DNA from: an uncultured Methanomassiliicoccales archaeon
Lineage (GTDB): Archaea; Thermoplasmatota; Thermoplasmata; Methanomassiliicoccales; UBA472
NCBI GenBank assembly: GCA_963695345.1
Contig: OY968769.1
Location: 928,001-992,000, forward strand
Reading direction: 5' to 3'
Length of the DNA stretch: 64,000 nucleotides
Shown: piece after piece, positions 1 to 64,000 of the stretch
How the letters are laid out: each line of letters opens with the position of its first letter
Position numbering within the stretch: the first letter of the stretch is position 1
Notes under the pieces: model-generated
Told to the model about the DNA's origin: nothing
Seen by the model: only the letters and a program-made list of their open reading frames with translations
Database searches by the model: none
Program-made: the position numbers and the translations under genes

Positions 1-93
1 TGAACGGCATTCGATCCGACGAAGGGTATGGCGTTGCTGAACGCGACGAAAACTCTGCCGTCACGCCCTTCGGGGCGAACACCGACCATCTCA

Positions 94-2031
94 CTACTCG
101 GGACGCCGCCATCCGCCTGCTGGAACCGTTATCTCGAAACGCGCTCCCCGTCCTGGCTGACCGCATTCCCGGATGGTGGTATCGGTTATGGCGAGCACTT
201 CCCGGATCAGGAACAGACCCAGGCCGGTGTTCTTTCCGTGCCCCTTCTTGAAGATCAGTTCCTTGTCCTCAGCGGCGATGCCCACCCCGTTGTCCTCATA
301 GATTATCTTCATGGCGTCGCCAACCTGCTCGGCGCTCATCTTTACCCGGTTCACATGTTCCCCATGCCGCATGGAGTTATCGATGAGGTTGTAGGGGACC
401 TTCATGGCCAATGGGTCGATCAGGATCTGCACGCCTCCGGTGTGCTCCTCGAAAGCCACTCCCTTCAGGTGAAGCTGGACAAAAGCCTCGGCGGTCTGTC
501 GGCCGATCGGTACCCAGGTTGGCGATTGGCTTCCTATGTCCTGATAGTCCCTGGTAAAGGCGATCTGTTGCTGCACGTTCGTGGCCGCCCGGGACATTTT
601 CTCCAGATACGCGATCATCTCGGGATCCTTTTCCCTGAGCTTGAACAGGGTCATGTATCCGGTAAGCACCTGCATCTGATTGAGAATGTCATGCCTGGTG
701 ATGCTGTTCAGCATACCCAGCTTGAGACTGGCCTGTCTGAGCGCCTCTTCCGCCCGCTTGCGTTCGGTGATGTCCTGGGCGCTGGTTCGGAAACCGATCG
801 AATGGCCGTTGGAGTCCATGATAGGCCTCCATGAGATAGAGATCCAGAATTTCGAGCCGTCCTTGCGCAGCGCCCTGACCTCCAGGCTGTCCCCGCTCCC
901 GCCTTCTATCGCCTTTCGCATCTTGTCGAACACCTTTGGGTGGTCCTCTTCGACAATCGCCATGTCCGTGTAGTTCTGAGCGGTGATGAATTCCTCAGGA
1001 GTGTATCCAGTCAAGGCGATCGAATAACTGTTCATCCACAATAGTCTGCCCTGAGGATCGAACCAGGCTTCCCAGCTGGCAGCATAGTTGGCGATGGCTT
1101 TGAACTTCTCCTCGCTGGCCTTGAGGGCATCCTCTGCCTTCTTGCGGTCCGTGATGTCCGTAATGATAACGGTGAACTGCATGGGGGCGTTGCCGTAGAC
1201 CGAAACCTCGAAATGCCGGTCCAGCGCCTGGGAGTAGCTCTCGAAGTGGTCCGGAACTCCGGTCAGGACCACCCTGCCGTATCTCTCGATCCATGTCGGC
1301 TCGACCGTTTTCAGGGTCTCCATCACAGTCTTACCCACAACGTCGGACCGTTTCAAACCGGTCATGCTTTCGAACTCTGCGTTAATCTCGATGAAACGAT
1401 AGTCGATCGGGATCCCGGCCTCGTCACAGATGATCTCGTGGACCGCCGCCCCGTTGATCATACCCTCGAACAGACTGCGATACCTCAACTCGCTTCCACG
1501 CAGTTGTTCCTCCGCGGCCGCCCTTGCCTCATTCCCGGCCTGAATCTTCTCCAGCTGCTTGCTCATTTCCAATTTTGCCGCAGCCAGTTCCTTGTTCGCC
1601 CGCAACAGCTTGCGGTTCCGCTGCTCCACTTCCTTATCCGCCTGCCGTTTCCGAACAGCCATCCGAAGACGGTGCTCGAGCTCTACGTACATCGGAGCGG
1701 GCATTCCGCCCTTCTGAAGGTAGGAATCCGCCCCATTGTTCAGGGCCTCTATGACCACCTCTTCCCTTCCCTTTCCCGTAAAGAGTATGAATGGTGTCTG
1801 GTCGCCGGATGCCCGCAATGATTTCAAGAATTGGATGCCGTCTTCGATGGGCATCTGATAATCGGAGACAATGGCGTCATATTTCTGGCCCAGCAATGCC
1901 TCCCGGGCCTTGGCCACGGAGGTTACGTTGTCGACCTGTATCTCCCCGGATATCTCAAGGAACTCCTTGCACAAGGAACCTAGGTCTGGCTCATCATCGA
2001 CCGCCAGTACCCGAATGCGAGGAGAGGACAT
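94..2031 (-). CDS. Hybrid sensor histidine kinase (REC - coiled coil - 2x PAS - H-box - HATPase_c)
   Basis: N-terminal receiver (VDDEPD, IVSDYQMP, FTGKG, YLQKG), PAS/PAC repeats (DITDRK, DITERK), H-box TRHDILNQ, N-box NLIDNS, G-boxes DNGVG and TGLGLF. Confidence 0.93.
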   Translation of the reverse strand: MSSPRIRVLAVDDEPDLGSLCKEFLEISGEIQVDNVTSVAKAREALLGQKYDAIVSDYQMPIEDGIQFLKSLRASGDQTPFILFTGKGREEVVIEALNNGADSYLQKGGMPAPMYVELEHRLRMAVRKRQADKEVEQRNRKLLRANKELAAAKLEMSKQLEKIQAGNEARAAAEEQLRGSELRYRSLFEGMINGAAVHEIICDEAGIPIDYRFIEINAEFESMTGLKRSDVVGKTVMETLKTVEPTWIERYGRVVLTGVPDHFESYSQALDRHFEVSVYGNAPMQFTVIITDITDRKKAEDALKASEEKFKAIANYAASWEAWFDPQGRLLWMNSYSIALTGYTPEEFITAQNYTDMAIVEEDHPKVFDKMRKAIEGGSGDSLEVRALRKDGSKFWISISWRPIMDSNGHSIGFRTSAQDITERKRAEEALRQASLKLGMLNSITRHDILNQMQVLTGYMTLFKLREKDPEMIAYLEKMSRAATNVQQQIAFTRDYQDIGSQSPTWVPIGRQTAEAFVQLHLKGVAFEEHTGGVQILIDPLAMKVPYNLIDNSMRHGEHVNRVKMSAEQVGDAMKIIYEDNGVGIAAEDKELIFKKGHGKNTGLGLFLIREVLAITDTTIRECGQPGRGARFEITVPAGGWRRPE

Positions 2032-2331
2032 ATAACGATATTAAACAGGAATTTCTATATTTATGGACTCGTACTCGAGTATCAAGCAACGTTATGGATG
2101 AATCTCATTCCGGCCTTCTGGGAAGAACAGAACCGATGCCGTTTGGAGTGGTTGGATTGGCTCATATTCAATATCGATTCATTCAGCGGGCAGGGATCCC
2201 GGTTCCTTGCCTGGAAGATTGTCAGCAAATCATCATTGAGGACCGATGAAGGTCATTACCGTTATTATCTGGGCGGAAATAGGTTTCACCGGTGGAGATC
2301 GGTGGTGACCTTGGAACTGTGAATATCTAGT

Positions 2332-2463
2332 TCATTTCTTCTGTAACTTGGCCAACTTCTTCTTCGCTGCCCCGCTACCGGCCGCAGCCTTGCTTTCAAG
2401 ATCTGCCTTCTTCTCGTTCTTGCTTGCCTTTTGTTTCTTGATATCGTTCTTCGAAATGCTCAT
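2332..2463 (-). CDS. 43-aa Lys/Ala-rich basic small protein (not in ORF track)
   Basis: Hand translation MSISKNDIKKQKASKNEKKADLESKAAAGSGAAKKKLAKLQKK*; GAGGT just upstream of ATG, AT-rich TATA-like element further upstream, imperfect hairpin at ~2281-2311 downstream. Confidence 0.7.
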   Translation of the reverse strand: MSISKNDIKKQKASKNEKKADLESKAAAGSGAAKKKLAKLQKK

Positions 2464-2711
2464 GACCTCGTATGTGGCAATTTTCTATTTATGTGATAAG
2501 TAGCCACTACGGTTATGAGGAATCAAGAATCCGGAATACGGGGACATATCAGCCGGCTATATTGTGTTTGATCGTCTCTAACGGACCGGATTCCTGGATA
2601 ATGCTTACAGGCATTCGGTTCGATCGGGCCACCCTCCGTCGATTGTGACCTTCGATGACGCTGAGCCGAAAACAATTCTCCTGGTAGGAAAGGTAGGTGT
2701 CACGTTCGTAC

Positions 2712-3137
2712 TTACTTGCTGGGAACGATCATCAATGGAACCCTTACATGGTGGGATACTCTGCTGGTTACGCTCCCGAGCAAGAAACCTTCGACACCGC
2801 CCAGTCCCCTGCTGCCCATCACTACTAGATCATATCCCCTGTTAGATTCGTCTATTATCCCCTTTGCCGGGTGCCCGATTCCATGTACAACGTTGTACGG
2901 AACTCCAGCCGCCTCCAATATTTTTTTCGCACCCTCGATCTTTTCCAGTTCCGCCATGGGAATCTCCTTGGCAGCATATCCCTTTCCGCCGGTGTTGGGT
3001 GGTTCCCAGACATATACCAGCGTTACCGATGACCCGAACTTCATGGAGATCTCAGCAGCTCGGTTCACAGCCTCCTCGGAGGATTTCGATCCGTCGACGC
3101 ATGCCAGTATCTTTTCGTATCCTGTCATCTTTCTCAC
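2712..3137 (-). CDS. uspA: Universal stress protein (UspA family)
   Basis: KILACVDGSKSS N-terminus; DLVVMGSRGLGG..LLGSVT..V motif. Confidence 0.93.
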   Translation of the reverse strand: MRKMTGYEKILACVDGSKSSEEAVNRAAEISMKFGSSVTLVYVWEPPNTGGKGYAAKEIPMAELEKIEGAKKILEAAGVPYNVVHGIGHPAKGIIDESNRGYDLVVMGSRGLGGVEGFLLGSVTSRVSHHVRVPLMIVPSK

Positions 3138-3454
3138 CTATATGATATTCGCATCTGGTTGGTAATTAAATATTTCCCTGGTTCGAGGGGCCCTGCATGT
3201 CATGGTAGTTTTAATCCCGTTCAAGAATTGAATAAGTACGGAAGGTCGGCTTTCCCTACTTTCTAAAACTAACTGAATCTCAGATGGTCCCGACCCCTTA
3301 ACCTGTGACACTGGAATCAATTCGAAAAGGCAAATTCCAGGGTCCACAATGAAGCCGATATCTTCACCATATGTGGAGGTCACAACAATAACGCAGGTAG
3401 AATTTTATCGGACGGGAGAACTTCTGGAGATCCAAGTGTAAAAATGATAAGAAG

Positions 3455-3527
3455 TGGGCTCAGCCGGATTCGAACCGGCGACCTTCTGCGTGTGAGGCAA
3501 ACGTCATAACCGCTAGACCATGAGCCC
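3455..3527 (-). tRNA. tRNA-Val(CAC), no encoded CCA
   Basis: Reverse complement GGGCTCATGGTCTAGCGGTTATGACGTTTGCCTCACACGCAGAAGGTCGCCGGTTCGAATCCGGCTGAGCCCA: acceptor stem GGGCTCA/TGAGCCC, T-loop GTTCGAATC, anticodon loop CT-CAC-AC. Confidence 0.95.
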
Positions 3528-3701
3528 TTGAACCCCACAACATCACTTCAAGGTATTAATTCCTGACGGTGCTGGCATCAACTGGCGCCCCGTCCCTTGG
3601 AGAGGAAAGGTGTATGGAACTGCCATGCCCCTACCATTGTTTCGACCCTCGCCGATTGTACCCGGCAATGGTTTTAAGCCCTGTGGACATTGGCGTTCTG
3701 A

Positions 3702-5831
3702 ATGCCCGGTATGTTCTGCGACCGCTGCAAATCGATCATGACCCCAGTGGGCGACCGGCTCGTCTGCCGCAACTGCGGGATGACCCGTTCCAGGGATGGC
3801 GGGAGAGGTTCCAGCGGTGGACAGGGTCAGGCCATCAAGCCAAAGTTCCAGACCAGGCTTGCCGGGACCCGCGAGGAGAAGGAGGAAGAGGTCCGTGAGG
3901 AATCAGCCCCTCCTCCGAACCCGGACGCCAATTCCATATTCCCTTACTTGCCCAGGCCGCACCAGATGGATTTTGTGAAACTGATCGGAGAGGTACTTGA
4001 GTCCAGGGGCAACCTGGTGGTCGAATCGGGCACTGGCACCGGCAAGACCGTATGCGCTCTCGCCGGAACGGTGGAATATGCCCTTGCCAACGACAAACGG
4101 GTGGTGTACATCACCCGGACCAATTCCCAGGCGACGATCGCGATCAAGGAGCTGCGCGCCATCAGCAAGCGGAGGAACGTCCTGGGCATATCGCTCCAAG
4201 GACGGAGGAACAGTTGTCCCATGCTCTCCGAGATGTCGGTCGATAACCTGACCCCGGGAGAGCTGTCTCGGGTGTGCGAGCACAAGAAGAAGAACACCCG
4301 GGACGGGGTCAAGGGGGGCTGCACCTACTATGCTAACACCGTTCATCTGGGCCATTCATATTTCAAGAACTATTGCGCCGACAACGTTCCTACTTCCGAT
4401 GAGCTCTCCCGGTTTTGCGAGGCGGACGGCGCTTGCCCGTACGAGGTGGGGAAGATGCTCATGCCGGAATCGAAGGTGGTCATCGCCCCCTATCCCTATA
4501 TCATCTCCAGCGAGGTGAGGCACCATTTCCTCGAACAGCTCCAGGCGGAGGCGGAGGACCTAATATTGGTGGTTGACGAGGCCCATAACCTGGCCGACGC
4601 CGCCCGGGACGCGGAGAGCATACGGATCACAAAAAAGATCGCCTCCATCGTCACGATCGAGGCTGGCGAAATGGGAAACGCCCAGCTGTCCAAGGATGTT
4701 GACCTGAAGAGGTTCGCCGGCGCGCTCTTCGGCGTTCTGGACCGGGCCGCGGAGCTGTGCGCCGACTCAGGCAAGGACGAGGTAGCCCTGGGCCGAGGAT
4801 TCCTTGAAGGCACCCTGTGCGAGGCGCTGGGCTGCGACCGGGGCGAGTTGGCCGAGATCGTCGCCGAGATGCAGGCCACCGGAGAGGAGATGGCCTACAG
4901 GCGTCTCCAGAGCGGAAGGGAGCCGACATCGGCGACATTCACACTGGGAAGGGACCTGACCAACTGGGTGGCCTCGGACAACGCCCGCTATGTGAGGAGG
5001 GCCACGATGGAGGAGGGCGGCATGATCGAGGCATACTGCCTGGACCCCAAGGGAGCGCTCTCTTTCTTCCACGAGGTCCATGGTTCGATACACATGTCCG
5101 GGACACTGAGACCGCTCGACCAGTATGTCCGGGTCACGGCATTGGGCGACAATACCAGGACCGCCATATTCGAATCGCCCTTCCCCAAGGAGAACCGGAG
5201 GGTGCTCTTCGTGGAGGATGTCGAGGCGAAGTACGAATCGCGCTCAGACCCGAACGCCGTTCAGAAGCTTCACGACTACGTTTCCGATCTGGCAAATGCG
5301 GTCTCCCGTAACACGATGGTGTTCTTCCCGTCCCACGCCATGCTGCATAATTACCTGTACCGGAACGAGAAGCTGCTGACCAAGAAGGTCTACCGGGAGG
5401 TGCAGGGCGAGTCACAGGAAAAGCTGGTGGCCGATATCGGACGCTTCAAACGGGATTCCCGGAAAGGGGCGGTATTCTTCGCCGTGATGGGCGGACGGGT
5501 GTCGGAGGGACTGGACTTCCCTTTCGACGAGCTGCAACTGGTGGTGATCGTCGGAATTCCCTACCCCAAACCATCTTTGTGCCAGGAGCGTCTGCGCGAG
5601 TTCTACGATCAGCGCTTCGGGGGAAAAGGCTTCGAGTATGCTGTCAACGTTCCGGCGGCGCGCCGCATGATGCAGTCGATCGGCAGGCTGATCAGGACGG
5701 AAAAGGACGTCGGTTGCGCCGTGGTGCTGGACAGCCGGGCCCCCCGATTCATGAGATACCTGGAAATGGAGAAAAGCGAGGACCCGGTCGCGGACGTCAA
5801 GAATTTCTTCGTCGGACGACCGGGCCGTTGA
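3702..5831 (+). CDS. xpd: XPD/Rad3/DinG-family Fe-S SF2 DNA helicase with N-terminal TFS/RpoM-like zinc ribbon
   Basis: Q-motif FPY.PRPHQ, Walker A GTGTGKT, four Fe-S Cys (NSCP, RVCE, GCTY, ACPY), DEAH, SGT, EGLDF, QSIGRLIR; N-terminus MFCDRC..LVCRNCG. Confidence 0.92.
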   Translation: MPGMFCDRCKSIMTPVGDRLVCRNCGMTRSRDGGRGSSGGQGQAIKPKFQTRLAGTREEKEEEVREESAPPPNPDANSIFPYLPRPHQMDFVKLIGEVLESRGNLVVESGTGTGKTVCALAGTVEYALANDKRVVYITRTNSQATIAIKELRAISKRRNVLGISLQGRRNSCPMLSEMSVDNLTPGELSRVCEHKKKNTRDGVKGGCTYYANTVHLGHSYFKNYCADNVPTSDELSRFCEADGACPYEVGKMLMPESKVVIAPYPYIISSEVRHHFLEQLQAEAEDLILVVDEAHNLADAARDAESIRITKKIASIVTIEAGEMGNAQLSKDVDLKRFAGALFGVLDRAAELCADSGKDEVALGRGFLEGTLCEALGCDRGELAEIVAEMQATGEEMAYRRLQSGREPTSATFTLGRDLTNWVASDNARYVRRATMEEGGMIEAYCLDPKGALSFFHEVHGSIHMSGTLRPLDQYVRVTALGDNTRTAIFESPFPKENRRVLFVEDVEAKYESRSDPNAVQKLHDYVSDLANAVSRNTMVFFPSHAMLHNYLYRNEKLLTKKVYREVQGESQEKLVADIGRFKRDSRKGAVFFAVMGGRVSEGLDFPFDELQLVVIVGIPYPKPSLCQERLREFYDQRFGGKGFEYAVNVPAARRMMQSIGRLIRTEKDVGCAVVLDSRAPRFMRYLEMEKSEDPVADVKNFFVGRPGR

Positions 5832-5832
5832 C

Positions 5833-6555
5833 CTACTCGGAAAGCACCCTGGTGGCGCGGAACGAGGCATGGTCGAAAAGCAATGAGAAGTAGTTTCCAG
5901 CATGGTTGGTGGAACGCATCTTTACCACCCGGATGCGGCGCTGAACATCGGTGTCCCCGATCTCCGCCATCTTCAGCAATATGACCCCGTCCGCCAGGTA
6001 CGCCTCGTCCCGGTGGTGGCAGTTATACTGGTCCGGGTTGCACTCGGATATCAGGAAGCAGGTCACGCCCATTCCCCGGAGCCACTCGAACATGTAGAAC
6101 AGTTCCGCCCTTCGTTCCTCCGGCTTCATCTGCGCCGCCATCTCCAGGACGTCGAGCGAGTCCAGTATCAGGATCTCATAGCCGAGGGAGGTCTTCAGGT
6201 TCTCCGCGTACATCTTGAAGACCTGCATCCAGCTACCTTTTGCGGACAGTTGCGTCAAGGATTTCCTGATGATGCCCAGGTCAAGAACGTTCACCGTGTC
6301 GCGGACCAGGTCCGGGTTCATGCCCATCGATTCCATCTGCTGATTCAGGCCTTCCCGGGACTGCTCCAGAGTCATGTAGAGCGATCTTGTGCCGCTTTTC
6401 AAGGCGTTCTGATAGATTATTGAGTAAGCGATCGAGGACTTCATGGTTCCTGGCGCACCCGCTAGAAGAACCAGATGCCCTTTGGGAACGCCTCCTCCCA
6501 TATTCTCGTCAAGGTTCTCGATGAAGGTCTTAACTCGCGAAATCTGCATTCCCAC
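5833..6555 (-). CDS. KaiC-like/RAD55-family RecA-superfamily ATPase
   Basis: LDENMGGGVP, GAPGTMKS, LEQS, Walker B LILDS, YLADG, VKMR. Confidence 0.9.
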   Translation of the reverse strand: MGMQISRVKTFIENLDENMGGGVPKGHLVLLAGAPGTMKSSIAYSIIYQNALKSGTRSLYMTLEQSREGLNQQMESMGMNPDLVRDTVNVLDLGIIRKSLTQLSAKGSWMQVFKMYAENLKTSLGYEILILDSLDVLEMAAQMKPEERRAELFYMFEWLRGMGVTCFLISECNPDQYNCHHRDEAYLADGVILLKMAEIGDTDVQRRIRVVKMRSTNHAGNYFSLLFDHASFRATRVLSE

Positions 6556-6641
6556 CGCTCCCTTTTTCCAAGAAATTGTCGCCCGATGTTTTTAATCTAT
6601 GTTTCCAAATGTCCGACACTGGTAATCATTTTCGATACCCA

Positions 6642-8192
6642 TCAGTGATCGACTATCGGTATGGTGAGGTTGAAATGTTCCCCGTCATGGAACATCGCGT
6701 AATAGCGGGTGTCAACGTTCATCCCGCGCAGCTTGGGACAGCGCACCCATCTCTGCACCTTCGACTCGTCCAGCTGCCTCATCAGTATCTCGATGGCCCC
6801 ATCCGCCAGATACAGTTCGCTATCCGCGCTATCCACCAGCTGGTCCATCGGCTTCTCCGAGATCAACATCACGGTGATGCCCAGGGATTTGAACCAATCG
6901 AACAGGTCCTTGAGGTCCTGGCGGGTGAACTCATGATCGGAAACCGCCTTGAAGGAATCGAGGGAATCGAGCACGAAGATGCGGAAAGGACGCTCGGCGA
7001 ATACGTTCTTGACGTACCGCAGGAGTATCTCCCTCCAATCGCCTTTGGAGGCTTCCATCTCCTTGCGCAGGTCGACCATGTCGACCACCATCATGTGCTC
7101 GACGGCATGGGGCGATGGCATCTTGAGCCGGCCCATCTGCCTCAATATCGAGGCCCGTGTCTGTTCCAATGAGAAGTACATGGAACTGACCCCATCGTAC
7201 AGGGCGGCATTGTGGAGAATGGTATAGGTGAGGGTGGACTTCATGGTACCGGGGGCACCATTGACCAGTATGACGTGCCCTTCTGGAATGCCTCCGCCCA
7301 GAATGGTGTCGAACTTCTCGATGTGAGTGTGGATCGTCCTATCCGGGCCTGACGCGGGAATACCGGCCCCGATCTGTATGTCCAGCTCCGGTCGGACTAT
7401 CCTCACCAGTTCGGCCACCTTCGCCTTGATGTCGGCGCGGGCGTCCTCCTCCTCCCCCTCCATCTTCTCGCCGATGGTGCATCTGACCTCTGCCTTGACC
7501 AGCCGATGAAGCTCCACGATCTGATTGGTGGCCTCGGCGAGCTGCTGCTTTGCCAGCTTGAGCTCCGAGGTCAATCTGTCCTTCTCGGTCAGCTTGGCCT
7601 CCAGTTCCTCTTCGAGGGCTTTTTTCAGCTTGACCTTCTCGTTCTCGATCGCCGCCCCGTACTTCTTCCTTATGTCATCCAGCTTCTGGACGTCGGCGGC
7701 GGTTATGCGCGAGGACTTCAGCTTGTCCTCCAGAATCATGATCTCCTGTATGCCCTTGTCGAACTTCTCCGACATGAGCTCCAGCTCCTGCTCCTTCTCC
7801 CGGATGGACATCTCCTTGCATTTGATCATTGTCTGATCGGACTCGAACTGCCTCACCGATTCCTCAAGCTGATTCTGGTCCTTCTCCATCTTGTCGAAGG
7901 TGTCCCGCATCCGCTTTTCCTTCTCGATGATCGCCTTCTCCCGGGCGGAGATCTCCTTGTCCTTTTCCTCCAGCATCTTCCGCAATTTGGACAATGATGT
8001 GAAATCCGACGAATCCAGACGGATCTGGGTCTGCTCCTCGGCGATGACCTTGTCAATAACGATGTTGGAGGGCATATCCCCCTCTCTCTGTGAACGGGGG
8101 TCGATCTTCCTCAGCATCTCTCCGCAACGGTCACATTGGATGTCGTTCGGTTTTACCCCTGAACCGCACCGCGGGCACTCGTATTTTGACAT
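6642..8192 (-). CDS. Zinc ribbon - long coiled coil - KaiC-like ATPase fusion
   Basis: CPRC...CDRC N-terminus, ~200-aa E/K-rich heptad region, C-terminal GGGIP/GAPGTMKS/FVLDS/YLADG/KLR domain. Confidence 0.88.
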   Translation of the reverse strand: MSKYECPRCGSGVKPNDIQCDRCGEMLRKIDPRSQREGDMPSNIVIDKVIAEEQTQIRLDSSDFTSLSKLRKMLEEKDKEISAREKAIIEKEKRMRDTFDKMEKDQNQLEESVRQFESDQTMIKCKEMSIREKEQELELMSEKFDKGIQEIMILEDKLKSSRITAADVQKLDDIRKKYGAAIENEKVKLKKALEEELEAKLTEKDRLTSELKLAKQQLAEATNQIVELHRLVKAEVRCTIGEKMEGEEEDARADIKAKVAELVRIVRPELDIQIGAGIPASGPDRTIHTHIEKFDTILGGGIPEGHVILVNGAPGTMKSTLTYTILHNAALYDGVSSMYFSLEQTRASILRQMGRLKMPSPHAVEHMMVVDMVDLRKEMEASKGDWREILLRYVKNVFAERPFRIFVLDSLDSFKAVSDHEFTRQDLKDLFDWFKSLGITVMLISEKPMDQLVDSADSELYLADGAIEILMRQLDESKVQRWVRCPKLRGMNVDTRYYAMFHDGEHFNLTIPIVDH

Positions 8193-8219
8193 TATGAGAC
8201 TCCAGACTCTGCTCTGATC

Positions 8220-8936
8220 TCACTCTGATATCACTCTGGTCACCTGGAACTTGCTGCTGTTGTACAGCAGCGAGTAGTAGGAAGGATCATGATTGGTCTC
8301 CCTCATCTTGACGCAGCGTATGCGCCTCTGACTCTCCACGTCCCGGATGACCTGCATCTTAAGAGTGATGATACCGTCCGACAGATATCCTTCGTCGAAC
8401 TTACCGTCCATCATCCTTTCCGAGGATGATTCGGAGATGAGGAAGACGGTGGCGTCGAGGTCACGCAGCCATTCGAAAAGGTAGAATAGCTCCGTCCTCC
8501 GGTTGGTTATCTCCGCCATCGTTTCCAGCACCTCCAGGGAATCGATGACCAGGATGGAGTAATTCATGTTCTCCTTGAGGTTGGAAAGATATGATTTGAA
8601 AACGTGCAACCAGGAACTGCCCGCCGATATCTCCTTGAGCTTTTTCCGGATGACCCCGAGGTCGAGGACGTTCAGTTGGTCCTTGACGCTGTCGGTGTGC
8701 ATGCCCATCTTCTCCATCTGCCGGAGAAGGGACTCCCGGGATTGCTCCAGCGTGACGTAGACGGAGCAGGCGTTGTTCTCCAGGGCATGGTTGTACAGCA
8801 TATAGTACGAGAGCGATGACTTCATTGTACCCGGAGTTCCTGCGAGGAGAACGATATGGCCGGTGGGAACGCCGCCCTCCAGTATCCTGTCAAATCCTTC
8901 GATATAGGTCTTCAGCCTTCCGTTCACATTTTCCAT
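8220..8936 (-). CDS. KaiC-like/RAD55-family RecA-superfamily ATPase
   Basis: GFDRILEGGVP, GTPGTMKS, LVIDS, YLSDG, VKMR. Confidence 0.9.
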   Translation of the reverse strand: MENVNGRLKTYIEGFDRILEGGVPTGHIVLLAGTPGTMKSSLSYYMLYNHALENNACSVYVTLEQSRESLLRQMEKMGMHTDSVKDQLNVLDLGVIRKKLKEISAGSSWLHVFKSYLSNLKENMNYSILVIDSLEVLETMAEITNRRTELFYLFEWLRDLDATVFLISESSSERMMDGKFDEGYLSDGIITLKMQVIRDVESQRRIRCVKMRETNHDPSYYSLLYNSSKFQVTRVISE

Positions 8937-9050
8937 CGATTACGCACTCCCAGGAACGTACTGGCCAAAATGGTCTGGGTACGTCAACGTGCATTCAGCG
9001 TTTTTGACATATAAAATAGATTTGACCTGCTTATCGGAGGTTGTTTTTTA

Positions 9051-9767
9051 TCAACTGGTGCCCCTGACCACGACCTTGCGCACATATCCTTTGGCGATCT
9101 CCGCCATGGCCCGGATCTTCTCCTCTGGATAGGGCGAGACCAGCTCCATTTTCTTCTCCAGGGTGGAATCGTTCTTGAACTGGTGCAGAGCGTATTTCTT
9201 GGACCCGCCGATGTAAGCGGCGATGGACTCGATGTCCTTCTCTTCCAGCAGGAACGGTACCACGGTGGTGCGGAACTCATGATCTACGCCCGAGTTCATC
9301 AGAATTAGTATCGAACGCTTGACCGCTTCAATATCTGGATTCACTCTCACTATCTCATGGTACTTCTCGTTCAGCGGAGCCTTGATGTCCATGGCGACAT
9401 AGTCGAGCATTCCGGAGCCAAGCAGGTCCTCCAGCATTACCGGGTTGGAGCCGTTGGTATCCAGTTTCACTTTCATTCCCAGGTCCCTGATCTTCGCGAT
9501 CAGTATCGGCAGGTCGGGATGGATGGTGGGCTCCCCGCCGGAGATCGCTATGCCGTCCAGGAAGTCCGCGTTGTCCCTGATGTAATCGGCGATGTCCTCG
9601 AACTCCAGCTCATCGAACACCGGCTCCATGGGGATCAGGTCGGGATTATGGCAGTATAAGCAGCGCCAGTTGCATCCCTGAAGATAGATGGTGGCCACCA
9701 CGTGTCCGTCCCAGTCGAGCAGGGATGTCTTGGAGAAACCGACGATCTTGAGACCCATCGATTCCAC
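9051..9767 (-). CDS. nrdG: Radical SAM activase, anaerobic ribonucleotide reductase activating protein (NrdG2 type)
   Basis: CNWRCLYC radical SAM motif, SGGEPT, KLDTNG, YVAMDIK, EFRTT. Confidence 0.85.
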   Translation of the reverse strand: MESMGLKIVGFSKTSLLDWDGHVVATIYLQGCNWRCLYCHNPDLIPMEPVFDELEFEDIADYIRDNADFLDGIAISGGEPTIHPDLPILIAKIRDLGMKVKLDTNGSNPVMLEDLLGSGMLDYVAMDIKAPLNEKYHEIVRVNPDIEAVKRSILILMNSGVDHEFRTTVVPFLLEEKDIESIAAYIGGSKKYALHQFKNDSTLEKKMELVSPYPEEKIRAMAEIAKGYVRKVVVRGTS

Positions 9768-9949
9768 GAACGGCGGACGAACATATTAATCGTATCCATG
9801 GAAGGGGCGGACCATACGTAGGATATCTGAGCACGTGCACCTGTGAAGGTGCGCGAGGGAGGTCATGACGAAAGTCATTGGTCCTCGGATGCGGGGCGGT
9901 CGATAGAAACCCTTTTTTGTCGGCACCCGCTTCGCTCGCAGGTCATCCT

Positions 9950-10432
9950 ATGGATTCCTTGACGGCGATCTCAGACATTGGCCGATCCCCGGGAGCGGAT
10001 GGCAACGACCGGTCATCACCGGAGCCGAACACCTTCGAACCCTCCATCGTGGCCTTCTGCTGCAATTGGTGCGCCTATGCCGGCGCCGACCTGGCCGGAG
10101 TGGGCCGGATCCAGTATCCCAGCAACATCCGGGTCGTCCGGGTCATGTGCTCGGGGCGGGTGGACCTGGGGATGATCATGCGCTGCTTCGAGATGGGCGC
10201 GGACGGGGTGATGGTCCTGGGATGCCACCTCGGCGATTGCCACTATTTCGCCGGCAACCGCAAGGCAGAGGTCAAGATGAAAGACTGCCAGGAGCTCCTG
10301 GACCTGATGGGGATCGACCCGCGGAGGCTATTGCTCCGCTGGGTATCGGCCGCCGAGGGCGCGCTGTTCGCTTCCACCGCCGCCGAGTTCACGGCATTGA
10401 TCAGAGGGCTGGGCCCGACCGGGAGGGACTGA
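9950..10432 (+). CDS. mvhD: MvhD-family [2Fe-2S] hydrogenase iron-sulfur (delta) subunit; start uncertain
   Basis: FCCNWCAYAGADLAG, RVMCSGRVD, GADGV..GCHLGDCHY..GN, WVSAAEG. Confidence 0.9.
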   Translation: MDSLTAISDIGRSPGADGNDRSSPEPNTFEPSIVAFCCNWCAYAGADLAGVGRIQYPSNIRVVRVMCSGRVDLGMIMRCFEMGADGVMVLGCHLGDCHYFAGNRKAEVKMKDCQELLDLMGIDPRRLLLRWVSAAEGALFASTAAEFTALIRGLGPTGRD

Positions 10433-10433
10433 A

Positions 10434-11576
10434 TTGGACCTGACCGATTCCGCCCGCAGGAACAACACCGCCGAATGCGTGGAATGCGGGAAATGCTCAT
10501 ACGCCTGCCCGGCCGCTCACCGGGACAACCGGTTCTCCCCCCGCCGGGTCATGGAGGATTTCGTCTCCGGCAGGGACCTGGACCACTGGGAGATATGGTC
10601 ATGCATGACCTGCGGAGCCTGCTCCGAGGTGTGCACATCGGGGGTTACGTTCCATGAGTTCATAAGGGACGTGAGGGCGGAATATAATTCGAAATACCCT
10701 CCGATCCAATCGCACAACGGCATCCTGAGGGAGATAAGAAGGACCGAGGCAGCAGGCAGGACCAGAGGCCACCGGGCCGACTGGGTGACCCCCGACCTGG
10801 ATCTGGACCCCGATTCGGATACGGCGCTCTTCGTGGGATGTACGCCGCTCTTCGATCGGCTGTTCAACGGTTTCGCCAAAGACATGTTGGAGATGCCCCG
10901 TTCCGCCGTCAGGCTGCTCAACGCGATCGGGATAAGGCCAAAGCTGGTCGATGAGGAGCTCTGCTGCGGCCACGACTCCTACTGGTTGGGAGAGGAGGAG
11001 ACCTTTGTCAAACTGGCCAGGCTCAGCGCGGAAAAGCTGAAGAGAACTGGGGCGAAACGGGTGGTCACGTTCTGCCCGGAATGCCACCATACCCTGAAGG
11101 AGATATATCCGCGAGTGGTGCCGGATTTCGACATGGATGTGGTCAACCTCTCGGAGCTGGTAGGAAAGGCGGTGATCGATGGAGGGATGAACCTATCATC
11201 CGGTGACGAGAAGTACACATTCCATGACCCGTGCAAACTGGTGCGGTTCTCGGACCTATCAGAGGAGCCCCGGGCGGTCCTGAGGAGTTGCGGCGAATTG
11301 ATCGAGATGCCCCGTTCCGGCACATCATCGGCCTGCTGTGGAAATCCGTGCTGGGCCAACTGCGACGACGATACCAAGAAATGGCAGGTGGAACGGCTGA
11401 AGGAGGCAAGGGAGACCGGAGCGGGAACACTGGTCACCGCCTGTCCCAAGTGCTACGTCCATCTTTCCTGTGCCCAGAAGGGATACGGGACCCACAAGGA
11501 CCGGGAGCGGGTGCCGATCATAGACCTGCACGTGCTGGCCGCATCCAGGATAACGAAACTGGAAAAGGGGACCTGA
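10434..11576 (+). CDS. HdrD-like Fe-S oxidoreductase (2x[4Fe-4S] + two CCG domains)
   Basis: CVECGKCSYACP, CMTCGACSEVC, FVGC..CCG..CPEC, HDPC..CCG..CPKC; TTG start 1 nt after mvhD stop. Confidence 0.85.
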   Translation: MDLTDSARRNNTAECVECGKCSYACPAAHRDNRFSPRRVMEDFVSGRDLDHWEIWSCMTCGACSEVCTSGVTFHEFIRDVRAEYNSKYPPIQSHNGILREIRRTEAAGRTRGHRADWVTPDLDLDPDSDTALFVGCTPLFDRLFNGFAKDMLEMPRSAVRLLNAIGIRPKLVDEELCCGHDSYWLGEEETFVKLARLSAEKLKRTGAKRVVTFCPECHHTLKEIYPRVVPDFDMDVVNLSELVGKAVIDGGMNLSSGDEKYTFHDPCKLVRFSDLSEEPRAVLRSCGELIEMPRSGTSSACCGNPCWANCDDDTKKWQVERLKEARETGAGTLVTACPKCYVHLSCAQKGYGTHKDRERVPIIDLHVLAASRITKLEKGT

Positions 11577-11577
11577 T

Positions 11578-11763
11578 CTATTTCTTCTCGTCCTCGATTT
11601 TCATTATGGGGGCGGAATGCTTGTTCTTCATGTGTCCGCCAGGCCCTCCGCGTTCCAGCAGGGCTTTCTCCACGCACTCCTCGTTCTTGCATAGGAACGC
11701 GGCGAAAGCGAACTGCTTGGCCGGTCCGCCGCATATTTGGCATTTCTCCTTCTCGATGTCCAT
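11578..11763 (-). CDS. Small zinc-finger-like hypothetical protein
   Basis: CQIC...CKNEEC, RGGPGGH; clean coding pattern in an intergenic gap; start could be 11781. Confidence 0.6.
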   Translation of the reverse strand: MDIEKEKCQICGGPAKQFAFAAFLCKNEECVEKALLERGGPGGHMKNKHSAPIMKIEDEKK

Positions 11764-11967
11764 CGCTACTCTCAGCGCCATTGAACGATATGGTTTTTGT
11801 GTCCGATAGAACGGAACGTTGCTGGTAGATCAAATGATCCGAAACAGTGATCGATCAAAGCTTTTTGCCGATGAGCGAGATGGCGTACTGGCATGATTAG
11901 GGGACGGGAGCGGGACGGAGCCGCCTCGTCTGATAAATAATCGAATATCCATCCATCCTCGATATTC

Positions 11968-12442
11968 ATGATGGTCTGCCCCAATTGCGGAAGGACAGTG
12001 ACGGATGAATCCATGCTCGTTCTGTCCCGCCTGCGGTTTTTCCTTCACTCAGCAGCCGAACCACCCATACCCGCCGGTACCGTACGGCCAACAGCAGTAT
12101 GGCCAACCGGGCTATCCGCACAAAAGCACAGCAATTGCCTTAATCCTGTCGTTCTTCTTCGCCGGGCTGGGCCAATTGTACGTCGGCAAGATAAAACGCG
12201 GCATCGCGTTCATCCTGGCGTTCGTCCTCCTCTCGGTGCTCTCCAGTGTGCTAACCCTGAACATCGAATACAACGATGTCGAAGCGATAAGGGGACTTCT
12301 GTCCAACGGGGCGTTCATCGCGATCATGCTGGTCAGCCTGGGTTTCTGGCTCTACAACATGTACGATGCCTACCGCCAGGCGAGGAAATTCAACGACGCC
12401 AGCGTGCGGAACGACCTGGCCCGGTTCCTGAGGCAGTTCTGA
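11968..12442 (+). CDS. Zinc-ribbon + TM2-like membrane protein (apparent +1 frameshift near 12015)
   Basis: CPNCG in one frame joins FCPACG in the next; P/Y/Q-rich linker; KSTAIALILSFFFAGLGQLYVG TM2-like motif. Confidence 0.75.
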
Positions 12443-12507
12443 ACCTTGCCCCAGGTTCGGGACGACAATAGGAAAGAGTAAAATCCGGTGGCGCCGATGC
12501 TTGGCGC

Positions 12508-12990
12508 ATGAAAGCCTCGGGTGCCGGCACCACCGATCTTGACCACCTCCTTACCGGATGGTCGATCTGGAAATGCCAGCAATGCGGCCTTTGCTCGGGG
12601 ATATGTCCTTCCGAGAAGGCCGGAGGGATCCGCCCGATCGAGATCCTCGCCCGGGCCAGCCAAGGAATTCTGGACCTCCGGGAAGAACGCTCCCTATGGC
12701 TTTGCGCCGTGTGCAATTCATGCACGGAGAGATGTCAGATGGATGTCGATCCGTCGGCGATCATCATGACCCTGAGAGAAGAGGCGGCGGCCCGGGGCAA
12801 CGTCCCGAAGCACTTCTCCGAGGAGGCGAAGCTGTTCATTCGGTCCGGGCTATCGTTCCCCAACACCGGAATGACCAAGAAGCTGAGGAAGGACCTGGGG
12901 TTGGAGGACCTGACCGTATCGGCGGAAACGATGGAACAACTGGCCATGCTGGTCAAGAGGACCCGGCTGGGAGGCCTCCGAATTGAATGA
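12508..12990 (+). CDS. hdrC: Heterodisulfide reductase subunit C-like ferredoxin
   Basis: CQQCGLCSGICP and LWLCAVCNSCTERC; overlaps hdrB start. Confidence 0.85.
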   Translation: MKASGAGTTDLDHLLTGWSIWKCQQCGLCSGICPSEKAGGIRPIEILARASQGILDLREERSLWLCAVCNSCTERCQMDVDPSAIIMTLREEAAARGNVPKHFSEEAKLFIRSGLSFPNTGMTKKLRKDLGLEDLTVSAETMEQLAMLVKRTRLGGLRIE

Positions 12991-13810
12991 GAAATATCTG
13001 CTATTCCGAGGATGCCTCATCCCGACCAGGCTTCCGTTCCTGGAACGTTCTTCCCTGTTCGTACTGGATAAGCTGGGAATTGAGCAGGACCAGATGGCGG
13101 GGGCGACCTGCTGTGTGGAGCCGATCGGCCTTCGGTCGCTGGCCGAGGATACCTGGCTGATGGTGACGGCGAGGATGCTGGCGCTGGCCGAGAAGAGCGG
13201 CAGGGATATCCTGTCATTGTGCAACGGATGCTACCTGTCATTGGAAGAGTCCAGGCAGGCACTTGAGGACGAAACCACCAGGGCAAAGGTGAACGCAATG
13301 CTCGGGGAGATTGGGCTGCAATACACCGGCAATGTCCGGGTCAGGCATTTCGCCGACATCGTCATGGAGGCGGGCGAGGAAAAGGTCCGCTCCCTGGTCT
13401 GCGCTCCGCAGGACAAGCTCAAGCTGGCAGCGCATCCGGGATGCCATATGGTCAGACCATCGGCGAAGCTGAGGATCGATGATAGCTTCGCCCCCAAGGT
13501 TCTGGACGAGATAGCTTCCTGGTGCGGGTCCGAGGTCATGGTCAGTGAGAAGTGGCCGAAATGCTGTGGCGGCGGGATCGCCGGCATCGATGAGAAGGTC
13601 TCCTCCCGCATGTTGGAGGACTCCACGTCCTCGTTCCGTCCCAGCGGCGCCAACTGCATAGTGACGCCCTGCCCTTTCTGCTTCGTCCAGTTCGACCTCA
13701 GACAGAAGGATGGACTGCCGGTGCTGTACTTGGCCGAACTGCTCGCCCTGGCCTTCGGCGCTACCTCTGAGCAGATAGGATTGAAGTATCACAAGACCCG
13801 GTTGCCCTGA
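12983..13810 (+). CDS. hdrB: Heterodisulfide reductase subunit B-like protein
   Basis: FRGC..TCC..CNGC and HPGCH..CCGGG..CPFC (two CCG domains), PVLYLAELLALAFG. Confidence 0.88.
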   Translation: MNEKYLLFRGCLIPTRLPFLERSSLFVLDKLGIEQDQMAGATCCVEPIGLRSLAEDTWLMVTARMLALAEKSGRDILSLCNGCYLSLEESRQALEDETTRAKVNAMLGEIGLQYTGNVRVRHFADIVMEAGEEKVRSLVCAPQDKLKLAAHPGCHMVRPSAKLRIDDSFAPKVLDEIASWCGSEVMVSEKWPKCCGGGIAGIDEKVSSRMLEDSTSSFRPSGANCIVTPCPFCFVQFDLRQKDGLPVLYLAELLALAFGATSEQIGLKYHKTRLP

Positions 13811-14643
13811 TCAGTAGCGGTAGACCCGGGTGACGCTGAGGGAGAACTGGATAGCCTTCGCGGAGTGCGTGATCCAGCCGATGGAGATGACGTCGGCGTG
13901 CTTGGCGTACTCGGAGGCGTTTTGCGGAGTTATTCCCCCGGAAACCTCTACCGTGATGCGCGGATCGATCTCCTTGATCGCCAGGTAGCTTTCTTCCGCG
14001 TCCTTGGGTGACATATTGTCGAGCATGATGATGTCCGCACCGGCCCTGGCCGCTTCCTTGGCCTGGTCCAATACTACCACCTCGACCTCCACCTTCTTGC
14101 TGAAGGAGTAGGACTTGGCCTTCCTGACCGCCTCTGTCACCGACCCGACGATTATCAGGTGGTTGTCCTTGATCAGGATCATGTCATCAAGCCGGTTACG
14201 GTGCGGGTCTCCCCCGCCCAGTATGACGGCTTTCTTCTCGTAGAAACGGAATCCGGGAGTGGTCTTCCTGGTCGCGGCCACTCTGCACGTTCTTGTTCAT
14301 GCGGCGGCAATCCCACAGTATCTTCGATGTGACCGTGGCTATGCCAGACATCCTCATGATGAAGTTGAGGGCGGTTCGCTCGCCTAAAAGTATCGCCTTC
14401 AGGGGGCCGTGTATGGTCATGACCACGGTTCCCTTCTTGATCTGGCACCCTTCCTCCACCTGGGCCCGGGCATCCAGATCGAGGCCTTTGAACAGCTCGG
14501 CGGCCTCGGCTAGGCCGGCGATCGACACAGTCCTCATTGGCGACTATCTCCGACTCTCCGCCTTCGTTCCCGATGAGAAGGTCCGAGGTTATGTCCCCGT
14601 ACCCCTCATCCTCGGCTAGCATGTCCTCCATGCGCATGACCAT
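13811..14643 (-). CDS. nadC: Nicotinate-nucleotide pyrophosphorylase (QPRTase); two apparent +1 frameshifts (~14524, ~14285)
   Basis: EDEGYGDIT, GERTALNF..RMSGIAT, ATRKTTPG, HR..LDD..LIKDNH, EVEV, IMLDN, EVSGGI spread over three frames; GGAGGTG upstream. Confidence 0.88.
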
Positions 14644-14677
14644 ACTACGGCACCTCCGAGGGAAATAGCTATTGGTC

Positions 14678-15931
14678 CTATAGCTCGAACTCCTCACCGG
14701 GCATGGGGAGATGCATCTTGAACTCGTCCTTCAGGTCGTTGGCCAGGGCCTGACGGTTGTCGGAGTGCATCAGCACTACGTTCTCCGGGTTGCATGCCCG
14801 GATGAACTTCAGCAGCTCATTGTGGTCGGCGTGGGCCGACAGATCGAACTGCTGTACCTGGCAGGCGACGCGCATCGAGGCCGGCACTTCCTCCGGGGCG
14901 GAACCGGGCTGCCTGATGTCAATGGCACCGTTGTCGATGAGCCGGCGTCCGTTGGAACCGTCCACCTGGAAGCCGGTCATGAGGACCGAGCTCTTGGGGT
15001 TGTCCCGTTCCTGCTGCAGGTAACGAATGACCGGACCTCCGTCGAGCATTCCTCCGGTGGTGACGATGACCTCGCCCTCCATGGCCTTCTCGCGGGCCGC
15101 GGCACCGCGGACCTCGTTGAAGCGCCTCTTCGCGTGACGCATGTCCCGTTCCGAGCGGATGTACTCAGGCTGTTCCAGGTAGAGACGGTTGACGGTCTTT
15201 CCCATGCCGTCGACCCACATGTCGTACTTCAGGTCCTTCAGGATCAGCATGACCTCTTGGGTACGGCCGACGGCAAAACAGGGGATGATGGCCTTTCCGC
15301 CGCCCTCGACGGTCTCCTTGACCTTCTCGATCAGCTTCTGTTCCTCCTTCTTTCGGTCCGGGTGAAGACGCCCAGCGTAGGTGGCCTCGATGATCAGGTT
15401 GTCGCACTTGACCGGGTGAGCGCCCCAGGTCAGGTTGGTGTTGTAGGTGTGCAGGTCGCCGGTGAACACGGTGGTGTTGTCACCGCGCAGCTCGTACATC
15501 GCCGCACCCGGAACGTGACCGGCGGAATGGGACTCGACCTCGAACCCGGCGACGTCCATGACATCCCCGAACTTCATCGGACGGAAGCACCGCATGGCCG
15601 CCTTGATGTCGCTCTCGTTGAACGGCCGCGGGTATCCTTCCGAGTCCGCCACCTTGAGCGTGTCGTTCATCAGCAGCTCGCAGACGGCTACGGTCGACGG
15701 GGTGGTGTGCACCTTGGTGCCGTACTTGCCGCACAACCATGGGATCATTCCGGAATGGTCGATGTGGCAGTGCGTCAGGAACGCGGTCTCCAGCGGCGGG
15801 GCCGGTATGGGGTACTCTGGCGGTTTGATCGGTTTCATGCCATATTCGAACAGCAGATTGGCGCCCTTGTTGTTGAGCAGCATTCCGAGCCTGCCAACGA
15901 CGTCCGCGCCCCCTAGGAACTTCAATTTCAT
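14678..15931 (-). CDS. Metallo-beta-lactamase/beta-CASP ribonuclease (aCPSF2-like, no KH domains)
   Basis: THCHIDH, AGHVPG, TGD, EATY, AVGRTQE, SAHAD. Confidence 0.9.
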   Translation of the reverse strand: MKLKFLGGADVVGRLGMLLNNKGANLLFEYGMKPIKPPEYPIPAPPLETAFLTHCHIDHSGMIPWLCGKYGTKVHTTPSTVAVCELLMNDTLKVADSEGYPRPFNESDIKAAMRCFRPMKFGDVMDVAGFEVESHSAGHVPGAAMYELRGDNTTVFTGDLHTYNTNLTWGAHPVKCDNLIIEATYAGRLHPDRKKEEQKLIEKVKETVEGGGKAIIPCFAVGRTQEVMLILKDLKYDMWVDGMGKTVNRLYLEQPEYIRSERDMRHAKRRFNEVRGAAAREKAMEGEVIVTTGGMLDGGPVIRYLQQERDNPKSSVLMTGFQVDGSNGRRLIDNGAIDIRQPGSAPEEVPASMRVACQVQQFDLSAHADHNELLKFIRACNPENVVLMHSDNRQALANDLKDEFKMHLPMPGEEFEL

Positions 15932-15999
15932 TCTTTTCTACCTCTTTCGTTTTTGTCTCTTGCAAGATGTTAATGGTTGTTATGCTAGGACTGTGAGTT

Positions 16000-16417
16000 T
16001 CATTCCCCTACCAGCTGAATTATCAGCTTTCTCGGTCTTCCGCCATTGTCCAGTTCCATGAGCACAATGCTCTGCCAGATGCCGATATCAAGGGAAGCAT
16101 CGTTGAACGGAACGGAGACCGACTGACCGAAGGCCGAAGCCCTGATGTGCGAGTGGCCATTGCCTTCCCCGCCGACGTTATGAGCATATCCTAACCCCTT
16201 GGGGAAAACCTTTTCCATGGACCTGATAAGGTCAGATCGCAGGCCCGGCTCGTTCTCGGTGATGAAAACCGCCGCGGTGGTATGGGTGACGAAGATGCAG
16301 GCGATGCCGGCCTTCAAGCCAGAATCTATTTACCGCCTCGCTGACCTTCCCGGTCAGATCGACGATTTCGCCTTCCTCCTTCGTTGATATGTTCAAGATT
16401 GTCCGGAACACTCCCAT
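16000..16417 (-). CDS. yjbQ: YjbQ/UPF0047 family protein (apparent +1 frameshift ~16330)
   Basis: HTTAAVFITENEPGL, YAHN..GNGHSH, GIWQSIVLMELD; N-terminus in adjacent frame. Confidence 0.85.
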
Positions 16418-16580
16418 TGATTTTCGACCAGGCTAGACGTGGTACGGTATAAATAGGTTGAGGTGAAACCCACCTGCCGATTCCGATATGCAGTGGTCAG
16501 CTGGCTTGCAATTTCCTATCGGCATGCCGAACTTCTGCAGGGAAGGTTTATCTAACTCACACTCGCATGACCTTAATCGC

Positions 16581-16934
16581 TTGTCCGACTTTGCATTTCC
16601 CGGGTTCCGTCAACCCAAGGAATTAGAGAAGGTTTGGCTGACCTCAGGCTTCAGGGCCATGATCATCGCGAGAGGGATAGAGAAGGCTGGTTCCCTGAAC
16701 GAGCTAGGACGTCAGATGGGATATCGCTCCCGGGTCCATCCGGGTTGGAGCGTGGTCCAGATACTTCTGGGAAGGCAGGCGTTCCCCGCCGACCGGCTAA
16801 AGCTCCTGAGCACTTATATCAACTATCCATTCGATGAGATGCTCAAGCATCAGACGAGGTCCCGCGCCATCACCCCTGAGGGAACCAGGGAAGCGTTGCG
16901 GGAAAACAATCTGATGTGCTACATGCCGAAGTAA
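16581..16934 (+). CDS. Hypothetical protein with probable HTH; start uncertain
   Basis: AGSLNELGRQMGY..WSVVQIL HTH-like segment; TTTATC TATA-like element ~30 nt upstream of TTG. Confidence 0.6.
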   Translation: MSDFAFPGFRQPKELEKVWLTSGFRAMIIARGIEKAGSLNELGRQMGYRSRVHPGWSVVQILLGRQAFPADRLKLLSTYINYPFDEMLKHQTRSRAITPEGTREALRENNLMCYMPK

Positions 16935-17014
16935 CGTCCCCCGGCACCGAACCCCAAGTTCTTTATATTCACCTGTCGATTTTCATTTGTCTGACATACG
17001 TCAGACCGAGGGGG

Positions 17015-18014
17015 ATGGGAATGAATTTCAGGCGACAGGCGCATCACGAAGGACCAGGCCACCAAGATCGCTCATGAAGAGCGGAGTGTACCGGCTTTCC
17101 GATGAGAGTGAGGATAGGGAGAAGCCGAAACGGTCATGGTTGCTATCATCATCTTCGGACGACCCTTTCAATTACTGGTCTGCCGTGAAATACGGCAGCG
17201 TCCTGATGTTCCTGCTCTGGTGGATCCCGATCTTCGGACCCATGATAGCGGGATACGTTGCCGGTCAGAAGGGCTGGCACCCCGATCAAGGGGGTCTTCG
17301 CAGTCAGCATACCCCTGGCCATCGTTTTCTTCGTGGCCACGATGGTCACGATCAAGTTCATCCCCACCGTTTGGTTCGGCATCGACCTCGCCCCAGAGGC
17401 GATATTCGGCGGCACTAGGCCAAGGCCATACCGGCCTTCGGACCTTTGGCCGACTTCACGACTGGTTACCTTCAATCCTTCATCGGGACGATCCAGGGCA
17501 GTACCGGCGTACGCCTGGACTTCTACATCCTGGCATTGGCGTTCGCCTACATCGGAGGGGCCATGGCCATCCAGTCGCTGCGGGAGATGGAGTACGTCGT
17601 CAAGCACGGAGGAGACCGCGGCACGCATGTGCATGTCGGAAGCGCCCGAAATCCAAGGGGAAGAAGGGTCTTTGGCTATTGGGTAAGCGGAAGGGAAAGG
17701 GAAAGGGCCGGAAGAAGGAAGAGGACGATGAGGAAGGGCCGGTCAGGTCGCCATCCGTCCATTTCAATGACTTGAAGGAGACCTCGGGAGCCGGAAAGAG
17801 CTTCACCCACGCCCCCGCCGCCCACTCCAGGACCCTGGAGAAGGCGATGGAGGAGGAGGAGAGGACGAGCCGGTCAGGAAACACCGGCAGAAGGAGTTCG
17901 AGCGAAACCTGAATAGGGCGAAGCATGAGGTTCCGGTAAGGGCGACGCATGCGCAGCACAAGAAGCTGGACAACGAGCAAGAAATCGGAATCCGACGACT
18001 TCCGATTCGTCTGA
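17015..18014 (+). CDS. Hypothetical multi-pass membrane protein broken by several frameshifts
   Basis: LLWWIPIFGPMIAGYVAG(R)RAG motif, further TM segments and charged C-terminal tail ending ESDDFRFV* spread over frames; boundaries approximate. Confidence 0.55.
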
Positions 18015-18096
18015 ACCAATCAATCGCCCTGGAATGACGGTGGAGAAGAAGAATATAAATATGGAAGTAAATTTCCTGCGAGTTGGCGAAATCTAA

Positions 18097-18402
18097 ATGT
18101 TCTGTCCTACATGTAAAGCCCTTGCGTTGCCGAAGAACGGCAAGATCTGGTGCAACCGATGCCAGAAAGAGTATGACGTGACCGCCAACAAGGCTGACAC
18201 ATGCGTCATCAGGGGCAAGGAGAAGGAGCAGATGGTGGTTGAGAACTCGGCGCCGACGTTGCCCAAGACCAAGGTCGAATGCCCCAAGTGCAAGCACAAT
18301 GAGGCTTTCTGGGTGCTCAGGCAGACCAGGGCGGCGGATGAACCCGAGACCAAGATCTATCGTTGCTGTGAATGCGGTGCCTCCTGGCGCGAGTACGGTT
18401 AA
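18097..18402 (+). CDS. tfs: Transcription elongation/cleavage factor TFS (RpoM)
   Basis: N-ribbon MFCPTC..WCNRC; C-ribbon CPKC..QTRAADEPET.IYRC.EC with catalytic DE. Confidence 0.95.
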   Translation: MFCPTCKALALPKNGKIWCNRCQKEYDVTANKADTCVIRGKEKEQMVVENSAPTLPKTKVECPKCKHNEAFWVLRQTRAADEPETKIYRCCECGASWREYG

Positions 18403-18707
18403 ATTTCAGCCGTAACTTGCCTTACCGGGCGCCCTAGCGTTCCCAACTGTCGGTTTTTAAGTTGGTCGGAACATGAGGATGGTCGCCGAATCCTGCATGT
18501 TCTCCGATGACGCCTGAAACAGCCCCACATGTTAACGGTTGGGATGACCGATCTCGATCGGGGCGATGTTCATCTGTTTCTGTCAGGCCAAGAATGGATC
18601 ATGTCTTGGCTATCCCTCCCCATATTGGATCCCGAGATACTATCTAGGAGCGGGTTGGACAATCCTGGAAGGAATCATCTAAGGTCAACTCCCGTAACTC
18701 CTATTGA

Positions 18708-19046
18708 TCAGCTCTTTTCGGTGGACCTCATCAACTTGATCACGAGAAACCGAAGATCGGAGCCACCTTGATTCATGAGACGATGGGGAATCTTAGCGGG
18801 TGAATAGATCAGTTCATCTGTTCTCACATGTCGAATTTCATCCTCGATCTCGATTTCCCCTTCACCCTGGAGCACATAGAAGATCACATCGACCGGAGTG
18901 ATATGCTTCTTCAGTGCCTCACCGGGCAGAAGCCTGATCTGCGATACCTGGGCATCATCATTGTCCAATAACCGTTTCATCTCCACCCCGTGACCGTTCG
19001 GGCATGTGGGCAGCTCCTTCAGACTTACAACTTGCATTTGTTTCAC
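18708..19046 (-). CDS. Cupin-2 domain protein
   Basis: LLPGEALKKHITP..IFYVLQGEG, PAKIPHRLMN. Confidence 0.85.
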   Translation of the reverse strand: MKQMQVVSLKELPTCPNGHGVEMKRLLDNDDAQVSQIRLLPGEALKKHITPVDVIFYVLQGEGEIEIEDEIRHVRTDELIYSPAKIPHRLMNQGGSDLRFLVIKLMRSTEKS

Positions 19047-19049
19047 ACC

Positions 19050-19826
19050 TCATTTCGCATTTTTCCTTTCATAGATCAATGCGCCTTTCGGGCAAGCATC
19101 GACGCAACGCAGACAGAGATAGCACTCCGCCTTCCCCGCCTTCTCTCCGGCCTGGTCGGTGGGGCATATCCGTTCACATTTCCTGCAATGATTGCACGCT
19201 TCTGTTCGACGGATGGAATAAACCGGTCTGAGGGAGGCGAGAGCGGTGAAGACCCCGAACGGACAGACCAGGCGACAGAATGGCCGATAGTAGGCCAGAG
19301 AACCGATCAGGACCATTGAGAAAACCAGGGCTCCGGTCGACGCAAGGGCGAGCCCGAAGAAGTCCTTCAAACCAAACCAGCCGATTGTGTTTATTGAGAA
19401 TGCCGTTCCAAGTATGACCATGATCACCAGCGCAAGAACCCTGATCGCTTGGGTGACGGAGGGGTTTCTTGCTTGGAGCTTCGGGATGGGTACGAGGTAA
19501 AGCATCTCCTGAACCGCCCCGATTGGGCAGCCGTATCCACAGAACGCCTTTCCAAAAAGGAGGGAAGCGGCTATCACCACGGAAAGGACCGATGCCATCA
19601 CCCACAACGGGAGAGGGAGTTGCGGGTTTCCTCCCAATATTATCTGTTGGATCTGCCACGGAAACATTGGGGCGAAGAACAGGAACCCCATAACCATGGC
19701 GAAGAGAAGGAGCCCGAAACGAAGGGTCGGGGTCAGCTTTCTTCTACGCATCAGCAGGAATGGCAGAATGATGGCGAAGGCGGCAAAGGCCATCCCTGCC
19801 ACCATCGGCAGTGAGTTGGCTGCCAT
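19050..19826 (-). CDS. Membrane polyferredoxin (NapH/MauN/NosR-like 4Fe-4S binding protein)
   Basis: TM helices, FCGYGCPIG, FCRLVCPFG, CNHCRKCERICP, CYLCLRCVDACP. Confidence 0.87.
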   Translation of the reverse strand: MAANSLPMVAGMAFAAFAIILPFLLMRRRKLTPTLRFGLLLFAMVMGFLFFAPMFPWQIQQIILGGNPQLPLPLWVMASVLSVVIAASLLFGKAFCGYGCPIGAVQEMLYLVPIPKLQARNPSVTQAIRVLALVIMVILGTAFSINTIGWFGLKDFFGLALASTGALVFSMVLIGSLAYYRPFCRLVCPFGVFTALASLRPVYSIRRTEACNHCRKCERICPTDQAGEKAGKAECYLCLRCVDACPKGALIYERKNAK

Positions 19827-19827
19827 A

Positions 19828-20445
19828 TCAGCTCCTTTGCATGTCTCGGGCCGATTCAGGAGCGGGGAGAAGCTTGACCAATTCCCTAGTGATCGCCTCT
19901 TCCCGCGTTGTAAGGTCGTAGGCGAAGCCCGAACTGCGCCACTCCATCACGGCCATTCGCATGGTTCCGATGAAGATGAGCGAGAAGGTCGCCTCGTCCA
20001 CTTCGCTTCCGATCTCACCATTGGCCTTTGCCTTGCGGATCATGGACATTATTTGGGCGGCCCGGGATTTACGCCGTTCATCGAACATCCCCTTTGCTTG
20101 AGGAAATTCCCTGAAAACCTCCTCTTGGAACAATATTGACGTCGCCTCAGGGCATTTCTGGAATTCCAGGAACTGCCGCCGCATCAGGTTGGCCATTGCG
20201 CGGCGAATGTCATTCTCCCCTTCACTCTCGTTAACGATGTATTCCTTGAACACCCATTCCGCCAGTGAGTTGACGATGTCCTGTTTGTTCTCGAAGTGTC
20301 TGAAGAGGGCCGCTTCAGAGATGCCGATGCGTCTCGAGAGCTCATGCAGGGTCAGTGCATGGATCCCTTCCTCCGCCACCACCTGAAGGGCGACCCTCAA
20401 CACCTCACCCTTTCTCGTTTTGGAGTCCTTCCGTGCCGGCATCAT
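19828..20445 (-). CDS. TetR/AcrR family transcriptional regulator
   Basis: EEGIHALTLHELSRRIGISEAALFRHFENK HTH. Confidence 0.92.
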   Translation of the reverse strand: MMPARKDSKTRKGEVLRVALQVVAEEGIHALTLHELSRRIGISEAALFRHFENKQDIVNSLAEWVFKEYIVNESEGENDIRRAMANLMRRQFLEFQKCPEATSILFQEEVFREFPQAKGMFDERRKSRAAQIMSMIRKAKANGEIGSEVDEATFSLIFIGTMRMAVMEWRSSGFAYDLTTREEAITRELVKLLPAPESARDMQRS

Positions 20446-20458
20446 ATGTCATCACTAA

Positions 20459-20478
20459 GTTAGTTATCATTAACTAAC
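20459..20478. promoter_or_regulatory. Inverted repeat GTTAGTTA-N4-TAACTAAC, probable TetR operator
   Basis: Perfect 8-bp arms, 13 nt from the TetR start codon. Confidence 0.7.
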
Positions 20479-20753
20479 ATAGTTTAGCCTATACAAATGC
20501 CTTTCTCCGAGGCACGGGGCGGCTCTCGGGAGCTTCGGCCGACCGAAAAGGGATCAGCAACTGGGATGTGCGCCGTTCCTTCCATTTGTCATAAATGATT
20601 ACCGGAATTGGCAAGCATGGCAGCCTGAGGCAGGACATCAAGTACTGTTCTCAACGATGGAAATGATGCAGGAATTACAATTGGATTACATGCTGGCTAC
20701 ATTCTGCAAAAGATTATTAAACCAAACCTGTTTACTGCATGGAAGGGAGTCTG

Positions 20754-21492
20754 ATGTTCCAAGCCAAGCTAAAGTCCGAGACGCTCAAGGGTGTCGTGGA
20801 CGTCGTTTCAACGCTCATCGATGAAGCTAAGTTCAAGATCGATGCCAACGGGATCACTTTGAAGGCGGTCGACCCGGCCCATGTGGCCATGATCGACATG
20901 ACCATCGACAAGGGTGCATTCGAGCAGTTCTCCGCCAACGAGACGGAGATCGGGCTCGACCTGGACAAGCTCAGGGAGGTCATCCGTCTCTCGAAGGCGG
21001 GCGACATCATCGAGATGAAGCACGATGAGGAGCGCGGAAGGCTTGATCATATCGGTCGGCAACGTCACCAGGCGCATGAGCCTGGTATCCACCGAGGGCA
21101 TGGCGGACACCAAGGTCCCCAACCTCAACCTGCCGGCCAAGGTCGCGGTGAACGTGGAGGAGCTGCAGCGGGGCATCAAGGCCTCGGAGAGCATCTCGGA
21201 CCACATCGCCCTGACGGCGACACCGGAGCAGTTCGAGCTGCTGTCCGAGGGCGACACCGATTCGGTCACGCTCAAGCTGCCGAAGGACCTGCTGGTCTCG
21301 CTCGACTGCAAGGAGAGCATCAAGTCCCTGTTCCCCATGGACTACTTCGCCAACATGGTCCGGGCGATTCCCTCCGGGACGGTTGTCGTGATCAACCTGG
21401 GCAACGACCTGCCGGTCAAGATAGAGTTCGACTTCGCAGGCGGAAAGGGCAAGGTCAAGTACCTGCTGGCCCCGCGCATCGAGAACGACTAA
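20754..21492 (+). CDS. pcn: DNA polymerase sliding clamp PCNA (apparent +1 frameshift ~21043)
   Basis: LIDEAKF, AVDPAHVAMID, GLDLDKL, then next frame LGNDLPV..YLLAPRIE. Confidence 0.93.
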
Positions 21493-21497
21493 GGTGG

Positions 21498-22274
21498 TCA
21501 GAGCTTCAGGCTCTCCACTATCCGGGTCTCTTCCTTCGGGACATGCACCGATATCTCGATCTTGTCCCTGATCCCGGATTTCTCTATCTTGTCCCGCAAC
21601 AGCTCGTCTATCTGGAATATACCAGCCGAGTTGTTCATGGTTATGTCGACGTGGATCGGGATATCCTTCCCCTCGACCACCCGCACCTTTTCGATGGCCA
21701 GGGCGGACACTGAATGAATGTTGATGCTTCCCGCGCGGAACGGCACCCGGGCCCTGCCCTTCTCCATGTCCAGGGCATCGGCCACTCGCACCACCCCGGC
21801 CTCCAGGGTGAGCGGGAATATGTCCTCGTGGTGCGAGATCATGGCGTGCATGGTCTCCACCATCATGATGGTCCGCTCGGCCTCGTCGTAGAGGCCTTCC
21901 AGCATTCGCTTGATGATCGGCGGGGCCAGCATGAGGGACATCTCCTCATGGTTGGTCCGGTGGATCGAATGTCCGATGTCGTGCAAGGAAGCGGCGAGAA
22001 CCACCACCACCTCTGCGTCGGAGATGCCCAGCCCGTAGTTCTTCACGACGCTCGGCTTCATTCCCTTGTCGACCAGCATCTGGAGCATCTTGAGCGCCAG
22101 TTTGGAGACGATCTTGATGTGCGTGGGACCATGATCTGAATAGCCCATGCGGTCTATGGCGGTGATGTTGGACGCCTTCCACAGGGTGCGAACCTCGACA
22201 TCGTTGTTGAGCCTCTCCACCACCTGCTCGAGGACCGCATTCCCCCCACACGGGATATCGTAACAGTACGCCAT
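21498..22274 (-). CDS. HD-domain metal-dependent phosphohydrolase
   Basis: DHGPTH, LHDIGH, VADALD..GRAR; start taken at MAYCYD. Confidence 0.85.
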   Translation of the reverse strand: MAYCYDIPCGGNAVLEQVVERLNNDVEVRTLWKASNITAIDRMGYSDHGPTHIKIVSKLALKMLQMLVDKGMKPSVVKNYGLGISDAEVVVVLAASLHDIGHSIHRTNHEEMSLMLAPPIIKRMLEGLYDEAERTIMMVETMHAMISHHEDIFPLTLEAGVVRVADALDMEKGRARVPFRAGSINIHSVSALAIEKVRVVEGKDIPIHVDITMNNSAGIFQIDELLRDKIEKSGIRDKIEISVHVPKEETRIVESLKL

Positions 22275-22479
22275 CGAGGTCAGTATCTGAATGCTATCAG
22301 TATTAAATGGAGCGCGTGGATACAGAAGTTGGCAGGTCGTTTTTTCCCTGCAATTCAAGGCACGACCGGTCCAAGTGTCCGCCAAATATTCCACCGACCG
22401 ACCATTGGTGGGCACAAAAAGTTATTAAATAGAACCGGGCCATTGACCAACCCCCATCCCATCCTTAGAGGTGCTCTTC

Positions 22480-23318
22480 GTGTCCTCGTACAACGACGAT
22501 ACCATCCTTAACCTAGAGAAAAAAGCCAACATACTCCGCCGCCACGTCATCCGCATGACGCATCGCCGCCGGGTCAGGACATCCCGGCGGATCGCTTTCC
22601 TCCGCGGACATTGTGACCGCCCTTTTCTTCGATATCATGAACCACCGGTCCAAGGAGCTGGATTGGCCGGACCGGGACCGTTTCGTGCTGTCCAAGGGAC
22701 ACGCCGCGCCGATCTATTATGCGGCGCTGGCGGAGAGCGGGTACTTTCCGGTCGAGGAGCTGGGCACGCTGCGAAAGATGGGTTGCCGCTTGCAGGGGCA
22801 CCCCTGCCGGACCAAGACCCCGGGAGTGGAGATGTCCACCGGTTCGCTGGGGCAGGGCCTGAGCGCGGCCAACGGGATGGCGTTGGCGGCCAAGCTGGAC
22901 AAGAGATCGTATCGGGTCTACTGCATCTGCGGCGACGGCGAGATGGCCGAAGGGCAGATCTGGGAGGCGGCCATGCTGGCATCCCACTACAAACTCGACA
23001 ACGTGCTGGCTTTCGTGGACCGGAACAAGCTCCAGATCGACGGCACCACCGAGAGCATCATGTCCCTGGAACCGCTGGCGGACAAGTGGAAGGCCTTCGG
23101 ATGGAACGTCCTGGAGATCGACGGACATGACATGCGGCAGATCCTCGACGCGGCGGACCAGGCCAAAGAGACCAAGGGCAGGCCGACCGTGGTCATCGCT
23201 CACACCATCAAGGGCAAGGGAGTCTCCTTCATGGAGAACAACCTGGCATTCCATGGCAAATCGCCCACCGCGGACGAGACCGCAGCGCGCCCTGAGGGAA
23301 CTGGGGGAAGACCAATGA
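22480..23318 (+). CDS. tktA: Transketolase N-terminal subunit (frameshifts ~22563, ~23280)
   Basis: SGHPGGSLS, DRFVLSKGHA, LQGHP, TGSLGQG, GDGE..EG..WEA TPP motif. Confidence 0.9.
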
Positions 23319-24258
23319 AGTGGACCTACAGCAGCCAAAGGAAGGAGTACGGCAAGGCGCTGGTCGAGCTGGGACGCTCCAGGAGCGACATCGTGGTGCT
23401 CGACGCGGACCTGTCCGGCTCGACCACGGACCGTCGATTTCGGCAAGGAGTTCCCGGAACGCTTCTTCAATGTCGGCATCGCCGAGCAGAACATGATCGG
23501 CACCGCCGCTGGGTTGGCGGCATCCGGCAAGACCGTGTTCGCTTCGACCTTCGCGGTCTTCGCCACCGGCCGTTGCTTCGACCAGATCAGGCAATCGATA
23601 GCCTATCCGAAGATGAACGTCAAGATCGCCGCCACCCATGCCGGCATCAGCGTGGGCGGAGACGGAGCGTCGCACCAGACCATGGAGGACATCGCCCTGA
23701 TGCATACCCTTCCTAACATGACCATCGTGGTCCCGGCGGACGCCACAGAGGCATTCAAGGCGACCAAGGCGGTGGCCGCCCGGTCCGGACCCTGCTACCT
23801 GCGCATGGGACGCGTTGACGTGCCCAACCTCACCGACATCAACACTCCATTCGAGATCGGAAAGGCAACGATGCCGAGGGATGGTTCCGACGTGACCCTG
23901 GTCGGTACCGGTCAGATGGTCTCGGCCTGCCTGGAGGCGGCGGAGACTCTGAAGACCAAGGGCATCTCGGCCCGGGTGATCAACATGTCAACGGTCAAAC
24001 CGCTGGATGAGGAAGCGATGCACAAGGCCGCCGCCGAGACCGGAGGGATCGTGACCGCTGAGGAGCACAATGTCATCTCCGGTCTGGGTTCATACGTCGC
24101 TTCTTATCTGGTGGAGCACCGCCCCGTACCGATGAAGCGTCGTGGGCATGGCCGACGTGTTCGGCGAATCGGGTGAGAGCGATGAGCTCATGACGAAATA
24201 CGGGCTCACGATGGACAAGGTCGTAGAGGCCGCAGAGGAAGTAATCAGGAGGCGTTAG
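23315..24258 (+). CDS. tktB: Transketolase C-terminal subunit (frameshifts ~23426, ~24140)
   Basis: [33 protein letters not shown]; ATGA overlap with upstream subunit. Confidence 0.9.
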
Positions 24259-24259
24259 G

Positions 24260-24910
24260 ATGAAGATCTTCATTGACACGGCGAACATCGAACAGATCAA
24301 AGAGGTAAACAGCTGGGGAATCCTGGACGGAGTGACCACGAACCCGTCGCTCGTGGCCAAGGAGAACAAGGACTTCTCGCACCCTGGTCAAGGAGATCTG
24401 CGCCGTCGTTGACGGACCGATCAGCGTCGAGGCGGTCAGCATCACGGCCGCGGAGATCGTTCCCGGAGGCAAGGAAGATCGCCGCCGGCAACAAGAACAT
24501 CGTGGTCAAGATCCCGATGACCGAGGAAGGCCTGAAAGCCACCAAGATACTGGCCTCCGAGGGCATCAAGATCAACATGACCCTGATATTCTCGGCCAAC
24601 CAGGCTCTGCTGGCGGCAAAGGCGGGCGCGCGCTACGTCTCGCCCGTTCGTGGGCAGGCTGGACGACATCGGCCAGAACGGCATGGACCTGATCGCCGAG
24701 ATCATGGACATCCTGGAGAACTACGAGTTCGACTGCGAGGTCATCGTGGCGTCGGTGCGCGACCCGATCCATGTGACCGAGGCGGCCAGGCTCGGGGCGC
24801 ACGTGGCGACCATCCCCTACGACGTCCTGAAGAAGATGTTCAAGCACCCGCTCACCGATTCCGGGATCGAGAAGTTCCTGAAGGACTGGGAAAAGGTCAG
24901 CAAGAAGTAA
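24260..24910 (+). CDS. tal: Transaldolase / fructose-6-phosphate aldolase family (three +1 frameshifts)
   Basis: [20 protein letters not shown] (Schiff-base Lys), NMTLIFS, YVSPF-GRLDD, ASVR, HPLTD. Confidence 0.9.
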
Positions 24911-24994
24911 CGGGCCATCTGCCCCCTTGCCCCGGGCCGCCGGATGGCGGCATACCATTTCTTTTATAGCTAGCTAGGCCTACAAAAACAGCGA

Positions 24995-25866
24995 ATGGCA
25001 TCTCCGTTCAAGGACCAGAGACTGATGTTCCTTGCAGCGGCGATTATTGCGGTCATAACGGCCGTGGTGTTGATCGCGAATGTCAGTATCGCGAGCGGTC
25101 AGGGTGTGGATATCGGCCGCGACGTCATGGAAACGCTGACCGCCACGATCACGCAGATAATGGTGGCATTCTGGATCCTTCTGATTGGCTACCTGGTGTT
25201 TCGATACCTCAGCAATAGAAAAAAGATATCCGGGACGAAAATGGAAGTGAAGGCCGGCCACGGTCAGAGCCTGCTTCCCTATGCCATCCTCCTGCTGGCC
25301 CTCTGGCTATTCGTCTTCCTGCTCAGACCTTTCGATCCGGAGGGATCCTGAACGGACAGCCGGGGACAGACGCGGGAGAGGACAACATCACCACGCCCCT
25401 GCCGGAAGCATCCCCTCAGAACATGTCGATGGTTCTTCCCTTGGTGGTGGTCCTGTTCGCACTGGCATCCATCATCGTGATTTGGAGGTTTCTTCGCCGG
25501 AATGATACGCTGGCGGTCGCTGGTCCGGAGTCCAGGAGGGAAAATGCGATGGCGGTCCTTGATCAAGCCGTCATCTCGCTCTATGCCGGAGAGGACCCTC
25601 GTTCCACGGTCATACGAACATACCAGAGGATGTGCCTCCTGGTGCAGGCGGGGAAGATCGAGGATGAGGCCTTCCTCACCCCCAAGGAGTTCGCCGTCAG
25701 GGCGGCCAAGGAACTGGGATGGAAGGCGGGCCCCCTGGAGGAGCTTACTGCGTTATTCGAAGAGGCCCGCTATAGCCGACATGAGATGGGCGAGCCGGAA
25801 AAGGCGCGGGCCATTAATTCGTTCGAGAGCCTGAGGGAGAGCCTGGAGGCGAGGCAAACTGGCTGA
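24995..25866 (+). CDS. DUF4129-type membrane protein (apparent -1 frameshift ~25343)
   Basis: Several TM helices; C-terminal TPKEFA..LTALFEEARYS signature. Confidence 0.75.
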
Positions 25867-25891
25867 ACCGCTCAAGGATGGAAGGAGAATC

Positions 25892-26473
25892 ATGGAGAGC
25901 ATATGGGAAAGCGATCCCGAGCAGCGGGAAGGCTTTCCCTTCGGAATGGCGATCGTAATACTGACCTTCGTCCTTACCATCATGGCGGTCTTCCTTTCCA
26001 CCCAGGGAGAGTCCCGAAGCGGCGAGGACGTCAGGTGGATCTTGTTCGTTGCACTGGTCATCATATTGTGCCTATTCGTCATCAGATGGACCTATCCTAA
26101 ACGTGCCTGGTATGAGGGCGAAGGGCGTTTCATTGACATCAAGGACGTGGAGTTCAAGCAAGGTCTGAACAAGAACAATGTGCAAGAGGCGCTGGAAGGC
26201 AATATCTTCAGCCAGGTCAATCTGTTACAAGATCTGAAGGTGACATTCTCGAACAAGGTGATGGTGCACAGGCACCTCACGATAGCGGATCTGAGGAATG
26301 CGATCGAAAAAGGGACGGCGGGGCAGATGACCAAGGACATCGACCTGACCTGGATCCTAAAAGCGACCACCAAGGACATGGAGGACCTACTGCTGGACGA
26401 GTCCAATGGTATCCGCGCCAATTTCTACAGGTGGCTGTCAGATATGTTAAGGAAGGTGGAAGAGTGGCATTGA
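25892..26473 (+). CDS. Hypothetical membrane protein in MoxR operon
   Basis: Two N-terminal TM helices, AGGAG upstream, stop overlaps moxR start. Confidence 0.75.
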   Translation: MESIWESDPEQREGFPFGMAIVILTFVLTIMAVFLSTQGESRSGEDVRWILFVALVIILCLFVIRWTYPKRAWYEGEGRFIDIKDVEFKQGLNKNNVQEALEGNIFSQVNLLQDLKVTFSNKVMVHRHLTIADLRNAIEKGTAGQMTKDIDLTWILKATTKDMEDLLLDESNGIRANFYRWLSDMLRKVEEWH

Positions 26474-27420
26474 AAGTAGAAGATGTGAAGGCCAAGTGCG
26501 AAACGATCCTGGACGAGGTGGGTAAGATGATCGTCGGAAAGCGGGAGGTGACCGAGAGGGTCATGCTGGCCATACTCTGTGACGGACACATACTTCTGGA
26601 GGACTACCCCGGCTTGGCCAAGACCATGATGGCAAACACATTCGCCCAGGCAAGCGGATGCGAGTTCAAACGGGTGCAGTTCACTCCCGACCTCCTGCCC
26701 GCGGATATCACCGGTTCATACATACTCGACCGGGCTTCATCATCGTTTGTCCTGAGAAAGGGGCCCCTCTTCACCAACATCCTTCTGGCGGACGAGATCA
26801 ACCGCGCACCTCCGAAGACCCAGGCGGCTTTGCTGGAGTCCATGCAGGAGAGGCAGGTGACGCTGGAGGGTGAGACCCACAAGCTGAACCGACCCTTCAT
26901 CGTGATGGCCACCCAGAACCCAATAGAATACGAGGGGACCTATCCGCTGCCAGAAGCTCAGATCGACCGTTTCCTGATCAGGACCAAGGTAGGTTACCCT
27001 TCCAAGGAGGAGGAGATGACCATCCTAAGGCGTCGCCGACTGAGAGGGAAGGAGGACGCCGATGTCAAGAGCGTATGTTCACCAGAGGACATCCTGGATC
27101 TCCAGAAGGCCGTGGAGGGCATTCATGTCGATGATGCCATCGACCAATACATCGTGTCAATAGTGGAGGCGACCAGACACCTGGATCAGGTGGAGGTGGG
27201 GGCGTCTCCGAGAGGCTCGCTGGCCCTGATGCGGCTATCATCGGCCAAGGCGGCCATATCCGGGAGGGACTATGTGACGCCGGAGGACGTCTACGCGATG
27301 GCCGAGCCAGCCCTTGCCCATCGCCTGATCCTTGCTGCCGACCCATGGATCAGAGGGGTCCGGGCGGAAGACGTACTGGATGCGCTGATCAGGAGCATTC
27401 CGGTCCCGAAGGTCGATTGA
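26470..27420 (+). CDS. moxR: MoxR-family AAA+ ATPase
   Basis: HILLEDYPGLAKT, RVQFTPDLLPADITG, LADEINRAPPKTQAALLE, ATQNPIE.EGTYPLPEAQ.DRF, GASPR. Confidence 0.95.
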   Translation: MKVEDVKAKCETILDEVGKMIVGKREVTERVMLAILCDGHILLEDYPGLAKTMMANTFAQASGCEFKRVQFTPDLLPADITGSYILDRASSSFVLRKGPLFTNILLADEINRAPPKTQAALLESMQERQVTLEGETHKLNRPFIVMATQNPIEYEGTYPLPEAQIDRFLIRTKVGYPSKEEEMTILRRRRLRGKEDADVKSVCSPEDILDLQKAVEGIHVDDAIDQYIVSIVEATRHLDQVEVGASPRGSLALMRLSSAKAAISGRDYVTPEDVYAMAEPALAHRLILAADPWIRGVRAEDVLDALIRSIPVPKVD

Positions 27421-27421
27421 A

Positions 27422-28675
27422 TTGCGCACCCGCACCGGCGGCGCTATCCTGGGAGCGACATCATTCTTCCTGGTCATGGGCCTGACCCTTCACAGATGGG
27501 AGATCGTTTCGTTGATAGTGCCACTGATCATGATGGTTGCCCTGGAACCGCTGATGTTCCGGCGGACCGGAATGGACCTGGTGATCACACGGACGTTCGA
27601 CCGGGACCGGCCCCAGAAAGGAGAGGAGATCGAGGTCTCGATGCAGATAGTGAACCGGGGAGAACGATTCCATTTCGCACAGCTCGAGGACAAACTTCCT
27701 GAGGGAGTCCTTCTGGCGTCCGGCACCAACCGTTTTCCGATCGGGATGGCCAGAGGGGCGACCGCCTTGGTCCAATATTCACTGACCCTGCCGGGGAGGG
27801 GCAGGTTCCTGTTCTGCGAAGTTGAGGTCACCTCAACCGATCCCTTGTTCCAGACAACCCGATCGGTCACATACAGCGTGCAAGGCCAGCTGGAGGTCAC
27901 CCCGCGCGTCCAGGAGATGAAGAGGCTGGTCATCCAACCGACCCGGGTCCGGATGCACGCCGGGAACATCAGGTCAAAACTACTGGGGCCAGGAACCGAG
28001 TTCTTCGCCCTAAGGGACTATCGCTCAGGCGACTCGCTCCGGCACGTCAACTGGAAGGCCTCGGCCAAACGTGATCGGATGGTGACGAACGATTACGCGA
28101 CGGAACGGAGCGGGGACGTCACCATCATCGTCGATGCCCGGACGGTCGATGGATACGAGAATCTGGAGGCGACGATCGAGGCGGCGGCTTCCTTATCCTC
28201 TTACTTCTTGAAGGCAAGGGACCGCGTGGGCATGATCATAGTTGGCGAGGTCGTGGACGTGATCCGTTCGTATTACGGAAAACGTCAGATGCAGAAGATC
28301 ATGGACCATCTGACAGAAACCAGGCCCGGACTGGTCCGTTCGGCAATGAGCATCCGTCTGGCATTGAACCGTTACTTCCGGGAGGATTCCATGCTGCTGT
28401 TGATCACGACCCTTAACGACGGCGGTATGGTGGACACCGCGAAAGAACTGGTGGTAAAAGGACATCACCTGGTGGTAATCTCGCCGCGGCCGGTAGGGAA
28501 TGAACGGCCGGGGGATAGGGCGAGTGAGATCGTAGGCCGGATGGGTGCCCTGCGTCGCGCTGACGCCCTGTTCGAGCTGGGCAATTTCTGCAAAGTTGTC
28601 GACTGGGAGACGAACAAGCCCTTGACGATGTTCTTCCAGGAGGTGAGGGGTTGCCAGCAGGAGAAGGGCCACTGA
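27422..28675 (+). CDS. DUF58 (VWA-like) MoxR partner protein
   Basis: GTEFFALRDY..GD..RHVNWKASA, DRVG, N-terminal TM. Confidence 0.9.
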   Translation: MRTRTGGAILGATSFFLVMGLTLHRWEIVSLIVPLIMMVALEPLMFRRTGMDLVITRTFDRDRPQKGEEIEVSMQIVNRGERFHFAQLEDKLPEGVLLASGTNRFPIGMARGATALVQYSLTLPGRGRFLFCEVEVTSTDPLFQTTRSVTYSVQGQLEVTPRVQEMKRLVIQPTRVRMHAGNIRSKLLGPGTEFFALRDYRSGDSLRHVNWKASAKRDRMVTNDYATERSGDVTIIVDARTVDGYENLEATIEAAASLSSYFLKARDRVGMIIVGEVVDVIRSYYGKRQMQKIMDHLTETRPGLVRSAMSIRLALNRYFREDSMLLLITTLNDGGMVDTAKELVVKGHHLVVISPRPVGNERPGDRASEIVGRMGALRRADALFELGNFCKVVDWETNKPLTMFFQEVRGCQQEKGH

Positions 28676-29238
28676 GGGCACATTTCATTGTCCTCAGATA
28701 CTCCTCGATCGCATTGATGTTCCTGGCGGTCATCGCCACGCTCATGTCCCATTCCCAGGACGATGTCGTGGTTCCGGGAGCACTCCTGCTGGCAGGGGCA
28801 ACAGCTGGCGCGATCTCCTTGCGACTGGCCTGGGCTGTGGGGTTCAGGTTCCTGTTCGGGGCAGTGGCGGTCCTATCGGCGTTCTGGGCGGAGATTAATG
28901 ATAACGCACCGTTCTATGTGGGATGGGGCGTATTGATCCTCGGCATGGGGGCGCTCCTGGTCGGCGGACTGTCTTTGGAAACGAGCTATCTGGCGACCAT
29001 GAAGGCCCGGCCGGGAAAAATATCCGTTGGGGCGGTTGCCCTAGGAAGGATGGCCCTGATGCTGGGGATCTATCTCCTGATGGTAATGATGGTCGGTCTG
29101 GCGGCGGTGATCGTATCGTTCGTCTTCATCATGGAGAGCTTCCCGCTATGGGCAGTCGGGGTAACGACGGTCGGACTGGTGCTGATGGTGGCATACTTGG
29201 TCTCGAAAGGTGCCGAGGTGACCGACCAAAGTGGTTAA
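28651..29238 (+). CDS. Hypothetical multi-pass membrane protein
   Basis: About six hydrophobic segments; overlaps DUF58 gene end. Confidence 0.7.
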   Translation: MPAGEGPLRAHFIVLRYSSIALMFLAVIATLMSHSQDDVVVPGALLLAGATAGAISLRLAWAVGFRFLFGAVAVLSAFWAEINDNAPFYVGWGVLILGMGALLVGGLSLETSYLATMKARPGKISVGAVALGRMALMLGIYLLMVMMVGLAAVIVSFVFIMESFPLWAVGVTTVGLVLMVAYLVSKGAEVTDQSG

Positions 29239-29263
29239 TATCGGCGCAGATTTGCATAGGGTA

Positions 29264-30424
29264 ATGGAATGGGACCTGGTCATCGTGGGAGGAGGGCCGG
29301 TGGGATGCGCAGTGGCGGCCATCACTTCAGGCAAACACCCGACCCTCATCATGGAGGAGCACCAGGATGCTGGGGTTCCGGTCCAGTGCGCCGGCCTCGT
29401 CACCCCCCGGGTCATCGACATGGTCGGGGCCCAGGATTCCGTCCTGAACCGCATTAGCGGAATGGTCCTCCATTTTCCCGGAGGAGCCATCCTCCGTTTG
29501 GATGGGAAAGAGACCAAGGCCGTGGTGGTGGACCGTTTCAAGTTCGACCAGCGCTGCATGGACCGGGCCGTGGCCGCAGGGGCCGAATATGTGACCGGGA
29601 CTAAGTTCCTGGACTTCGAGGTCAAAGACGATCGGATGGTCGTACGGACGGATGACCGGAAAGACATCCGATGCAAACTGCTGGTCGGCGCCGACGGGTA
29701 TAAGTCCACCGTCTCGAAGGCCGCCGGCCTCCCTCCGCCCCGGGACTCGGTCAAGGGCATTGAATGCGACATCGATGACCGCATGGCCGAGCAGACCCAT
29801 GTCCACGTGTATCTGGGCAACAAGGTGGCCCCGGGCTTCTTCGCATGGAAGATCCCCTGCGGAAATTTCACGCGCATCGGCCTGTGCGTATCGGAGAGAC
29901 ATGGTCCGCCGAGCGGTTACCTCAAGTCCCTGCTCGAGGCTGAAGGGCTGGACGGGGCAACGAGGCTGGACAACTACTCTGGCGTGATCCCCTTGGGGAC
30001 GCGGAAGCGGACCTACGCCGACCGTGTCATGATAACCGGCGACGCGGCGGCCATGGCCAAGCCGCTGAGCGGAGGCGGGCTGTTCACCGGGATGATATCG
30101 GCGGAATGCGCCGCGGAGACCGCCTTGGAGGCGCTCGGGAAGAACGATCTCAGCGCGATATCCCTCTCCCGATATCAAAGCCTCTGGAAGGAGAGGATCG
30201 GTCGGGAGCTAGACCGCGGTTACAGGGTCAGAAAGGTCTTCGTCAGGCTGAGCGACAAGAAGCTGGACGACGTTGGGAAGCTGATGCTGCGGCCTTCAGT
30301 GAGGGAGATACTGGAATCGGGAGATATCGACAGACCGACGGAACTGGCGCCGGCGGTCCTCCGCTCGGTGCCCTCGCTTCTCCGGTTCTCGCCGCAGATA
30401 CTAGGCTCGTTGTTGTTCAAGTGA
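29264..30424 (+). CDS. Geranylgeranyl reductase family flavoprotein
   Basis: IVGGGPVG, QCAG, DR..FD, GADG..S, PGFFAW.IP, GDAA..KP.SGGG. Confidence 0.9.
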   Translation: MEWDLVIVGGGPVGCAVAAITSGKHPTLIMEEHQDAGVPVQCAGLVTPRVIDMVGAQDSVLNRISGMVLHFPGGAILRLDGKETKAVVVDRFKFDQRCMDRAVAAGAEYVTGTKFLDFEVKDDRMVVRTDDRKDIRCKLLVGADGYKSTVSKAAGLPPPRDSVKGIECDIDDRMAEQTHVHVYLGNKVAPGFFAWKIPCGNFTRIGLCVSERHGPPSGYLKSLLEAEGLDGATRLDNYSGVIPLGTRKRTYADRVMITGDAAAMAKPLSGGGLFTGMISAECAAETALEALGKNDLSAISLSRYQSLWKERIGRELDRGYRVRKVFVRLSDKKLDDVGKLMLRPSVREILESGDIDRPTELAPAVLRSVPSLLRFSPQILGSLLFK

Positions 30425-30463
30425 GCGGAAGGTTTGTATCGGCGGCCTCCTTTTTGAGCGCAC

Positions 30464-31486
30464 ATGAGATGCGCGCAGGTGGCCCGTCTGGAGGCGGAAT
30501 CGGTCCGCAAGAGGCTGAACACCATGGGCTATGTGCGCAAGGATGTCCGGATCATTGAGCAGGGGGAGTTCGTGCTTCTGCCGCTGACCGACAGGGTCGA
30601 CCAGCTGGTGATCGAACAGGAGCGTCTGGTCATTGTTGACGGATATCCCCGGGAGAGGGAATGCTACCGGGCGCCGTACGAGATCATCAGGGAAGAGCTG
30701 GCGTTGACCGATGATCTGGCGGACCTGCTTCCGTATAAGTGGGAGATGCTGGGCGACGTGCTCATCGTCAAGTTCCCGGAGAGGCTTAGACCGCATCTAA
30801 AAAGGATCGCCAAAGCCTACGCCGTGGAGCTCGGCGCCAAGACGGTGCTGGACGAAAGGGGCTACATCGATGGCCAGTTCAGGACACCGAGGATGGAGGT
30901 GGTGTTCGGCTCGGTGACCGAGACGGTGCACCATGAAGGTGCCATTCTCTACCAGTTGGACGCGGCCAAGCTCATGTTCTCATCGGGCAACTTCGATGAG
31001 AAGAAACGCATGGGGGAGCTCGACTGCACCGGCGAGACGGTTGTGGACATGTTTGCCGGGATAGGTTACTTCACCCTCCCGCTGGCCAAATTGGCCCATG
31101 CCGAACGGGTGATCGCCTGCGAGATAAATCCCCTGGCCCATTCCTACCTGAGAAAGAACCTGGTCCTGAACGGGGTCGAGAGCGTGGTGGAGACCTACCT
31201 AGGCGACAACCGGTCGCTGCCCTATGAGGAGGTAGCCGACCGGATCGTCATGGGATACATCGGCTCGACCGAGGCCAGCCTGCCCAAGGCGGTGAGGCTG
31301 ATCAAGAAGGGCGGGGTCATCCACTATCACGATGTGTGCTCCATCGACGAGATACCGGAAAAGATGGTGGATGCGTTCTCTGCGGCCTTGGGGGACCGAA
31401 GGTTCGAGGTGCTCCTGGTGAAAGAAGTGAAGGCCTACGCGCCCTGCAAATCCCACATGGTCATGGACGTCAGGGTTCTCGATTGA
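30464..31486 (+). CDS. taw2: Trm5/TYW2-family SAM-dependent tRNA transferase, most like Taw2 (wyosine pathway)
   Basis: MFSSGN..EK.RM, VVDMFAGIGYF, EINP, DRIVMGY, IHYH. Confidence 0.75.
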   Translation: MRCAQVARLEAESVRKRLNTMGYVRKDVRIIEQGEFVLLPLTDRVDQLVIEQERLVIVDGYPRERECYRAPYEIIREELALTDDLADLLPYKWEMLGDVLIVKFPERLRPHLKRIAKAYAVELGAKTVLDERGYIDGQFRTPRMEVVFGSVTETVHHEGAILYQLDAAKLMFSSGNFDEKKRMGELDCTGETVVDMFAGIGYFTLPLAKLAHAERVIACEINPLAHSYLRKNLVLNGVESVVETYLGDNRSLPYEEVADRIVMGYIGSTEASLPKAVRLIKKGGVIHYHDVCSIDEIPEKMVDAFSAALGDRRFEVLLVKEVKAYAPCKSHMVMDVRVLD

Positions 31487-31537
31487 CTTTGCGAGAACAG
31501 CGACCCGCCCACTGCCATTGATGAATAATAATAGCCC

Positions 31538-32677
31538 TTGGACGAATACCGACCTAAAGGGATGATGCCCGTGTCCGCTAAAGTGTATTTTTGCAACCTT
31601 AGAACGAGGACGGAGAAGGGGAACAAGGTCAACAAGGTAGGGGACCTGTTCGACGAGGCCGGATTAGGAGATACTGTCAGGCCGGGCGACCTGACCGCCA
31701 TCAAGCTCCACTTCGGCGAGAGGGGCAGCGACGCCTATGTCAACCCGATCTTCGTGAGGAAGGTGGTCGACCGCGTGAAGTCCCGCGGGGGCAATCCTTT
31801 TCTGACCGACACCAACACCCTGTACTCCGGCAGCAGGCACAACGCCGTGGACCATCTGGTCACCGCGCTGGAGCATGGTTTCGACTATACCGTCACCGGG
31901 GCGCCCCTGATCATCTCCGACGGACTGCGGAGCGAGAGCTACGTGGAAGTGCCGATAGGCAGGAAACACTTCCAGAACGTGAAGCTGGCCAGGGACATCG
32001 TCTCCGCCGACGGCATTATCGCGCTCACCCATTTCAAAGCCCATGAGATGACCGGTTTCGGAGGGGCAATCAAGAACATCGCCATGGGAGGGGCTCCGGC
32101 CATCGGGAAGAAGGAGCAGCACAGCTGCCGGATGGAGTCGGATAGGGACGCTTGCATCGGCTGCGGAGCCTGTGCCTCGATCTGCCCGGAAGGGGCGATC
32201 ACGCTGCCCGACAATAAGGCGATGATCTCAGCCGAGGAATGCATCGGCTGCGGCGAGTGCCTGACGGTCTGTCCGGAGAAGGCCATAGACATCAACTGGG
32301 AAGCGGACGTGCCCGGGATGGTGGAGAGGATGACCGAGTATGCCCTAGGCGTGGTCAGGCCGCACCCGAAGAAGATGGGCTATCTCAATTTCCTGATCAA
32401 CATAACGCCTGATTGCGATTGCACACCATGGAGCGATGCGCCCATCGTTCCGGACATCGGTTTCGTCGCCTCCACCGATCCCGTTGCCATCGACCAGGCC
32501 AGCTTCGACCTGGTCAACGGACAGATGGGACTGGCGAATTCCCTGCTCGAGGACAACCTGGAGCCGGGAATGGACAAGTTCAAGGGCCTGAGACAAAACA
32601 CGAACGGCGAGCTCCAGCTGAGCTACGGCCAGGAGATCGGGCTGGGCAGCCGAAAATACGAACTGATCAATCTTTGA
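31538..32677 (+). CDS. DUF362 Fe-S centre protein with 2x[4Fe-4S] insert
   Basis: IKLHFGE, TDTNTLY.GSR, HFKAH..GFGGAIKN, two CIGCG.C...CP, CDC, DPVAID. Confidence 0.88.
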   Translation: MDEYRPKGMMPVSAKVYFCNLRTRTEKGNKVNKVGDLFDEAGLGDTVRPGDLTAIKLHFGERGSDAYVNPIFVRKVVDRVKSRGGNPFLTDTNTLYSGSRHNAVDHLVTALEHGFDYTVTGAPLIISDGLRSESYVEVPIGRKHFQNVKLARDIVSADGIIALTHFKAHEMTGFGGAIKNIAMGGAPAIGKKEQHSCRMESDRDACIGCGACASICPEGAITLPDNKAMISAEECIGCGECLTVCPEKAIDINWEADVPGMVERMTEYALGVVRPHPKKMGYLNFLINITPDCDCTPWSDAPIVPDIGFVASTDPVAIDQASFDLVNGQMGLANSLLEDNLEPGMDKFKGLRQNTNGELQLSYGQEIGLGSRKYELINL

Positions 32678-33068
32678 ACTGTTCCTTCAGCCCGCATCGG
32701 CAGTTGGAGGGACAGCCCATCCATGATCTTCCCTCGATGTTGGCCACGCCCCACCTGGCCATGTCGATCATGATAGGTACCAGGCTGATCGCCTTCGGAG
32801 TGAGGCTGTACTCTACCCGGGGCGGGATCTCCGGGTACATCTTGCGTGCGACCAGCCCATCCTTTTCCAGCTCACGGAGCTGTTTGGTAAGCATCTTCGG
32901 CGATATGTCCGGCATCCCCGCCATCAGCTGGTTGAAACGCAGCTTGTCGTCCCTGAGCTTCCACAGGATGACCGTCTTCCACTTCCCGCCGATCATCGAC
33001 ACCGTGGCCTCGATCGGGCACTCGGCACGCCTGGGATCGGGAGAGGTATCTTCCACATTACTATCCAA
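32667..33068 (-). CDS. HxlR-family winged-HTH regulator
   Basis: CPIE..IGGKWK..IL, RFNQL, ISPKMLTKQLRELE.DG, PPRVEYSLT. Confidence 0.92.
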   Translation of the reverse strand: MDSNVEDTSPDPRRAECPIEATVSMIGGKWKTVILWKLRDDKLRFNQLMAGMPDISPKMLTKQLRELEKDGLVARKMYPEIPPRVEYSLTPKAISLVPIMIDMARWGVANIEGRSWMGCPSNCRCGLKEQFKD

Positions 33069-33145
33069 ATTGATAGCTAATATAATAAAATATCGTACTT
33101 GATTGAAATATAGTGACTTCTATCGGTATAGCTAGAGGATTCTTG

Positions 33146-33694
33146 ATGAAAGTCATAGGTATCGTGGGAAGCCCCAGGAAGAACGGCAACTCGGAAACGC
33201 TGGTCCAGGCGGTATTGGACGGAGCCAAGGAGAAGGGGCACGCCACTGAGATGTTCCTCCTGAACGAGTTGAGCTACAAGGGATGCCAGGCCTGCATGTA
33301 CTGCAAGACCCACGACCGCTGCAAGCTCGAGGACGATCTGACACCGGTCATGGATGCGCTGAAGGTGGCTGACGCCGTCGTTCTGGGGGTTCCTATCTAC
33401 ATGGGCCAGCTGAACGGCCAGTTCAGAGTGTTCGAGGACCGGCTCTACCAGTTCCTCGGGACCGATTTCAAGGTCAGCCTGACCCCGGGGAAGAAGGCGA
33501 TCGTGATCACCTCCCAGGGCAACCCCGACCCGAAGGCGTTCGAGAGCGCCGCACTCGGTCTCGCCGGCGTCCTGAAGTTATACGGGTTCCACCTGAACGA
33601 CACGATCCAATTGACCGCTGGGAACAGCCCCGCGACGGCGAGGCAGAACGAGGACCTGATGGAACGGGCGATGAAGGACGGGCGGGCGCTCTAA
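33146..33694 (+). CDS. Iron-sulfur flavoprotein / flavodoxin family (NADPH-dependent FMN reductase)
   Basis: GSPRKNGNS, CQACMYC.....C, PIY. Confidence 0.9.
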   Translation: MKVIGIVGSPRKNGNSETLVQAVLDGAKEKGHATEMFLLNELSYKGCQACMYCKTHDRCKLEDDLTPVMDALKVADAVVLGVPIYMGQLNGQFRVFEDRLYQFLGTDFKVSLTPGKKAIVITSQGNPDPKAFESAALGLAGVLKLYGFHLNDTIQLTAGNSPATARQNEDLMERAMKDGRAL

Positions 33695-33736
33695 GGCGAC
33701 CCCGGCCACAAGATTCCCCTGTCGAAGGACAGGGCC

Positions 33737-35269
33737 TCAATTCTTTTCCAGCACCACCGGTTCGGACGCACCTGACGCCGAGAGCAGGTTCCGCAACGCC
33801 TCGTCGTACTCGGACCCGTTCGATTCCAGCATCTTCTGGGCGAACTGGGCCAGGTAGACGCCGTAATCCGTCTCCTCCTTGTTGAACTGCCAGTTCTTTG
33901 ACGTGTCACCGGCCGAGTTGAGGAAGGCGAAGGATATCGACTTGATCCGGTGGTCCTTCTGCCGGCCCTTTTCCGTCGCCCTGACCATGGCCTCCTTTCC
34001 CTCCGTCTTATAGGTTCTGGCCAGCAGATCGGCGTAGGTCCCTATCTCCCCTAGCTTGGAATATTTGGGCAGGCCGCTGGAGATGTTGAGGTTCTGCTCC
34101 ATCCGCCTTGCTTCCTGGACCATCTGGGGCGGGGTGAGGTCGGTCCTTTTCAGCAGGTCATCGATGACACCCTTCGACGCCACCGCTTCCAGCAGTGTCT
34201 GTTTGTTCGGCTCCCATATGTCGGTGATGATCTTGCCCGCCTGATTGCTCGAGGAGACGATGGAGACGTTCTTCACTTCGAGAAGGTGGTTGAGCGCCAT
34301 CATCTCGGACTCGCTGCCCTTCACGATGGCCAGGAACTTGTTCTTGTCGTGCCCGTAGCAGTCGGCCCCAGAGATATATACCGATTCCATCCAGCGGGTG
34401 GTGACGTTCAGTTCTTCGATATAGCGGTTGACCAGGTCCTTGTCGCTGATCTTGCCGTCGAGGTATGATCGTTTGAGGTCGTCGCTCATCTCGAACGCTT
34501 TCTTGGAGGGACAGTCGCTGCAGTCGGAAGCGATGCAGTGCAGCTTCCTCTCCACGTCGACATCGAAGTCGTCATTGGGCTGATTGGCCGCGATGCGGGA
34601 AGATAGCCAGCTGATGAGGTTGACCTCCTTGATGCATTCATGGCACACCCTGACCTCTTTCTGGGCGGATTTCCACTTGATGATCATGCAGGCATCGGAA
34701 TCCGTATGTCCACAGGAGAGTCCCTTCAGCTTGTACTCGGACTGTTCGAGCATCTCGGTGACATATGTCTCCGGGACCTTTCCCCCGCCCTCGGAACAAT
34801 ACAGCCGCTGGTCGGTGGAATAGATGTGAAGGTCGCGCTTTTTTGCGATGTCGAAATACGCAAGCAGTCTCAGGTCCGGGTCATCGAAATGCTGGATGCC
34901 GATCAGTTTCTCCCTGTCGACCTTTCCCCTGACCGCGAAAGAGACCTCCCCGACCGGCAGTTGCGCGGCCGTCAGGTAAGGGATCTTCCCCGCTGCCGCG
35001 AGGGAAATGGCGGCAGCATAGGCGCGTACCAGCTGATCTCCGCGTTTTGCCAGTTTGTTCAGTTTCTCCGGATCGTCCTTGAAGGAGGAGACCTTCTCTA
35101 TCTTGCGCTGCACTTTGTCAAAGCGACATTTGCGGCACTTCTCACCAGAACATTGAGGAATGATGACGTCTGGATTATCGCGTAGCATCTTCGATGTCTC
35201 GATGAGCCCCTTCTCCAGCGCCTTCGGGGTGGCCTTGACCCCTCTGAACTTGACTTGTTGGGTCGGCAT
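33737..35269 (-). CDS. Large Cys-cluster hypothetical protein
   Basis: 510-aa ORF with typical codon usage; Cys groups CSGEKCRKC, CGH, CHEC, CIASDCSDC. Confidence 0.75.
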   Translation of the reverse strand: MPTQQVKFRGVKATPKALEKGLIETSKMLRDNPDVIIPQCSGEKCRKCRFDKVQRKIEKVSSFKDDPEKLNKLAKRGDQLVRAYAAAISLAAAGKIPYLTAAQLPVGEVSFAVRGKVDREKLIGIQHFDDPDLRLLAYFDIAKKRDLHIYSTDQRLYCSEGGGKVPETYVTEMLEQSEYKLKGLSCGHTDSDACMIIKWKSAQKEVRVCHECIKEVNLISWLSSRIAANQPNDDFDVDVERKLHCIASDCSDCPSKKAFEMSDDLKRSYLDGKISDKDLVNRYIEELNVTTRWMESVYISGADCYGHDKNKFLAIVKGSESEMMALNHLLEVKNVSIVSSSNQAGKIITDIWEPNKQTLLEAVASKGVIDDLLKRTDLTPPQMVQEARRMEQNLNISSGLPKYSKLGEIGTYADLLARTYKTEGKEAMVRATEKGRQKDHRIKSISFAFLNSAGDTSKNWQFNKEETDYGVYLAQFAQKMLESNGSEYDEALRNLLSASGASEPVVLEKN

Positions 35270-35516
35270 CCGAGAGTTAGTATGGTCCTAATCATAAAAG
35301 GCTTTTGTCAGCGTTCTTCCGACTGGCCGTTGAAGTAACGGTGTTGAATCTAGAATCCAGCTCGCCGAACTCCATGGAGTGTGCTTTCGATCTCTTTTTC
35401 GAAGTCGACTCGACGGTGATCGGATGGTCTGCAGATTAACCAGGCCCGAATAATCGCCATCTGCCTGTTGATTTTAGCGAACATAAGGTTAAATCTCGGC
35501 CTCTACTATTCACTAT

Positions 35517-36257
35517 ATGGGATGCATGTCTGATCAGGAGTCCCTATCGAGGGGTTACATCAAGGGCTACGAGGAAGGTCTTCGCGATGCGCTAGAGGAA
35601 CTGATATCCATCACCATGAAGCGCAATTACACGACGACCGAGATCCAGCTCCTGGCAAAGAACCAGCGCCTCGCGATCGAGGACAAGGTCAATGGCAAGA
35701 AGCGCAAGATATTGAGGGAGACCGGCATCGACCTCAGCGACGACAGCCAGAAGCACGAATTGCAGATGAGCTTCGAACCGATGAGGACCTATCTGATCAA
35801 GGAGAAGGAACGGCCAGACCAAGCGTTCAAGGTATTCTCTTCCCTGGTAAAGATGGGAATGGTCGGCCTGTGCATCTCCAGACTTCCCCCGGAGGTGGCA
35901 CAGAGGCGGTTCGGGGACAAGTGCACCATTGTCTGGCTCACCAAATCGGACCCGCCATCGGCGGAGGTGGACCCGGAGCAGAAATGGAGGGAAAGGTACA
36001 TCTCGCCTACCGAGCTCTCGAAGGTCCAGAGCGCCATCAAGGTCTTTTTGGCAGCGAACAAGGACAAATCAACGGTGATCCTGCTCGAGGGCGTGAACAT
36101 GATGGTCACGAACAATGACTTCAAGGGTTTCCTCAAGATGGTCCAGAAGCTCAAGGATGATGTCTACTCAGCACGTTCCATACTGCTGATACCCATCGAA
36201 CCGGCCACGATGGAACCGCTGGAGTTCAAGCTGCTGCAGAGCGAGCTCGAACCCTGA
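35517..36257 (+). CDS. DUF835-domain protein (inactive KaiC-like fold)
   Basis: YLIKE, GLCISR.PP, WLT, ISPT.L, VILLEG, N.F..FLK..L.D, LL..EL. Confidence 0.8.
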   Translation: MGCMSDQESLSRGYIKGYEEGLRDALEELISITMKRNYTTTEIQLLAKNQRLAIEDKVNGKKRKILRETGIDLSDDSQKHELQMSFEPMRTYLIKEKERPDQAFKVFSSLVKMGMVGLCISRLPPEVAQRRFGDKCTIVWLTKSDPPSAEVDPEQKWRERYISPTELSKVQSAIKVFLAANKDKSTVILLEGVNMMVTNNDFKGFLKMVQKLKDDVYSARSILLIPIEPATMEPLEFKLLQSELEP

Positions 36258-36266
36258 GAACATGAT

Positions 36267-36610
36267 TCATGGGAATATCCCCCTGAGCTGGATGGCTCTG
36301 GCGACGTCGCCCATCGCGATCATGTTGGCGGGGGTGCGCATGTCCACCTCCTTCGAACGGGACAGTGTGTTGACCTTATCGTATGCCGTGATCATGACCT
36401 GACGTAGCCTTGCGTTCACCTCGTTGATCGTCCAGAAGAAGAACTGCAGGTCCTGGACCCATTCGAAATAGGATACCGTGACCCCGCCGGCGTTGGACGG
36501 GATGTCCGGAACCACCATGATGCCTTTCTGCTGCAGTTGCCCATCATTTTGCCGACCCGCTCCACATGGGAAACGGCGGTCTCATAAGGGTTTTAGGTCA
36601 CTTGTGTCAA
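36267..36610 (-). pseudogene. gdhA: Glutamate dehydrogenase remnant with large internal deletion
   Basis: C-terminal PD..NAGGVTVSYFEWVQD...RGIFP; upstream in another frame TTG-TQVT*NPYETAVSHVERVGKMMG preceded by GAAGGTG. Confidence 0.75.
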
Positions 36611-36846
36611 TGTTACACCTTCCGGAAATCATTGGATTGACAACGACTTCAGGTTTCACAGGGTCGTTTGACCATGAGTGCCTACCGTTTTTGTTTCTTG
36701 CCGAATAGTCTTAGAGCGTCATTTTGTCGCGCTAGTCGCCATCACGATTCTCAGACCCGAATTTGGACGTTACATCGCTTTCGCTGAGCTGTAATGGAAA
36801 AGAAAAGAAAGGTGAGGTTTCGGTCGACCCGTTCCACTCATCTGAA

Positions 36847-37923
36847 CTAGAGCGTAAATGTTGCTGTGGCGATCGTTTCCCCGGTCGAAGCATAGATCAG
36901 ACTCATTATGACCACGGTCCCTGTGGGTTGGATCGCGTTCAGCCCGCTTGCACTGGTGAATGGACCGAGTGTGAAAAGGTCGCCAGCAGACACATATCCC
37001 GTTGTCCCTGAATCGACGATCGTCAAGTTGTAACCGGTGGCGGTCCCGGCAATGACCGGGATGGTCAGATGCATGGAGGAAGGGATCGCCGCTGGATAGC
37101 TCGTGTGGGTTCCTATGGTCAGCCTGACCTCGCAATCATCATAGCTCAAGGTCGATGAGCTGATGGACACGAGGGTAAGGATCCGATATCCAGAGCTGTT
37201 CATTCCTGCGAAAGAGCCTGTCGGTGTCGTTGAGATACCAGGGGTGCTCCCGGGGAAAGGGCTGTATCCTCTATCGGACATCGAACGGTCCGTCGCCCAA
37301 TCCGATAATGAATAGTTGGCATAGATGTTAAGGTACCATTTTCCGTCGACCTTAATCAGCAGAACATACGTGGTGGAGGTGTAGGAATCTGTGGAGCTGT
37401 TCGTCTGCTTGATAGTTACCTTGACGAATTGCGAATCCTGTATTGTTATGAGGAATCTATTCTGGAGCGCGGTGGTAAAATTCATTGAATCCAGCTTGAT
37501 GTCTGCTGGAACGTTAGACATGGATATGTCTTCCATGCTGACCAAGGATACGTTGAACTCGGACAGGTTCTCCAATTGATCGGTCAAACTCGTGATGAAC
37601 AAAGAGCGGTTTGTTGTATCAAAATGCATTATTGTGCAATCGATGATCTTGGCGGCGTCACGTTCCTTCGTCCCGTCGAAATAAGCGTTCAACGCCGAAC
37701 CCGGTGTCGATTGGGCTGCCTTCGGTAGGACGAACATGACAGCGGCCAGTACTACTACCACCACTAACACGACAGCGACTATGGCAATCATGAGCGTTTT
37801 CTTGCTTTTAGGCCTGGGCGCAGGTGGCTGATAGACGGGGGCGGCAGGAACGGCCATAGGTGCCCCGCATTTACCGCAAAAGCTCCCACTAGGATTGTCG
37901 AATCCACAATTTGGACAGATCAT
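36847..37923 (-). CDS. Zinc-ribbon, single-TM, exported S/T-rich protein
   Basis: CPNCG..FCGKCG, Pro-rich linker, KSKK + TM helix, S/T-rich extracellular region. Confidence 0.8.
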   Translation of the reverse strand: MICPNCGFDNPSGSFCGKCGAPMAVPAAPVYQPPAPRPKSKKTLMIAIVAVVLVVVVVLAAVMFVLPKAAQSTPGSALNAYFDGTKERDAAKIIDCTIMHFDTTNRSLFITSLTDQLENLSEFNVSLVSMEDISMSNVPADIKLDSMNFTTALQNRFLITIQDSQFVKVTIKQTNSSTDSYTSTTYVLLIKVDGKWYLNIYANYSLSDWATDRSMSDRGYSPFPGSTPGISTTPTGSFAGMNSSGYRILTLVSISSSTLSYDDCEVRLTIGTHTSYPAAIPSSMHLTIPVIAGTATGYNLTIVDSGTTGYVSAGDLFTLGPFTSASGLNAIQPTGTVVIMSLIYASTGETIATATFTL

Positions 37924-38364
37924 ATTTCAACTTCCTAAATTTGAGGGTAAAATAACTCGAGCTGGATATTTAAATTATCTGAACATTGACAAATGGTCAG
38001 AACGACAAGGATTTCGGAGGCTGACCGAACCGGTGCATACTCTACAACAGCACCCGTCATTTCACGTCCGATATTCCCATGATTCTGCATGTCTGATGGA
38101 ATTCGGCGATGTCTGAGAGTAACCATATCCCTTGCGTTTTGGAAACATTATCTTGAATAGCGCTTCGAGAACGAATCGATGATTGTCGTGTTTTCTGCTA
38201 TGAACGTTTCCTAACCTATGATGATCAGATGGCTGAAAGGTGTAAGAATGGAATTCGTGATGATACTGAACAAGCAACCGATCAATGAATCCGGTAATGA
38301 ACTACCTTCTACCGATTTCTGGAAAGAAATATCTCATATGGTCTAGTATCTTCACATCGATCCG

Positions 38365-40078
38365 ATGCTCAACGAAAAGGTCGCCTCCATCCTCTACGAG
38401 ATAGCGGACCTGCTGGAATTGAAAGGGGGAGAACCTTTCAAGCCGCGGGCCTACCGGAACGCAGCCCACACCATCGAGGAGATGCGGGAGGACATCGAGG
38501 ACGTTTACAGACAGGGTAAGCTCCGCGGGATACCCGGGGTCGGGCGACGCCATCGCCAAGAAGGTGGCGGAGATCATTGATACCGGTGAGCTGGGCTACC
38601 TGACCGAATTGAGGAACGAGTTCCCTTCCGGGCTGATCCAGCTGATGGCGGTGCCGGAGATCGGACCGAAGACCACCTTACTGCTGTACAAACAACTAAA
38701 CATCACCAACCTGCAGGAGCTGAAGCTGGCGGTCGAGCAGCACCGTATCCGCAGACTGAAAGGGTTCGGCCAGAAGACCGAGGAGAACATCCTTAACGGC
38801 ATCAGGCTAGTGGAATCGTCGAAGGGCAGGATGCTGCTCGGCAACGCCTACCCGGCAGGCAAGAAGATGGTGGACTTCCTCCTCGCCCAGGGTGTGGAAC
38901 ATGTGAGCCTGGCCGGATCGCTCCGGAGAATGAAGGAGACCATCGGCGACATCGATGTGCTGGCGGGCAGCGATGAACCGGCCCGGGTGATGTACCAGTT
39001 CGTCCACGGCCCCGAGGTGAAGGAGATCATCGGCCAGGGGCAAACCAAGGCGTCGGTGCGTCTGAAGGACGATGTCCAGGTCGACCTGCTGGTGGTCCCG
39101 GACAAGAGCTTCGGGGCCGCCCTGCAGTACTTCACCGGAAGCAAGGAGCACAACATCAAGCTTACGATCCCTGGCCATCGACAGGGATATAAGTTGAACG
39201 AGTTCGGGCTGTTCAGGAAGGAAACCGACGAGATGGTGGCCGGACACACGGAGGAGGACATCTACCGGGTCCTGGGCGTGGACATCATGCCGCCGGAGAT
39301 GCGCGAGGACCGGGGGGAGATAGAGGCGGGCCTGGCGCACAGCATACCGCGGATCGTCGAGCTTTCCGACATCAAAGGCGATTTCCACGTGCACACGGAT
39401 ATGAGCGACGGGAACGCCAGCATGGAGGCCATGGCCGAAGCGGCCCGGCAGAAGGGCTACCAATACATGGCCATCACCGACCACTCGGAATCACTAACCA
39501 TCGCCGGCGGTCTCTCGGTCGAGCGGCTCAGAAAGAACATCGCGGAGGCCAGGAGGTTATCGGAGAAGATGGCCCCGTTCCGCGTCATCATCGGGACGGA
39601 GGTGGAGATCGAGGAGAACGGGAAGCTGGAGTATCCCGACGATGTGCTTAGAGAGCTGGACCTGGTGGTTGGTGCGGTGCATTCGAGGTTCAAGATGTCC
39701 GAGATGGAGATGACCAACCGGATCATCACGGCCATGTCGAACGAGAACCTGACCATATTGGCCCATCCCACCGGCCGGAGGATAGGACAGCGGGAACAAT
39801 ACCAGGTCAACATCGATCTGGTGATGGATGCGGCGAAGGAAAAGGACGTTCTGCTGGAGATCAACGCCTTCCCGGAGCGCCTGGACCTGAACGACGCCAA
39901 TTGCCGCAAGGCCCGGGAAAAGGGACTGAACCTGGTCATCTGCACCGATTCGCACAGCATCAAGCACCTTGACTACATGGTCTATGGGGTCGCCATGGCC
40001 AGAAGGGGGTGGCTCGGACCCGAGCACATAGTCAACACCCAGCCTCTGGCCGAGCTGGAAAGGACCCTGGGACTGTGA
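38365..40078 (+). CDS. polX: DNA polymerase X with PHP 3'-5' exonuclease domain (frameshift ~38543; compensated pair ~39163-39186)
   Basis: RAYRNAA, IPGVG, AGSLRR..TIGDID, QVDL, YFTGSK.HN, DFHVHT, ITDHS, AHPTGR, EIN, TDSH. Confidence 0.93.
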
Positions 40079-40156
40079 TCGGACCGCTCCTATGATACCC
40101 AGACCACTGCCTCTCGGCCAACCTTTATGTCCAGAGAGCAGGTATTACGTCTTTAG

Positions 40157-41083
40157 ATGACGGCCAAGGAAGTTGCCAATGCCATCCGGTCGATGGAGAT
40201 CCGGGGCGCCGCGGAGATCGCCAGGAGGGCGGCCATCGCCCTCAGGGAAGAAGCGTTGGCCTATGGCGGGAAGGACATCGGAGAGTTCCGCAAGGGAATG
40301 GAGGGTTCGAAAGAGATCCTCCTGGAATCGCGACCCACAGCGGTTTCCCTGTGGAACGGGGTCCAGTCGGTGTTCAAGAGGACCTCCGACATCGCCGACC
40401 TGGAAGAATACCGTTCCGCCCTGGTGCGCAACGCTGACGAGTTCGTAACCCGCTCCAACGAGGCGTTGAAGATCATCGGCCATCTGGGAGCCAATCGCAT
40501 TCAGGACGGGGACCGGGTGATGACGCACTGCAACAGCAAGGCCGCGCTGAGCGCGATAATCACCGCCTGGAAGGAGGGAAAGAGGATCGAGGCGGTGGTC
40601 ACCGAGTCGCGGCCGTGGCGGCAGGGGGTGCTCTCCGCCAACGACCTGGCCAGGGCGGGCGTTCCAACCACGATGATCATCGACTCGGCGGTACGGCATC
40701 AGATGAAGGACATCGACGCCGTGTTCGTGGGGGCGGACACCATCTGTTCAAACGGGGCGCTGATCAACAAGATCGGCACCTCGCAGGTAGCGCTGGCGGC
40801 GCACGAGGCACGGGTGCCGTTCATGGTCTGCGCCGAGACTTTCAAGTTCTCGCCCCGGACCATATACGGCCAGATGGTCAAGATCGAGGAGAGGGACGCG
40901 ACCGAGATCGTGAAGCCAGGAGAAGTTCCGGATTCCGTCAGGATATTCAATCCGGTGTTCGATGCCACTCCGCCGGAGTACATCGACTCGATCGTGACCG
41001 AGGTTGGGGTGATCCCGCCCTTCGCCGCGTACGAGATAATCGTCAGGGAACTGGGACAGGAATTCGTATTCAATGAGCATTGA
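40157..41083 (+). CDS. e2b2: Ribose-1,5-bisphosphate isomerase (eIF2B-like)
   Basis: SMEIRGA, RPTAVSL.N, MTHCNS, ESRP..QG, VGAD, NKIGT, NPVFD.TP. Confidence 0.92.
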   Translation: MTAKEVANAIRSMEIRGAAEIARRAAIALREEALAYGGKDIGEFRKGMEGSKEILLESRPTAVSLWNGVQSVFKRTSDIADLEEYRSALVRNADEFVTRSNEALKIIGHLGANRIQDGDRVMTHCNSKAALSAIITAWKEGKRIEAVVTESRPWRQGVLSANDLARAGVPTTMIIDSAVRHQMKDIDAVFVGADTICSNGALINKIGTSQVALAAHEARVPFMVCAETFKFSPRTIYGQMVKIEERDATEIVKPGEVPDSVRIFNPVFDATPPEYIDSIVTEVGVIPPFAAYEIIVRELGQEFVFNEH

Positions 41084-41107
41084 TTGAGGATTTGAGGAGG
41101 GAAAGAA

Positions 41108-42352
41108 ATGGAATATTCCGAGAAATATCTGCACCTGGGCGAAAAGCTCGACCCGGAATCGCACGTGTTCTGCACTTACAAGGTCAAGACCGACATGCCG
41201 ATGAGGGAGGCCGCGGCGGCCATCGCCACCGAGCAGTCCACCGGGACCTGGACCGAAATCAGCACGCTGAAGGAGGAGAACTTCGTCCGCCGCAGCGGAA
41301 AGGTGGTCGATATCCAGGGCAATTACTGCGTGATCGCCTTTCCGACCGAGGATTTCAGCATCGATATCGGCGGCGTTCCCCAGATCCTGAGCGTGGTGGC
41401 GGGGAACCTGTTCGGACTGGACGTTCTGTCGGGCGTCCGTCTCGAGGACGTGGTCTATCCGAACGAGATACTGGAGCAGTTCAAGGGCCCCAAGTTCGGG
41501 ATCGACGGATTGAGAAAGATCCTGAAACGGCCGGAGAAGCCGCTGGTGGGCACCATCGTGAAACCTAAGATCGGGCTTTCGCCCCGGGAGACCGCCGAGT
41601 ACGTGTACGAGGCGGGCATGGGCGGACTTACCAACGGCAAGGACGATGAGACGCTGGTCAACCAAAAGTTCTGCCCGCTGGACGACCGGGTGGTGGCGAT
41701 CGCGGAGGCTCTGGACCGGGTCAAGAAGGAATCCGGGCACGTCATGATCCACGCCATCAACGTCTCCACCCGGGGCGACAAGATACTGGAAGTGGCCCAG
41801 CGTGCCCAGGACCTGGGCGCTTCGCAGATCATGGTGGACGTGATAACCTGCGGCTTCGCCGCCGTACAGGTCCTGGCGGAGGACCCATCGATAAAGCTCC
41901 CCATCCACGTGCACCGGACGATGCACGCCGCCATCACCAGGAACAAGGACCACGGCATCTCCATGAAGGTGTTCGCGGAACTGTCCCGCATGTGCGGGGC
42001 GGACGCTTTGCACATCGGGACCTACGGTGTCGGCAAGATGACCGGGGACCCGAAGGCGGACCTGGAATACCAGCACGTATGCGTCGGACCGGACATGCCC
42101 TACAAGAGAACCATGCCGGTGGCCTCCGGAGGGGTCCAGCCGGCCATGGTCCCGAAGATCATTGCCATCGCCGGGAACGACGTGCAGATCCAGGCCGGAG
42201 GCGGTGTTTCCGGCCATCCACATGGCGTACGGGGAGGGGCCAAGGCCATGGCCCAGGCGGTGGAGGCGGGATATCTCGGCCTCACCGCCGAACAGTATGC
42301 CAAGGACCACCTGGAGCTGCGCCAGGCACTTGAGAAATGGGGATCGGCATGA
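41108..42352 (+). CDS. rbcL: Form III RuBisCO large subunit
   Basis: EQSTGTW, AGN, GTIVKPK.GL, KDDE, H.HR.MH, HIGT..GK, ASGG, AGGG..GHP. Confidence 0.93.
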   Translation: MEYSEKYLHLGEKLDPESHVFCTYKVKTDMPMREAAAAIATEQSTGTWTEISTLKEENFVRRSGKVVDIQGNYCVIAFPTEDFSIDIGGVPQILSVVAGNLFGLDVLSGVRLEDVVYPNEILEQFKGPKFGIDGLRKILKRPEKPLVGTIVKPKIGLSPRETAEYVYEAGMGGLTNGKDDETLVNQKFCPLDDRVVAIAEALDRVKKESGHVMIHAINVSTRGDKILEVAQRAQDLGASQIMVDVITCGFAAVQVLAEDPSIKLPIHVHRTMHAAITRNKDHGISMKVFAELSRMCGADALHIGTYGVGKMTGDPKADLEYQHVCVGPDMPYKRTMPVASGGVQPAMVPKIIAIAGNDVQIQAGGGVSGHPHGVRGGAKAMAQAVEAGYLGLTAEQYAKDHLELRQALEKWGSA

Positions 42353-43869
42353 AGCTCAGGGCGAGGTTCGTGGACGTGGAGACGGGAGAGACCACCGCCC
42401 TCCTGCACATCGATGACGCGCAGGACATGGCGCTGCGCGAGCAGGACCGGGTCAGGATCGTTCACGAAGGGAAGGCCGTCACCGCCATCATCAACACCTC
42501 GGACACGGTCATCGACAAAGGTGAGGTCGGCCTGCTCGGCCGGGCCTTCAAGACCATCGGTCCGGAGCCGGGGGAGCCGATCGACGTCAACCCGGCCACC
42601 CGCCCCGAGTCGGTCGAGTATATCCGGAAGAAAATGGACGGAGGGGAACTGAGCACCGACGAGATCAACATCGTCGTCAAGGACATCGCCACCCGGACGC
42701 TTTCCAACATCGAGCTCTCAGCCTACGTCACCTCGCTGCACATCAACGGAATGAACATCCGGGAGACCGCCGACCTCACCAAGGCCATGGTCAACACGGG
42801 AGAGACCATAACGTTCGACAAAGGCCCGATATTCGACTTCCATTCCATCGGAGGCTGCCCCGGGAACAAGGTCACCCTGCTCATCGTCCCGATCGTGGCG
42901 GCAGGCGGCCTGCTCATCCCGAAGACCTCTTCCAGGGCGATCAGCTCCGCCGCCGGAACGTCCGACATAGTGGAGGTGTTCGCCAACGTGGACTTCGACT
43001 CCGCGAGCCTGAAGCGCATCACGCAGGAGGTGGGAGGCATCATGGCGTGGGGAGGATCGTTGAACCTGGCCCCGGCGGACGACGTGATCATCAAGGCCGA
43101 GTATCCCCTCGGCATCGACCCGCACGCGCAGCTGCTGGCATCGGTCATGTCCAAGAAGAAGGCGGTCGGCGCCGACTACCTGCTCATGGACATCCCGATG
43201 GGAGAAGGGACGAAGGTCAGGACCATGGACGAGGCGAAGGCCTACGCCCGCGACTTCATAGACCTGGGCGAGAAGCTGGGCATGAAGGTGGAATGCGCCA
43301 TCACCTACGGCGGCCAGCCGGTGGGGAGGGCGATCGGCCCGGCCCTGGAGGCGAGGGAGGCGATCTCCGTGCTGGAAGGGGCTAAGTCACCCACTAGCGT
43401 CATCGAGAAGACGATATCGCTGGCGGGGATGATATTTGACATGGGAGGGGCGTACAATGGAGAAGAGAAGGCCAGGGATATCCTGTCCTCGGGGAAGGCG
43501 CTCAGGAAGTTCCAGGAGATGGTGGGCGCCCAGGGAGGTGACCCGGACATCAAGTCGACGGACATCAAGGTCGGGGAGCACAGCGTCGACGTCCTTTCCA
43601 AGAAGTCCGGGTATGTCTCGAGGATCAAGAACAAGGAGCTGGTCCGCGTGGCCAGGGCGGCCGGGTCGCCGCGGGACAAGGGAGCCGGTGTGGTCCTCAG
43701 CAAGAAGGTGGGCAGCAAGGTCGACCAGGGCGAGACGTTACTGACAATCTACGCGGACAACGAACAGAAGATGCAGGACGCCTTGGCTGTCTCCATGAAG
43801 CTCGATCCGGTCATCATTGAGGGCATGGTCCTGGCGAGGATCCCTTCATTCATCCGGACGGTCGGCTGA
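42349..43869 (+). CDS. deoA: AMP phosphorylase
   Basis: Archaeal N-terminal double-psi barrel, HSIGGCPGNK, PKTSSRAISSAAGT.D, LASVMSKK, IGPALEA; ATGA overlap with rbcL. Confidence 0.93.
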   Translation: MKLRARFVDVETGETTALLHIDDAQDMALREQDRVRIVHEGKAVTAIINTSDTVIDKGEVGLLGRAFKTIGPEPGEPIDVNPATRPESVEYIRKKMDGGELSTDEINIVVKDIATRTLSNIELSAYVTSLHINGMNIRETADLTKAMVNTGETITFDKGPIFDFHSIGGCPGNKVTLLIVPIVAAGGLLIPKTSSRAISSAAGTSDIVEVFANVDFDSASLKRITQEVGGIMAWGGSLNLAPADDVIIKAEYPLGIDPHAQLLASVMSKKKAVGADYLLMDIPMGEGTKVRTMDEAKAYARDFIDLGEKLGMKVECAITYGGQPVGRAIGPALEAREAISVLEGAKSPTSVIEKTISLAGMIFDMGGAYNGEEKARDILSSGKALRKFQEMVGAQGGDPDIKSTDIKVGEHSVDVLSKKSGYVSRIKNKELVRVARAAGSPRDKGAGVVLSKKVGSKVDQGETLLTIYADNEQKMQDALAVSMKLDPVIIEGMVLARIPSFIRTVG

Positions 43870-43910
43870 TCGCAAACCCCTTCTCTGCGCCCCCGCCCGG
43901 CGGAGGCCAA

Positions 43911-44642
43911 TCATTTCTGATATTCCTCGACCGCCTCGGTCAGGCTTATCTTTCCCCGGGCAACCTGGGAGGCCAGCTCGGTGGATATGGTCACCCGCCC
44001 GCGGGATTCGATGCGGCTCAGGCGTTTGATGTCGCGCACCTCCCCGGGGGTGGGGCAGACTTCCGGCTGGAAGAGGACCTTCTCGCCGGAGGTGAAGGCG
44101 ATCATGATGGCGGCGTCGATATCCGGAGTCTCCGTCCTCTTCGTGGTCTTGGTTTCGTCCACTATCTCGACCTCGTCGGCCAGGTCCCATACGGCATGGA
44201 TGATGCGGTTCCGATTGGTCGGGTCGCCATGACCTATGCGGATCAGGATGTGCTCGAAGTCCAGGTTCCAGGTCATCCGGATGAGCGTTTCCATGACATC
44301 CTCGGGGCTGTAGACCTTTTCCGTGTCGATGATCCTGCCGTCCCCGATCACCACGATCCCCGGCGTCCTTCCCGGGTCGATCCCGACCACGATCCGGGAG
44401 AATCTTTTCCCCCGGAGAACCGAGCGGGCCGCCTTGAAGGCGAAGTCCGGGTCGTCGTCTGAGACGACGGTCGGAAAACGAACCCGGTCCCGTTCCGCGT
44501 TGGTCGTGATGATCGCCCCCACGCTCTCCGGTATCGGGTCGTCTAGACCAAGCGAGACGAACGGTTCCCCCCTCTCCTTCAGAAGCCGGACCATCCGGTG
44601 GAAGAATCGAAAATCCTCCGTGACCAGGCCTATTACCTTCAT
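43911..44642 (-). CDS. Uncharacterised protein with RNase H-like (YqgF/RuvC-like) domain
   Basis: VVGIDPG..PG, RIGHG, IVDE..TT, DIDAA..IA. Confidence 0.65.
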   Translation of the reverse strand: MKVIGLVTEDFRFFHRMVRLLKERGEPFVSLGLDDPIPESVGAIITTNAERDRVRFPTVVSDDDPDFAFKAARSVLRGKRFSRIVVGIDPGRTPGIVVIGDGRIIDTEKVYSPEDVMETLIRMTWNLDFEHILIRIGHGDPTNRNRIIHAVWDLADEVEIVDETKTTKRTETPDIDAAIMIAFTSGEKVLFQPEVCPTPGEVRDIKRLSRIESRGRVTISTELASQVARGKISLTEAVEEYQK

Positions 44643-44672
44643 CTCTGTTCTTGAAACGGTCGATGCACGGAT

Positions 44673-45911
44673 TTAATTCTTGTCCTGGACCCTTCGCGTG
44701 TCCGCTCCGTTGATGCCGGAGGTCAACATCCTGGTCAGGGCCATGAAACCAATGGCCGACATGACCCCGATGACCCCCACCGCCATCCAGAACAACACCT
44801 GGTCCTGTATCGCGTCCACCATCACCCCGCCGACGAAAGGGGCTGAGGACCAGCCGAAGCTGGCGAAAAGCCCGAAGATCCCCATGTATCTTCCCCGGGT
44901 CGCCTCCGCCGACATGCTGGCCACAAGATTCATCGACGCAGGTGAGACGATCATCTCAGCAACCGTCACGATCGAAATCGCGAGGGTCAGCATCCAGAAG
45001 TCATGGGTCAGCCCAATGAACATGAAACCGACGGTGTACACGATGGCTCCGGCGGCCATCACGTGCGATGTCTTGAAATTCCCGATGTAGCGGGCCATGG
45101 GGAATTGGGCGACCACCACCAGGACGGCAGTGATGCCGAAGATGATACCGATATTGAGCTCGTTCTGGCCGGCCGAATCCTTGGCGTACACCGGGAAGGT
45201 GGATGTCATCTGGCCAGCCATAATGAACACCAGCAGGCACATGACGCAGAAGAAGATGAAGGAGCTGTTGCGGAAGATCGCGGAAGATCCCTTCCAGCCG
45301 GATGTGCTCTCAGCACCCATTGTCGGCCTGGACTCACTGATCCACAACTGGATTATAATCCCGGCTATGAAGCATAGGATCGCACTGCAATAGAAGATCA
45401 GGGAGTAGGAAATGGTCGCCAGCACCCCCCCGACCATCGGACCGATGATCCAGCCAAGGTTCATGCCCACACGCAGCAGTCCATAGACCTCCAGGCGCCT
45501 GCTCGGTTCCACGATGTCGGCCACCATGGCATTGTTGGCCGGTTCGAAGGTCGAACCGAGGAAGAAGTTGACCGCCACCAGTATCGTTAGCATGAACAGG
45601 TCCACGGCACCGGCAATATAGACGCCGATCACCACGAAGACCAGACCCCTGACGATGATCGATACCGCCATTATCCTCTTCCTACCGTAGGCATCGGCGA
45701 TCTCTCCTCCGATCAGGTTGCCGACCGCACCGGCACCGGCGGCGACCAGCAGTATCAGACCGACCAACGACATGGAGATGTTGAGCTGGGAATGCAGGTA
45801 GATCGCCAAGAACGGGTACATGAAGGAGAACCCGGCCCCGTCGATGGTCCGAGCGGTGAAAAGGGTCCAGACCCTGCGGTCGAAACCACCGAACCTCTTG
45901 CTGAATCCCAT
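44673..45911 (-). CDS. MFS transporter
   Basis: About 12 TM; GGEIADAYGRK motif A; GGAGG upstream of ATG. Confidence 0.92.
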   Translation of the reverse strand: MGFSKRFGGFDRRVWTLFTARTIDGAGFSFMYPFLAIYLHSQLNISMSLVGLILLVAAGAGAVGNLIGGEIADAYGRKRIMAVSIIVRGLVFVVIGVYIAGAVDLFMLTILVAVNFFLGSTFEPANNAMVADIVEPSRRLEVYGLLRVGMNLGWIIGPMVGGVLATISYSLIFYCSAILCFIAGIIIQLWISESRPTMGAESTSGWKGSSAIFRNSSFIFFCVMCLLVFIMAGQMTSTFPVYAKDSAGQNELNIGIIFGITAVLVVVAQFPMARYIGNFKTSHVMAAGAIVYTVGFMFIGLTHDFWMLTLAISIVTVAEMIVSPASMNLVASMSAEATRGRYMGIFGLFASFGWSSAPFVGGVMVDAIQDQVLFWMAVGVIGVMSAIGFMALTRMLTSGINGADTRRVQDKN

Positions 45912-46021
45912 GAAATCCTCCTTTCTCACTATTCAGGTCATTGGCCATTACGATTCCGGTGGGGCAGTACCCTCCTGGGACGATGTCCGAAGGCGACGAC
46001 CCTGGAACAGAGCATACCACC

Positions 46022-47254
46022 TCAGACCGCGCCGGAACTGTTCAAGGTGTCGCTGATGTGCCTCCCCAGCAACAGATAGCCGACCATGGCGACGATCCCG
46101 AACAGCCCTATCGACATCCACAGCAGGACCGGGGAGCCTATCAGGAGGTCCATTAGCACCCCTCCTACGAAAGGACCGGCGGCGAAACCATAGGAGGAGA
46201 ACATACCATAGAAGCCCATGTAACGGCCCCGCTCGTCCTCCGGGGACATGTTGGCCACCAGGTTCATCGACGACGGCGAGACCACCATCTCGCCCATGGT
46301 GATCACCAGCATGCATAGTGACAGGAAGAGGAAGTCCGGGGCCAAACCGACCATGCCGTACCCTATGGCGTAGAACAGCGAGCCCAAGGCGATGACCGAG
46401 CACATCCGGTGGTGACTGATGACCCGGGCGATCGGCAGCTGGAGGAACACCACCATCATCCCGTTAATGGCATACAGGTAACCGACCTCGGCGAGGCTGA
46501 TATGCACCTGCTTCTCCGAATAGACGGCGAAGGTGGAGGACATCTGCCCGAACATGATGAACAGGAAAAGCGAGATAAGGCAGAAGGCGGCGAACTGCCG
46601 ATTCCGGGTGATCTTGACCAGATCCATGACCTTGTAGCGCTGATGGGACTCCCCCGGGACCCGGGACTCGCTCAGCATGACCGCCATGAAAGCGGCCACC
46701 GCGCCGGTGGCGATCCCGCCCAGGAGGAACAGGAACGAGAACGACAGGAGTGCCAGCAGACCTCCTATCATCGGGCCCAAGGCCCATCCCAGGTTGGCCC
46801 CGATGCGGAGCAGTCCATACGCGTCAAGCCTTCTGCTGGCCGGGACGATGTCCGCTACCATGGCGTTGCTGGCCGGTTCGAACATCGATCCCATGAAGGA
46901 GCTGATGGTGATCATGATGGCGATTATGAGATAGCCGGAGACGAAGGCGATGACGGCGGCTATGAGCACCATCATCACCGCACGCCCCACCAGGGCAATG
47001 CCCATTATCCGCTTCCGGCCGAACTTGTCAGCGATCTCTCCGCCGACGATGTTGCCGGTGGCGCCGATGGCGGTGGAAATCAGGAGCACAAACCCGACCT
47101 CGGTCATCGATACGCCGAGCTCGCCATTGAGGTACAGCGCCAAGAACGGCAGCGCCATGGAAAAGCCGGTCGCCTGGATTATCCTCCCGTAGAACAATAC
47201 CCAGACCCTCCGGTCGAAGCCGTCGAACGATCGGCCTATTCTTGGATGGCGCAT
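46022..47254 (-). CDS. MFS transporter (tandem paralog)
   Basis: GGEIADKFGRK, FEPA.NAMVADIV, RGRYMG shared with neighbour. Confidence 0.92.
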   Translation of the reverse strand: MRHPRIGRSFDGFDRRVWVLFYGRIIQATGFSMALPFLALYLNGELGVSMTEVGFVLLISTAIGATGNIVGGEIADKFGRKRIMGIALVGRAVMMVLIAAVIAFVSGYLIIAIMITISSFMGSMFEPASNAMVADIVPASRRLDAYGLLRIGANLGWALGPMIGGLLALLSFSFLFLLGGIATGAVAAFMAVMLSESRVPGESHQRYKVMDLVKITRNRQFAAFCLISLFLFIMFGQMSSTFAVYSEKQVHISLAEVGYLYAINGMMVVFLQLPIARVISHHRMCSVIALGSLFYAIGYGMVGLAPDFLFLSLCMLVITMGEMVVSPSSMNLVANMSPEDERGRYMGFYGMFSSYGFAAGPFVGGVLMDLLIGSPVLLWMSIGLFGIVAMVGYLLLGRHISDTLNSSGAV

Positions 47255-47305
47255 TTCTCATCACAGCTGTTGATGCTTGAGAAAACACCGGGACGTTTAA
47301 CCCTT

Positions 47306-47330
47306 TCCAGTGTCAATTGCTAGCACTGGA
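47306..47330 (-). terminator. Possible hairpin immediately downstream of dnaJ
   Basis: TCCAGTG...CACTGGA inverted repeat. Confidence 0.35.
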
Positions 47331-47332
47331 CG

Positions 47333-48469
47333 TTATTTGTGCCGCCCGAAGAAGCTCTTCTTCTGGGTGTCGAGCTCGGAGAATTTCTTCAGCAGTTCCT
47401 TCTGCTCCTGGCTCAGCTTCTTGGGTACCTTGAGGTGCACGCGCACGAATTGGTCGCCCTTCCCGCGGGAGTCGATGCGGTCCAGACCGGCACCCTTCAG
47501 CTTGAAGTCGGTACCGGGCTGGGTGCCCGGCGGAATGGTCAACTTGGCGGCTCCGAACAGCGTCGGCACCTCGATCTCGGCACCCATCGCCGCATCGGGG
47601 AACGATATGTCCTGCTCGATCAGCAGGTCCGCCCCGTCTCGTTTGAATATCTCATGCTCGGCCACGTGGATGACCAGGTAAAGGTCCCCGGGAGGTCCGC
47701 CATTGGGCGACCGCTCTCCCGCCCCGGACACCCGCAGTCTCATGCCGGTGTCGACGCCTTTGGGGATCTCGAACTCGATCTTCTGCGGTTTGCGGATATA
47801 ACCCTCGCCGTCGCACTTGGGACAGGGGTGCTCGATCAGCGTTCCCTTGCCAGCGCATTTGGGACAGGCGCCCACCGACACGAACTGGTTGTTGCCCTGG
47901 CGAACGACGCGCTGGACCTGACCTTTGCCGCCGCAGGTGGGGCAGGTATGGTTCTTTCCATCCTTGGAGCCGGTCCCATGGCACTGGTCGCACTTCATCG
48001 AGGTGGGAACGGTGATCTCCCGCTTGACCCCCTTGGCCGCGTCCTCCAGCTCGATCTCGATGTCCATCCGCAGATGCTGACCCTGGCGGGGTCCGCGCTG
48101 CTGGCCGCCTCCGCCGAAGAAAGCCTCGAATATGTTGCCGAAAGGGGAGCCGGACATGTCCCCGCCGAAGATGTCGTTCAGGTCCTGCCCGTGCGAGAAG
48201 TCCTGCCAGGAGAAGTTGCCCTCCTGGGAGAACTGGCCGGAAACGCCTGCATGGCCGTATTTGTCGTACAGCTTCCGCTTCTCAGAGTCCGCCAGAACCT
48301 CGTATGCCTCGGATATCTCCTTGAAGCGTTCCTCGGCGTGGGCCGAGTCCTCCTTGGTCACGTCTGGGTGGTACTGCTTTGCCAGCTTGCGGTAGGATGA
48401 CTTGATGTCATCGACGCTGGCGTCCTTGGCGACGCCTAGCGTCTCGTAGTAGTCTTTCTTGTCGGCCAT
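47333..48469 (-). CDS. dnaJ: Chaperone DnaJ
   Basis: J-domain HPD, G/F region, four CxxCxGxG repeats. Confidence 0.97.
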   Translation of the reverse strand: MADKKDYYETLGVAKDASVDDIKSSYRKLAKQYHPDVTKEDSAHAEERFKEISEAYEVLADSEKRKLYDKYGHAGVSGQFSQEGNFSWQDFSHGQDLNDIFGGDMSGSPFGNIFEAFFGGGGQQRGPRQGQHLRMDIEIELEDAAKGVKREITVPTSMKCDQCHGTGSKDGKNHTCPTCGGKGQVQRVVRQGNNQFVSVGACPKCAGKGTLIEHPCPKCDGEGYIRKPQKIEFEIPKGVDTGMRLRVSGAGERSPNGGPPGDLYLVIHVAEHEIFKRDGADLLIEQDISFPDAAMGAEIEVPTLFGAAKLTIPPGTQPGTDFKLKGAGLDRIDSRGKGDQFVRVHLKVPKKLSQEQKELLKKFSELDTQKKSFFGRHK

Positions 48470-48484
48470 GCGGACTCATCTTGC

Positions 48485-50359
48485 CTAGGGTTTCTTCTCG
48501 TCCTCATCGACTATCTTATATTCAGCGTCTATGGTCCCGTCCTCATTTTGTTTGGCTTGACCGGACTGCTGCCCCGGCTGCTGGCCCTGTTGCCCTGCCT
48601 GCTGTTCCCGCTGCACGTTCTGGTAGACGCGGGCCGATATCGCATAGAAGACCTTGGACAAGGCCTCCATCTTCGCCTTTATGGTGGCGGTGTCGCCCTT
48701 CGGGATCTCTCCCTTCAGTTCGGCCACCGCGTTCTCCACGTTGACCCGTTCCTCGTTGGTGGCCTGAGCCCCCAGCTCCTGGAGCGCGTGCTCGGTGGTG
48801 TAGATGAGGTTGTCCGCCTGGTTGATGGTGTCGACGCGCTCACGGTTCTTCTTATCGTCAGCGGCGAACGCCTCTGCATCATGCACCATCTTCTCGATCT
48901 CATCCTTCGACAGCTTGGTCGAGGCGGTGATGGTGATGGCGGTCTTCTTCTGCGTTCCCAGGTCCTTGGCGCTGACATTGATGATGCCGTTCGCATCGAT
49001 ATCGAAGGTGACCTCGATCTGCGGAACGCCCCTGGGCGCCGGCGGTATGCCGGAAAGCATGAACTTGCCCAACGATGTGTTGTTGGCGGCCATCTCCCTC
49101 TCGCCCTGCAGGACGTGGATCTCCACGCTGTTCTGCCCGTCCGCCGCGGTGGAGAACACCTGCGACTTGCGGGTGGGGATGGTGGTGTTCCTCTCGATCA
49201 GCTTGGTGGAGACACCGCCCAGCGTCTCGATGCCCAAAGAGAGCGGGGTAACGTCCAGCAGCAGGACGTCCTTGACCTCGCCGGAAAGGACGGCGGCTTG
49301 GATGGCGGCCCCCATGGCCACGCACTCCATCGGGTCGACGCCCCTCTGGATCTTCTTGCCCACCTCTTTTTCGATGAACCTCTGCACCAGCGGCATTCTG
49401 GTCGGCCCGCCCACCAGGATGACGTTGTCGATCTGTTCGTGGGTCAGATGCGCGTCCTTGAGCGCATTCTGGACCGGAACGCGGCAGCGTTCAACGACTG
49501 GGTTGATGAGCTCTTCCAGCGTCGCCCGGGTAATGGTCTGGGACAGGTGCTTCGGCCCGGAGGCGTCCGCGGAGATGAACGGCAGGTTGATCTCGGTGGA
49601 CATCGTTGTCGAGAGCTCTATCTTTGCCTTCTCGCAAGCCTCCCGGACACGCCACATGGCCATCTTGTCCGAGTTCAGGTCCACTCCGGACTGCTTCCTG
49701 AATTCCTGGACGACGAACTTCATCAGTATCTCGTCCATGTCGGTCCCACCCAGCTGGGTGTCGCCGGACGTCGAAACCACCTCGAAAACGCCCTCCGAGA
49801 AGTCCATGATGGTGACATCGAGGGTACCGCCGCCCAGGTCGAAGACCATGATCTTCTGCGCCGTGTTCTGCTTGTCCAGACCATAGGCCAGGGCGGCCGC
49901 GGTCGGCTCGTTGATGATCCTGATGACCTCCAGGCCGGCGATGGCGCCAGCGTCCTTGGTGGCCGTCCTCTGGTTGTCGTTGAAGTAGGCCGGGACGGTG
50001 ATGACCGCCTTGGTCACGGTATCGTTGAGGTAAGCCTCTGCATCCCTCTTGATCTTCTGCAGGATGAACGCCGATATCTGCTGTGGGGTGTATTCCTTGC
50101 CGCTGATGTTTACCTTGTAGTCAGTACCCATCTTCCTCTTGATGGCGGCGATGGTCCCCTCCGGGTTGGTGACCGCCTGACGCCTGGCCGGTTCTCCGAC
50201 CAGAAGCTGGCCGTCCTTTGTGAATGCGACATATGAAGGGAATGCCTTCCCGCCGATGCTCGTCCCCTCTGCGCTCGGTATGATCGTTGGCCTTCCGCCT
50301 TCCATTACCGCGGCGGCCGAATTGCTGGTTCCTAGGTCTATCCCGATGATTTTTGCCAT
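48485..50359 (-). CDS. dnaK: Chaperone DnaK (Hsp70)
   Basis: [40 protein letters not shown]. Confidence 0.98.
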
Positions 50360-50370
50360 ATTGTTTCACC

Positions 50371-50931
50371 TCACTCTGTATTCGTCGTCTCCGGCTTCAC
50401 GCCGACCTTCACCTTCGAATGCCTCAGTACCCTGGGACCGAGGCAGTAGCCTTTCTGGTACACTTCGAGGATCTTACCTTCCTCTCCCTCGCCGATGCTC
50501 AAGGCCTCATGCACCGACGGGTCGAACTTCTCATTTGCTGGAATTTCTTTGAGTCCGTAGGACTTCAGTAGAGCCCCTAGGTTAAGATGTATCTGATTGA
50601 CGCCCTTCCGGAACTCCTCCGCCGAGGCGTTGGATGCCAAGGCCCGCTCCAGGTCGTCGTATATGATGAGCACTTCGGAGATCAGCTTGTCGTTGGATGA
50701 TCTGATTATCTCATCCCTGTCCTTGGCGGCCCGCTTGCGGTAGTTGTCAAATTCCGCGGTTATCCGCCTGGCCGCATCGAGGTACTCACGGGTCTGCCCC
50801 ATCTGTTTGTCCAAGGCGTCCCTCAGGTCCGCTGCCTGCTGCTGTAGTTGCTCGATCTGGACCTGTTCTTCGGTCATATCCCTGGACTCAACCTTCTCGT
50901 TAGTGGCCTTCCCCTCAGCGCCCTCGCTCAT
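50371..50931 (-). CDS. grpE: Nucleotide exchange factor GrpE
   Basis: AEFDNYRKR, DDLERA, FDP..HEA, QKGY.....LR...V.V. Confidence 0.95.
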   Translation of the reverse strand: MSEGAEGKATNEKVESRDMTEEQVQIEQLQQQAADLRDALDKQMGQTREYLDAARRITAEFDNYRKRAAKDRDEIIRSSNDKLISEVLIIYDDLERALASNASAEEFRKGVNQIHLNLGALLKSYGLKEIPANEKFDPSVHEALSIGEGEEGKILEVYQKGYCLGPRVLRHSKVKVGVKPETTNTE

Positions 50932-50984
50932 CCCTTATCACCTTGAAACATAGATTATTAGAACGTGGTCATAAATGATTTTTG

Positions 50985-51002
50985 GCGGGGGTCGCCCCCC
51001 GC
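50985..51002 (-). terminator. GC-rich hairpin downstream of thermosome gene
   Basis: GCGGGGG-TCGC-CCCCCGC stem-loop ~12 nt after the stop. Confidence 0.5.
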
Positions 51003-51014
51003 ATTAGGGTTTGT

Positions 51015-52652
51015 TTAATCCTCGCCCATGCCGCCCATTCCCGGCATTCCGCCAGGCATGCCGCCGCCACCATGGCCGCCCTTGGAGGCGATTACGTCGT
51101 CGATCCTGAGGATCATGACGGCCGCATCCGTGGCCGAGTTGATGGCCTGCCTGCCGACGCAGAATGGCTCGAGCACGTTGAGCTTGACCATGTCCTCGAT
51201 CTTTCCGGTGAAGACATTGACGCCCGCGTGCACCTTCCCGTTCTTGTGGGCCTTCCTGAGCTCGATCAGTATGTCGATCGGGTCCAGGCCGGCGTTCTCG
51301 GACAGTGCGGTCGGTATTACTTCCATTGCGGAGGCGAACGCGTCAATGGCGATCTGCTCCCTGCCGCCGACCGATGCCGAGTATGCCCTCAGCTTCATGG
51401 CCACTTCTTCCGCGGTCGATCCGCCGCCGGTGAGCATCCTGCCTTCCTCGATGGCCACAGCGACGACGCTCATGGCGTCGTCCAGGGACCTCTCGATCTC
51501 GGCGATGACGTGGTCGGTGCCGCCCCTGATGAGGACGGACACTGCCTTCGGGTTCTTGCAGCCGGTGACGAACGACATCTCGTCGTCCTGGATCTTCCTT
51601 ACTTCGATCAGGCCCGCGAATCCCAGGTCCTCAGCCTCGAGCTCGTCGACCTTGGTCACGACGTTGGCGCCGGTGGCCTTGGCGAGCTTCTCGATATCGG
51701 ACTTCTTGACCCGCCTGACGGCGTAGATCTTTTCCTTGGCAAAGTAGTGCTGGACCAGATCATCGACTCCCTTCTGGCAGAAGACGGCGGTGGCGCCGGT
51801 GGCCTTGATCTTGGCGACCATCTTCTTCAGCATGTTCTCTTCCTCATCGAGGAAAGCCTGCATCTGGTTCGGGTCGGTGATCTCGATCTTGGCGTCGACC
51901 TCGGTCTTCTTGACCTCGAGTGCGGCATCCAGCAAGGCGATCTTGGCCTTCTCGACCCTCTTCGGCATGGCTGGGTGGACCGGTTCCTTGTCGACGATGA
52001 TTCCGTCGATGGTTATGGTGTCCTCCATCGAGCCGCCGGTCTTCTTGACCACCTGGATGTTGTCCATGTCGACGACCCACTTCTTGCCGACCTTCTCAGC
52101 GACCTTCTTTACAGCATCGACCGAGACCTGGGCCATCAGTTCCTTCGATCCGACGATCGATTTGGACATCATGGCGGTCTGGGCGATCTTGATGAGGGTG
52201 GCGCGGTCGTCGGCCTTCAATTCGATGGCCGAAGCGTCCAGGACCTCCATGGCTTTGGAGGCGGCGAGCCGGTATCCGTGGGTGATGACGGTGGGGTGAA
52301 CGTTGGCATCGATCAGGTCGACTGCCTTCTTCAGCAGTTCTCCGGCGAGGACCACAGCGGTCGTTGTTCCGTCTCCGCATTCCTCATCCTGGGTCTTGGC
52401 GACCTCGACCAGCATCTTGGCGGCCGGGTGATCGACATCAATCTCCTTCAAGATGGTGACTCCGTCGTTGGTGATTACTACGTCGCCCAATGTGTCGACG
52501 AGCATCTTGTCCATACCACGGGGACCAAGGGTGCTCCGGACCGCGTCAGCGATGGCCCTGGCAGCCATGATGTTGTTGTACTGGGCGTCCTTACCCTTGT
52601 CACGCTTTGTACCCTCCTTAAGGATGAGTATCGGTGTGTTTCCCATTGACAT
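51015..52652 (-). CDS. ths: Thermosome (group II chaperonin) subunit
   Basis: [28 protein letters not shown]-rich C-terminal tail. Confidence 0.97.
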
Positions 52653-52717
52653 TTTACATACCTCCCTGTTCTGAAATCTAACGCCTAGCTATGCTAGTAC
52701 GGCCCTTGGAATGTTTG

Positions 52718-52732
52718 TCCTTCTATATAAGA
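52718..52732 (-). promoter_or_regulatory. TATA box of thermosome promoter (CTTATATAGAA on minus strand)
   Basis: TTATATA ~70 nt upstream of ATG; GGGAGGT just before the start. Confidence 0.55.
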
Positions 52733-53001
52733 CTAATGTTGATGGGAGCCTGTCCACACACATAACGACCAGTAGCCGAAAATGGTTCGCGGTGCCGTGG
52801 CGGTGATCATGCCTGGACCATCTTTGTTCACTATAGGCATTGTCAAAGGCGATAGCCGACGGGACTTTCCATTTAAGACCAATCGGAGGTCATCTCTTTG
52901 TTAGTATTACCTATATCAATACCACGAATTCAGAATACTATAGAGGAACCCGGACGATAATCATTTAAGCGAAATCCTGTGTTCGGAAAGAGAGGAGAAG
53001 A

Positions 53002-53646
53002 ATGGGCGAACTTGACAAGACCATCGCGGTCGTCTTCAAGCGTGGCGGCAAGAACGTTATGTCAGAGATGGAGTTCGTCAATAATGTCATCTTCAATTTC
53101 CGGTACTCTGGCACGAAAGACGGGTTCAAGTTGGATGCCAGAAAGGCACAACAGGTGATGGACGCGGGCTTGGCCAAAGGGCTCCTTAAGAAAGAGGAAG
53201 GTATGGTAAAACCGACCTTCGACTATCGCGAGTTCGATGTCCCGATGAACTACAAGCCTACCGAGGCGATCTTGTCGGAACTCATCGGCGAGGCGTCCCC
53301 CACCCCGAAAACTTCGCCCAGCTCAGATGCCTCCGGGATAACCGTCCCTCCACCGATGCCTGTACCGGTTCCACAGATCAAGGAGATATCCAACCTTCCC
53401 GCGGCGGCACCTGGAAGACCGGTAAACACCGCCCCCAACGTACCCCAATCATTGTTCGCCCGGCTTGTGGAGGATATTTCCAAGGCATCCGGTCTGAAAA
53501 GGAACGACGTCGTAGCCCGGATCAATAAGGTACAGGAGAAATTGGGCACTGAGTCGATCGTAGCGGCACTCGCCGTGGCGCGAGACAACGGGGTCGAGAT
53601 TACCAAGTACCTCAAAGAGGCGAAGGAAGAGATCGTCAAATCATAA
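53002..53646 (+). CDS. DUF2240-like archaeal protein with Pro-rich linker
   Basis: L..TIAVVFK..G..M...EF, PTFDY....VP..YKP, C-terminal AALAVAR..GV. Confidence 0.7.
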   Translation: MGELDKTIAVVFKRGGKNVMSEMEFVNNVIFNFRYSGTKDGFKLDARKAQQVMDAGLAKGLLKKEEGMVKPTFDYREFDVPMNYKPTEAILSELIGEASPTPKTSPSSDASGITVPPPMPVPVPQIKEISNLPAAAPGRPVNTAPNVPQSLFARLVEDISKASGLKRNDVVARINKVQEKLGTESIVAALAVARDNGVEITKYLKEAKEEIVKS

Positions 53647-53787
53647 CCACCCGATTGTTTTTCTGATATCTGGCCATTCTACATCTCCTTTTTTCTGAAC
53701 GCAATTTGTCACGAAAACCAATAAATAACCGGTGTGCTATGACATGTCATAGCACGGATAACGTGCGAACAAAATGGAGGTTGACAA

Positions 53788-54390
53788 ATGGCCGAAGCGA
53801 ACCTGGACCTGAGCGAGAAGTCGTCCATGCATGTGCATATGAGAGAGCACGTGGCCGAGCAAGATGCCGCGATACACATGGGTTCCTCCGAGTATTACTC
53901 CCTCCAAAGGGCAATTTTCGAGGCTGCCCTGCCGATGATCACGCCACGCTGTAAGATCGTAGACCTCTCCTGCTCGAACGGCGATTGGCTGGCCCCATTC
54001 GTTGAGAGGTTCGAGGATCTCTGCCACTTCGTCGCCATTGGGGAAGACGAGAAGATCACATACTCCTGCCTGGACCGGTTCAGGATGCGCGTCAGGTTGG
54101 GGTTCTTTGAGATCTGCCAACTCGACCTGGCGGAACGGTTCCCGGAGACCTGCTCCCGTGTCACGATCTCGGTCATGGGCATGGGCGGACTGAACCTTGA
54201 AAGACAGGTGGAGGTGCTCCAGAAGACCCACCGTTTCCTGGAGAGAGGAGGCGCCTTCGTCATGGCAGAAAGGGTCTCCAGCACCCTGGACGTGGAACAC
54301 TGGGAGAGATCCCTCAGGAAATCCGGGTTCAAAATGGTCCGCAAACTCTGGAGCAAGGGCGGGGTTGTGGCCTGGATCGCTCTGAAGTAA
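53788..54390 (+). CDS. Class I methyltransferase-fold protein (CmoA-like, degenerate motif I)
   Basis: IVDLSCSNG, L..GGAFVMAE, L.KSGF; GGAGGT upstream. Confidence 0.6.
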   Translation: MAEANLDLSEKSSMHVHMREHVAEQDAAIHMGSSEYYSLQRAIFEAALPMITPRCKIVDLSCSNGDWLAPFVERFEDLCHFVAIGEDEKITYSCLDRFRMRVRLGFFEICQLDLAERFPETCSRVTISVMGMGGLNLERQVEVLQKTHRFLERGGAFVMAERVSSTLDVEHWERSLRKSGFKMVRKLWSKGGVVAWIALK

Positions 54391-54724
54391 TGACATATCA
54401 ACGATTCAAAGATGTGATGAGGTAAGGCATTCATTCAAAAGCCAATTCCTAATCGGAGTCCCTTAGAGCAGTGTCTGAATGAGGTAACCACAGCCATCAA
54501 TGATCCCTAAAGTGATTTTCTGCCTATTATGTCAATAGAGCTCTGGTCATCATGTGCTCAACCAGAATGACTATGAGAGGATGTAGTGATGTCGACCTTG
54601 TTAATCAATTAATAACAAATTATTTTCAATATTAAACAAATTACAAGACCTTAAATTAGGCCGGTATGAATTGATTCATACCCTGACGGAAGTTAGATTC
54701 GGGGACATCAGAGGGGAGAATTTC

Positions 54725-57700
54725 ATGAGCACGAGAAAATGGATTTCAATCAAGGGCCTGGGGTTCGCACTCGCAGTGATGATGTTGCTGTCCTGCGTGG
54801 TCTTGGTCCCAGAAGAGATTGGAGGAACGACCCAGACCAATACTACGGCGCTAGCGGTGGGAACAACGGTTCCGACGGCACCGCTCAATTTGCAGGCCGA
54901 TGCCGGAAACGAGTTCGTGTGGCTTTGGTGGGACCACCCAACGGACCAAGGCAGCGATCTGATAAAGAACTACACCATCTATCGAAATGTGACCGGCAGT
55001 TCGACGACTTTCGATAAGCTTAACACGGTCCAGATCGGTCCATTTAATCCTGTGGGCATCAATGAGGCCTACAATGACACCACGGTGATCAACGGCATAC
55101 AGTACTATTACAAGATAGCCGCCGACAGCGATGCAGGCGAGGGGCCTAACTCCAGTGTGGTATCGGTTATCCCTGTTGCGAGCGCGACACCCCCTGGGGC
55201 AGTCCAGAACTTTCAGGTTTTGAACCAGGTCTATGACGCCCAGTTGAATTGGTCCGCTCCAGCGAGTGCCGGGAGCACGCCGATACGCTTCATCCATGTG
55301 TATACTCCAGACTCTGGGCTCCCAATAGTTTTGCCCGCTACGGCCAACGGATATCACGACACCAACCTCATAGCTGGCCAAACGTACAACTATACTGTTA
55401 GAGCGATTAGCAGCACCTCGGGCAACAACAATGCTTCTTTGGAGAGGCTAATTGGAGGGACGGGCGATATTCCTGGAAGCCCGGAGAATCTGACAGCTTT
55501 GGGCGGCAATAATTCGGTATTTCTGGTTTGGGACGACCCGGCCAACCCGTCATCTCATGGATTAAGAAACTATACGATCTGGCGTTCGGACGCCGAGACA
55601 GGTCCGTTTTCGTATATCGCCAACAGAAGTGAGTTTGTTATCTTTAATATTGTAATCAGTGGGCCATTCCCATTCTATTCGGACACAAGTGCCATAAATG
55701 GCCAAAAATACTACTATCGGGTGGTTTCGAACAACCAGTTCGGATCAAGCGCGCCCTCGAACATCGCGAATGCCACGCCAGCCCCTATTCCGTATATTGT
55801 GCCTAAAGTGCTGGCAACAGCGTATCCAGGCAACGGTCAGGTGTTGCTCGTTTGGTCTCCCCCCTCTTTCAATACCACTGGATTTGACATATACAGGTCT
55901 GCCACGGCGGGAGTTAGGGGAGATCTGATAGCCGGTCCGTTGGCGGTGTCCCAGTTCTATTCATATGACAATACCACGACGAATGGCAATAAGTACTACT
56001 ATACGGTGAGAGCCAACCTCAGCGGTGTCTACTTGTTCTCCGATCAGGTGAACGCGACACCGTTCGCCGGGACGGCTCCATCCGCACCAACGAACCTCAT
56101 AGCGACGCCGGATTCATCAGGCGTCGATCTATATGTGAACTTGACATCCAGCCAAGATGTCATCATCGGTTACTCGATCTATAGGGGAAACAGCACCGGG
56201 GCCGAAGGGGCGGTCCCGATCGAGAATGTGAGTACGATTGGATTCTTCGGATTCATCGGATTGCAGACAGGATTGTTCCACATAGATACAGACGGTTCTG
56301 CCTTGGATGATGTAAATTATTACTATACTGTATCCGTCAGGAACCTGTTCGGGGAGAGCCCACACTCGAATGAGGCCACTTCATTCGCCAGTTCCACCGG
56401 CGACGCCCCTGGGCGGGTCACGGACCTAAGAGCCACGGGAGGGAATGGCCAGGTTACCTTGAACTGGAACAAACCTCTGTATCAGGGAACGGCCAACGTA
56501 TTGTTCTATGAAATCTTCAGGTACAATGGGACAGTATGGAGGCAAGCAGGATTTGTCACCGGAGGGTTGGGCGAGCAGACTTTTGTGGACACCCATCTAA
56601 CGCCAGGGACCTATGGCTACTATGTACTGGCATCCAACAACTATGGCGACGGACTTGACCAATCAAACGTAGCTGAGGCCACGGCCACATCCTCGAATGT
56701 CATCCCAAGCGCGCCGACCAATCTGATCGCAACCCCCGGAACCGGCTACGTCCTGCTGTCATGGAGCGCCCCGACTACGGTGGGTCCGGGAATAACCGGC
56801 TACAAGGTATTCAGAGGAACGACCGCGGGAGGAGAAGGCACCACACCAATCCAGACCGTGGGTAATGTGCTAACATACAATGACACTACGGTCGTGCCTG
56901 GACTGCCTTACTTCTATAAGGTGGCCGCGGTCAACTCGGTCGGAACAGGGCCGGATTCGAGCGAGGTCACTGGGACCGCCCCTGCCCCATCCGCCCCCAC
57001 CGCGCCCGTTGACCTTACCGCGTCCGCTGGGCAGGGCCAGATCATCCTGAACTGGAGCGCACCGCCACCGTTGGAACCGGGATCACCGAGTATCGTATCT
57101 TCAGGGGAACGACCGCGGGAGGAGAGGGAACCACGGCGATAGCCACGGTCGCCGGTACGGTGCTGACATATGTCGATGTCAACGTCGTTTCCGGAGGAAC
57201 GTACTATTACAAGGTGAGGGCGGTCAATTCGGCCGGGGCTGGGCCTGATTCGAACGAGGCTTCGGCCACACCGTTGACAGTAGAGGGGATACCGAGCCCG
57301 CCCACGTCACTTGCGGGGGCGGCAGGCAATGGGTACATCCAACTGAACTGGACCGCACCTTCGGATGAGGGAGGCAGCGCCATCTCCTCCTATAACGTGT
57401 ACAGGGGAACGTCCGCCTCGGGAGAGGATGCGACGCCGATCGCCAGCGTGACCGGGACAACATACACATACAATGACACGTCGGTCACCAACCAGGTGCC
57501 TTACTATTATGTAGTGAAGGCGGTCAACGCGAACGGAACGAGCAACCCCTCGAACGAGGTCACGGCGACTCCGCTCAACCCGGCGCTCCCATCGGCTCCG
57601 AGGAACGTTTCAGCCACCCCGGGTGCGGGCAAGGTCGTGATCCTATGGGACGCGCCTGCCAATGCTGGTACGGCCCCGATCACCGGATATGACCTGTACC

Positions 57701-57981
57701 GTTCCGACAACGGATCCCAGCTGGTCCTTCTGACCACCACCAACGCAAACACGACCACCTATACGGATACGGCGGTCGTTCCGGGCCACAGCTACGGGTA
57801 CCAGGTGGTGGCTAATAACGCCAACGGGAACGGAACCGCTTCCGCCACCGCGACCGCCATACCCAACGCCAACGCTGGACCGGCGACCAGTGACAACACA
57901 CTGCTCTACGCTGGGATTGTCGTCGCGGTGATCGCCATATTGGGAGGAGGCGCCTTCTTTTTCATGAGGCGAAAGAAGTAA
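54725..57981 (+). CDS. Large fibronectin type III repeat cell-surface protein, ~1085 aa (apparent -1 frameshift ~57062)
   Basis: Signal-like N-terminus, ~10 FN3 repeats (PxAP.NL.A..G...L.W..P, Y.IYR, YND..V, YYY.V.A.N..G), C-terminal TM + RRKK. Confidence 0.9.
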
Positions 57982-58091
57982 ACCCGGCGCCCAAACCCTT
58001 TCCATCTCATTTTTAATTTCGCCTGATCAGAATAATTATTGACAAAAAAAGGACCAGTGAGCGTCACCGCCCCTGGTCGTTCCGATACCGA

Positions 58092-58581
58092 TCACTCTTT
58101 CTTGATGAAATCCGAGAGGGTCATCCCGCCCTTGGATACGGCAGCCTTCTCCGGTTTCATGACCGCCACCCGCTCGGTGATCTTGATCCCCAGAGTCTTC
58201 TCCACTTTGTGGATCAGTGCGTCGTCGGGACGCATGTCGCCGCGTTCCAGCTTGGTTGATGATGCTGAGACGTTCGCCCATCTTGCTGGCGAGCTCCTCC
58301 TGCTTCCAGCCGAGGGCCTCACGGGTGTCCTTGATCATCTTGGGATAGTCCACGATCAGCTCTATCGTCTCTTCCTGCTGTCCGTAGACATCCTTGGTCT
58401 TCATCCGCCTTTCCCGGTTCTGGAGGCGGTTCTCGATGACCAGCTTGTTGGCCGGTTCCTTGCCCCCGGCCTTGGCCTGATCTCCGAACTTCGAACAATC
58501 CTTGCAGACCTTGAGAATGGTACTTTCTATCTGGACGGTGAACAGTCTGTCCGTTTCCTTACCACAGAGTTCGCAGAGCAT
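58092..58581 (-). CDS. mbf1: Archaeal multiprotein bridging factor aMBF1 (apparent +1 frameshift ~58255)
   Basis: CELCG..VCKDC..FG ribbon, HTH RE..GW.QEELA..KLE.G..P, TL.DF C-terminus. Confidence 0.9.
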
Positions 58582-58758
58582 GTCAATCGGAGCACAAATG
58601 AGCCTTCCTCGATTTAATGTTCTCCTTTTCCCGTTCATCGGGTACAGGGTGCCCATTTAATGAAAATCTATGCTGGATGATGCCGGACCTCCTTCGTCCG
58701 TGTATGGGAATCGGCACGAAACTGTAATATATATAGCGCTTTTATATGAGAGAACGAG

Positions 58759-59979
58759 GTGCCAAGATTGAGTGATGAACAGCTCGACGACTATATCTCC
58801 AAAGAAACCAAGGACAAGATGGAGATGGTCGAACGCCAAAACTCTGAGCTTCTGGAGGAGGTAAGGAGGGTCGAGGGCGAAAAGAGATACGTGGAGAGCG
58901 AGCTATTCCGACTGCAGAAGGAGCTTAAACGCATGCGCTCGGAGCTGGAGCGACTAAAATCCCCACCGCTGATCATCGGCAACATCAAGGATGTGCTTGT
59001 GGACGGGAGGGTCATTGTCAAGAGCTCAACCGGGCCCGATTTCATAGTAACAACTTCAGAGTATGTTCCCACAGATGAGATCATCGTGGGCGCCAGGGTG
59101 GCGCTGAACAAGCAGACCCTGGCGGTCATGTCTGTACTGCCATCGTCGCTTGACCCGATCGTCATCGGAGCGGAGATCATCGAAAAGCCGACCATATCAT
59201 ATGACGATGTGGGCGGACTGGAAGAGCAGATCATCGAGGTCAGGGAAGCGGTGGAAGACCCGCTGCTGAGGCCGGAGCTCTACAAGAGAGTCGGCATCGA
59301 ACCGCCAAAGGGCGTTCTCCTGGTCGGGCCGCCAGGAACGGGCAAGACCCTACTGGCCAAGGCCGTCGCCCATCAGACGAACGCCACCTTCATCAGGATG
59401 GTCGGTTCGGAACTGGTCCAGAAGTACATCGGTGAAGGCGCCCGACTGGTCCGGGAACTGTTCGAGCTGGCCAAGGACAAGGCACCGTCCATCGTGTTCA
59501 TCGACGAGCTGGACTCGATCGGTGCTAAGCGCCTCGATGTCGCCACATCCGGCGACCGCGAGGTACAGCGCACCCTGATGCAGCTGCTCGCCGAGCTGGA
59601 CGGGTTCAATCCGCTGGCCGACGTCAAGATCATCGGCGCCACCAACCGGCCGGACATCCTCGATGAGGCACTGCTGAGGCCGGGACGTTTCGACCGTATC
59701 ATCGAGATACCCATCCCGAACTACGAGGGCAGGCTCGCCATCTTCAAGATCCAGATGAAGAAGATGAACGTCGACGAGACGGTCATCGCGGTCGACCTGG
59801 CGTCCAAGGCGGAGTTCGCCACCGGCGCAGACATACGTGCGATCTGCACAGAGGCGGGCATGTTCGCCATCCGGGACAACCGCGATTATGTCACCGGAGC
59901 CGACTTCGAGAGGGCGATCGCCAAGGTCCTGGAGACCGACGAGATCAAGGGATCCGAGACCGGCGCGATGTTCGCGTAA
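58759..59979 (+). CDS. pan: Proteasome-activating nucleotidase
   Basis: N-terminal coiled coil, GPPGTGKT, FIDELD, ATNRPD.LD.ALLRPGRFDR, C-terminal MFA; TATATATA upstream. Confidence 0.96.
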   Translation: MPRLSDEQLDDYISKETKDKMEMVERQNSELLEEVRRVEGEKRYVESELFRLQKELKRMRSELERLKSPPLIIGNIKDVLVDGRVIVKSSTGPDFIVTTSEYVPTDEIIVGARVALNKQTLAVMSVLPSSLDPIVIGAEIIEKPTISYDDVGGLEEQIIEVREAVEDPLLRPELYKRVGIEPPKGVLLVGPPGTGKTLLAKAVAHQTNATFIRMVGSELVQKYIGEGARLVRELFELAKDKAPSIVFIDELDSIGAKRLDVATSGDREVQRTLMQLLAELDGFNPLADVKIIGATNRPDILDEALLRPGRFDRIIEIPIPNYEGRLAIFKIQMKKMNVDETVIAVDLASKAEFATGADIRAICTEAGMFAIRDNRDYVTGADFERAIAKVLETDEIKGSETGAMFA

Positions 59980-60178
59980 ACACTTTCAACCCAATTCCTT
60001 TCCTTTTCCTTATGCTTTGCCAGATGGCGTGAGAGTTTCATTTTTTACAAAAATGACAACATGCTCTAGCGTTGCCAAGCCGGATGATTTGTTGAAGAGG
60101 CAAGATTTGGGCTCTGATCGGAGGCTCTGGATAGAAATCAAACTTTAAGAACGCCTCAGGCCAACGGATACAATCGGT

Positions 60179-60388
60179 CTATGGCCATCTGGATTTTTTC
60201 CTCTTATCCGGCTTTTTCTCTTCCATGGCCTTGATCTCCTCCTCGGTCATGTCCCGCTCCAGGACCACCGGCCCGATGTAGTCGCAGGTCTTGCAGTGGT
60301 AGATCACGCCGGTGATCATGGCGTTCTCATAGTACAGATCGGATGAGCCGCACTGAGGGCAGGTCAAGATCGTCTTCGGCATGAACAA
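60179..60388 (-). CDS. Small zinc-ribbon protein
   Basis: CPQCGS..Y.CKTC.Y.G. Confidence 0.75.
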   Translation of the reverse strand: MFMPKTILTCPQCGSSDLYYENAMITGVIYHCKTCDYIGPVVLERDMTEEEIKAMEEKKPDKRKKSRWP

Positions 60389-60487
60389 GGATAGGTGAGG
60401 CCCATCCCTTAAAGGCGACGACAGTTCAGATTGACTGTTCGGGGCCCGGAAGTGCAGGATGAGGGACCCATACGCCTCAGCGGAACA

Positions 60488-61253
60488 TCAGTCGCTTCTC
60501 AGGTCCTCTCCGCCTTGGTAGGACTGCTGGATGGCGTTGTATATGTCCTCCATGCCCTCCTGCTGTTCGGCGGACACCGGCGTTATCGTGCGGTACATGC
60601 CGATGCTCTCCATGGCCTTGAACAGCTCCAACGAGAGCGGCACCCGCGAATGCGCCTCGTCATCCATCAGGACGGCGTTCAGCGACTCCGGTTCCCGGGA
60701 CCATTCCAGGACCTTTTCCAGGTCCTCCTCGTTCAGCATGTCCGACTTCGAAAGGACGTTGACGAATGGCATCGCGAAACGGAAATGGGTCGTGGCGCAC
60801 AGCATCAGCGACGATACGAAGCCGGAGGCGGTCTTCACCAGTAGCGGGTCGGACAGGAACACCAGGAACGAGTCGTCCTGAGCCCAGCTGGTCGATGATG
60901 ACCTGGCTGCTCTGCCTGAACGCGAACAGCTCGATCTGGCCCGGGGTGTCGATCAGCACGTAGGGGGTCTTGAACCCGTCGACCGCTTCCACCAGCTCCT
61001 TGACGTGGAGCGCCATCAGGTCGGCACAGACGATCTGGGCCCCGTTCGGGCCTAGCCCATAGTCCGCCATGACCTCGCTTACCTTCACCCAGTCCCGGAT
61101 GTCGATGTCCGGCTCGTAGGGGATGAACTCCGCACCGGGGTCCAGGTTGATCGTGATGCAGTCGAGCCCCTGCAGGGTCATCCACTGCTGGAATGCGTAG
61201 ACCAGGGAGCTCTTGCCGCTCCCGGCGGTGCCGACGAAGTAAATGTTCACCAT
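60488..61253 (-). CDS. GPN-loop GTPase (apparent +1 frameshift ~60880)
   Basis: GTAGSGKS, NLDPG, LGPNG, DTPGQIE.F, SKSD, VSA. Confidence 0.92.
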
Positions 61254-61469
61254 ATGAACCGACCAATCCTACTAGTCCATCTTAAGAGTTTGCAGAAACC
61301 GCTTGCGAGAGAGTCGAGGCAACATCACTCAGACCGAACGCGTGATCACATGATTACCGGTTTAAGTTAGGAGAGAGAGGCTTCATGCTTGTAACACAAG
61401 GGTCTGTGGCCGTTCGATCGACCAGATACCGTAATTCTTTTGATATTGGTCATGATTAAGGGAGCTGTC

Positions 61470-61613
61470 ATGGCGAAGACGATGGACTGGGCAGCTTTGG
61501 GGATCGGCTCGGCCGTGGCGTTCGTTTTAGGGTTGCTCTATTTCGGTTTGCCTGGCGCCATAGTCCTTACCGTGGTAGTGATCACGATACAGGGCATACT
61601 GAGGTACAGATAG
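61470..61613 (+). CDS. 47-aa hydrophobic small membrane protein (not in ORF track)
   Basis: MAKTMDWAALGIGSAVAFVLGLLYFGLPGAIVLTVVVITIQGILRYR*; AAGGGAG upstream. Confidence 0.55.
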   Translation: MAKTMDWAALGIGSAVAFVLGLLYFGLPGAIVLTVVVITIQGILRYR

Positions 61614-61966
61614 TCGGCCAAATGCATTCTGTCCTAGCGAGCGGGACATGTCTCTTTACCGCCATTTCTTGGAGATACCGTGAGACCGAAATGGAAATTT
61701 CGTATCGATAGGGGCGGAAGACAGTTGAAAATACCGCATCCAGTGCAAGTACTATCGGGTTCTTCCAAGATTTCGACCTTCGAAAAAAGCGCCGAAATTA
61801 AAAACTATCAGAAGTGCATACATACCTAGAGGAAAGTGAGAATCAAGAACACTGCCTTTCCTCGATCCATAGAATTACGGATGGGATAGATCCGAAGGGA
61901 ACTGAGAGAAGATGGATTTCATCCAACTTGTTCCCTGGAGAATAAGTCAAAAGACTGGGTGAGGAG

Positions 61967-62287
61967 ATGGATATAAAAATCAAAGGTGTGTTGGTAAGGA
62001 TCTGCAAAAAACTGGACAAGATCGATGATTCGATCGATCATAGCATCAAAGCCAAGGAAGAGGACATCAAGAAGGTTCTGGAAAAATTGGTTGACTCCTT
62101 GGACCGGCTGATCTATGACGAGAACTATTTCGGTAAACCCTACCCTGAGATCCTGGTTCTGCATGAACTAAAAACGCTGTTGAAGGATGCTGATGGGCCC
62201 GCCTTGGAATCCAATATCCAGAAAACCAGAGATACGATTTATTCTCTGCTGGTCAAGGAAAAGCGCGCCCAAAGAAATCAGACCTGA
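61967..62287 (+). CDS. Hypothetical helical protein
   Basis: 106-aa ORF with GAGGAG upstream; K/D/E/L-rich. Confidence 0.55.
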   Translation: MDIKIKGVLVRICKKLDKIDDSIDHSIKAKEEDIKKVLEKLVDSLDRLIYDENYFGKPYPEILVLHELKTLLKDADGPALESNIQKTRDTIYSLLVKEKRAQRNQT

Positions 62288-62607
62288 GAACCAGGCAAGA
62301 CCGTTCCGAGATCTCTGTCATTAGCGTACGCCATCTGGATCGAATGCCCACTGGGCTTCAGGTCCAATTGAGCTTGCGCATGACACACTTAGAATGAACG
62401 GACAAGGTCGGGAAGGCATGTTCGTGCTCGAATAGGCCAGGCTCTCGATCGAATCAGATATGCGCAAAGCGGATGAATTCGACGCGGTGAGCGGGCCGTA
62501 TACCAGGAACGCCCGATATTGAATACCTCGTTCAACTGGAGTCGCCGATGGGATTTGTGAGGAGAGAAGTAAATATATACGCATAATATGGTCAAAGTTG
62601 GCCCTGA

Positions 62608-64000
62608 ATGTCGCCACACTCCATACTGATTCTGTCGGTCGATGACGAACCGGACATCTGTGCCCTGACAAAGGAATTTTTGGAGATAAATCGAGTGATA
62701 AGGGTAGAGGTCGCTGATTCCGTTGAGGAAGCCCGGGCCATGATCGCCCAGAAGCATTACGATGCGATCGTTTCCGATTACCAGATGCCCGGTGAGGACG
62801 GCATACGGTTCCTCAAATCATTGCGTTCTTCGGGAGATATGATCCCATTCATCCTGTTCACCGGAAAGGGAAGAGAAGAGGTGGTCATCGAAGCGATAAA
62901 CAATGGCGCAGACGCATATCTTCAGAAAGGTGGGGAACCTCGTTCGCTGTTCGCGGAACTTGAGCACCGGATAAGGACGATTGTCCGAAGGCATCGTGCA
63001 GAAGCCGCGCTCCTGGACAGCGAGTCGGAGTTCCGTACCCTGTTCGAAGAGAATCCCGATTCCGTGTCCATAGTCGGCGTCGACGGTAAGGTCCTGAACT
63101 GCAACCAGGCAGCGGCGGACATGGTGCTTATGGCCAGGGAGGAGATAATCGGAGGAAGCGTAAGTGACATGGGTGTTTTCGACCAAAATACCCTTGACCT
63201 CTTCCAAATCTCTACCGCGTCCATGATGAAAGGGATTCCGACCTCGTCCATTGTCGCCCAGGTCCATCGCCGGGATGGAACGACGAGATGGGTGGAGATG
63301 CGTTCCTCGATCATCAAGAAAGGAAATCGGTTCGATGCCTTTCAGATAATCGCCAGGGATATCGACGAACTGAAGCGGACGGAGCAATCGCTGAGGCAGA
63401 ACAACGAAGAGCTCAACGAGGTCAACCAGCAATTGGCGGTGGCAGAGGAGGAACTGCGGAAGCAGTTGGACGAGATCACCGAGGGACAGGACGAACTGAG
63501 GAGGGAGAAGGCCCTCTCGGAAACGCTGGTGGAAAGCCTCCCAGGCATCTTCTATCTATACAACGGACAGACCATGAGGATGGTCAACTGGAACAAGAAC
63601 CACCAGGTGGTGAGCGGCTATACCAAGGAGGAGATGCTGGGCAGGCATGTCCTGGACTGGTTCCGGCCGGACAAGGCCGGGACAGCCTTGGTGGACATAG
63701 AGGCCTGTATGTCCAAGGGCAAATCCAGCTTCGAGGCTTCTCTGCTCATGAAGGATGGACGGGAGGTCCCTTTCCTCTTGACTTCGAGCAGATTGGACAC
63801 GAAGGAAGGCAGCTACTTCATGGGCGTAGGGATAGATGTCAGCGAACGGCGTGAACTTGACAGGCACATGCAGGAGCTGAACCACGAGCTGATGGAGAAA
63901 GAGAAACGCTTCACCAGGCTGATGGAGCAATCCTTTGACGCCGTGATAACCCACCGTGATGCCAAGATAGTCCAGGCCAATGATGCAGCCTGCCGGCTGA
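62608..64000 (+). CDS. REC-PAS multi-sensor signalling protein (probable histidine kinase), truncated by window end
   Basis: Hand translation MSPHSILILSVDDEPD..IVSDYQMP..FTGKGREEVVIEA.NNGAD.YLQK, followed by PAS domains; frame open to 64000. Confidence 0.9.
   Translation, partial: MSPHSILILSVDDEPDICALTKEFLEINRVIRVEVADSVEEARAMIAQKHYDAIVSDYQMPGEDGIRFLKSLRSSGDMIPFILFTGKGREEVVIEAINNGADAYLQKGGEPRSLFAELEHRIRTIVRRHRAEAALLDSESEFRTLFEENPDSVSIVGVDGKVLNCNQAAADMVLMAREEIIGGSVSDMGVFDQNTLDLFQISTASMMKGIPTSSIVAQVHRRDGTTRWVEMRSSIIKKGNRFDAFQIIARDIDELKRTEQSLRQNNEELNEVNQQLAVAEEELRKQLDEITEGQDELRREKALSETLVESLPGIFYLYNGQTMRMVNWNKNHQVVSGYTKEEMLGRHVLDWFRPDKAGTALVDIEACMSKGKSSFEASLLMKDGREVPFLLTSSRLDTKEGSYFMGVGIDVSERRELDRHMQELNHELMEKEKRFTRLMEQSFDAVITHRDAKIVQANDAACRL

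Follow-up and report, generated by a model that had tools for sequence, protein, structure and literature searches.

The analysed window (a 64,000-nucleotide stretch of DNA from an uncultured Methanomassiliicoccales archaeon) contains a gene for an XPD/Rad3-type helicase that opens with a zinc ribbon, and also the gene for the transcript cleavage factor TFS, which was used as the comparator:

3702..5831 (+), gene for the ribbon-bearing XPD/Rad3 paralogue (ribbon-XPD), 709 aa plus stop, from the ORF list
3711..3779 (+), N-terminal zinc ribbon with four cysteines, residues M4-G26, CxxC-x12-CxxC, read from the sequence
3780..3932 (+), flexible linker, residues 27-77, passing from Gly/Ser-rich through basic to acidic
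3933..5828 (+), XPD helicase core, residues 78-709, with Q motif, Walker A, Fe-S cysteines, DEAH, Arch/HBB and HD2
18097..18402 (+), TFS, transcript cleavage factor, 101 aa, ORF; a possible rival for the same RNA polymerase site

The protein of ORF 3702..5831 (+) starts MPGMFCDRCKSIMTPVGDRLVCRNCG, and the TFS protein starts MFCPTCKALALPKNGKIWCNRCQ. A previous sequence-only reading of this DNA had described an XPD fused to an N-terminal zinc ribbon and a linker of about 50 aa, a layout that was confirmed by the ORF, the Pfam matches and the AF2 model. From about residue 84 on, the Pfam domains DEAD_2, HBB and Helicase_C_2 were found at 101.9 (cut-off 21), 90.7 (30) and 121.7 (25.3) bits, respectively, and TIGR00604 (rad3) scored 261.5 bits, above its cut-off of 246.95. 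Q88, G110-T116 (GTGTGKT) and the DEAH box at 292-295 are invariant in 58 ribbon-XPD sequences, as are the cysteines C172, C192, C207, C239 and C245, among which, assigned by position, we take the four ligands of the HD1 4Fe-4S cluster to lie. The helicase core was predicted by AF2 with a mean pLDDT of 85.9, the ribbon, too small for its fold to be distinctive, as three short strands (pLDDT 66-75) and linker residues 33-67 as disordered (pLDDT below 50). To judge from these motifs and profile matches, the ribbon-XPD has the intact helicase core of the 5'-3' Fe-S helicase family XPD.

In the phmmer search against PDB sequences, the archaeal XPD structures aligned over query residues 81-707 at E ~1e-100 (9p55_A 9.8e-101, 4a15_A 2.3e-100, 2vsf_A 6.6e-99), with starts at query residues 81-105. 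Thermoplasma acidophilum XPD (Ta0057; 4A15/2VSF/5H8W) and 9P55 share family and domain order (HD1 plus Fe-S domain, Arch/HBB, HD2) with the ribbon-XPD. Their chains, however, start only 2-6 residues (4A15, 2VSF and 5H8W) or 25 residues (9P55) before the point matching query 81-105. These solved chains therefore have no room for a ribbon or linker, because they start just before the helicase match (residue 26 of 9p55 corresponds to query 81). The earlier remark that the studied Thermoplasma XPDs are without the ribbon thus holds, chain residues 3-7 aligning to query 83-105.

The ribbon belongs to the translated protein and its sequence is constrained. No stop codon lies between the ribbon and the helicase core, and all 58 aligned orthologues share F5, C6, C9, C22 and C25, which bears out the earlier placing of the start upstream of the ribbon (codon 3702 or 3711); within the genus, 8 of the 13 variable ribbon codons show synonymous variation only. 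Full-length orthologues with 89-94% identity were present in five genomes of the genus and orthologues in pieces in two more. In the genus g3, frame changes break up the gene in each of the two genomes inspected. The sequence-only reading had proposed to survey orthologues for the fusion, and among the best 120 database matches the complete ribbon was found in 69, with 18 more having a ribbon clipped by a mis-called start; 18 of the 23 extended matches without a complete ribbon begin inside the ribbon. The fusion of ribbon, linker and helicase is almost certainly real, conserved and functional. A search for RNA evidence on the start gave shares of just 0.05-0.06 of the sampled words in six metatranscriptome or metagenome runs kept as contigs, which speaks neither for nor against it.

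The ribbon-XPDs form a single clade (SH-aLRT 100) within one archaeal order (Methanomassiliicoccales in database names), beside plain XPD, and the ribbon-XPD is about 40% identical to the plain XPD of the same genome. The clade covers three families of the order (f1, f6 and f7), and many genomes of the order are without any ribbon-bearing XPD. Forms with a 12-residue spacer between the CxxC pairs (the window's own genus and G010) are basal in the ribbon clade, outside a subclade with 10-residue spacers (support 99). Among 201 genomes sampled from the class, the order was the sole source of ribbon-aligned matches, and outside it the ribbon was absent from XPD proper in 20 long-frame candidates; a phylum sample of 301 genomes added 14 long-frame XPD candidates, with a ribbon in none, and since both sets are samples, this absence holds for the genomes searched. 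Within the phylum sample a ribbon was seen just in G300 and G355, and the helicases there belong to a second family (fam2, described below). The window's protein is an order-specific XPD paralogue that gained an N-terminal ribbon. The flanks of five ribbon-XPD loci from three families (within 1.5 kb, ORFs inspected by eye) contained neither a common gene nor a transcription gene. The flanking gene at 6642..8192 (-) in the window also opens with an N-terminal zinc ribbon.

The N-terminal ribbon resembles those of TFS, TFS4, Rpb9, A12.2 and C11 in the arrangement F-CxxC-x12-CxxC with the pattern FC..CKS(L/I)M.P, and it aligns without gaps to residues 3-26 of 7oqy_Y, TFS4 bound to RNA polymerase (7OQY). 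It had previously been read as of TFS/RpoM type, which stood in its ranking and not in its absolute score. PF02150 (Pfam Zn_ribbon_RPB9, gathering cut-off 25.2 bits) was the best Pfam model for XPD residues 1-78 at 21.7 bits, followed by C1_1 (15.3) and DZR_2 (14.5), but it remained below the cut-off there as well as on the whole protein (18.0) and in the genome scan (22.2). The N-ribbon of TFS alone likewise stayed under 25.2 (22.7 bits; range 18.6-22.7). Of the generic zinc-ribbon models (PF13240, PF12773 DZR and PF18912 were compared), the best for the window's XPD was DZR_2, at 14.5 bits against a cut-off of 27 and below PF02150. Genome-wide, PF02150 ranked the XPD ribbon on top (22.2 bits), ahead of TFS (20.6), a 69-aa protein (18.8) and a next match at 12.8 bits.

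When 34,632 six-frame segments were scored with a profile built from 17 TFS N-ribbons, all from outside the genus, only TFS outranked the XPD ribbon, which reached 18.1 bits (E 1.7e-3) against 12.1 for the next segment, and the same rank was obtained in all eight genus genomes (21.4-29.8 bits, E 3e-6 to 1e-3); the g3 ribbon scored 20.1 bits. BLASTP of XPD residues 1-78 against TFS, a single pairwise comparison, gave 24.3 bits (E 7e-5), and the full-length XPD query also retrieved TFS from G027 (53% identity over residues 4-37). In hhalign, the window's own XPD ribbon scored 46.6 with TFS, 41.6 with the fam2 ribbons and 22.7 with generic ribbon units. Within the genus, then, no other ribbon of the genome is as similar to the TFS N-ribbon as that of the ribbon-XPD. 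One TFS match per genome was found in 41 of 41 related genomes. Recent gene conversion from TFS was ruled out, the ribbon DNA being identical to the TFS ribbon DNA at just 34 of 75 bases. TFS alone has the catalytic C-terminal ribbon (PF01096, 63.7 bits, E 1.3e-17), and the statement that the helicase is missing it stands: this C-terminal ribbon with its acidic hairpin gave no match to the helicase at E<=10.

The TFS likeness, as the profiles measure it, is real for the window's protein and its genus, but it does not extend across the clade, where most orthologues, unlike TFS, have a 10-residue spacer (52 of 57 unique ribbons) and look generic. Models matching clade members at E<=1 (n=58) were DZR in 42, PF13240 in 30, DZR_2 in 27, PF13248 in 17 and PF02150 in 9, PF13240 reaching a best E of 8.7e-5 in this tally, which is silent on cut-offs. 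Against the TFS N-ribbon profile, the 10-spacer ribbons were at noise level (12.9-14 bits or unlisted), and the 12-spacer ribbon of G010 was likewise unlisted. When 60 XPD ribbons from outside the genus were made into a profile and run on this genome, generic ribbons came first (21.0, 19.2 and 17.8 bits) and TFS scored 11.6. The hhalign scores of the clade ribbon profile, 46.3 for TFS versus 42.0 for generic ribbon units, did not separate the two, and the hhalign probabilities of 97-98% are uninformative because values in this range were also obtained with a control set of 83 generic ribbon units. A global profile search with the ribbon also matched arrays of repeated generic ribbons, and phmmer of the ribbon against PDB sequences gave nothing significant or specific (PKC C1 15.9, RpoM-2/TFS4 15.7 and S27ae 15.6 bits, all E>0.1). 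The earlier preference for a TFS-type over a generic ribbon is therefore upheld for the genus on the TFS profile and not for the clade. Taken together, homology of the XPD ribbon to the TFS/Rpb9 N-ribbons is favoured, but only slightly.

A second, deeply separate Rad3-like family with N-terminal ribbons is widespread in Thermoplasmatota and is new here. This family, fam2, is set apart from XPD proper in the tree, where the separating branches have support 100, and resembles the ribbon-XPD in its order of ribbon, linker and DEAD_2-HBB-Helicase_C_2; a complete N-terminal ribbon was present in 66 of its best 120 matches. Examples are P0287, P0288, P0294 and P0296, and the source names are Thermoplasmata, Thermoplasmatota, Saliniplasma, Natronoplasma and Aenigmatarchaeota. 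It differs from the ribbon-XPD in its spacers, which are mainly of 12 residues (range 9-16), and in that some members exceed the PF02150 cut-off, namely 4 of 10 scanned singly (25.7, 25.9, 26.0 and 26.6 bits). Across the 66 fam2 ribbons, PF02150 has the best E of any ribbon model (5.3e-6), with 23 of them at E<=1. The fam2 ribbon profile placed TFS on top in this genome (22.4 bits), the XPD ribbon scoring 20.5, and hhalign of the fam2 and XPD-clade ribbon profiles gave 51.3, although the generic-unit control reaches the same probability range. A complementary distribution, with fam2 ribbons where the ribbon-XPD is absent, was ruled out, as none of the seven fam2 genes read from the order has a ribbon.

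Because the ribbon resembles the polymerase-docking module of a transcription factor, the helicase may link DNA unwinding to transcription. PMC9501531 describes the N-terminal ribbon of TFS4 as binding between lobe and upper jaw 'similarly to canonical cleavage factors'. A prediction with polymerase, which the sequence-only reading had suggested, was carried out on fragments (jaw and lobe: Rpo1C 130-484 and Rpo2 1-470; XPD 1-45) in three runs with three controls. The ipSAE values were 0.40, 0.39 and 0.39 against 0.01 for the best control, a weak signal that possibly reflects the model's memory of solved Rpb9/TFS complexes; the partner pLDDT was 61-62, at least 82% of the contacts were common to the runs, and replacing the Rpo2 fragment lowered the ipSAE to 0.01; the output specified no interface. 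In the calibration set, 58 of 80 solved complexes and 2 of 110 mismatched pairs attained the mark, but those that did so with values <=0.60 comprised just 7 of the 80 solved complexes and both mismatches. The prediction thus exceeded its controls, but with a score in a range that mismatched pairs also reach.

We propose that the ribbon would serve as a docking module rather than a catalytic part, and that its likeliest target would be the lobe/upper-jaw site to which N-ribbons of the TFS type bind on RNA polymerase. The helicase ribbon would then compete with TFS for this site, and the tether of about 50 residues could keep the helicase close to a polymerase that is elongating or stalled. So tethered, the helicase might load on single-stranded DNA in the bubble or behind the polymerase, for lesion verification or the clearance of R-loops or arrested complexes. 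The statement as a whole, an XPD paralogue whose ribbon is of the TFS/Rpb9 kind and docks on RNA polymerase, is plausible but falls somewhat short of probable. This polymerase-docking reading is strengthened by fam2, because there a separate helicase family has ribbons that reach the PF02150 cut-off. A broader proposal would be that in Thermoplasmatota and some Asgard and DPANN archaea, XPD-family helicases dock at the polymerase lobe/jaw via a TFS/Rpb9-type N-ribbon in competition with TFS, giving a tethered 5'-3' helicase that verifies lesions in a transcription-coupled manner or clears away arrested complexes or R-loops, an archaeal single-chain counterpart of the TFIIH link, with the window's gene being the version on a duplicate of XPD proper. 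In this full extent, the proposal is speculative and rather unlikely.

Alternatively, the ribbon could be of the generic PF13240/DZR kind and recruit the helicase to a repair or replication partner or bind nucleic acid, its TFS likeness being convergence in a 23-residue motif. N-terminal ribbons are common here, CxxC-x8-16-CxxC occurring at the N-terminus in 36 of the 9009 crude ORFs (>=80 aa) of the genome, including the neighbour at 6642..8192 (-); most of the clade is matched by generic models, its profile reaches generic ribbons ahead of TFS and brings up multi-ribbon arrays, and its hhalign scores for generic units (42.0) and TFS (46.3) are close. Nevertheless, XPD and TFS stand well clear of all the other ribbons in the genome, both on PF02150 and on the TFS profile, a result repeated in 8 of 8 genus genomes; the window's own ribbon prefers TFS to generic units in hhalign (46.6 vs 22.7); fam2 ribbons pass the PF02150 cut-off, and the gene neighbourhood points to no alternative partner. 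We regard a generic ribbon as a real possibility, if a doubtful one.

The ribbon might also act within its own molecule, folding back on the Arch domain, the Fe-S domain or the path of the DNA to serve as a lid, as an auto-inhibitor or as an additional clamp on DNA, and needing no outside partner. On its tether, so small a domain could contact the core from any side, and XPD-family enzymes are often regulated via the Arch domain; however, AF2 gave no confident connection (linker 33-67 below 50, ribbon 66-75), and the linker, whose length and sequence differ widely among lineages, is more in line with a loose tether than with a fixed contact, so that such a role is improbable. That the ribbon lies outside the protein, with the true start downstream, or is a decaying functionless remnant would agree with the gene callers that often start in or after it (18 of the 23 extended matches mentioned above) and with the gene split by frame changes in both g3 genomes. 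This is very hard to reconcile with an open frame into the core, with the four cysteines and F5 invariant in 58 sequences of several families, with the synonymous-only variation at 8 of 13 variable codons, and with a clade old enough to cover f1, f6 and f7; by the conservation of the ribbon it is close to refuted.

If polymerase docking is correct, the ribbon-XPD would share the logic of Mfd (bacterial), CSB and TFIIH-XPD (eukaryotic) and Eta (euryarchaeal), in which an ATP-driven motor is brought to a stalled polymerase, although Mfd, CSB and Eta are unrelated to it in sequence. In eukaryotes, XPD is brought to the polymerase by TFIIH and is not known to use a ribbon of its own. In this genome, the TRCF domain was not found, in keeping with the earlier statement on Mfd, and neither was UvrB. 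According to PMC7690668, archaea are without a CSB or Mfd homologue, their nucleotide excision repair pathway is undefined and what their XPD does is an open question; the review also considers a polymerase stalled by damage to be an attractive sensor of that damage. No published description of the ribbon-XPD architecture was found in the literature, and the sequence-only reading likewise knew of none, although supplementary domain tables could list it. Polymerase docking, if true, would offer a concrete hypothesis for coupling repair or clearance to transcription in these archaea and would inform the question of how XPD became a partner of the eukaryotic transcription machinery. Even if the target is other than RNA polymerase, the data define an XPD paralogue that is conserved in, and specific to, one order, together with another Rad3-like family that carries ribbons, both of which have been largely missed by genome annotation because gene callers often start within the ribbon.

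The gene for the ribbon-bearing helicase (ribbon-XPD) and the features around it are arranged as follows.

3454-3527, minus strand: tRNA-Val, upstream of ribbon-XPD and on the opposite strand
3702..5831, plus strand: ribbon-XPD open reading frame, 709 residues, starting MPGMFCDRCKSIMTPVGDRLVCRNCG
Residues 4-26 of ribbon-XPD, plus strand: N-terminal ribbon, CxxC-x12-CxxC
Residues 27-77 of ribbon-XPD, plus strand: linker, rich in Gly/Ser at first, then basic and finally acidic
From about residue 78 of ribbon-XPD, plus strand: helicase part, complete XPD/Rad3
5833..6555, minus strand: first ATPase-like gene, converging on the end of the ribbon-XPD gene, motif GAPGTMKS
6642..8192, minus strand: second ATPase-like gene, 516 aa, converging on ribbon-XPD, motif GAPGTMKS
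18097..18402, plus strand: transcript cleavage factor TFS, 101 aa, C-terminal ribbon PF01096 at 63.7 bits

The helicase part scored 101.9 (DEAD_2), 90.7 (HBB) and 121.7 bits (Helicase_C_2) in Pfam and 261.5 bits against TIGR00604 rad3 (cut-off 246.95), and the archaeal XPD structures 9p55, 4a15 and 2vsf were matched by phmmer at E about 1e-100. Unlike ribbon-XPD, the solved Thermoplasma chains have no ribbon or linker extension, as the sequence-only reading had stated, because query residues 81-105 align only 2-6 residues from their starts (25 for 9p55). The TFS that it placed at 18097 was confirmed, and the catalytic PF01096 ribbon present in TFS was absent from the helicase in the Pfam scan. 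Since the AlphaFold2 model (input of 58 orthologues, mean pLDDT 85.9) has a confident helicase core, three short strands at residues 12-30 (pLDDT 66-75) and pLDDT below 50 at residues 33-67, the protein is predicted to consist of a small zinc module, a loose tether and an intact helicase behind. In the window genus the linker keeps KPKFQTRLAGTRE, and many ribbon-XPDs of family f7 (loci L108 and L117-L119; database proteins P0036, P0083 and others) carry (S/T)xQS(S/C)L about 10 residues past the ribbon in an otherwise variable linker; these may be short binding motifs. About 27 bases 5′ of the ATG at 3702 lies TTTTAA (3672..3677), a possible TATA box, judging by archaeal promoter geometry, of a leaderless transcript including the ribbon. 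The two convergent genes are taken by us, from the motif GAPGTMKS, to resemble KaiC/RecA-type ATPases; the product of the second has a zinc ribbon at its N-terminus, MSKYECPRCGSGVKPNDIQCDRCG, and behind it an extended run rich in Glu and Lys that resembles a coiled coil, and the first stays beside XPD elsewhere in the genus.

Several lines of evidence show that the ribbon is part of the helicase protein, as had been proposed. The reading frame runs from ribbon to core without a stop, the four Cys and F5 are invariant in the alignment of 58 ribbon-bearing orthologues, and of the 13 codons among the first 26 that vary within the genus, 8 do so synonymously only. The orthologue survey agreed: with the whole protein as query, 69 of the best 120 database matches carry the ribbon in full ahead of motif I, 23 are extended at the N-terminus but lack a complete ribbon, and the remaining 28 are plain XPDs. 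Annotation frequently removes the ribbon, because 18 of those 23 extended matches start within it, at an internal Met or a fragment end (one other has a half-ribbon and four have none).

That the order Methanomassiliicoccales has a conserved XPD paralogue of its own, fitted with a zinc ribbon on a tether, is firmly established. XPD is present in each of 41 genomes searched in this order, and the window genome (one contig, 2.56 Mb) contains a second, plain XPD that is 40% identical to ribbon-XPD. Full-length matches including the ribbon were found in the genus intact in five cases and in pieces in two (one from a 55%-complete assembly), and remoter ribbon-bearing forms occur among the 41 genomes in G010, G020, G014, G029, G033, G037, G030, G034 and G038. 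Source names on these proteins, where given, are Methanomassiliicoccales, Methanomassiliicoccaceae, Methanomethylophilaceae and Methanoplasma. For XPD proper, the clade of plain XPDs and ribbon-XPD, ribbon-aligned matches were confined to the order among 201 genomes sampled from the class (including the unpublished G135, counted in the tally only), in which the 20 long-open-frame XPD candidates from outside the order had no ribbon; among 301 genomes sampled from the phylum, a profile spanning the ribbon, the linker and motif I gave strong full-length matches in the order only. Several plain XPD genes from other families of the class, outside the order (L065, L066, L071, L078, L084) have a well-conserved small gene immediately upstream, containing NSIDKSGMETEAARAMAKHVLNFFGYSDRIIDNVLEPEDRDAFYMLEDSGLLTTEREETTLYDGREWRIHYW.

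In a maximum likelihood tree (quick IQ-TREE, LG+G4) of 61 helicase cores, from which ribbon and linker were excluded, all 18 ribbon-bearing sequences form a single clade (SH-aLRT 100) that sits within the XPDs of the order and adjoins the plain XPDs of family f7 (support 87); four rows were omitted by choice (three near-identical from the same genus, one truncated), and loci L012, L095 and L100 were lost at the motif step. A single gain of the ribbon would explain this pattern. The forms with 12 residues between the two CxxC (own genus and G010) lie at the unresolved base of the clade, outside a 10-spacer subclade (support 99), so the TFS-like form may be either ancestral or derived. In genus g3, the ribbon-XPD gene (ribbon LFCKDCNSILFRRGNRYLCRRCG, spacer of 12 residues) is broken up: in G022 (L189, C7:66200-68500) ribbon, N-terminal half and C-terminal half are each in different frames, as are the ribbon and C-terminal part seen in G016 (L188, C7:167700-170100), which suggests that the gene is decaying in this genus.

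Ribbons also precede a second helicase family, fam2, divided from XPD proper by branches of support 100 in a tree of 63 cores. Like ribbon-XPD, its ribbon-bearing members combine ribbon, linker and a Rad3-like helicase; in G300 and G355, which belong to another family of the phylum, MSVKFCKKCKQLLPPRTVRCPRCG is followed by a linker and a helicase of divergent Rad3-like type. More ribbon-helicase cases, their spacers 12-16 residues long, came from a profile search over 1.84 billion representative proteins; the sources name one Heimdallarchaeaceae and one Woesearchaeota. Among the best 120 matches to P0247, one of these database proteins, 66 have a complete N-terminal ribbon and some others start within it; the spacers of these 66 are 12 (39 ribbons), 16 (10), 10 (10), 9 (5), 11 (1) and 14 residues (1), and fam2 source names are Thermoplasmata, Thermoplasmatota, Saliniplasma, Natronoplasma and Aenigmatarchaeota. 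PF02150 (Zn_ribbon_RPB9), the TFS/Rpb9-type N-ribbon model, gave the best E-value of all ribbon models (5.3e-6; 23 of 66 members at E<=1), and the generic DZR matched 53 members (best E 1e-3). Four of ten members scanned singly exceeded the PF02150 cut-off (25.7, 25.9, 26.0 and 26.6 bits; a fifth reached 25.1). In the window genome, the fam2 ribbon profile ranked TFS at 22.4 bits, a 43-residue ribbon open frame at 22.2 and the XPD ribbon at 20.5, the next being 15.9. Thus a widespread second Rad3-like family whose ribbons reach the Pfam TFS/Rpb9 cut-off is solid, and because ribbons occur in both XPD proper and the separate fam2, a TFS/Rpb9-type ribbon ahead of an XPD-family helicase appears to be a recurring architecture. 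The seven fam2 rows from the window's own order have no ribbon. The third, more distant Rad3-like gene of the window genome is of fam2 type (L003-L005, C1:1889984-1891647, minus strand, outside the window) and matches as three fragments that differ in frame (open stretches of 155-207 aa); other members of the genus have intact, ribbon-less copies, and a pseudogene or an assembly error is the likely explanation. In P0402, a 952-aa fam2 match to P0247, the precomputed annotation includes HEAT-repeat domains (PF02985, PF13646), which again suggests that fam2 collects partner-binding modules.

Whether the ribbon of this protein is of the TFS kind leans towards yes on profile comparisons. PF02150 was the best Pfam model for residues 1-78 (21.7 bits, E 1.9e-4, followed by C1_1 at 15.3 and DZR_2 at 14.5), but stays under the cut-off of 25.2, as does the N-ribbon of the genome's TFS (22.7). 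Whole-genome controls matter here, because N-terminal ribbons are frequent (36 of 9009 crude ORFs). In the genome-wide PF02150 ranking the XPD ribbon came first (22.2 bits), ahead of TFS (20.6), a 69-aa protein (18.8) and the rest (<= 12.8); this 69-aa protein (60179..60388, minus strand) has a long-spacer ribbon, CPQC...x21...CKTC. A profile of TFS N-ribbons, made from 17 sequences of the order's other genera and run over all 34,632 six-frame segments of the window genome, found TFS at 35.5 bits, the XPD ribbon at 18.1 (E 1.7e-3) and then noise at 12.1. Over the 41 genomes, the XPD ribbon ranked second in all eight of the genus (21.4-29.8 bits), and the genus g3 ribbon scored 20.1; the TFS of G027 was matched by the whole XPD query at 53% identity over residues 4-37. 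It is therefore solid that in the window genus the XPD ribbon is the most TFS-like ribbon of its genome. Recent gene conversion from TFS is out, the ribbon DNAs being identical at only 34 of 75 bases.

The observation of the sequence-only reading is thus confirmed and its interpretation supported in part: the fusion is conserved and the ribbon is TFS-like in the genus, but the likeness may not extend to the whole clade. The main rival to docking on RNA polymerase is that the ribbon is a generic adaptor that binds a different partner, to which we give a chance clearly short of even. Generic models match most of the 58 clade members at E<=1 (DZR 42, PF13240 30, DZR_2 27, PF13248 17; PF02150 only 9), and a profile of 60 ribbons from outside the genus ranked generic ribbons of the window genome (21.0, 19.2 and 17.8 bits) above TFS (11.6). 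The 10-spacer ribbons scored 12.9-14 bits against the TFS profile or were unlisted, as was the 12-spacer ribbon of G010. Against this rival, hhalign gave the protein's own ribbon 46.6 versus TFS and 22.7 versus a generic control of 83 ribbon units from multi-ribbon proteins; for the clade profile the two are not discriminated (46.3 and 42.0). Among 57 unique ribbons the spacer is 10 residues in 52, 12 in 4 and 9 in 1, and the half-motif FC..CKSLM.P is common to the consensus of the clade and that of the order's TFS. Since fam2 spacers vary, that is, such ribbons do shorten, the 10-spacer ribbons of the ribbon-XPD clade may more readily be accepted as shortened relatives than as a different module. 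A common origin of the ribbon-XPD and fam2 ribbons with TFS is slightly favoured.

Docking of the ribbon on RNA polymerase itself, the centre of the sequence-only reading, is a tentative proposal, somewhat less likely than not. A complex prediction with Rpo1C 130-484, Rpo2 1-470 (both from the window genome, aligned with relatives) and XPD 1-45 scored 0.40, 0.39 and 0.39 in three runs and 0.00, 0.00 and 0.01 in three controls (the last with the Rpo2 fragment replaced), a tool verdict of 'weak support'; partner pLDDT was 61-62, at least 82% of contacts agreed between runs and no interface was returned. The tool was calibrated on 80 solved complexes, 58 of which attained its mark, and on 110 mismatched pairs, of which 2 did; scores of <=0.60 account for only 7 of these solved complexes but for both mismatches. 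The tool warns that the pass may reflect memory of solved Rpb9/TFS complexes. The prediction would thus raise the likelihood of docking slightly, no more. The neighbourhood of the ribbon-XPD genes held no clue to docking, and flanks differ between families. The Rpo1C (A″) of the order (474-494 aa; window genome copy L128, C1:1323612-1325063) carries, ahead of the conserved trigger-loop block, some 130 additional N-terminal residues, which are likewise conserved in the order.

Neither a TRCF (Mfd) domain, whose lack had been anticipated, nor UvrB was found in the window genome (one contig, estimated completeness 85%). According to a review, the archaeal NER pathway is undefined, archaea have neither a CSB nor an Mfd homologue, polymerase stalled at damage is attractive as a sensor of that damage, and Eta is a candidate coupling factor (PMC7690668). 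No published description of the fusion was found in the full-text articles searched; XPD and Rad3 are not mentioned in the searched text of a comparative genomics study of the order (PMC4153887), nor 'zinc' in that of a 2026 XPB/XPD review (PMC13024598). Even if undescribed, the ribbon-helicase architecture is already in the databases, because the precomputed Pfam annotations of public proteins show it.
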